A stretch of 32,000 nt of DNA from Nostoc sp. PCC 7120 = FACHB-418. GTDB lineage: Bacteria > Cyanobacteriota > Cyanobacteriia > Cyanobacteriales > Nostocaceae. Below, piece by piece: positions 1-32,000 of this stretch (the stretch's first letter is position 1; every line of letters begins with the position of its first letter). The stretch covers positions 720,001-752,000 of the forward strand of contig NC_003272.1 of assembly GCF_000009705.1 (NCBI RefSeq), written 5' to 3'. The position numbers were made by a program, and so were the translations under genes. Under the pieces are notes generated by a model, which worked only from the letters and a program-made list of their open reading frames with translations, was not told where the DNA came from and ran no database searches.

Positions 1-446
1 GAGAGAAACTTCCCCCCTGCTTTGAGTCGGTTGTAAATTCCAGCTAAAAGTTTAGCTTTCCCTGATGGGGATTGCATTGTGAGAATGGCTTCAGCTAAAA
101 CATAATCAAACTTTCCTGGTATTGCATCCAGATGAAAAATATCGCCTTCGATAATTTCAATTTGATTTTCTAAACCAGCCACGCGGACATTTTCACGCGC
201 CAGAACTACGCTCTCAGGATTTTTTTCTACTCCGACTACTTTCACACCATAGCGTTGAGCAAGGGATATTGCACTGTATCCAAAGCTAGAAGCTAACTCT
301 AAAACTGTTTCGTTAGGCTGAAAATTCGCCCACTGACATAATTGTTCTGTAGCTATGCGTCCACCGGGACGCAGATATTTTTTACCGACTGCTGCGAGAA
401 CTTCATGTCCAGAAGCGTTTTGGAAATTGAGGGTTGTGTTGGTCAT
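1..446 (-). CDS. Class I SAM-dependent methyltransferase, N-terminal part only (gene runs off the left edge of the window)
   Basis: My own reverse-strand translation from the ATG at complement 444-446 reads MTNTTLNFQNASGHEVLAAVGKKYLRPGGRIATEQL...VLELASSFGYSAISLAQRYGVKVVGVEKNPESVVLARENV...IEGDIFHLD. It stays open to position 1. VLELASSFG followed by VVGVEKN fits the motif I / acidic-loop pattern of Rossmann-fold SAM methyltransferases. It is absent from the ORF track because it is truncated. Confidence 0.7.
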   Translation of the reverse strand, partial: MTNTTLNFQNASGHEVLAAVGKKYLRPGGRIATEQLCQWANFQPNETVLELASSFGYSAISLAQRYGVKVVGVEKNPESVVLARENVRVAGLENQIEIIEGDIFHLDAIPGKFDYVLAEAILTMQSPSGKAKLLAGIYNRLKAGGKFL

Positions 447-569
447 CTCTTTGACCCTCTGAATTTGTGATACCCTCAATTTGCCAGAAATTTATGATGG
501 TGTCTTTGAGGTAGCTCAAAGAAGGAGATAAAATAAGGTAAAATCATCAAAAAACTCGCAGAACTATAA

Positions 570-2213
570 ATGGACTGGATTACGCTACTGCGATCGCTAC
601 AGTCTGATTTTATTAAAAGGTTATCATCTGGTTGTCTGCTGCATTGCGAAATCGAAGGTCAATATAGTGAGTTAACGGTTATCTCTGGCGAAAGATTAAA
701 AACCCTACGAGACTTTTGCTGGCTGATGGCTGAAAAATATAAGCGGGTTTCGCCAGTTCGTGATGTTTTTATCAGCTACCTCAAGGGTAAATTGGGGGAG
801 GAAGTTGTTAAAGAACGTTTAGCTGATTTGATTACCGAAGTAGATTATGAAAAGCGACTTGGTGGCGACGGTAAGATAGATTTTACTTTAACTGCTAACC
901 CTGCAATTGGCATTGAAGTTAAATCTCGTCATGGCAACATTGATAGAGTGAGATGGTCAGTTAGTGCCGAAGAAGTGGAAAAAAATGCAGTTGTAGTTTG
1001 CATTTTTATTAAAGAAGATGTTAACGAAGCACAATCATCATATCATCTGTTATTAGCAGGCTTTTTGCCTACTCAAATGATTAAATTAAAGACAGGTAAT
1101 ATCTCATTTGGAATAGAGCAGTTACTTTACGGTGGCGGCTTATGGGGTTATTTGGAACAGTTGCAAGCTTCCGCAAATTACCATCAGTTCCAGCAATCTC
1201 CGCCAATTTATCAATACAAACCCCAGCCAGAATTATTATCTAAGATCAATCAAACTCAATCAATCAAACCAGCTTTATTTACTGGTATCAAAAATATTCT
1301 ACCCTATAGACAACAAGAAGCGATAAATATAGATTATATCAAAATTGGTGATGAGTGCTTTGCTCAGGGAGAATATACCGCATCTATTAAAAATTATAGC
1401 CAAGCTTTACAAGCAAGTAGTGATAATTGTGAATTATACTATAAACGAGGTTTAAGCTATTATCAATTGGGTGATTATGAGGCGGCGATCGCCGATTATT
1501 CTCAAGCCATAAATATCAACCTTCACGATGCTAAATCCTATCATAAACGTGGGTTAGCTTTATCACAACTAGCAGCTTATGAAGCGGCAATCGATGATTA
1601 TAATCAAGCAATTAGAATTAATCCCCATGCTGCTTCTATTTATAAAAACCGAGCAGAAGCACGCTCTCATCTAGGAGATAATCAAGGAGCGATTGAAGAT
1701 TATACCCAAGCGATCAAGATTAATCCCCAATATGCAGATACATATAAAAATAGAGGCATATCTCGTTATTTATTAGCAACACAACCAGGATTTACCCAAG
1801 CAATTAAGATTAATCCCAATGATGCTAATGCTTACAAAAATCGTGGTAATGCGCGTGCTGATATTGGTGATTATCTAGGAGCGATTGAAGATTATAATCA
1901 GGCAATCCAAATTAATCCCAAGGCGGCTGATGCTTATTATAACCGTGGTAACGCCCGTTATGATTTAGGGGATGAAGAAGGAGCGATCGCTGATTACACC
2001 CAAGCAATCCAAATTAATCCCAGCTATGCTGATGCTTATTATAACCGTGGTAATGTGCGTGCAGGCATCAAAGATAAACAAGGAGCGATCGCTGACTTTC
2101 AAAAAGCGGCAGATATATATCGTAAAGAAGGTAAATTAGCAGAACTCAAAGATACAACAGAAAGAGTTGTAGAATTGGAAATAGAAGAATCAATTGATAT
2201 TTTAAATTTTTAA
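570..2213 (+). CDS. Two-domain protein: N-terminal PD-(D/E)xK-like nuclease-fold domain (about aa 60-160), Q/P-rich linker, and 8 C-terminal TPR repeats
   Basis: 547-aa ORF. The N-terminus has GKLGEEVVKERL (helix with conserved E), GDGKIDFTL (D104) and IGIEVKSR (E116-x-K118), the spacing of the restriction-endonuclease-like core. From about aa 250 there are eight 34-aa units of the form A.AY.NRG.AR..LGD..GAI.DY.QAI.INP. Codon periodicity is clear and there is no competing ORF. Confidence 0.85.
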   Translation: MDWITLLRSLQSDFIKRLSSGCLLHCEIEGQYSELTVISGERLKTLRDFCWLMAEKYKRVSPVRDVFISYLKGKLGEEVVKERLADLITEVDYEKRLGGDGKIDFTLTANPAIGIEVKSRHGNIDRVRWSVSAEEVEKNAVVVCIFIKEDVNEAQSSYHLLLAGFLPTQMIKLKTGNISFGIEQLLYGGGLWGYLEQLQASANYHQFQQSPPIYQYKPQPELLSKINQTQSIKPALFTGIKNILPYRQQEAINIDYIKIGDECFAQGEYTASIKNYSQALQASSDNCELYYKRGLSYYQLGDYEAAIADYSQAININLHDAKSYHKRGLALSQLAAYEAAIDDYNQAIRINPHAASIYKNRAEARSHLGDNQGAIEDYTQAIKINPQYADTYKNRGISRYLLATQPGFTQAIKINPNDANAYKNRGNARADIGDYLGAIEDYNQAIQINPKAADAYYNRGNARYDLGDEEGAIADYTQAIQINPSYADAYYNRGNVRAGIKDKQGAIADFQKAADIYRKEGKLAELKDTTERVVELEIEESIDILNF

Positions 2214-2280
2214 ATTCAAAATATCAGCCAGTAAAATGAGTGATAAGCTAATGCGCGTCTAAATTGCATAACTACTAACA

Positions 2281-2322
2281 AGCTGTTAACTGTTAACAGT
2301 CAACGGTTAACAGTCAACAGCT
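2281..2322. terminator. STRR-derived hairpin between convergent genes (putative bidirectional terminator)
   Basis: agctgttaactgttaac (2281-2297) pairs with gttaacagtcaacagct (2306-2322): a 17-bp stem with one mismatch and an 8-nt loop. It is built from CAACAGT/TTAACAG heptamers. It lies between the stop of the TPR gene (2213) and the stop of glcF (2342). There is no strong U-tract, so terminator function is inferred. Confidence 0.45.
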
Positions 2323-2341
2323 ATATCAGTTACCCATTAAA

Positions 2342-3694
2342 TTACGTCAACTTAATTCCCCTGATTGAATAATCTAACAACTCCATCGGGTGCATAACAC
2401 CCATTTTCTTACCTTGCAATTCTAAATGTTTAGTAATTTGCAAAGCACAGCCAGGATTAGGAGAAGCAATCAATTCAGCACCAGTATTCAATAAATTTGT
2501 GACTTTTTGCTTGCCTAATTCTTCAGCAACTTCCGGTTGCAACATATTATAAACACCAGCACTACCACAACACAAAGCTGCATCTAATGGTTCTTTAATT
2601 TGCACCCCTGGTATTTGTTTTAATATCTGACGAGGTTGCACACTAATTTTTTGTCCATGTAATAAATGACAAGCATCTTGATAAACCAAATTCAAAGGTT
2701 TATCTTTCAATGGTGAAAGTTTAGCGGTTAATCCTACAGTAGCTAAAAACTCTTGTGCATCTTTAACTTTAGCAGCGAAATTTTTGGCTTTCTCTCGATA
2801 TTCGGCATCATCTTCTAATATATGACCATATTCTTTTAAAGTATGACCACACCCAGCCGCATTGATAATCACATAATCAACATCAGTATCAGCAAAGCTA
2901 TCAATCATCTGTTTAGCTAAAGCTTTGGCTTGTTCTGTTTGTCCTTGGTGTTCGGGAAGTGCTGCACAACAACCTTGAGATTTAGGAATAACCACTTCAC
3001 AACCATTCGCGGTTAAAACCCGTACCGTTGCTTCATTAACTGGGGAGAAAAATAACCGTTGTACGCATCCTAAAATCATGCCGACTCGATAGCGTTTCTT
3101 ACCCTGTGCAGGAATAATAGTTGGTAGATTGTCTTGGAAAGTTTTGATAGTAATTTTTGGCAGAATCGATTCCATTGCTGCCAATCTTGGAGATATTTTT
3201 TTGAGTAAGCCTGTAGCACGAATAACTTGGGAAATTCCCGACTTTTGATAAAAGAATAGGGGGATTAATAGAATGCGTAAAATATCTGGGTTGGGGAATA
3301 AAGAAAATATTAATTGACGTACTAACTTATCAGATAAAGTCCGAGGATAATTACGTTCTACTTGATGGCGAGTTGCAGAAATTAACTTGTCATACTGCAC
3401 ACCAGAAGGGCAGGTTGACACACAAGCAAGACAACCTAAACAAGAGTCGAAATGCTCTACTGTAGCTGTATTCAGAGCAATTTCCCCCTCATTGATGGCA
3501 TCCATTAAATAGATGCGTCCTCTAGGAGAATCCATTTCCTTCCCAATCACCCGATAACTAGGACAAGTGGAAAGACAAAAACCACAATGTACACAACTAT
3601 CAATTAATTTTGGGTCTGGTGGATGGCTAGCATCAAATCCTTTTAAATTCTTTATACTGGCGGTATTATTAGTAGAATTTTCTGAAACCTGCAT
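2342..3694 (-). CDS. glcF: Glycolate oxidase iron-sulfur subunit / (Fe-S)-binding CCG-domain protein
   Basis: 450 aa. It has two ferredoxin-type motifs, CVHCGFCLSTCPSY and CLGCLACVSTCPSG, followed by two Cys-rich CCG-type regions (GCVQRLF..., CCAALP, CCGSAG, PNPGCALQI). It sits immediately downstream of the FAD-binding partner on the same strand. Confidence 0.8.
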   Translation of the reverse strand: MQVSENSTNNTASIKNLKGFDASHPPDPKLIDSCVHCGFCLSTCPSYRVIGKEMDSPRGRIYLMDAINEGEIALNTATVEHFDSCLGCLACVSTCPSGVQYDKLISATRHQVERNYPRTLSDKLVRQLIFSLFPNPDILRILLIPLFFYQKSGISQVIRATGLLKKISPRLAAMESILPKITIKTFQDNLPTIIPAQGKKRYRVGMILGCVQRLFFSPVNEATVRVLTANGCEVVIPKSQGCCAALPEHQGQTEQAKALAKQMIDSFADTDVDYVIINAAGCGHTLKEYGHILEDDAEYREKAKNFAAKVKDAQEFLATVGLTAKLSPLKDKPLNLVYQDACHLLHGQKISVQPRQILKQIPGVQIKEPLDAALCCGSAGVYNMLQPEVAEELGKQKVTNLLNTGAELIASPNPGCALQITKHLELQGKKMGVMHPMELLDYSIRGIKLT

Positions 3695-3730
3695 CTTCTT
3701 CTGTTCCCCTGTATATCTTTGGTGAGTAGC

Positions 3731-5026
3731 TTAAATCCCACCTACAAACCGACCCGGACTTAAGATATTCTTACTATCAAACTGTTCTTTAATGCGTTTC
3801 ATCAATGGTAAAGCATTGCCAGTGTATCCCCATACATCTATTTGTTGTTTTACTGGTACAGGGGCTTGCAGAACTGTTAAAAAACCCTGGTGAGATTGAC
3901 AAAGCGATCGCACTGGCGAAACTTGATTCTTATCCTCAACTTGTAACACACCTAAACCGCTACCAATGTGAATTAAACCAATTTTTACTTGATGTAAAAT
4001 CTCCACAGCAGCATTAGGTAACACTCCTATTTTGCAGGTAATTGCAGATTCTGTGACGGGAGAATGTATTTGTTCTTGCAATCTCTCCCATAGATGACTC
4101 TCATCTGCACCAGAAACAACTACTCCTGTTAAACCTAATTTTTCCCCTACTTCTAACAACCGATTTGATTGTTCCTGCACACTTTCACTAATACTTTGAA
4201 AACGGGCAATCAATCCTAGACCCTGACCTAATTCTAGACTAGATACTAATTGAGTAGAGATTAAATCAGCTTGGGTGGGGGTTAATGCTGAACCGCGCAA
4301 GGTTGTAGCTGCTTCAGATATTGCCTCTGCTGCACCAGTCAAGACTACTGTTCCCGATGTCTCCTGAATCGGATACACGCGAAAAGTTACTTGAGTAATA
4401 ATTCCTAATGTACCGTATGAGCCAGTAAATAACTTCATCAAGTCATAACCAGCCACGTTTTTGACCACCCTTCCCCCAGCTTTGGCGATTTGACCATCAG
4501 CACGTACAAAGGTGATGCCTAAAAGCTGGTCGCGCACGCTGCCATAACGTTGTCGGAGGGAGTTGGTATCAGCTGTGGCGACAATACCCCCGATTGTGGC
4601 TGATGCTGGTGTGGAGGGGTCAAGGGCGAGAAATTGCCGAGCATCTGCCAAAATCTTCTGGAGATGGGAAAATTTCATTCCCGCTTCGACTGTGACAGTC
4701 AAATCACCAACGGCGTGTTCAATGAGTCGATTGAGGCGTTCTGTACTCACTACCACATCAACATCTTTTGCTAAACCACCCCAACGAAGTTTACTCCCAC
4801 AACCACAAGGTAGAACGCGCCAGTTATTACTGTAAGCTGTGGCGATAACTGCGGCTAGTTGTTCTTGGCTTTGGGGATAGACAACACAACTGGGGAGATT
4901 TCCACCAGCAATTGCTTGACTAAGTTCGAGATTTTTTTCCTGGTAAACGGTGTTTTCTTCACCTACGATAGATGCAAAAGTAGTAGCGTAGACGCTTGGC
5001 GGCTTGTCGTTAGACATCACGGTCAT
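3731..5026 (-). CDS. glcE: FAD-binding oxidoreductase, glycolate oxidase subunit GlcE-like
   Basis: 431 aa. It has PCMH-type FAD-binding signatures (LPCGCGSKLRWGG, VKNVAGYDLMKLFTGSYGTLGIIT) and is adjacent to and co-directional with glcF, with a 36-nt gap. Confidence 0.75.
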   Translation of the reverse strand: MTVMSNDKPPSVYATTFASIVGEENTVYQEKNLELSQAIAGGNLPSCVVYPQSQEQLAAVIATAYSNNWRVLPCGCGSKLRWGGLAKDVDVVVSTERLNRLIEHAVGDLTVTVEAGMKFSHLQKILADARQFLALDPSTPASATIGGIVATADTNSLRQRYGSVRDQLLGITFVRADGQIAKAGGRVVKNVAGYDLMKLFTGSYGTLGIITQVTFRVYPIQETSGTVVLTGAAEAISEAATTLRGSALTPTQADLISTQLVSSLELGQGLGLIARFQSISESVQEQSNRLLEVGEKLGLTGVVVSGADESHLWERLQEQIHSPVTESAITCKIGVLPNAAVEILHQVKIGLIHIGSGLGVLQVEDKNQVSPVRSLCQSHQGFLTVLQAPVPVKQQIDVWGYTGNALPLMKRIKEQFDSKNILSPGRFVGGI

Positions 5027-5167
5027 CAGTTTATTTTTGAGTCCCTACATCCCATTGTCTGTGATGATGACACAAAATAGCCCACAGCAGTTACCAAAAG
5101 CGCGGCTGATGTGTGCTATTCGATCAAACCAATTCGCAATTCGCAATAAAAACACATAAGCATATTG

Positions 5168-5878
5168 CTAAGACTGCATATTACGTCTGCGATATTCAAT
5201 TCGCACTTGCTTAACATCAACTTGCTCAGACTCTAAAAATACAAGTTGTTCTATTGGTTGTAATCCCAAATTTTCCAATTGTTTGAGTTCCGATTCTGAT
5301 AATGGCCAAGGCGGGCCAGAGGGTTCAGCTTCCGTTTCCCGCACACGATTAATTAATAAAAGTGTCCCATCAGGAGCAACAACAGAGGCAATTGAGGTGA
5401 TAACTTCAGCGCGGATATTTAATGGTAAAGCTTGAATATTACGACATTCAAAAACAAAGTCAAAGGCAAGATGCCATTGTGGGGGGATCGCTAATAAATC
5501 AGCAACTATATAGTTTACATTTGAATTGGGGAATCTTTGACCACACCAAGCGATCGCTGTAGGCGAAATATCAAAGGCAGTTACCGCAAATCCCAGTTTG
5601 GCTAAAGCTTCTGCATCATCTCCCAAGCCACAACCAATTACTAAGGCTTTTTGTCCAGATGGGAATGGTTGATGATTTGTCAACCATTCTTGTAGATAAG
5701 GGTGAGGGGTTAATTTTGCCCAAGGAATTTGTGTTGTATCTCCTTGAGCTTCAGCATATAAAACTTCAAACCATGCCGATGGTGCTGATTTTTGTATGGC
5801 TTCGTTCGCTAACTGTTTAACATGAAGTTGTAAACTTGCTTTTTGTTGCTCTAGCATAAAAACTGATGGGATTTTCAC
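5168..5878 (-). CDS. Class I SAM-dependent methyltransferase (thiopurine-methyltransferase-like size)
   Basis: 236 aa. Motif I is ALVIGCGLGDDAEALAKLG, followed by VTAFDISPTAI (acidic residue at the end of beta-2) and a VAPDGTLLL post-motif. The start could also be the internal Met at MLEQQ. Confidence 0.75.
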   Translation of the reverse strand: MKIPSVFMLEQQKASLQLHVKQLANEAIQKSAPSAWFEVLYAEAQGDTTQIPWAKLTPHPYLQEWLTNHQPFPSGQKALVIGCGLGDDAEALAKLGFAVTAFDISPTAIAWCGQRFPNSNVNYIVADLLAIPPQWHLAFDFVFECRNIQALPLNIRAEVITSIASVVAPDGTLLLINRVRETEAEPSGPPWPLSESELKQLENLGLQPIEQLVFLESEQVDVKQVRIEYRRRNMQS

Positions 5879-5962
5879 TTATGTTCAAATAAAAAGCGAT
5901 CGCTCTCTATTAACTACTAACAGATATAAGCGATCGCTGTGAAACTTACCTTGGTAGAAATG

Positions 5963-7054
5963 CTACCCAAGTCCCCCGACATCTGGGTGAAAGTAAAAAG
6001 CGAATCCTAATACTGTATAGGCGGCTAAAAGTAAAGTGCCTTCTAACCAATTGGACTTACCATCAGAACTGATGCTGTTGGCAATGAGTACAGATACGAC
6101 TACAGCCACTAGTTCAAAGGGCTGGAAATCCAAATCCATAGGCTGACCTAGTATCCAGCCAGCAATGACTAACACCGGGGCGACAAATAAGGCAATCTGC
6201 ATACTGGAACCCACCGCCACGGAAACGGAGAGATCCATTTTATCTTTCATGGCGACGGTGACGGCTGTGGCGTGTTCGGCGGCGTTACCCACGATGGGAA
6301 CGAGTATCACCCCGGTAAATAATGCGGTTAAACCTAATTGGGAGGTGGCGACTTCCAACGCATCAACTAGCAATTCCGATTCCACCGCTACCAGTAGGGT
6401 ACAGACTAGCAGCACACCAGACCATAAGAGAATATTTGGCTTCGGGTGAGGATTTTCCTCTGTTTCTATTTCTGCCACACCCACATCATATAAATAGGCG
6501 TGGGTTTTCATGGAAAATATCAGGGTGAGGATGTAAACCAAAATCAAGACTACAGCCACCGCTACAGATAAATATTGCAGGGTTTCTTCCCCAATTCCCT
6601 GGGCGGTGTAGTTCATCGCTGTGGGGAGCAAAATGGCAATGACAGCCAAATTCATCGCTGAGGCGTTGACCCTGGCCACAATTGGCTGAAAGGTCTGTTC
6701 TTTGTGGCGTAGTCCACCCAACAGCATGGAAAGACCCATCACCAGCAATAAGTTACCGATAATTGAGCCAGTGATGCTGGCTTTGACAACATTCACCAAC
6801 CCAGCGTTTAAGGCCACTAAAGCGATGATTAATTCTGTAGCGTTACCAAAGGTAGCGTTTAACAAGCCTCCTAAGGTCGGCCCGACAACTACAGCGATTT
6901 CTTCGGTTGCTGCACCCATCCAGGCAGCTAAGGGCAGAATTGCCAAGCCTGCTGTGATAAAAACAATCAGGTCTCCCCACTCTAAATAGTGTGCTGCCAA
7001 GGAAACGGGGATAAATAGCAATAGGACGAGAAAAACAATATTTTTGCCTGACAT
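5963..7054 (-). CDS. cax: Ca2+/H+ antiporter, CAX family
   Basis: 363 aa and highly hydrophobic (about 11 TM). It has the two family-defining alpha-repeat motifs GNATELIIALVAL and GNAAEHATAVTVA. Confidence 0.9.
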   Translation of the reverse strand: MSGKNIVFLVLLLFIPVSLAAHYLEWGDLIVFITAGLAILPLAAWMGAATEEIAVVVGPTLGGLLNATFGNATELIIALVALNAGLVNVVKASITGSIIGNLLLVMGLSMLLGGLRHKEQTFQPIVARVNASAMNLAVIAILLPTAMNYTAQGIGEETLQYLSVAVAVVLILVYILTLIFSMKTHAYLYDVGVAEIETEENPHPKPNILLWSGVLLVCTLLVAVESELLVDALEVATSQLGLTALFTGVILVPIVGNAAEHATAVTVAMKDKMDLSVSVAVGSSMQIALFVAPVLVIAGWILGQPMDLDFQPFELVAVVVSVLIANSISSDGKSNWLEGTLLLAAYTVLGFAFYFHPDVGGLG

Positions 7055-7420
7055 TTGTTACTTTTAGTTGAGTGATTACTCACAGTTGCCTGTGATAAAT
7101 CAAAATGTATAAAGAGTTGACAATCAGACTCTAGGATACTCTCAACTGTGAACAAAATAGCTCAGAAATTATACTGTCCATACCAGAGAATGAGATTTGT
7201 AACTGATAATTGCAATTTATAAAGCATTTGCAATCTTTCGTTGCAAAACTATTAGATGGAGGCGAAATTTTACACCCGAAATTCGGTTTAATATATTAAA
7301 AGACAATTAAATTTTTCGATTGGCATTGCCAAGAAAAAAATTCTTAACTAAATACCCAGTTGAACAAACAATCCGACAGGTTGATTCCCACAACCCAGAT
7401 ATAGGAACTAATTACCAATC

Positions 7421-7448
7421 AAAATCTAAAATTCAAAATCTAAAATGG
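7421..7448. repeat. Heptanucleotide tandem array (STRR-like), 4 units
   Basis: AAAATCT AAAATTC AAAATCT AAAATGG, read directly. It lies in the 617-bp divergent intergenic region between cax and the GH57 gene. Confidence 0.6.
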
Positions 7449-7671
7449 TACAAGGCGTTGTTCAATTGCTGATATTTTTGTTACCTTGATCAAACAGCTT
7501 GACGATAACGCAGATTTATTACCATAGTGAGACAGTTTTTTTCGGAATTAAGCTGTATCCTGTATCCATTAGTTTTCTCTATACCGGATTTTGGGTGCAA
7601 ATCGTTGTAGAAGGATTTGACTCAAGTACCTCCGGCATACGTATAAGTTTTTTGAGTTGGAATAAATATAC

Positions 7672-10395
7672 ATGACATCTGCTGAAATGCCGGCTAACCC
7701 TGGCTCAATATCAACATCCCATATAACCAACAAAGATACGCACCACAGCGATCCCAGGAATCAAGCTGTAGGTGTGTATGTGACGGTGCATGGTCACTTT
7801 TACCAGCCACCGCGCGAAAACCCTTATCTAGACTCAATTGAGCGCCAACCCAGCGCTGCGCCTTTCCACGATTGGAATGAGCGCATCCACTGGGAATGTT
7901 ACCGTCCCAATGCTTTTGCCAGGGTGTTGAATGACCAAGGCGAAGTGACGGGGATCGTCAATAATTACGAATATATGAGCTTTAACATCGGCCCCACGCT
8001 GATGTCATGGCTAGAACGGTATGATGTCGAGGTTTATCAACGGATTTTGGAGGCGGACGCAAAAAGCTGCCAACGTCTGCAAGGTCATGGGAATGCGATC
8101 GCGCAAGTATATAATCACATCATCATGCCCTTGGCGAACGAACGGGATAAACGCACCCAAATTCGCTGGGGTAAAGAAGACTTCCGCACCCGCTTTGGCC
8201 GTGATCCCGAAGGAATGTGGTTGGCAGAAACAGCAGTAGATTACGCAACCTTAGAAGCTTTAGTGGCTGAAGGTATTCGGTTTATTGTCTTAGCACCATC
8301 CCAAGCGCAAAGATGTCGTCCTTTCCCCACAGAAAATGATCCCCAACCAGAATGGTATGAAGTTGGTGGTAATCAAATTGATCCCACCCGTCCTTATCGT
8401 TGCTATCTGAAATCTAGACTTAGCAATAAATCCTCTGTTTTAAGTTCAGTAAAAGATAGGGCAATTGCAGACACCAATCCTCAATCTCTGCAAGATTTAC
8501 CTTATATAGATATCTTCTTCTACGATGGCCCCATATCACGGGACATGGGCTTTAGTGATGTTGTCTATAACTCTCACCACTTTGCCGGACGTATTGGTTC
8601 AGCAGTGCGCGGGGATCATCGTCAATCACAACTGATTTCTGTTGGTACAGATGGGGAAACCTTCGGACACCACAAAAAAGGCACAGAAAAAACTCTCGCC
8701 TATGCCTTTATCAAGGAGTTTCCTAGTCAAGGTTGGACTGTAACCAACTTTGCCCATTACCTCAGCTTATGTTCTCCTACCTGGGAAGTAGAAATCAAGC
8801 CAGTAACAGCTTGGAGTTGCGCCCACGGCGTAGATAGATGGCAAGAAGATTGTGGTTGCGGCGGTGAAGGTGGTATTTGGCATCAAAAATGGCGGCGGCC
8901 GTTGCGGAATGCCTTAAATTGGCTGCGGGATCAGTTAATTGAGGTGTTTGAGGAATATGGTAATCAATTATTCCGTGATCCCTGGCAAGCACGAGATGAG
9001 TATATTCAAGTCATCCGCGATCGCTCTCCTGCCAATATTAGCCGTTTTCTCTCACGCCATCAAACCCACAAACTCACCGCCGCCGAACAAGTAGACGCTT
9101 TGCGCTTATTAGAAATGCAGCGTCACACTTTATTCATGTTCACCAGTTGCGGTTGGTTTTTTGAAGAACTTTCTCGCCCCGAAGGAACCCAGATTCTGCG
9201 TTACGCCGCCCGCGCTTTGGAACTGGGGGGAGATGTGGCTGGTGTGCAGTTGGAAAAAGGCTTCCTCAAACGTTTGGGTTTAGCTCCTAGTAATGTGGAG
9301 TCGTTTAAACATGGTGGTGAAGTTTACCGCCAACTTGTACAAACTGCCCAGATTAGTTTTAAACAAGTAGCCGCCCATTACGCCATTTCTTCCCTGTTCA
9401 ACAATCACAAACAGGTAGAAACCCTGCATACTAAGTCTCTACCTGGGACAAAACAACCCCATCCTCACCAAAAACGGGTTTATTGCTACACCGTCAATGA
9501 GATAGATTACCAACTGCAACGCATGGGATCATTAACCCTAGCAGTCGGTAACTTAAAACTCGTGTCGGAGATTACCTGGGAAAGCGAAAATTTAGTCTTT
9601 GCTGTCCTGCATTTAGGCGGTTGGGATTTCCATTCCTGCATTCAACTATTTACCGGACGACGTGATTACAGCCAATTGAAAGAAAAGCTGTTTACATCAC
9701 TGCAACAGGCTAGCGCCGCCCAAACTATTTTGGCGATGACGCAGGTATTTGGTGATGAAACCTTCAACTTGCAAAATCTGTTTGCGGAAGAACGCCATCG
9801 GATCATGCGCTTATTGAGTCAAGAAACCCTGACAAGGTTAGACCAGTTATATACTCAGGCATACCGGGATAATTATGGTGTGTTGATGGCATTTCACCGC
9901 GATGAACTAGCCGTACCGCAAGAATTACAAGTGGCGGCGGAGATTGCTTTGGGTTATCGCTGTATGACAACATTGCGATCGCTAGACCAAGATATTACAG
10001 AACCCCAACTGAGTTGGAATCACATAGTAGAATTAGAAGCGATCGTCACTGAAGCTAAACATCTGCGTTGCCAATTAAATATTCCGGAAGGTAAGCAGAT
10101 GTTAGAACAGCTCATTCTGCGCTTGCTCTGGAGATTACTGCATGATACCAATGGCAGTTTTGCCATAGAGATGCAATGCTTAGAACGGTTAATTAACGTT
10201 AGCTATCAGCTAAATATTGGCATTTCCTTACATCAGTCTCAAGAACTGTACTTTAGTTGTCTACAAAATCAAATACTACCTTTGTGTTTGACTACCCTTG
10301 CTGATAAAGAAGAAACGAGTCAATGTCTACAATTGCTGAAATTGGGACAGAAGTTGGCAGTTGATGTCAGTGCAATTCTGAATCAATTCAAGTAG
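7672..10395 (+). CDS. Glycoside hydrolase family 57 protein with long C-terminal alpha-helical extension (DUF3536-type architecture)
   Basis: 907 aa. The N-terminal VHGHFYQPPRENP block is the GH57 signature region. Further conserved blocks are GPTLMSWLE, WLAETAVD and GTDGETFGHH. The C-terminal half is helical with no recognisable catalytic motif. Confidence 0.85.
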   Translation: MTSAEMPANPGSISTSHITNKDTHHSDPRNQAVGVYVTVHGHFYQPPRENPYLDSIERQPSAAPFHDWNERIHWECYRPNAFARVLNDQGEVTGIVNNYEYMSFNIGPTLMSWLERYDVEVYQRILEADAKSCQRLQGHGNAIAQVYNHIIMPLANERDKRTQIRWGKEDFRTRFGRDPEGMWLAETAVDYATLEALVAEGIRFIVLAPSQAQRCRPFPTENDPQPEWYEVGGNQIDPTRPYRCYLKSRLSNKSSVLSSVKDRAIADTNPQSLQDLPYIDIFFYDGPISRDMGFSDVVYNSHHFAGRIGSAVRGDHRQSQLISVGTDGETFGHHKKGTEKTLAYAFIKEFPSQGWTVTNFAHYLSLCSPTWEVEIKPVTAWSCAHGVDRWQEDCGCGGEGGIWHQKWRRPLRNALNWLRDQLIEVFEEYGNQLFRDPWQARDEYIQVIRDRSPANISRFLSRHQTHKLTAAEQVDALRLLEMQRHTLFMFTSCGWFFEELSRPEGTQILRYAARALELGGDVAGVQLEKGFLKRLGLAPSNVESFKHGGEVYRQLVQTAQISFKQVAAHYAISSLFNNHKQVETLHTKSLPGTKQPHPHQKRVYCYTVNEIDYQLQRMGSLTLAVGNLKLVSEITWESENLVFAVLHLGGWDFHSCIQLFTGRRDYSQLKEKLFTSLQQASAAQTILAMTQVFGDETFNLQNLFAEERHRIMRLLSQETLTRLDQLYTQAYRDNYGVLMAFHRDELAVPQELQVAAEIALGYRCMTTLRSLDQDITEPQLSWNHIVELEAIVTEAKHLRCQLNIPEGKQMLEQLILRLLWRLLHDTNGSFAIEMQCLERLINVSYQLNIGISLHQSQELYFSCLQNQILPLCLTTLADKEETSQCLQLLKLGQKLAVDVSAILNQFK

Positions 10396-10411
10396 TAAAA
10401 TGGGTTAACTA

Positions 10412-10447
10412 AAGATCCCTGACTTCTTAAAGAAGTCGGGGATCTTA
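10412..10447. terminator. Near-perfect hairpin between convergent GH57 gene and the HNH-cassette (putative bidirectional terminator)
   Basis: aagatccctgacttctt (10412-10428) pairs with aagaagtcggggatctt (ending 10446): about a 16-bp stem with one mismatch and a minimal loop, followed by attctc. It starts 17 nt after the GH57 stop codon. Confidence 0.55.
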
Positions 10448-10456
10448 TTCTCAAAA

Positions 10457-10738
10457 CTAATGCACATTCGGACGATCTTCGCAATGGTAAGGATAAAGCC
10501 ATTCACACTTAAAAAGTCCGCCGGATTTTTGCTCAAAAAATGTCCCAGCATGACGACTCTTGGATATATTTATGCCTGCTTTTGTTTTAATTTCATATAA
10601 CCAAGGAAAAGCTGCTACTAAAACGGCGACAATAGCAACAGAATGAAAAGCTTTGGTTTTAAAGTTGTGAAATTTACGGGAGTTGCTGTTACGGTTTAGA
10701 GGCATAATTCTATAACTGACAGTTAATCCAAGCTCCAT
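10457..10738 (-). CDS. Small hypothetical single-pass membrane protein (third gene of the KGK-HNH cassette)
   Basis: 93-aa ORF starting 6 nt after the HNH stop. It has one clear TM segment (AFHSVAIVAVLVAAFPWLY) and a C-terminal CEWLYPYHCEDRP. An alternative start is Met12 (10705). There is no obvious SD and no recognisable family, so coding status is uncertain. Confidence 0.35.
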   Translation of the reverse strand: MELGLTVSYRIMPLNRNSNSRKFHNFKTKAFHSVAIVAVLVAAFPWLYEIKTKAGINISKSRHAGTFFEQKSGGLFKCEWLYPYHCEDRPNVH

Positions 10739-10744
10739 GTTAGC

Positions 10745-10990
10745 TCAAATTTCAAAATGTCGCCGGAAGCGTGAATCAAGTTTGTCAGTCTTGCATCGGT
10801 TGCAGTCAAAACATAAAGTATGCAGATTACTTATATCATTTTGACCACCACGAGCCAAAGGGATAATATGGTCAATAGTTAAGTTAGTTTCTAAACCCGT
10901 TTTACCACAACTTTGACATTGAAACTTATCTCGTTGAAATACATATTGTCTAACTTCTGGTGGTATACGAATCCGAGGAGTTTTGCTCAT
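10745..10990 (-). CDS. Minimal stand-alone HNH endonuclease (81 aa)
   Basis: The HNH/zinc-finger signature is complete: CQSCGK ... DHIIPLARGGQNDISNLHTLCFDCNRCK. Its ATG overlaps the TGA of the upstream KGK gene (ATGA at 10987-10990). A GAGGAA Shine-Dalgarno lies 7 nt upstream, inside the KGK coding tail. Confidence 0.85.
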   Translation of the reverse strand: MSKTPRIRIPPEVRQYVFQRDKFQCQSCGKTGLETNLTIDHIIPLARGGQNDISNLHTLCFDCNRCKTDKLDSRFRRHFEI

Positions 10991-11373
10991 GATGTTTCCT
11001 CATTAATCATGCGGCGTAAATCATCGAGAGGGGATTCAGTTTCACTAATTTCTGAATGCACGTTGTTATCCGTTTCTGATTCTTCTTCAATGTAAAACTC
11101 AACACTAATATTAAACTTTACTTTCCCTTTTTTCCAACCTTGTGAACCAATATTTAATATCTGACAATACAGACCTTCATTAAACCAAATTTTAGAATAT
11201 GGCTGTTGTATAATTATTCCATTCGCATTAAATTGCTGCTGTAATTCACACGCTAAATCAGAACGATTCGCTTTATGAAAAGCTTCTAAAAATTTAGAAA
11301 TTTTGTAAGTATAATCTCCAATTTCCAAAACATCATTATCATTACATTCTGCTTGTTTAAATCTATCTTCCAT
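10987..11373 (-). CDS. KGK-domain protein (cyanobacteria-restricted family of unknown function), paralogue 1
   Basis: 128 aa. It has the WFNEG...GSQGWKKGKVKFNISVEF core (the KGK motif) followed by a strongly acidic tail, EEESETDNNVHSEISETESPLDDLRRMINEETS. It is translationally coupled to the HNH gene. Confidence 0.75.
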   Translation of the reverse strand: MEDRFKQAECNDNDVLEIGDYTYKISKFLEAFHKANRSDLACELQQQFNANGIIIQQPYSKIWFNEGLYCQILNIGSQGWKKGKVKFNISVEFYIEEESETDNNVHSEISETESPLDDLRRMINEETS

Positions 11374-11526
11374 CTCAACCTCAACTTAAAAAACTCTCTT
11401 CCTCTCTCTTATTTGCGTCTCTACGCCTCTGCGTGAGACAATAAAAACCTAGTTGACAAAAAGTGAATTATAAATTCCCTAAAATCAAGATATGGTGTGC
11501 ATTACCCACCCTACAGATACTGAAGT

Positions 11527-11916
11527 TCATGATGTTTCCTCATCAATCATCCGGCGTAAATCATCAAGAGGGGATTCTGATTCATGAGTGGGCGGTTCAT
11601 CAGGAATAAATTCTAGAGTCACTTTGATTCTTAAGCGCCCCTTTTGCCAGCCTTTAGTTGCAGGCTTTAACACTTCACAATCTACACCTTCATCAAACCA
11701 TTTATGAGTATATCTATAAAATTTATTGCCAACCAAATAGCCACCGGGATCTATAGATATTCCATAGGAATTTAATAAAATATATAATTCTTCTGATAAT
11801 TTACTGCGGAAGGCTTTTTTGATTGCTTCCTTGATATGAAAAATTTTAAACACTTTATCTTTAACAGACAAAGCATCATCATTACTACAATTACTGAGGT
11901 CAAAATTTTCTTCCAT
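11527..11916 (-). CDS. KGK-domain protein, paralogue 2
   Basis: It has the same architecture: WFDEG...ATKGWQKGRLRIKVTLEF plus the tail ESESPLDDLRRMIDEETS. The ORF track starts at a GTG (11919). The ATG one codon in (11916) gives MEENF..., parallel to MEDRF... in paralogue 1. Confidence 0.75.
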   Translation of the reverse strand: MEENFDLSNCSNDDALSVKDKVFKIFHIKEAIKKAFRSKLSEELYILLNSYGISIDPGGYLVGNKFYRYTHKWFDEGVDCEVLKPATKGWQKGRLRIKVTLEFIPDEPPTHESESPLDDLRRMIDEETS

Positions 11917-12143
11917 CACAGAATTGGTAATAAATTTGGTGAATTTCTTATCAGGAATTATATATTAAGTAAGAATATTGCAAGTTAGATTGAACCTATG
12001 GCTTGAGATAAGTAGTGTGAAAAAAATCTCCAACCACATAATACATCGTTACAGAGAATGGCGCATTAGGTGAAAACCATAACACACCAATCCCTTTCAA
12101 AGCAAACAAGTAAACAAGTAAGAAGCGATCGCTGAAAATATTA

Positions 12144-13046
12144 CTACCTTCGAGTGTTAGGCATGGTAGGTAAGTTAACATTCTCACCATTAAATAATCC
12201 TTTGACTTTCTTGTTCGGATAGGTTTTGTAATTCCATTGCAAATTAGCGATCGCTGCTTCCCGTTTCCAACCTGGCTCAAATCCTACACGCACGCCATCC
12301 CAGAACAACTCGTAACCTATTTTCTGACCATCTAATACGCCTTCAACCCGTTTATTTGGATAGGTTTTGTGATTCAATTGCAAATTGGCGATCGCCGCTT
12401 CCCGGTTCCAACTTGGCTCAAATCCTACACGCACGCCATCCCAGAACAACTCATAACCTATTTTCTGACCGTTGAAATAGCCTTCTATTTTCCTCTTAGG
12501 ATAGGTCTTTTTAGTCAATTCTAAATGAGCGATCGCCTCAGCGCGCGTTACCTTCTCTATCTTGCCAACGAACACATCATCCAAAAATAACTGGTATCCC
12601 TGGGAATTCAGGTGACTTTCATCAGGTAACATTGCGCGACTGGGGAATTTCAGGGTAATAGGTTCTGTTCGACACGTTCCCGAATTGCAGAGTTTAATCG
12701 CCCCTTGTAATTGTATTAGTCTTGAGTTTGAGAGGCATCCTTCAACCCGAACCCTACCCTTTGGTGTATCCATTGCGCCAAAAACTGGACAACTTGGTTC
12801 GCTTGCAGATCCAATGGAGACTTTTTGACTAGTCAACGACCCAGAGCGAGTGTAGAGATGATAATGAGTTACATCTGCTTCCACACAGATATTCACATCC
12901 ATCGCAGAGATGCACTGTAGGAAATCGGATTCGGCTTTTGCAGGCTGTGTCGATGAGAAAGTTACTAAGGGAAAACTGAGGCTAAAGAGGGTAAGAACTG
13001 ACAGTAAGTATTTGCGGCGAGACTGAGAATTTTGTGTAGTAAACAT
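12144..13046 (-). CDS. Secreted Cys-rich protein with three 47-aa tandem repeats (no family recognised)
   Basis: 300 aa. It has an N-terminal signal-peptide-like segment (RRKYLLSVLTLFSLSFPLVTFSSTQPAKA/ES) and a region of about 100 aa with 6 Cys. Three repeats follow: GYQLFLDDVFVGKIEKVTRAEAIAHLELTKKTYPKRKIEGYFNGQKI, GYELFWDGVRVGFEPSWNREAAIANLQLNHKTYPNKRVEGVLDGQKI and GYELFWDGVRVGFEPGWKREAAIANLQWNYKTYPNKKVKGLFNGENV. Confidence 0.8.
   Translation of the reverse strand: MFTTQNSQSRRKYLLSVLTLFSLSFPLVTFSSTQPAKAESDFLQCISAMDVNICVEADVTHYHLYTRSGSLTSQKVSIGSASEPSCPVFGAMDTPKGRVRVEGCLSNSRLIQLQGAIKLCNSGTCRTEPITLKFPSRAMLPDESHLNSQGYQLFLDDVFVGKIEKVTRAEAIAHLELTKKTYPKRKIEGYFNGQKIGYELFWDGVRVGFEPSWNREAAIANLQLNHKTYPNKRVEGVLDGQKIGYELFWDGVRVGFEPGWKREAAIANLQWNYKTYPNKKVKGLFNGENVNLPTMPNTRR
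12177..12599 (-). repeat. 3 x 141-bp intragenic tandem repeat (encodes the 47-aa units)
   Basis: Units 2 and 3 are nearly identical at the DNA level. For example, ggctcaaatcctacacgcacgccatcccagaacaactc occurs at 12274 and again at 12415, exactly 141 bp apart. Each unit carries its own HIP1 site. Unit 1 is more diverged. Confidence 0.85.
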
Positions 13047-13148
13047 AATTAAAGCTCCTGTATAAATACTTCGATGTTTTCTGTTGGCTGTTGAGCAAAC
13101 TGATTACCGACAAAAACTATAGCGGTTTGCAATTGAGTCAAATATAGA

Positions 13149-13250
13149 CCTAACCCCCAGCCCCTTAAGGGGAATAAAACCCCTTGTAGGAGAGAAGTCC
13201 AAGTGTATTGCATACAAACGGTAAGTGCTATATATCCCTTTGTAGGGGGA
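13149..13250. repeat. Short GC-rich dispersed-repeat modules (MITE-like, non-coding)
   Basis: It contains cctaacccccagCCCCTTAAGGGGa (perfect 12-nt palindrome at 13161-13172) and ccctttgtagggggagtttttt (13236-13257). Related modules recur at 21471-21549. Confidence 0.45.
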
Positions 13251-13343
13251 GTTTTTTGTTGGAAGTAACTCAATCAAGCCTTCACAGAATTACACGTTGT
13301 ACTTTTTAGGTTTATGCACTTCTTGTTTTAATCAAACTAAGTG

Positions 13344-13407
13344 TAGGGTGCGTCAGATGTGGAAAATTCCCGAATTTGTACGAAATTATTGCGTCTGACG
13401 CACCCTA
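13344..13407. repeat. Inverted repeat / stem-loop element (14-bp perfect arms, 36-nt loop)
   Basis: TAGGGTGCGTCAGA (13344-13357) and TCTGACGCACCCTA (13394-13407) are exact reverse complements. The element is followed by tgcgtaagtcct (13431-13442), a motif that recurs at 21647-21658. It lies between the Usp gene stop and the secreted-protein gene start. Confidence 0.65.
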
Positions 13408-13439
13408 ATATTGTGCCAATTGCGTAAGTCCTGAAAACC

Positions 13440-13961
13440 TCAGATGGATGATGCTATCACTGGTGTTTCTGGCGTAGCGGGAATGATGCCCTGTACCGTC
13501 AACACTGAACAGGGAGCGTGATGCAAAACATAATTACTAACGCTACCGAGGAAAAATTCACTCAAGCCATGTAAACCCCGACGACCTAAAACAATTAGAT
13601 CGGCGTTCCAACCACGGGCAATTTCACAAATTAAGCGACTAGGATCACCTAATTCTTGGGTAAAATCAGCTGTTACACCTTTAGCGATCGCTTGATTAGT
13701 TAACAAGGTCAAAAAATCTATACCCTCTTGCTTGAGAGCGTTCCACTTTCCTATGTAATACTCAACACTATGAATTTGGGAGGTTCCATAAAAACTTTGT
13801 GTTTCCATCGCTCCAGCCGTCAAGTAATCTTCATCGAAAGGTGAGATAACGTGTAACAACAATAATTCGGCGTTAGTTGCTGTTGCTAATGATAAACCTC
13901 TCTCAAATACTTGCTTACCCATTTCAGTATTTTCAACAGCAACCAAAATTTTTTTAAACAT
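13440..13961 (-). CDS. Universal stress protein (UspA family)
   Basis: 173 aa. It has ILVAVENTE... at the N-terminus and the C-terminal ATP-binding motif VLGRRGLHGLSEFFLGSVSNYVLHHAPCSVLTV. Confidence 0.85.
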   Translation of the reverse strand: MFKKILVAVENTEMGKQVFERGLSLATATNAELLLLHVISPFDEDYLTAGAMETQSFYGTSQIHSVEYYIGKWNALKQEGIDFLTLLTNQAIAKGVTADFTQELGDPSRLICEIARGWNADLIVLGRRGLHGLSEFFLGSVSNYVLHHAPCSVLTVQGIIPATPETPVIASSI

Positions 13962-13996
13962 ATTAGTTAGTTGTCAGTTGTTAGTTGTCAGTTGAG
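13962..13996. repeat. Heptanucleotide tandem array (STRR-like), about 5 units
   Basis: ATTAGTT AGTTGTC AGTTGTT AGTTGTC AGTTGAG, read directly. It lies in the ppsA-usp spacer. Confidence 0.65.
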
Positions 13997-14030
13997 ACTG
14001 AGTGTCAGGTTTTTAAACATTTACACCCTC

Positions 14031-14058
14031 ACACCCCTATACCCCTACACCCCTACAC
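14031..14058. repeat. Octanucleotide tandem array overlapping the ppsA stop codon
   Basis: ACACCCCT ATACCCCT ACACCCCT ACAC. The ppsA stop codon (complement of 14053-14055) lies inside the array. A closely related array (CCCTTACA CCCTTATA CCCTTACA) occurs at 28019-28048. Confidence 0.6.
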
Positions 14059-16518
14059 TTTTTTCCCCTCTGCGGCGGCGATTTCCAGCAGCGTCTTGAG
14101 GACTGAATCGGGGTTGAGGCTGATGGAATCAATTCCTTGTTCGACGAGGAAGCGGGCAAAGTCTGGGTAATCGCTTGGCGCTTGACCACAGATACCAATT
14201 TTACGTCCATGTTGTTTAACTGTGGCGATCGCTTTAGCAATCATGCGCTTAACGGCTTCGTCCCGTTCATCAAATAAATGGGCAACTAACTCCGAATCTC
14301 TGTCTAACCCCAGTGTTAACTGTGTGAGGTCATTGGAACCGATGGAGAAACCATCAAATACTTGACTAAATTCGTCTGCTAGCTGCACGTTACTGGGTAG
14401 TTCACACATAACGTAAACTTGTAAGCCGTTTTCACCTTGCACCAAGCCATGTTTTGCCATTTCGTCCAACACGCGCCGTCCTTCATTGGGAGTGCGGCAG
14501 AAGGGAACCATTAAAATGACGTTGGTTAAACCCATCTCTTCCCGTACTCGTTTCATTGCCTGACACTCTAGGGCAAAACCTTCACGGTAGCGGGGGTCAT
14601 AGTAGCGAGAAGCACCACGCCAGCCAATCATCGGGTTTTCTTCTTTGGGTTCAAACTGTTTACCACCTAAAAGATTGGCGTATTCGTTGCTTTTGAAGTC
14701 AGAGAGACGGACAATAACGGGTTTGGGATAAAAAGCAGCTGCGATGGTGGCAATTCCTTGAGCTAGTTTATCCACAAAGAATAGGGTTTTATCCTCGTAT
14801 TGAGCCGTTAACTCAGCAATTTTGTATTTAGCTAGTTCGTCTTCTAACTCATCAAAGTGAATCAATGCTAAGGGGTGTGCTTTGATGTGGTTGTTAATAA
14901 TAAATTCCATCCTTGCCAATCCCACCCCATCATTAGGAATACTAGTTAAGCCAAAAGCTTCTTCGGGATTGCCCACATTCATCATAATTTGGGTGTGTGT
15001 GCAAGGTAGTTTCTCCAAAGGAATTTCTTGGACTTCGTAGGGTAACAAACCTGAATAGACTTTCCCTGTTTCCCCTTCCGCACAACTAACAGTAATTTCT
15101 TGCCCAGTTTTTAAAACAGTAGTCGCATTACCACAACCGACGATCGCCGGTATTCCCATTTCCCTAGCAATAATCGCCGCATGACAAGTTCTACCACCAG
15201 AGTTAGTCACAATGGCGCTAGCACGTTTCATAATTGGTTCCCAATCAGGGTCAGTACGATTAGTTACCAGCACTTCCCCCGCTTGAAACTGGCTAATTTG
15301 ATGCACATCCAAAATCACTCTGGCTTTACCTTGTCCAATCATTTCCCCGACACTGCGACCGGTAATAAGAGGAATTAGGGGTTGGGGATTAGGGATTAGG
15401 GATGGGGATAACCTGTAATTCCGCAAGACATTGTTCACCTTTTGCGACTGCACGGTTTCCGGCCGTGCTTGGACGATGAACAATTCATTAGTCAAGCCAT
15501 CTTTAGCCCATTCAATATCCATTGGTGTGTAAACACCACGCACTTGGGAATAGTGTTCTTCAATGATGCAGCCCCAATGTGCTAGTTGCAGAATATCTTC
15601 ATCGTTGAGGGCGAAGACGCTGCGTTCTGATGGTGTCACAGAGATGTTTTTAGTCAATTTTGAGCCACCTAAGTCATAAATCATCTTAATTTCTTTAGTA
15701 CCCAGGCGTTTTTCAATAATTGAACGGTAACCCTGTTTCAGGGTTGGTTTAAATACTAAATATTCATCGGGGTTAACTGCACCTTGGACAACGTTTTCCC
15801 CTAAACCATAGGCGGCGGTAATCAAAACTGCATCTTTGAAACCTGTTTCGGTATCAATAGAGAACATGACACCAGAAGTAGCCAAATCAGAACGTACCAT
15901 TTTCTGCACGCCGACTGATAAGGCTATGTTGAAGTGATCAAAGCCTTTGATTTGGCGATAAGAGATGGCGCGGTCAGTGAAAATTGAGGCAAAACATTTA
16001 TGGCAAGATTCCAGAACAGCTTGCAAACCGTGGACATTTAAATAGGTTTCTTGTTGACCGGCAAAGCTAGCATCCGGTAAGTCTTCAGCTGTGGCGCTAG
16101 AACGGACAGCAACATCAGTATCATCACCATACTCTTGACAGAGAGTGGCATAAGCTTGGGCGATCGCTGTTTGTAATTCCTGCGGAAAAGGAGTTTGCAG
16201 CATCAGCAACCTTGCTTGTTTACCACGCTGCCGCAAATTCTGCACATCCTCTACATCTAAATCAGCAAAAATTTCTCTTAATTTTGCTTCCAAACCTGCG
16301 GAAGTAATGAAATATCTATAAGCATGAGCAGTTGTCGCAAACCCAGTGGGAACTTTTACACCTTTGCGCCGCAACTGTTGAATCATTTCACCTAAAGAAG
16401 CGTTCTTTCCTCCTACTAAAGGGATATCTGCAATTCCCACTTGGTTCAAAGGTAAAACTAGAGCTTGTTCTTTAAAGACTGAATCAGATGTGTGTGGATC
16501 TATTATTATTTCTACCAT
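14053..16518 (-). CDS. ppsA: Phosphoenolpyruvate synthase (pyruvate, water dikinase)
   Basis: 821 aa. It has an N-terminal ATP-grasp region, the central phosphohistidine swivel motif GGRTCHAAIIAREMGIPA, and a C-terminal PEP-utilising TIM barrel (GSNDLTQLTLGLDRD). Confidence 0.92.
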   Translation of the reverse strand: MVEIIIDPHTSDSVFKEQALVLPLNQVGIADIPLVGGKNASLGEMIQQLRRKGVKVPTGFATTAHAYRYFITSAGLEAKLREIFADLDVEDVQNLRQRGKQARLLMLQTPFPQELQTAIAQAYATLCQEYGDDTDVAVRSSATAEDLPDASFAGQQETYLNVHGLQAVLESCHKCFASIFTDRAISYRQIKGFDHFNIALSVGVQKMVRSDLATSGVMFSIDTETGFKDAVLITAAYGLGENVVQGAVNPDEYLVFKPTLKQGYRSIIEKRLGTKEIKMIYDLGGSKLTKNISVTPSERSVFALNDEDILQLAHWGCIIEEHYSQVRGVYTPMDIEWAKDGLTNELFIVQARPETVQSQKVNNVLRNYRLSPSLIPNPQPLIPLITGRSVGEMIGQGKARVILDVHQISQFQAGEVLVTNRTDPDWEPIMKRASAIVTNSGGRTCHAAIIAREMGIPAIVGCGNATTVLKTGQEITVSCAEGETGKVYSGLLPYEVQEIPLEKLPCTHTQIMMNVGNPEEAFGLTSIPNDGVGLARMEFIINNHIKAHPLALIHFDELEDELAKYKIAELTAQYEDKTLFFVDKLAQGIATIAAAFYPKPVIVRLSDFKSNEYANLLGGKQFEPKEENPMIGWRGASRYYDPRYREGFALECQAMKRVREEMGLTNVILMVPFCRTPNEGRRVLDEMAKHGLVQGENGLQVYVMCELPSNVQLADEFSQVFDGFSIGSNDLTQLTLGLDRDSELVAHLFDERDEAVKRMIAKAIATVKQHGRKIGICGQAPSDYPDFARFLVEQGIDSISLNPDSVLKTLLEIAAAEGKKV
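15374..15408 (-). repeat. STRR1-like heptamer array (5 units) embedded in-frame in ppsA
   Basis: The plus strand reads ATTAGGG GTTGGGG ATTAGGG ATTAGGG ATGGGGA. The coding strand reads TCCCCAT CCCTAAT CCCTAAT CCCCAAC CCCTAAT and translates as SPSLIPNPQPLIP. Confidence 0.75.
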
Positions 16519-16854
16519 GATTGATTTTCCTATAACTCAAAGAGGTACTTAATAGATGTGTAGTCAAGTTATCTGTCTTTAAGCTTCACACTTATGTTTA
16601 TAGGGAGTTATTTTGAGGAAGTTGTGAGGATTTAAGCTCTAAACACCTGCATATATACCTTATTTGCCTAATAGTAATTACTGCAACTTTATGTAGAAAT
16701 ATTACAACATATTTATAGTTATAATTTTCTTCACAAATTCCTCATATCCAATAACTATTCTTAAGATAGATACAGAATATTTGGGTATCAGTACGGTTGT
16801 AAATTGACCACACTGATATTTAATCAACACATTTTTAAAAAAGGATTTGAGATT

Positions 16855-17109
16855 ATGATTAACTGCCCTTGCTGTTCTGGGTTACTTTTGCCCCATATAC
16901 GTGGTGATTCGGAAATACACTGGTTTTGTCGCCACTGTTGGCAAGATATGCCAGTATTTTTGTTCACAACTCCTGCTTCCCTCAGGGAAATCATGGTCAA
17001 AAGGTTTTCTCGCAGTTTTCCCAACAGAGAACAAACAAAAACCGCCGACTACATCAGTCAACGTCAAACTATGAATGGATGGTTAGAGTTACAGGATTTT
17101 CCAGCTTAA
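16855..17109 (+). CDS. Small hypothetical zinc-ribbon protein
   Basis: MINCPCCSGLLLPHIRGDSEIHWFCRHCWQDMP has a CxxC...CxxC arrangement. An AAGGA motif lies about 10 nt upstream of this ATG. The ORF track extends it to a TTG at 16804. No family was recognised. Confidence 0.35.
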   Translation: MINCPCCSGLLLPHIRGDSEIHWFCRHCWQDMPVFLFTTPASLREIMVKRFSRSFPNREQTKTADYISQRQTMNGWLELQDFPA

Positions 17110-17167
17110 GGCGATCGCTTGGGTTCAAAACAGCTAATCAATTCCTTTGTTCCGTCCTTGACCATTT

Positions 17168-18484
17168 TTATAGTGAAAACTCAATGACAAACTCAGTACC
17201 TTGACCAAGGATAGAATTACAACTCAACTTGCCACCGTGGGTTTGCTCGACTATTTGTCTAGCTATAGCTAAACCTAAACCCGTGCCTTTCCCCACGGGT
17301 TTTGTGGTAAATAAACGGTCAAATATTTTTTGTTTAACTTCTTGACCGATCCCCTTAGCATTATCAGCAATTGATATTTTGACATGATGATTTTCGACAA
17401 ATGTTTTCACTAGGATTTTATTGGGGTCGGCTTGAATTTCTGTAAAACTACGGCCATTGTTTGATTCATCTAAAGCATCAATAGCATTAGCTAAAATATT
17501 CATAAATACCTGATTTAGCTGACCAGGAAAACATTCTATTTCAGGTAAATCACTGTAATGGGTGATAATTTCAATTGCTGGACGTCGTTCGTTAGCTTTG
17601 AGCCGATGTTTGAGAATTAAAATTGTACTATCAATCCCTTCATGCAGATTAAAAATTTGCTTGGTGTCACTATCTGCACGAGAGAAAGTACATAGACTTT
17701 TACTGATAGATGTAATGCGATCGCCGCCATCTTTCATGGCGCGAATTAGTTTAGGTAAATCTTCTCGGATGTAATCTAGATCAACGGCTTCCAGTTGATC
17801 TTCAATTTCCGCATCAGGTTGAGGGAATTTCCGTCCATAGAGATCGATGATGCCGAGCAAGTCATTAATATAATCCTGTGCCACATTGACATTGCCGACA
17901 ATTGCGCCAATGGGATTATTGATTTCGTGGGCAACCCCAGCTACCAGATTACCGAGGGCAGACATTTTTTCGTTTTGAATTAGTTGCAGTTGGGATGCTT
18001 CTAGTTCTGCTGCTTTTTGAGCAACTTGGGCTGCGAGGTTTTGGGTAAGTTGAGACAGTTGTAAATGGGTACTGACTCGTGCCAAAACCTCTTTTTCATA
18101 GAAGGGTTTGACTATATAGTCTACTGCTCCTAGTTCCAATGCCTTGACTTTGCTCTCACTATCGCAAAGGGCAGTCATAAAAATAATGGGAATATGGCAG
18201 GTGCGGTCATTGGCTTTGAGCCGTCGGCAAGTTTCAAATCCATCGATTCCAGGCATCATCACATCTAGTAAAATCAGGTCGGGGAGGCGGCGTTCAACTT
18301 GTTGTAATGCGCGATCGCCACTAGTCGCGATCGCCACATCAAAGCCTGCATCGCCCAATGTCTCTGAAACTACCTCTAGATTGGTGGGCGTATCATCAAC
18401 AATTAAAACTAAACCTGTGATGGTAGATATTGGTGGTGTGTGTAGCATAATTGGCACTGTGGAGATAAATATAACTGTAGTCAC
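17168..18484 (-). CDS. Response-regulator receiver fused to histidine kinase (REC-HisKA-HATPase)
   Basis: REC features are LIVDDTPTNLEVV, DLILLDVMMPGIDGFE and the conserved K in IVKPF. The H-box is VAGVAHEINNPIGAI. The N and G boxes are MNILANAIDAL and [21 protein letters not shown]. The track start is a GTG (18484); the ATG at 18448 (MLHTPP...) is an equally plausible start. Confidence 0.85.
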   Translation of the reverse strand: MTTVIFISTVPIMLHTPPISTITGLVLIVDDTPTNLEVVSETLGDAGFDVAIATSGDRALQQVERRLPDLILLDVMMPGIDGFETCRRLKANDRTCHIPIIFMTALCDSESKVKALELGAVDYIVKPFYEKEVLARVSTHLQLSQLTQNLAAQVAQKAAELEASQLQLIQNEKMSALGNLVAGVAHEINNPIGAIVGNVNVAQDYINDLLGIIDLYGRKFPQPDAEIEDQLEAVDLDYIREDLPKLIRAMKDGGDRITSISKSLCTFSRADSDTKQIFNLHEGIDSTILILKHRLKANERRPAIEIITHYSDLPEIECFPGQLNQVFMNILANAIDALDESNNGRSFTEIQADPNKILVKTFVENHHVKISIADNAKGIGQEVKQKIFDRLFTTKPVGKGTGLGLAIARQIVEQTHGGKLSCNSILGQGTEFVIEFSL

Positions 18485-18639
18485 TTAGGTGATGACAGTG
18501 TTGATTGCTCAAAGACTGATAGCTACTGGGTTTATACGGGCTAAACGCCCCGCTACCGCTAACAGCACTGTGCTATCAAAGTGTATTAGAAGATGGTTAG
18601 AAGCAGCACAGACAGTGCGTCACCCACTCCCTGTATTTC

Positions 18640-21102
18640 TTAAGAAAGATACTGCTGAATGAACTGTTCAAGTTGTTCACTTTGGAATTGTTTAGCAAGT
18701 TGAATAATCTGCTGAGTGAACGGTTGGTAGCGATCGCTCTCTTGCGCCAGTTGTTCTGCGGCGGCTATGAGTTTCTTCAATCGCCCCTCTTGCACGAGTT
18801 CTAACCAAGACTGGAGATCGGCTAAGGGGGGTGGAATTAGTTCTGTTAGTTGCTGCTGATCTGCGGATTTATGGGTGATGTCTTCAGTTTTCCAAGTGAG
18901 TTCGAGATGTTTTTCGAGAAGTGTGAACAAATCATTCACTTGCACAGGTTTGGCGAGAAAATCATCGCCGCCGGCATCAATACTCATTTGTTGATCAATT
19001 TGAGCGACGGAAGCAGAAGAGACCAGAATTTTGAGCGATCGCAGTTGTTCCTGTTCCCGAATCTTTCGCAGCATCTCAAAACCATCCATCACAGGCATAA
19101 CTAAGTCAGTAATGACTAAATCAGGAAGATGTTGCTGGAGTTGGTCTAAGCCTGCTTGTCCGTTTTCGGCTTCGGTGATGATGAACCCTAGCGGCTCTAG
19201 CAGATTCAGCAAGACGGCGCGATTTTCCCAGCGATCGTCTACGACTAAAATATGGCGTTTTACTCCTTCATAGCCAATAATATTACCCACAGATGCGGTC
19301 TGCTGTTGACTCCAGTCACTTGCTAAGGGCAGGATGATCTCGAAAAAGAACTCGCTACCCACACCAAGCTGACTCTTGACCTGAATCTGTCCACCCATTA
19401 ACTGCACAAGCTGTTGGCTAATGGCTAATCCTAGCCCCGTTCCTTCTACTTTCCGCTTCTGCTCCCCCACTTGTTCAAATGTTTGGAAGAGTTTGTTGAT
19501 ATCTGCTGACGCAATCCCCACACCAGTATCGACGATGCTAAAGCGCAGTTTGGTGCGGGGATCGGACTCCTCCAGCCCAGTTCTTTGAACACGTAGGGCA
19601 ACACTACCGCGATCAGTAAACTTAATGGCGTTACCGAGTAGGTTAATTAATACTTGGCGTAGACGTTTTTCATCGGCACTGATACCTGCGGGTAAATCGG
19701 CATCAGGTTCGTAATGAAACTCAATGCCTTTCTGCTGCACCCGAATATGGCAAATTTCGACAACGCCTTGCATGAAAGACGGCAAGTGAAAAGCTTGAGA
19801 GGCAAGTTCCAGTTTACGAGCTTCAATTTTGGACAAATCCAGTATGTCGTTGATCAGTGTGAGCAGATGAGAGCCACACTGGTGAATGATGTTGACTCCC
19901 TGACGTTCTTTGTCGGGTAAGACTTTCGAGCGTCCCAGAATTTGGGCATAGCCGAGAATCCCATTCAACGGTGTGCGGAGTTCGTGGCTCATGTTGGCGA
20001 GAAATTCACTCTTGGCATTGTTGGCACTGTCAGCACTTTCTTTAGCTGCATCCGCTAAGGCTTTTGATTGTTTGAGTTGGGTTTGTTCCGCAGATTGGAC
20101 ATAGACCAACACCCCTATTAGTGTTCCCGCCAAGGCTAAGATTGCCAGAGCAATTATATCTAGAAGCTTGAGTTGAGATTCAATATTTTCACGGGGAATA
20201 ACAAGTGCTACTGACCAGTTAGCTTCTTTGAGAGGGAGAAACGCCACATATTTTTTAGTTTTGTCAAGGGTGACTAATTCAATACCCTGTTGCTGATTTA
20301 CCATCTTTTGGGCGATCGCCGCTAAACCTGAATCTGCGGCCTCAACCAATTTGATCCCCGGCTTTTCGATTGTGGTCATGAAGGCGGGGTTAGGATGTAT
20401 AATCGCTTGTCCGGCAGAGTTGAGCGTAAAAGCATAGCTATTTTCGCCGTATTTTAGTGTCTCTGTGACATACTTGATGCGATCAACAGAAACACTTCCA
20501 TGCACGACACCGATGGGAGAACTCGATAAATTTCCATCTCTGCGAATAGGAGACGATATTGGTACTGATGATATGCCATTCGCTCTGGCAATCATCGGAT
20601 CACCTACATGGACATATCCGGCAATTGACCTTTGAAACCAGCGTCGATCTGTGACATTTGCCCGTTTACTGTTCGGGACTGTACTCTCGCGCCATCCTTC
20701 TGGTGTGGTTAAACCAAAGAGGGAAAAATCTTCAATTCGCTGGTCTTCTGCTTTTAAATATTTACTGGCGATCGCCCAATCTACTGAGCGCACTAAATCT
20801 GTATTTGCCAACATTTCAACTCTGACTTTGAGCATTGCTAACCAGTGATCAATCTCATCTCGGCTCTGTTCCACTTCTGATAGAACTTGCCCCTTGAGAT
20901 TGGTTAGCATGATACTTCGCACGGTCTGATAGCTGAAATAAGCACCTACAACTACAAATAAAGTAGTACCACCGACAATTACCTTAGCTAATAGGCTGCG
21001 CGAATGTCTAACAGGGTTCGTCTGGAGAGATGAGGGCGAATCGCAGACAGGTTTTTTAGCTGATGGGAAAAATTGCCAGAACGAAAGGGTGGACATAGGC
21101 AT
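18640..21102 (-). CDS. Hybrid sensor histidine kinase (periplasmic Cache-like sensor, HisKA, HATPase, REC, helical C-terminal extension)
   Basis: 820 aa. Two TM segments flank an extracytoplasmic region of about 260 aa. The H-box is [14 protein letters not shown]. Other boxes are [18 protein letters not shown] and [13 protein letters not shown]. The REC domain has [11 protein letters not shown]...[11 protein letters not shown]. The last 75 aa or so are helical and contain no His, so this is not an obvious HPt domain. Confidence 0.88.
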
Positions 21103-21205
21103 CTATGATAGATTCAAGATTGATAATTTATGATGCCCATCTGCTCAAGAATATTACCAAAATGGTTGCATTGAGGGCTTTTATCAAATAGCTGTATTCT
21201 CTCAT

Positions 21206-21343
21206 CGGAAGTTGAATTGTGAAAATTGTGTAATCTCCTAACTGAGAGTCTACCTAGATTCTATCTCCATGTTTTCCTATAACAATTTGCCGAGGGATCG
21301 CCAATCCTCAACCCGTATTCTGACAAAATGTTTTGGTAGTATA
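21206..21343 (-). pseudogene. Decayed C-terminal (G2-box) remnant of a histidine kinase HATPase domain
   Basis: My single-frame reverse translation reads YTTKTFCQNTG*GLAIPRQIVIGKHGDRI*VDSQLGDYTIFTIQLP. It aligns without gaps to [45 protein letters not shown] of the kinase at 17168-18484, with about 20/45 identities. There are two in-frame stops: TGA at 21308-21310 in place of Leu and TAG at 21254-21256. Homology fades upstream of about 21345. Confidence 0.55.
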
Positions 21344-21470
21344 TAGCGTTTTTCAGTTTTGTAAAGTACAGTCACAGGAGTAGGTAAAGCAATTATAAAC
21401 GTTATTTAAAGAAACTTGTTTAAGAGAATGTTTGAAAAGTCCCCGGCAATATATCAAATACTTTTAAATC

Positions 21471-21549
21471 CTCTTTTTGCAGGGGGACTTAAATTCATTT
21501 TCCCACTTTTTTCTACGCCGAAGGCGCATCCCCGAAGGGGTTTAGGGGG
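21471..21549. repeat. Short GC-rich dispersed-repeat modules related to 13149-13250
   Basis: cctctttttgcagggggactt (compare ccctttgtagggggagtt at 13236) and tCCCCGAAGGGGtttaggggg (the reverse complement resembles cctaaccccc..ccccttaagggga at 13149). The two overlapping track ORFs across this region are artefacts of the repeat. Confidence 0.45.
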
Positions 21550-21669
21550 CTTGATGGGTACTAATAAGTGCTTAAAATCACAGCTAACTACTTTTAAAAC
21601 ACCCTCTAATACACCCTTGTCTAAACCCTTGATCTTTCGTTTCCATGCGTAAGTCCTATCTATATTTTC

Positions 21670-21696
21670 AAACCCTCGATCCCTACGAGGGTTTTT
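21670..21696 (+). terminator. Orphan intrinsic-terminator-like hairpin
   Basis: aaaccctcg (21670-21678) pairs with cgagggttt (21686-21694), with a 7-nt loop, running into TTTTT (21692-21696). No credible plus-strand CDS lies upstream for more than 4 kb. Confidence 0.4.
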
Positions 21697-21820
21697 CATA
21701 AATATCGGTAATTTTGAGTTCAGTATTGATCAGAGATGTTGTTAACTTAGAAAGCCTGTGAAAGGAAGTAATGGCTATGTTACACTGCGCTAACAAAAAT
21801 CAAAGCGGAATATTATCGCT

Positions 21821-22042
21821 TTAGTCTTCTTCCCATTCTTCTTGGCTCAACAAGTCAATAATTCTATCTCTGAGCAAAAATTCATTTTTTTCCAACTCTA
21901 GTTCAAAAAATGGCCAGTCGCGGTCTGGAATATATTTACACAAAGTATAAATTGGCTGTTGACGATTCACCAGACCCTTGGCAATGAGGAGACGAGTTTC
22001 ATCTTTGATCACCTCAATATCATATTTGACAGCAGTATCCAT
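21821..22042 (-). CDS. Small hypothetical protein (73 aa, acidic C-terminus)
   Basis: A clean ATG ORF reading MDTAVKYDIEVIKDETRLLIAKGL...SQEEWEED. No family was recognised, and it stands alone between long AT-rich spacers. Confidence 0.4.
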   Translation of the reverse strand: MDTAVKYDIEVIKDETRLLIAKGLVNRQQPIYTLCKYIPDRDWPFFELELEKNEFLLRDRIIDLLSQEEWEED

Positions 22043-22332
22043 AGCTTTTTCCTTTGTTCTTAATCAAGGAATAGAGAGTCACAGTAATAAATACCTTCGA
22101 CTCCAATTTAAATTTATCAAAAAAATGTGAGGAAATTTTGAATATTTATAATATTAAAATACATGGACTTTATTGATTTTTATTCCCTAAGATAGAAGCT
22201 TTTAAAAAAGATATCCTCAAGAATTATAGCTTAAGATAAAGCTTAAATATAGGTTGAGTAAAGGAACGGAACCCAACATTTATAGTGAGATGGGTAGGGC
22301 GATAGTGCAACCCATCCCGGAAATAATGTCTC

Positions 22333-24057
22333 TTAGGAAAATTGTTGAGTGTAAAACCTGGCATAACGATTTTCCAGGGCTAACAGTTCCTCGTGAGTGC
22401 CTGATTCGACAATTTGTCCTCGCTCTAAAACTAAAATGCGATCGCATCTTCTCACTGTACTTAAGCGGTGAGCAATAATAAATACTGTACGATTCTGCAT
22501 TAATCTTTCCAAGGCTTCCTGTACTAACGCCTCCGACTCAGAATCTAAGGCTGATGTCGCCTCATCTAAAATCAAAATTTGTGGGTTCAGCAGCACAGCA
22601 CGGGCAATAGCTATTCTTTGGCGTTGTCCACCAGATAAATTTACACCCCGTTCGCCCACCCAAGTATTGTAACCTTCTGGCAGTTGGCTAATAAATTGAT
22701 GGGCGTTAGCAATTTTGGCGGCGGCGGCGACTGCTTCTAAATCAAATATGTCCTGTCCAAAGGCGATATTTTGAGCAACTGTCCCAGAAAACATAATAGT
22801 TTCTTGGGGAACAATGCCAATTTGTCGCCGCAAACTCTGTAGTCTGACATCCCGAATATCTACGCCGTCAATCAAGATTTGTCCGGCTGAAGGGTCATAA
22901 AAACGGGGGAGGAGATTAACAAAGGTAGTTTTACCAGCCCCAGAAGCACCTACAAAGGCGATCGCTTCCCCTGGCATAGCTAACAAATTAATATCTTTTA
23001 AGACAGTTTCCCCTGGTTTATAGGCAAAGGTGACACCACTGTATTCTACTTTCCCCTTAACTGGAGGTAAGGTAACAGCATTAGGCTTTTCTAAAACTGT
23101 CGGCTGTATCGCCATTAATTCAAAAATCCGGTCAACAGAGGCTTCCCCTTGCTTAAATTCGTTGTAATTATTCGTCACATGACCGATGGGATCAATTAAC
23201 AACCCGGCGGCGGCTAGATAACTGAAAAATTCTCCCACCGTTAAATTATTTTGCTGAATTTGCCACGCGCCCACCAAAAGCAAGGATAAGGCACTCAAAG
23301 CTTCCAAAAATCCCACAATGGGAATTTGCACGGCCTTCAAGCGTTCGGCAGAGTATTTGGCTTGAAAACTGCGTTCAGCTTCTCGGCTAAATCTAGTCAC
23401 CTCGTAATTCTCTGCGGCAAATGCCCTAATCAGCCGAATCCCACTGAAAACTTCTGTGAGGATTGCCGACAAATCAGACACACGATTTTGGCTCCTCAGG
23501 GAGTATTTACGCAAACGTTCCCCAAACCAACCAATTAAAATTCCCATGAATGGGGCAACAATCACCGTTGCTAAGGTGAGTTGCCAATTCAGGTAAATCA
23601 TGTAGATGGGAATGGCTATTAACTGCAACACGCAGGGAATAAAGTCGTGAAACAGTTTATTGACAACTTCACCAATGCGGTCAATATCTTCTGTGAGGCG
23701 GTAAGATAAATCACCTGCTTTGGCTGTTTCAAAATAGCTTAAATCTAGCTTTTGCAAATGCCCATATACCTGCTTGCGGAGATAAAAAGCTATCCGCAAA
23801 GCAGCCTTAGACATATAGATATCTTGCACAGACTGAAAAAAGCCCCGGACAAGAAACACCAAGCCCAAGATAGCGGCTAATTGAGCGATCGCCACTACAT
23901 TACCTTGTCCAAAAGGATTAGCTAACTTGCCTGCAAAATTAATTAAGGTTAAGGTAGCCAGCACGTATCCCACAATGCCGACAAGTCCTTTCGTGATATT
24001 CTGCCACTGGGGTCTAATATAGGGCAGCAGTTGCCAGTAATTAGAACGGGTTTTCAA
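22333..24057 (-). CDS. ABC transporter, fused permease/ATP-binding exporter (MsbA-like)
   Basis: 574 aa with a 6-TM N-terminal domain. Walker A is GASGAGKTT, the ABC signature is LSGGQRQRIAIARA, and Walker B is ILILDEATSALD. Confidence 0.9.
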   Translation of the reverse strand: MKTRSNYWQLLPYIRPQWQNITKGLVGIVGYVLATLTLINFAGKLANPFGQGNVVAIAQLAAILGLVFLVRGFFQSVQDIYMSKAALRIAFYLRKQVYGHLQKLDLSYFETAKAGDLSYRLTEDIDRIGEVVNKLFHDFIPCVLQLIAIPIYMIYLNWQLTLATVIVAPFMGILIGWFGERLRKYSLRSQNRVSDLSAILTEVFSGIRLIRAFAAENYEVTRFSREAERSFQAKYSAERLKAVQIPIVGFLEALSALSLLLVGAWQIQQNNLTVGEFFSYLAAAGLLIDPIGHVTNNYNEFKQGEASVDRIFELMAIQPTVLEKPNAVTLPPVKGKVEYSGVTFAYKPGETVLKDINLLAMPGEAIAFVGASGAGKTTFVNLLPRFYDPSAGQILIDGVDIRDVRLQSLRRQIGIVPQETIMFSGTVAQNIAFGQDIFDLEAVAAAAKIANAHQFISQLPEGYNTWVGERGVNLSGGQRQRIAIARAVLLNPQILILDEATSALDSESEALVQEALERLMQNRTVFIIAHRLSTVRRCDRILVLERGQIVESGTHEELLALENRYARFYTQQFS

Positions 24058-24162
24058 GCTCTCACATCCACAAAAATATTGTTCTTTGTTTGACGCTACC
24101 AGCTTTTGTGTAGTTTCAGTTTATGAAAAATCCTGATTCCCTATGTTTAGGCTGGGATTTAT

Positions 24163-24197
24163 CTGACTGCTAACCACTGACAACTGACCACTAACAA
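24163..24197. repeat. Heptanucleotide tandem array (STRR2-like), 5 units
   Basis: CTGACTG CTAACCA CTGACAA CTGACCA CTAACAA, read directly. It ends 3 nt before the stop of the DUF1232 gene. Confidence 0.65.
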
Positions 24198-24199
24198 AA

Positions 24200-24499
24200 C
24201 TACTTGACAGAGACAGCATCGACATCAACAGTTTCTTCTGTAGCGGGAGAATCTGTTGCGGCGTTAGAATCACCCTTCCGCGCTTTCCAACCTTCAAGCA
24301 CCAGCCCGGATACCTCAGTAACTAAGATTGACAAAACTAAAAAATCATCAATCTGTCCCACCACGGGAAGGAAATCTGGAGCAATATCAATTGGGCTGAC
24401 GATATAAACAATTGTTCCTAGAATTACCCACCAACGGTATTTAGGATTTTGTAGTAACCCACGATACCAATTATACAGTGATTGGATTGAGAAATTCAT
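24200..24499 (-). CDS. DUF1232 (YkvA-like) small membrane protein
   Basis: 99 aa. It has the characteristic SPIDIAPDFLPVVGQIDD motif between two hydrophobic segments. Confidence 0.75.
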   Translation of the reverse strand: MNFSIQSLYNWYRGLLQNPKYRWWVILGTIVYIVSPIDIAPDFLPVVGQIDDFLVLSILVTEVSGLVLEGWKARKGDSNAATDSPATEETVDVDAVSVK

Positions 24500-24779
24500 T
24501 ATTTTAACCCTCTATTTACTTTTAATTTTGGCAAATTGACCCAAGAAATTCCGGTAGAAATAACCGCCCTCGTTAGTCAGGAAGACTCTACTCCGAAATA
24601 AGATCAAGCTGAGGTCAAAAGTCAAAATACCTACCGCAAAAATTCCGAAACTCTCTCGTGATGAAGCATCAATGTTGATGTGATTTCTGACGTGGGAATA
24701 CTAGCCATGTAAGACCAAGCTTTGCTCATGGTTGTTAATTACCTGTACTTACAAAGGCAGACATTGATGCAGGATAAAA

Positions 24780-26987
24780 ATGAATATGAAAAGGCGTAAC
24801 TTTAGCAAAGTGCAAGCTTTCCCATTACAGATGGTTTTAATTGTTCCATTTGTTCTGCAAATTTTTGGGGCTGTGGGTTTGGTTGGCTACTTGTCCTTTA
24901 AAAATGGACAGAAAACAGTGCAAGAGTTGGCAGAGCGATTAATGGATCAAACTAACAATAAAGTAGAGCAACATCTGGATGCTTATCTATCTATTCCTCA
25001 CAGGGTGAACCAAATTAATGCTGGTGCAATTGAGATGGGATTATTGGATGTGCGCGATCGCCAAGCCATCAGCAAGTATTTTTGGCACCTCATGCAGGCT
25101 TATGACGTTAGTTACATCGGCATTGGGCTGACAACAGGCGAAGGCGCGGGCGCGGCTCGCTACGATGGGAAAACGGTAACAATTGAAGATTGGGGAGCTA
25201 AGTTACCAAACAACGGCAAAAATTACGCCACTGATAACCAAGGTAATCGTATCCGTGTAAAGAATACATTTAATTACAATAACTTTAATCAAAGTTGGTA
25301 TACAGAACCAATCAAAGCAGGCAAACCCATCTGGTCGCGCATCTACAGTTGGAATAAGGATAATGATTTATATATCACAGCTGCTACTGGTCGTCCTATC
25401 TATGATGCTCAAAAGCGATTGCTAGGGATGGTGGGTGCAGATATTCATCTTTTAAAACTCAGCCAATTTTTACGACGATTGGAAGTTAGTCGTTCGGGAC
25501 AGGTCTTTATTGTAGAACGCAACGGAATGTTAATTGCTAACTCCAGTACTCAGACACCTTTCTCTGTAATTAATCATCAAATTCATCGCCTGAAAGCAAC
25601 CCACAGCCCAGATCCGGTAATTCAAGAAATCGCCAAACAGATTCAGCAAAATTCACAAGGGTTTGAGTCGATTACTGAAGCGAAAAAATTACAACTCGAA
25701 TGGCAAGGAGAACGTAATTATGTTTATGTCAACCCTTGGCGTGATCAATATGGACTAGATTGGCTAGTAGTGGTGAGTGTGCCAGAAAAAGTTTTCATGT
25801 CCAAAATTAAGGCTCACACCCAAATTACTATAGCTCTGTGTTTAGGAGCATTAGCAATAGCAGTTTTAATCGGTTATTTCACATCAGTCTGGATTACTCG
25901 CCCGATTTTGCGAATGAATTTAGCCAGTCAGGCGATCGCTTCAGGTAAACTAGACCAAAAAATAAATTTTAGTCATATTCAGGAACTCAACATCCTGACT
26001 CAATCGTTTAATTATATGGCGGGAAAATTAAGTGAATTTTTTACCGCTTTAGAAACTAGTAAAGCAGAATTGGAAGACCGGGTAGAACAACGTACTGCTG
26101 ACCTCAAAACCGCTTTAACTGAGTTGCAACGTACCCAAGCCCAGGTCATTCAAGGTGAAAAAATGTCGAGTTTGGGTCAACTAGTTGCAGGTGTTGCCCA
26201 TGAAATAAATAATCCTGTAAATTTCATTTACGGCAATATTACCCATCTCAACGCATATACTCAAGATTTGCTGAGAATGATTCATCTCTACCAAGAACGT
26301 CATCCCAGCGATGACCCTGAGGTGCAAGCCCTAGCAACAGAAATTGATTTAGACTTTTTGGTCGAAGATTTGCAGAAGATGTTATCCTCGATGAACATGG
26401 GGACTGAACGTATTCGCAGCATTGTGTTATCGCTGCGGAACTTTTCCCGGATAGACGAAGCGGAATTTAAAGCAGTGGACATTCATGAAGGAATCGAAAG
26501 TACGCTGTTAATTTTGCAACATCGCCTCAAAGATCAGCCCGACAAACCAGCTATTGAAGTCATCCGCGACTATGGCAACCTACCACTTATAGAGTGCTAT
26601 GCTGGACAACTAAATCAAGTTTTGATGAATATTCTAGTCAACGCTATTGATGCCTTAGATGAACTCAACATCAAGCGTACTTATGAGGAAATCAAGGCAA
26701 ATCCTAGTCAAATTACTATCCGTACTTCGGTTAACGATGCTCAATGGATGGAAATTGCGATCGCTGATAATGGCCCAGGAATACCAGAACAATTGAAAAA
26801 CCGCATCTTTGACCCCTTCTTTACCACCAAACCCGTAGGCAAAGGCACAGGTATGGGTATGGCCATCAGCTATCAAATCATTACAGAAAAGCATAGTGGC
26901 AAATTAGAATGCTTCTCAACTGTTGGCCAGGGATCTGAATTTAGAATTCAAGTACCTATTCGACAAAAAAATTCTCTATTAGTTTAG
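24780..26987 (+). CDS. Sensor histidine kinase (Cache-like periplasmic domain, HAMP, HisKA, HATPase)
   Basis: 735 aa. TM1 is LQMVLIVPFVLQIFGAVGLVGYL, followed by an extracytoplasmic region of about 310 aa and TM2, ITIALCLGALAIAVLIGYF. There is a HAMP-like segment. The H-box is VAGVAHEINNPVNFI, and the catalytic boxes are MNILVNAIDAL and GKGTGMGMAISYQII. The kinase core is paralogous to 17168-18484. Confidence 0.88.
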   Translation: MNMKRRNFSKVQAFPLQMVLIVPFVLQIFGAVGLVGYLSFKNGQKTVQELAERLMDQTNNKVEQHLDAYLSIPHRVNQINAGAIEMGLLDVRDRQAISKYFWHLMQAYDVSYIGIGLTTGEGAGAARYDGKTVTIEDWGAKLPNNGKNYATDNQGNRIRVKNTFNYNNFNQSWYTEPIKAGKPIWSRIYSWNKDNDLYITAATGRPIYDAQKRLLGMVGADIHLLKLSQFLRRLEVSRSGQVFIVERNGMLIANSSTQTPFSVINHQIHRLKATHSPDPVIQEIAKQIQQNSQGFESITEAKKLQLEWQGERNYVYVNPWRDQYGLDWLVVVSVPEKVFMSKIKAHTQITIALCLGALAIAVLIGYFTSVWITRPILRMNLASQAIASGKLDQKINFSHIQELNILTQSFNYMAGKLSEFFTALETSKAELEDRVEQRTADLKTALTELQRTQAQVIQGEKMSSLGQLVAGVAHEINNPVNFIYGNITHLNAYTQDLLRMIHLYQERHPSDDPEVQALATEIDLDFLVEDLQKMLSSMNMGTERIRSIVLSLRNFSRIDEAEFKAVDIHEGIESTLLILQHRLKDQPDKPAIEVIRDYGNLPLIECYAGQLNQVLMNILVNAIDALDELNIKRTYEEIKANPSQITIRTSVNDAQWMEIAIADNGPGIPEQLKNRIFDPFFTTKPVGKGTGMGMAISYQIITEKHSGKLECFSTVGQGSEFRIQVPIRQKNSLLV

Positions 26988-27088
26988 GTAGGTTTCCCAA
27001 GCAGAAAGTTTTTTCGTCATACTCCCGCGTTAAGCTAATTCTCAAGTTGTAAAATTCGAGTGTTCAATTCAAGAACCCTAACTTTACA

Positions 27089-27126
27089 TTCCAGATTATC
27101 TCTAATTAGTCTGGAAATTTATTTTT
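27089..27126 (+). terminator. Weak AT-rich hairpin plus T-tract downstream of the kinase gene
   Basis: ttccaga (27089-27095) pairs with tctggaa (27110-27116), with a 14-nt loop, followed by atttattttt. The stem is short and AT-rich, so confidence is low. Confidence 0.3.
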
Positions 27127-27210
27127 GTCAGTCCTGAGTTGTCCATTAATCTTTAAAATTAAAATGCTTTGGGATAGTTGCTTGAGTGACGGAGGGAGGA
27201 AACTCAAATA

Positions 27211-27930
27211 GTGGATATTATAGATTTGTTTTACAAGGGTGGGCCGGCAATGTGGCCTTTGCTGGCTCTGTCGATTTTATCCTTGAGTGTGATTTTTGAG
27301 CGCCTTTGGTTCTGGCTGCGACTTTTCTCACAAGAAAAAGCGATCGTTGACCGAGTTCTAGATGCAGCTCATGATAACTGGGAAATAGCGGGGGATATTG
27401 CTAGACAGGCTACAGACCAACCAATTGGTCGATTTCTCTATGCTCCCTTACATTTACAAAAAACTGACGCGGAAACCTTTCGATTAGCACTGGAGTCCAC
27501 AGCAGAGGACGAACTAGCCGGAATGCGTCGGGGCGAAAAGTTATTAGAAGCTGTCATTGCCCTCGCTCCCTTACTAGGATTGTTGGGTACAGTTTTAGGT
27601 TTAATCCAGTCTTTACGCTCAATTCGCATTGGTGATTTGGGAACTGAATCGGCGGCTGGAGTAACGACGGGTATTGGTGAATCCTTAATTAGTACGGCAG
27701 CCGGGCTAATAGTTGCCATTGTTAGTTTGGTATTTTACCGATTATTTCAAAGTTTTGTAGTCAATCAACTCAAAGTTTTCCGTAAAGCGGGGAATGAAAT
27801 GGAATTGTTATATCGCCAGTCTCCGCCTGATTTGAGCAACCCCACACCAGCAATTGTCCGTGATGCTTTACCGAGCAAAACTGGTAGGGGTAAGTTTCCG
27901 CAACCACCTGAACCACCAAATCTACCTTAG
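27211..27930 (+). CDS. exbB: MotA/TolQ/ExbB proton-channel family protein
   Basis: 239 aa with a GTG start preceded by GGAGGGAGG. It has three TM segments and the family motif [15 protein letters not shown]...[17 protein letters not shown]. Confidence 0.85.
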
Positions 27931-28018
27931 TCAGGACTTGCGCCACAAAACTCTTCATTTTGTAAGGATGGGGATAGGGGTATGTATCAATTCAAAATTC
28001 GTCATTTAATTATTAGTT

Positions 28019-28048
28019 CCCTTACACCCTTATACCCTTACACCCCTT
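28019..28048. repeat. Octanucleotide tandem array in the exbB-exbD spacer
   Basis: CCCTTACA CCCTTATA CCCTTACA CCCCTT. It is related to the array at 14031-14058. A partial inverted counterpart, ggggataggggtat, lies at about 27970. Confidence 0.6.
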
Positions 28049-28096
28049 CCTAAGAGACAAAAAAGCAAACCCAATATTAGGCATAAGCATGAAACG

Positions 28097-28750
28097 ATGA
28101 AAGTTAATTTACATACCCCAGTTGAAGACGTACAAATCCAAATTATTCCCTTAATTGACGTTGTTTTTTGTATTCTGACCTTCTTTTTATTGGCAGCTTT
28201 GCAATTTACTCGACAGCAAGCTATCAATGTTGACTTGCCAAAAGCCAGTACAAGTACAGCCGCCGGCATAAATTCCACAGGAGGTAGCCAAATTGTTAGT
28301 GTAGATGCTGTTGGTAATACTTATATAGAAAAAGAACTGGTAAGAAGAGACGAGTTAGCACAAAGATTAAGACAATACGTACAAGCAAACCCTAGTGGTG
28401 TTTTAGTCCTCAACGCTTCACGCACAGCTACCTATAACGATGTCGTGGAGGTTTTAGATTTGTTGCGGCAAGTGGGAGGCGATCGCGTATCCTTAGGAAT
28501 TATTCCTACTTCTGCCCAAACCCAACCCAATTTTTCCAATTTCCCCATTAATCCCGGTGTAGCACCCATACCCAACACCGCACCAATCCCAGGAATTAAT
28601 CCCCCACCCAGTGAACTTACCCCCCAATTACCTACAGACCCTAATCAACCTCCAAGCGGACAAGGTACTATTCCTCTAAATCCTGACTTTTCTCCAGTCG
28701 TTCCTCAGGTTCCCGTAGCACCAGGCACTAATCCTGCACCGCAACAATGA
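28097..28750 (+). CDS. exbD: ExbD/TolR biopolymer-transport protein with about an 80-aa proline-rich C-terminal extension
   Basis: It has an N-terminal TM and the ExbD motif IQIIPLIDVVFCILTFFLL, followed by a periplasmic ExbD domain running to about aa 135. After that comes PTSAQTQPNFSNFPINPGVAPIPNTAPIPGINPPPSELTPQLPTDPNQPPSGQGTIPLNPDFSPVVPQVPVAPGTNPAPQQ. Confidence 0.85.
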   Translation: MKVNLHTPVEDVQIQIIPLIDVVFCILTFFLLAALQFTRQQAINVDLPKASTSTAAGINSTGGSQIVSVDAVGNTYIEKELVRRDELAQRLRQYVQANPSGVLVLNASRTATYNDVVEVLDLLRQVGGDRVSLGIIPTSAQTQPNFSNFPINPGVAPIPNTAPIPGINPPPSELTPQLPTDPNQPPSGQGTIPLNPDFSPVVPQVPVAPGTNPAPQQ

Positions 28751-28753
28751 GGT

Positions 28754-28781
28754 GGGTAATTGGTAATTGGTAATGGGGAAT
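28754..28781. repeat. Heptanucleotide tandem array, 4 units
   Basis: GGGTAAT TGGTAAT TGGTAAT GGGGAAT, immediately after the exbD stop. Confidence 0.65.
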
Positions 28782-28976
28782 ACAGTCAACATTCTCTTTT
28801 CCCCCTACTCCCTCATCTCCCCTGAAACCTAAAGATATGTAGAATATTTTTTCTTTGGAGAAAATATTTCTGGTAACTTACAAATAATTGGTTAAGCTTC
28901 AAATTCAAATACAGCAGTTTGCAATTCAGGGAAGTTATGGAATCCATAACACGCCTTAGATGTTTAGAGTCTTTCA

Positions 28977-29004
28977 CTTCTGACCTCTGACTTCTGGCTT
29001 CTGC
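28977..29004. repeat. Heptanucleotide tandem array, 4 units
   Basis: CTTCTGA CCTCTGA CTTCTGG CTTCTGC, read directly. Confidence 0.6.
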
Positions 29005-29072
29005 TGTATTTTTCCATCGATAGACTGGGTTATTTATCGCCAAGCACCATATACGTTTCAGGGGTTGAGGCA

Positions 29073-29438
29073 ATGAACGAAATTGTGACGCTGCTAATTG
29101 TTTGGGTAGTTACATCTGTCAGCTTATTGATTATCAGTAAGTTACCTTTAGGTGTTGAAGTTGACTCTCCACAAAAAGCATTTATTTCTGCTGCTATTCT
29201 GGGTATTGTGACGGCAATCATCAGACCCATTTTACGGCTAATATTTGTAGTTCCCGATATCCTCACATTTAACTTGTTATCGGGTTTTTTCACCTTTATG
29301 ATTGCCGTGGTTTGTTTTAGTATTGCAGCTTGGTTAGTCGAGGGTTTCCGTTTGCGCTTCGGAATCTGGAGTGCTGTGCTAGGCGCGTTTGCCCTGACTA
29401 TTATTAACAGCTTAATCTACAAATTGTTGGGATTATAA
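29073..29438 (+). CDS. Small 4-TM membrane protein, phage-holin-family-IV / DUF360 (YvlD-like)
   Basis: 121 aa with four hydrophobic helices. The pattern LPLGVEVDSPQKAFISAAILGIVTAIIRPIL...LVEGFRLR.GIWSAVLGAFALTIIN is typical of this family as I recall it. Confidence 0.65.
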   Translation: MNEIVTLLIVWVVTSVSLLIISKLPLGVEVDSPQKAFISAAILGIVTAIIRPILRLIFVVPDILTFNLLSGFFTFMIAVVCFSIAAWLVEGFRLRFGIWSAVLGAFALTIINSLIYKLLGL

Positions 29439-29448
29439 GAATAAATTC

Positions 29449-29488
29449 GTCAGTTGTCAGTTGCTAGTTCTTACTACTGACAACTGAC
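29449..29488. terminator. STRR-derived perfect 13-bp hairpin between convergent genes
   Basis: gtcagttgtcagt (29449-29461) is the exact reverse complement of actgacaactgac (29476-29488), with a 14-nt loop. It is embedded in a longer run of TGACAAC/TGACCAC/TAACAAC heptamers extending to about 29513. It lies between the stops at 29438 and 29516. Confidence 0.5.
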
Positions 29489-29515
29489 CACTAGCTACTA
29501 ACAACTGACTAATGA

Positions 29516-30217
29516 CTACTCATTTGGTGGAGCCACTGGGGTACTAGCTTGTTGCTGACGCTGTTCGCGTTTTTTGCGGTCTGCTGTCAACATATCAGCC
29601 ATTACCGCTAGAGCTTGCGTCATCTTGTCCAGATTAGAGCGATATAACTCTAAATCCTTGCTGAATTTATCGTCAGAAAGATGTAAGCCTGCGGCAATGC
29701 TTTTTAGTGCCTCAGTGCGTTGCTTTTCGTCCTTGACTAAATCTGGGTTGGACTGTTCGAGCAATGTAAATAAACCGATCGCAAATAAACGACTGTATTT
29801 AAAGTTAGAATTATTAGCGATCGCTTGTAGTTGCGCTTGTAAGTCAGCATCCTGCTGTAAATGATTAGCTTGACTAAGCCACGCTACTAAATCATTTACA
29901 GGTAAGCTTTGAGCTACAGCTTGTAACCGTTCAGCATCCTGCCTATAGCGCTGCGGTTCTTGCTCTACAGCCTGACATATAGCACTAAAAATAGATTCCT
30001 TATCCCGTTCTGGTTGATAGCCTTCCATGAAGCGGTCAAAGGTAGTGACAACACCCAAAGCATAAATGGGATTGTAGCTAAAATCGACATTTACGGACAG
30101 CAGGTGCATTTCCACCATCAACTCTTCTACTACCCGACGATAAATTGTGTTAATCGGTCGGGTGTGGAGGGCGTAGAAAGTTCGCTTTGTATCAGAGACA
30201 GTACGCAATAATTCCAT
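29516..30217 (-). CDS. thf1: Thf1 / Psb29 (photosystem II biogenesis protein)
   Basis: 233 aa. The N-terminal block TVSDTKRTFYALHTRPINTIYRRVVEELMVEMHLLSVN is highly characteristic of Thf1, and the C-terminus is Q-rich. Confidence 0.9.
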   Translation of the reverse strand: MELLRTVSDTKRTFYALHTRPINTIYRRVVEELMVEMHLLSVNVDFSYNPIYALGVVTTFDRFMEGYQPERDKESIFSAICQAVEQEPQRYRQDAERLQAVAQSLPVNDLVAWLSQANHLQQDADLQAQLQAIANNSNFKYSRLFAIGLFTLLEQSNPDLVKDEKQRTEALKSIAAGLHLSDDKFSKDLELYRSNLDKMTQALAVMADMLTADRKKREQRQQQASTPVAPPNE

Positions 30218-30754
30218 ATTTACAAGGATTGTAGACTTTGACTCTAGTATTTCTAGTAACTATATAGTAAAACTTGGTTTTTACTGCTTAAAAACGCCTG
30301 CTTACGTACAAATGTACTACACTTCTAGTCTAGTGATTCTCTATTTTATCATTTCCCCATATTACATATAACCGCTTAAGCTGTACTACGATTAATTTGT
30401 GAGTTATTTGATTCTAAATATCAATTAATTTAGAGTCCCTATTCTTGTCTAGATAATGCTGAATAATGATATCTACACTATTGCCACAACTATCAGCTAA
30501 TAATGTCAGGTCAGCGCCATTATTAGCTTGAATACTAATGAATCTATGGCGATTTGAGTAAGGTTTTAAATATTGAATTTTCCCTTTGCCGATAACTCTG
30601 TCACCACCATTAGCTGTATCTTCTGTTGACTCTTTATCCAGCCAAGGTGCAATGATTATTTTCTACCCCTAAAGACTACTTTGCTAAGTTGGGGTTTCGG
30701 CCTAGTAATCTTTATTATATTCTGTGAGCATATTTGCTATTGTGCCTCACACTT

Positions 30755-31351
30755 ATGAGCTTTTCGCCCCAATTAGTTAACTTAGGTAATTACCTAGCTG
30801 GAGAATTTGACAACAGAGAACAAGCCTTAGGCGAGCCGATTTGGTTTGTTCACTTACGTCTATGGCAAAGACCTGTTGATTTGTTTTCCGACGATAGCAT
30901 TACTCTGTTTGCCGAACAAGCCAACATTGTCAATCTAGACCGTCCTTATCGTCAACGTATTCTGCGGTTGATGCCTGCTCCTGACTCGGAAACTGGGCTA
31001 TATGTACAGTACTATATGCCTAAAAATCCCAGTGCTTTAATTGGTGCAGGTCGTCACCCAGACTTACTCAAGACTTTAACCCCCCAGCAACTAGAACTAC
31101 TTCCTGGCTGTGTTCTCTCAGTTAGCCAGCAAACAGTTGCACCTAACAGCTATCAGTTTACTGCGTCCCCACTGCCAAATACTTGCTGTACTTTCAGTTA
31201 TTTGGAGAACACTGTACAAGTTTCTTTAGGTTTTGCAGTCACAGAGACAGAACTGCACACCTATGATAAAGGAATTGACCAAGAGACAGGCAAGGCAACT
31301 TGGGGAGCAATTGTCGGCCCCTATCGCTACACTAAGCGAGAACAGTATTGA
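30755..31351 (+). CDS. cpcT: CpcT/CpeT-family phycobiliprotein chromophore lyase
   Basis: MSFSPQLVNLGNYLAGEFDNREQALGEPIWFVHLRLW...RPYRQRIL... matches the CpcT (DUF1001) N-terminal signature. I prefer the ATG at 30755 over the TTG at 30734 used in the track. Confidence 0.85.
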   Translation: MSFSPQLVNLGNYLAGEFDNREQALGEPIWFVHLRLWQRPVDLFSDDSITLFAEQANIVNLDRPYRQRILRLMPAPDSETGLYVQYYMPKNPSALIGAGRHPDLLKTLTPQQLELLPGCVLSVSQQTVAPNSYQFTASPLPNTCCTFSYLENTVQVSLGFAVTETELHTYDKGIDQETGKATWGAIVGPYRYTKREQY

Positions 31352-31535
31352 GTACAGAGTGCTGAGTTAAGAGAAATGACTTGTGTTAAATAGTTTTCAG
31401 CTTGAACAGTGGCCTCAATTGTTTCTATACCAATTGATAAAAAGAACGAGACGGATACAAGCTGGGAAACTTAGCTAAAATATGACTTTCTTAATTACGA
31501 ATTACAAATTCGTATCATTCAGCACTCATAACTTT

Positions 31536-31931
31536 CTAGCTAGCCATGCTACGAGGTACACCTTCTAACGCTTCCTCCTCAGTCTCAAAGATTTCAAAGA
31601 CTGTATCCATCATTGTCACTTCAAACACGAGTTTAGCTTCTGGGTGAACATTACAGATACGAAAACTGCCATTGACCTTATCAGCATCACGCATTCCAGC
31701 GACTAAAGACGTAAGTCCAGAACTATCTATAAAATTTACCTGACCAAGATTCACCACTACGTGATGACTGAGTTTAGATATACACTCTTGTAATTTCAAG
31801 CGAAATTGCCAAGCTGTGGTGATGTCTAGGCGACCTGCTGGTTTTAAGACAATAACCGTATTACCGTCTTGGGTTGTATATGAATTTTGTTCTATTTGAA
31901 TCACTAGGCCTCCCCTTGGCACTGATCTCAA
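31536..31931 (-). CDS. STAS-domain anti-sigma-factor antagonist
   Basis: It has VNFIDSSGLTSLV with the conserved phosphorylatable Ser, and is the typical size. The track start is a TTG. A GTG at 31904, preceded by AAGGGGAGG, is a likelier start (VIQIEQN...). Confidence 0.8.
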   Translation of the reverse strand: MRSVPRGGLVIQIEQNSYTTQDGNTVIVLKPAGRLDITTAWQFRLKLQECISKLSHHVVVNLGQVNFIDSSGLTSLVAGMRDADKVNGSFRICNVHPEAKLVFEVTMMDTVFEIFETEEEALEGVPRSMAS

Positions 31932-32000
31932 GATTGACTGTAGCTGGGTTAGTCCTGAAATTGATGAGCCAAAGCCTAAATCTTTGGCAACAATGTTTAC

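Follow-up and report, generated by a model that had tools for sequence, protein, structure and literature searches.

The closest described relative of the gene block considered here is the neighbourhood of the 'KGK clade' of dynamin-like proteins (DLPs), which includes SynDLP (Slr0869) and in which a DLP gene is followed by KGK-domain genes (Jilly et al., 2018, PMC5827413; Gewehr et al., 2023, PMC10104851); the same order, with a SynDLP orthologue, occurs in relatives of our locus. Both papers describe a DLP and KGK only. The link to an HNH nuclease is confined in this literature to a supplementary table, in which four rows, out of 19 KGK-clade DLPs, list an 'HNH nuclease' or 'Restriction endonuclease' immediately downstream (PMC5827413), and is absent from the text of either paper.

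Other systems resemble the block in part. Type II toxin-antitoxin (TA) modules and colicin HNH DNase-immunity pairs likewise couple a small basic nuclease to a small acidic partner whose C-terminus is disordered, colicin E9/Im9 being the precedent for an HNH DNase with an acidic immunity protein. Phage terminase-associated HNH nicking endonucleases such as that of GVE2 (PDB 5h0m), and the HNH domains of IscB and Cas9, are built on the same zinc-stabilised H-N-N core as the nuclease described here, and minimal phage HNHs such as GVE2 and HK97 gp74 normally require a partner. SSB-type hub proteins join a globular domain, through a disordered acidic linker, to a conserved C-terminal peptide that recruits enzymes. 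Eleos (LeoA/LeoBC) and DynA, both implicated in phage defence, have in common with the full cyanobacterial cluster a dynamin-like GTPase, which in the cluster is the leading gene; a role in defence against phage is described for bacterial DLPs including DynA (PMC12998192).

The window, that is, the whole stretch of DNA analysed, comprises 32,000 nt of the chromosome of Nostoc sp. PCC 7120 (720001-752000); chromosome coordinates are window coordinates plus 720000, an offset taken from the alr0627 CDS coordinates. The features discussed are the following.

10396..11115, plus strand: 3'UTR (720 nt) of the alr0627 (GH57) mRNA (TU00398, 727113-731115; PMC10287535)
10410..10447, strand not assigned: hairpin lying between asl0628 and alr0627, which are convergent (-22.1 kcal/mol, z = -5.3)
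10457..10705, minus strand: asl0628, small single-TM protein, annotated as 82 aa from Met12 (window 10705); the 93-aa ORF starts at 10738
10745..10990, minus strand: minimal HNH nuclease of the beta-beta-alpha-metal type, 81 aa (ORF with PF14279/PF01844 matches)
10987..11044, minus strand: 58-nt 3' tail of KGK1, repeated at 11527-11584 as the tail of KGK2
10987..11373, minus strand: KGK1 (all0630), ORF of 128 aa with PF08872; also listed at 128 aa in PMC2823733
11527..11919, minus strand: KGK2 (all0631), 130 aa from the GTG at 11919, or 129 aa from the RefSeq ATG at 11916
12144..13046, minus strand: 300-aa repeat protein, ORF with no Pfam match; context, outside the module

The earlier note on this DNA had proposed that a KGK protein, a translationally coupled HNH nuclease and a small membrane protein form a candidate toxin/immunity or defence cassette, and its description of the layout was reproduced. 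The coordinates of KGK1, the HNH gene and the 93-aa ORF agree; the KGK1 stop codon TGA overlaps the HNH start codon ATG (ATGA), with the ribosome-binding site GAGGAA 5 nt upstream of the ATG, and a second KGK gene (11919->11527) lies upstream, 153 nt separating its end from the KGK1 start. KGK2 is all0631 by exact-sequence match and is the distal copy of a tandem pair of which KGK1 is the HNH-proximal copy; the HNH gene would, going by the numbering only, be asl0629. The reported low G+C was also found (0.32-0.37 over 10501-12000 versus 0.43-0.48 in the ppsA region), but because the locus is syntenic across Nostocales it is no sign of foreign origin, and recent horizontal transfer as an explanation of it is rejected. 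Of the proposed borders the strong hairpin stands, but not the repeat elements, the sole repeats being the 58-nt KGK tail repeat and HIP1 palindromes. A promoter and terminator consensus scan of 10300-13200 gave nothing above shuffled expectation, and an Rfam scan of the whole window returned no family, with neither a HEARO/omega-RNA nor a riboswitch.

Profile matches and residues together assign the 81-aa protein to the HNH/HNH_5 beta-beta-alpha-metal nucleases. It matches PF14279 at 5e-20 (71.6 bits, cut-off 27.5) and PF01844 at 8e-17 (61.5 bits). The alignment shows no variation in its two CxxC pairs, D40-H41, N55 and N64, and the motif (CxxC..DH..N..CxxCN) is intact in 80 of 80 orthologues, in agreement with the catalytic and zinc signature first read in the window. 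The orthologues are uniformly about 81 aa long and 75-89% identical, with a mean identity across species of 81% and a dN/dS of 0.08. The nearest solved relatives are the HNH of phage GVE2 (5h0m, 5.5e-9) and IscB HNH domains; identity to phage HNHs is nevertheless below 55%, and the locus, unlike those of phage or IscB enzymes, has no terminase, RuvC or RNA-guide context. An IscB/HEARO identity is ruled out: the NCBIfam IscB model matches at 1.5e-15 but with 57 bits against a cut-off of 175, only the HNH domain is covered, and there is no Rfam match in the window. An AF2 model of the protein from a 20-sequence alignment reached a pLDDT of only 55.6. Against PADLOC-DB v2.0.0, which includes Eleos, the HNH gave only generic HNH-domain matches, KGK1, KGK2 and asl0628 gave none, and no defence-system model was matched over its full length.

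Both KGK proteins match PF08872 from end to end, tail included (profile positions 1-119 of 119, cut-off 25.6): KGK1 at E = 5.1e-44 (150 bits), which settles the identity proposed for the 128-aa protein, and KGK2 at E = 2.3e-42 (144.6 bits). An NCBIfam search of the KGK proteins gave no match. Two elements do not vary in the KGK alignment, the WKKGK hairpin and, at the C-terminus, the SPLDDLR motif. The acidic tails are real, the pI being 4.55 for KGK1 and 5.24 for KGK2, with D or E at 12 of the last 35 KGK1 residues; the HNH has a pI of 9.22, and the charges of KGK1 and HNH (4.6 versus 9.2) are thus complementary. In an AF2 model of KGK1 (pLDDT 76) a mixed alpha/beta globular body leads, through an acidic, disordered linker at about residues 100-112, into a helix (115-127) carrying ESPLDDLRR. 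Foldseek comparison of the model with the PDB gave a best E of 0.83 and no recognisable solved relative, and an adaptor role for KGK would therefore have no backing from homology. As modelled, the fold also differs from colicin immunity proteins, which are four-helix proteins encoded by downstream genes. Its predicted architecture is that of SSB-type hubs, an analogy that involves no sequence or fold similarity.

The 58-nt tails of KGK1 and KGK2 are identical at 53 of 58 positions, and the similarity stops exactly at the ATGA junction; the KGK1 tail encodes the invariant ESPLDDLRRMI and contains the HNH ribosome-binding site. Since synonymous sites in the tail vary between genomes, its identity within this genome speaks for recombination or gene conversion. 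An orthologue of KGK2 (95% identity) directly adjoins the HNH gene in Nostoc parmelioides (locus L001), and KGK1 was probably gained or lost relative to that species via recombination at the conserved tail. The HNH-proximal KGK evolves fast (39% identity, dN/dS 0.43), yet its C-terminal helix motif, ESPLDD[LI]R on an acidic disordered tether, stays invariant. The tail motif is a family-wide feature extending beyond all0630 and all0631, which the earlier note had missed, and lies 11-19 residues from the C-terminus in 109 of the best 150 KGK family representatives. The family forms 1062 clusters at 50% identity, almost all of single-domain proteins of 115-150 aa, and in a search over 1.84 billion representatives the best 150 of the KGK family contained the KGK domain alone, once or in tandem, with none of them fusing it to HNH or DLP.

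A junction lying exactly at the end of a conserved repeat, together with the phage affinities of the nearest solved and viral relatives of the HNH, might suggest a selfish homing endonuclease that targets, or has inserted at, the KGK tail. We reject this reading as extremely improbable. The gene keeps the same chromosomal position across Nostocales with no sampled genome yielding more than one locus, evolves at a dN/dS of 0.08 and has no intron or intein context; searches of phages, plasmids and 2.9 million viral contigs revealed no orthologue (best identity 54%). Moreover, HNH also forms junctions with unrelated genes, and KGK genes that have no neighbouring HNH carry the tail motif as well.

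The wider neighbourhood was followed in two samples. In a KGK-centred sample of 42 metagenomic loci, 37 could be assessed for HNH (five are truncated), and in 24 of these the KGK array was followed by the nuclease, which was missing from the other 13; a SynDLP-type DLP lay upstream of the array in 32 of the 42, and arrays contained 1-4 KGK copies. In an HNH-centred sample of 80 species genomes, KGK abuts HNH in 15, 13 of which also have the DLP, and 11 further loci show DLP followed by HNH with no KGK; the SynDLP-type DLP is present at 24 of the 80 species loci. The full order of DLP, then 1-4 KGK genes, then HNH, is found in Nostocales, Microcoleus and Coleofasciculus, a DLP immediately upstream of KGK being seen in the relatives' loci L087-L091, among others, and KGK-HNH adjacency spans several cyanobacterial orders. 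The outcome that the earlier note had named as refuting its idea, a lack of HNH enrichment beside KGK genes, is thus decisively contradicted. The DLP of these relatives matches PDB 7zw6 (Slr0869) over its full length (E = 0, 1077 bits) and is, by sequence, a SynDLP orthologue, with 71-86% identity. The best 120 matches in the DLP homologue search come only from filamentous relatives, at identities of at least 72%, and the A. subtropica DLP has no cluster mate at 90% identity. KGK-array adjacency persists across lineages in which DLP identity falls to ~54% and HNH identity to about 56-66%. Throughout Nostocales the locus is syntenic next to GH57, flanked by housekeeping genes with no defence islands.

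In PCC 7120 itself KGK and HNH are kept together at a locus with no DLP: tblastn found none in the 32-kb window (best E = 1.5), and in place of the SynDLP-type Dynamin_N GTPase that lies right upstream of KGK in KGK-clade clusters the slot is occupied by the 300-aa repeat protein (12144..13046). For A. variabilis the sole DLP listed is of the Tandem-B type (PMC5827413 supplement). At this locus the PCC 7120/A. variabilis lineage carries a derivative of the cluster with the DLP missing, the repeat protein in its place and two KGK paralogues. In Nostoc XA010 and a Lobaria cyanobiont the DLP-KGK pair sits elsewhere, and the HNH of Nostoc XA010 stands apart from it at the MocA/GH57 site. What the earlier note had missed is that its cassette forms the distal portion of a neighbourhood already published, that of the 'KGK-clade' DLPs (PMC5827413), and we regard it as very likely that the block belongs to a conserved DLP-KGK-HNH module.

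Membership of the module does not make the association obligate. The ATGA overlap, from which obligatory co-translation had been proposed, occurs in 11 of the 15 KGK-abutting, Nostocales-dominated species loci and in 5 of the 24 metagenomic loci; it is thus conserved in most of the former but absent from Microcoleus and Coleofasciculus, where a gap of 50-550 nt, sometimes enclosing an antisense DUF4090 gene, separates KGK from HNH, and the Oscillatoriales lack it. HNH, retrieved at one locus per assembly, is intact with no abutting KGK in 65 of the 80 species and is under the same constraint there (dN/dS 0.08). Its upstream neighbour in KGK-less loci is a GFO/IDH/MocA oxidoreductase gene, a DUF2252 gene or the DLP directly, and it overlaps the DUF2252 gene by ATGA or begins 4-7 nt after the MocA oxidoreductase. 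A vestige of the KGK tail precedes HNH in three KGK-less loci (L015, L019 and L023), significant by nhmmer against 1 match in about 190 control segments; a resemblance seen by eye in Nodularia-type loci was not significant by nhmmer and was not counted. In the HNH-negative KGK arrays the only replacement nuclease in the HNH slot was one Uma2-like ORF (L124), the other occupants being unrelated genes, and a swappable effector slot finds no support there.

These distributions weigh on the idea that KGK is an antitoxin or immunity protein neutralising a toxic HNH DNase, in a type II TA-like, colicin-like or abortive-infection cassette that might use the DLP as sensor. Its gene grammar fits type II TA, with a small acidic KGK of disordered C-terminal region upstream, a small basic nuclease downstream and ATGA both in the window and in 11 of 15 KGK-abutting species loci, but gene grammar is all that this match comprises. 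The nuclease motif is intact, as a toxin would require, the fast evolution and 1-4 copies of KGK recall arms-race components, and colicin E9/Im9 and DynA offer precedents; the relatives' DLP also weakly matches Eleos LeoA/LeoBC (4e-11), though in the GTPase region only and with partial coverage, and Eleos contains no KGK or HNH component. A TA toxin, however, is not kept without an adjacent antitoxin and is patchy or mobile, whereas this HNH is a conserved, syntenic chromosomal gene, flanked by housekeeping genes, persisting in most sampled species with no KGK adjacent and, as noted above, without orthologues on phages, plasmids or viral contigs; the cluster is core-genomic and stands apart from defence islands. 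KGK has no PADLOC match and diverges far more than its partner, and a toxin of 81% identity with an antidote of 39% identity would be an unusual cognate pair. Neither an obligate cis antidote nor a mobile defence cassette agrees with this pattern, and we consider the reading unlikely.

The same persistence could indicate instead that HNH serves independently as a housekeeping nuclease, in DNA repair or processing for instance, that merely shares an ancestral neighbourhood and read-through with DLP-KGK and has no interaction with KGK. Strong conservation as one gene per assembly, retained after loss of KGK and DLP, agrees with this, and that the gene abuts whatever lies upstream suggests that it borrows upstream expression signals. 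KGK adjacency at the DLP and HNH identities given above extends far past the usual reach of neutral synteny, however; both split genomes checked keep the DLP-KGK pair elsewhere, the XA010 HNH remaining at its MocA/GH57 site, and a minimal 81-aa HNH has no substrate-binding domain of its own. This account therefore appears decidedly unlikely.

The small membrane protein, which the earlier note had placed in the unit, lies outside the cluster core. Its 93-aa ORF exists, but annotated asl0628 comprises 82 aa from Met12. Because the published map gives it its own transcription start site at window 10730 (TU00399, 730730->730143, 5'UTR 25 nt; PMC10287535), asl0628 is a separate transcription unit there, upstream read-through being possible. 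It is Nostocales-only, conserved at 54-89% identity in about 45 of the 80 loci, and was not detected in the Microcoleus/Coleofasciculus loci L087-L093. The hairpin is read through by both published transcripts, asl0628 and alr0627, and alr0627 mRNA is induced by nitrogen step-down (PMC10287535); its 720-nt 3'UTR is antisense to three features, namely asl0628, the HNH gene and the tail of KGK1. No unit for all0631-all0630-HNH appears in the transcription-unit map published for PCC 7120 (PMC10287535), and expression of these genes may be low in those data.

Taken as a whole, the block is probably the form taken in PCC 7120 by an ancient cyanobacterial DLP-KGK-HNH cluster that has been inherited vertically, with the KGK proteins as adaptor or regulator subunits linking the nuclease to the DLP. 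KGK would be a small acidic adaptor or regulator whose fast-evolving globular body confers specificity and whose disordered acidic part acts as a tether, while the invariant amphipathic C-terminal helix (ESPLDD[LI]RR) may dock on a partner that is itself conserved, be it the basic HNH, the DLP or the two together. HNH would be the catalytic output of the cluster and, since it lacks a domain for DNA recognition, would depend on partners for its targeting or restraint. In the abutting, Nostocales-dominated loci the juxtaposed or overlapping start and stop codons would cause HNH to be made together with KGK; in the 65 of 80 species whose HNH has no adjacent KGK, any interaction between the two would have to occur in trans. 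Cluster membership, conservation, evolutionary rates and domain identities are demonstrated by the sequence data; physical binding of KGK to HNH or the DLP, and the direction of any regulation, we infer from these features; that KGK binds HNH and controls or targets it is a tentative proposal whose chances we put somewhat below even. More speculative, and to our mind rather doubtful, is a previously unrecognised three-component cyanobacterial system of SynDLP-type GTPase, KGK adaptors and 81-aa HNH, in which fast-evolving, tandem KGK bodies might respond to phage proteins, membrane damage, the state of the nucleoid or another such signal, and the invariant helix might link assembly of the DLP to the release or targeting of the DNA-cutting nuclease.

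An intact, strongly conserved HNH as the regular third gene of the DLP-KGK cluster provides a new handle on bacterial dynamin function. The structure of SynDLP is solved, and the link to a nuclease, together with the invariant tethered C-terminal peptide of the KGK proteins, turns a vague annotation of 'membrane dynamics' into testable hypotheses concerning the partner of the KGK tail, the gating of the nuclease by DLP or KGK, and a possible output as cleavage of DNA under phage attack or membrane stress. A natural reduced system is offered by PCC 7120, which is genetically tractable and carries the KGK-HNH half with no DLP at the locus. KGK is among the larger cyanobacteria-specific domains, and the three-component system, if true, would provide bacterial dynamins with a nucleic-acid output and the KGK domain with its first function.

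The KGK-HNH block of Nostoc sp. PCC 7120 is the remnant, without its dynamin-like protein (DLP), of a conserved cluster in which a SynDLP-type (Slr0869-like) DLP gene is followed by one to four KGK genes and then by a small HNH nuclease gene. Its reading frames lie exactly where the earlier note had placed them, and profile searches bore out the family assignments, both KGK proteins being full-length PF08872 and the small protein HNH_5/HNH (Pfam).

Features of the block and the adjoining gene (window coordinates)
11919->11527, minus strand: KGK2 (all0631; naming from PMC2823733), ORF matching PF08872 at 2.3e-42 (Pfam)
11373->10987, minus strand: KGK1 (all0630; naming from PMC2823733), 128-aa ORF matching PF08872 at 5.1e-44 (Pfam)
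10990->10745, minus strand: HNH, 81-aa ORF matching HNH_5/HNH at 5e-20 and 8e-17 (Pfam)
10738->10457, minus strand: asl0628, small membrane protein; 93-aa ORF, 82 aa from Met12
10410-10447: hairpin, as previously claimed (-22.1 kcal/mol, z = -5.3)
7672-10395, plus strand: alr0627, GH57/DUF3536 gene (published transcription-unit table, PMC10287535 supplement)

The overlap of the HNH ATG with the KGK1 TGA (ATGA) is present, GAGGAA lies inside the KGK1 tail, and the nuclease signature is intact, its two CxxC pairs, D40-H41, N55 and N64 being invariant among orthologous sequences. The KGKs are acidic as described (pI 4.55 and 5.24) and HNH is basic (pI 9.22); the block is low in G+C (0.32-0.37), a claim originally set against ppsA (all0635; PMC7699953). 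The proposed bordering repeats were not borne out: the only repeats near the block are HIP1 palindromes and a 58-nt direct repeat, which consists of the two KGK 3' tails (matching at 53/58 nt) and stops precisely at the ATGA. The HIP1-type palindromes (GCGATCGC), which are ordinary in cyanobacteria, lie at 12120-12133 and 12246-12259, either side of the start of a 300-aa ORF (12144-13046, minus strand) with a signal-like N-terminus and three ~44-aa repeats (GYELFWDGVRVGFEP.W.REAAIANLQ.N.KTYPN), for which neither Pfam nor NCBIfam gave a match.

Coordinates in the published transcription-unit table (PMC10287535 supplement) place the window at NC_003272.1 720001-752000, and the same data correct one product. 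asl0628 has its own TSS at 10730 with a 25-nt 5'UTR (PMC10287535 supplement), and its protein therefore starts at Met12 and comprises 82 aa, not the 93 first proposed. The alr0627 mRNA is induced by nitrogen step-down (log2FC 3.43; PMC10287535) and its 720-nt 3'UTR (10396-11115, plus strand; PMC10287535 table and supplement) lies opposite asl0628, the entire HNH gene and the tail of KGK1, so that it could act as an antisense regulator of the cassette. No transcription unit for all0631-all0630-HNH is assembled in the published table (PMC10287535 supplement), an absence that suggests low expression under the conditions of that study.

Homologues of the HNH protein fell into 478 clusters, of which 120 were listed; nearly all of these are 79-82 aa long (a few are 95 aa) and 73-89% identical, and they span Nostocales and Oscillatoriales. 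With one genome scanned per species, relatives were placed in 460 stretches, the best 80 of which, from 80 different assemblies, were examined as HNH-centred loci. All 80 keep the catalytic/zinc motif intact, pairwise dN/dS is ~0.08, and in nearly all of them HNH and the GH57 gene converge, in many cases with an asl0628 homologue between the two. No orthologue was found among 50,697 phage records, 72,556 plasmids and 2.9 million viral contigs, where the best identity was ~54%. Among solved structures, the 81-aa protein is most closely related to the nicking HNH enzyme of phage GVE2 (5h0m, 5.5e-9) and to the HNH domains of IscB; unlike IscB, it has no RuvC domain, and an Rfam scan of the window returned no RNA family. 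A homing-endonuclease reading of HNH was rejected.

What adjoins HNH upstream varies, and the HNH start seems in every case to be joined directly to whichever ORF is there. An intact KGK ORF ends at the HNH start in 15/80 species loci; in 13 of these the one to three KGK genes come directly after the gene of a Dynamin_N protein of 811-825 aa. The 15 junctions are ATGA (11), TGATG-type overlaps (2) or 4-nt gaps (2). DLP precedes HNH without KGK in 11/80, and a GFO/IDH/MocA oxidoreductase does so in 38/80, all from one lichen-symbiont-rich Nostoc clade and mostly at a spacing of 4-7 nt. A DUF2252 gene overlaps HNH by ATGA, with KGK further upstream, in 2/80 (L034:2817-4001 and L066:251-1438), and the remaining 14/80 have no KGK, DLP, MocA or DUF2252 match next to HNH. 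Degenerate DUF2252 3' ends were seen by eye upstream of HNH at L012, L022, L033, L054, L068, L071, L074 and L080. Three KGK-less loci retain a significant KGK-tail vestige before HNH. At L019:1268-1603 a truncated KGK with an intact tail lies upstream of HNH, and a transposase-like ORF ends 335 nt before HNH. Loci L029 and L053 come from contigs assigned to Acetobacteraceae and Actinomycetota MAGs; their synteny is cyanobacterial (GH57 at 80% identity; DLP at 73% with KGK and HNH), and they are probably mis-binned cyanobacterial contigs.

The DLP of these relatives is a SynDLP/Slr0869 orthologue (PDB 7zw6, E = 0, 1077 bits, full length). In Microcoleus and Coleofasciculus the order is again Dynamin_N, one or two KGK genes, then HNH, with gaps of 50-550 nt, some KGK-HNH gaps holding an antisense DUF4090 gene. 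DUF4090 is a recurrent fourth neighbour in loci of this type, on the opposite strand between the KGK array and HNH or just past HNH (L088-L093, L102, L110, L125). Among the metagenome loci considered below, three-gene loci persist down to ~54% DLP identity and 56-66% HNH identity, and because all three genes are kept at such distances the arrangement is old; DLP-KGK upstream of HNH is the ancestral state.

The linkage was also approached from the KGK side, in 42 loci from metagenome contigs scanned with a KGK alignment. A SynDLP-type DLP precedes the array of 1-4 KGK genes in 32/42. Enrichment of KGK beside HNH, whose absence the earlier note had set as refuting its proposal, was observed: HNH follows the array in 24 loci and not in 13, five contigs ending too early, which gives 24/37 or about two-thirds, and the fraction is similar once near-duplicate contigs are removed. 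The retrieval pattern suggests about one HNH copy per genome of several thousand genes; on that assumption the two genes would adjoin by chance in far less than 1% of cases, and the association is therefore real. Conservation of the ATGA overlap proved lineage-specific, holding in 11/15 KGK-abutting species loci and in 5/24 HNH-positive metagenome loci. In a single case (L124:4297-4707) a Uma2-like ORF (PD-(D/E)xK 'putative restriction endonuclease') occupies the usual HNH slot; cyanobacterial genomes abound in Uma2 genes.

The cluster has come apart in two ways. In Nostoc sp. XA010 and in the Lobaria cyanobiont, a DLP-KGK pair without an adjacent HNH is found at another genomic site; the HNH of XA010 occupies the MocA/GH57 site (L030). 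PCC 7120 is the reverse split, with KGK and HNH together and no DLP detectable within the 32-kb window. Both surviving pairs contain KGK, which is thus the common member. Anabaena subtropica (L002) retains DLP-KGK-HNH, and A. variabilis is listed with only a Tandem-B DLP (PMC5827413 supplementary table). The closest one-KGK relative, N. parmelioides (L001), lacks KGK1 and shares the 300-aa repeat protein, which occupies the DLP position of relatives. Taken with the tail identity within the window and the free variation of the same codons between genomes, the absence of KGK1 from that species suggests that KGK copies are gained, lost and reordered by recombination or gene conversion at the tail.

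KGK proteins comprise 1062 clusters (profile search of 1.84 billion representatives) and are nearly all single-domain proteins of 115-150 aa, with a few tandem KGK fusions; no fusion to HNH or an enzyme domain occurs among the representatives of the top 150 clusters. A variable body with a conserved C..IL...G...WKKGK hairpin leads through an acidic low-complexity linker to E-SPLDD[LI]R, a motif that is invariant in the alignment and that, in 109/150 representatives, stands 11-19 residues before the C-terminus. A minority (P0339, P0346, P0370) end instead in an acidic-hydrophobic VP[DP]ELLED[IV]W or EVEDVWKV, perhaps a docking peptide of a second class. The AF2 model of KGK1 (pLDDT 76) has a mixed alpha/beta body followed by a disordered stretch (100-112) and a terminal helix (115-127), and Foldseek found no relative in the PDB. 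HNH-proximal KGKs share 39% mean identity (dN/dS ~0.43), against 81% for HNH and 71-86% for DLP.

Of the earlier proposal that the KGK, HNH and small membrane genes form a toxin/immunity or defence cassette, the KGK-HNH link is supported. KGK paralogues might work in trans, and DLPs can take part in phage defence (PMC12998192); a toxin/immunity or abortive-infection system is nevertheless weakened by the retention of HNH under equal constraint without adjacent KGK in 65/80 species, by core-genomic synteny with housekeeping genes flanking the locus, by the lack of mobile-element copies in the phage, plasmid and viral sets searched and of a PADLOC match to KGK, and by the limitation of the KGK-HNH overlap to some lineages. 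An adaptor would account for the multi-copy, variable-body, constant-tail pattern better than a dedicated antidote would. As adaptor or regulator subunits, KGKs would dock through their invariant tethered C-terminal helix on a conserved partner, HNH and/or DLP, while their fast-evolving bodies would diversify; the minimal HNH, without a DNA-binding domain, would provide the catalytic output. Direct KGK-HNH contact fits the charge complementarity and translational coupling.

The DLP-KGK neighbourhood itself has been published (PMC5827413; PMC10104851), with no mention of the nuclease in the text of either paper. The literature searched held nothing combining dynamin-like proteins, HNH and cyanobacteria and mentioned PF08872 in only two papers; the HNH link surfaces solely in four 'HNH nuclease'/'Restriction endonuclease' rows of a supplementary table (PMC5827413). 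New observations on this known neighbourhood are therefore that a conserved HNH is regularly its third gene, that KGK carries an invariant tethered peptide and that its members contrast in evolutionary rate; through them the functions of SynDLP and KGK become experimentally approachable.
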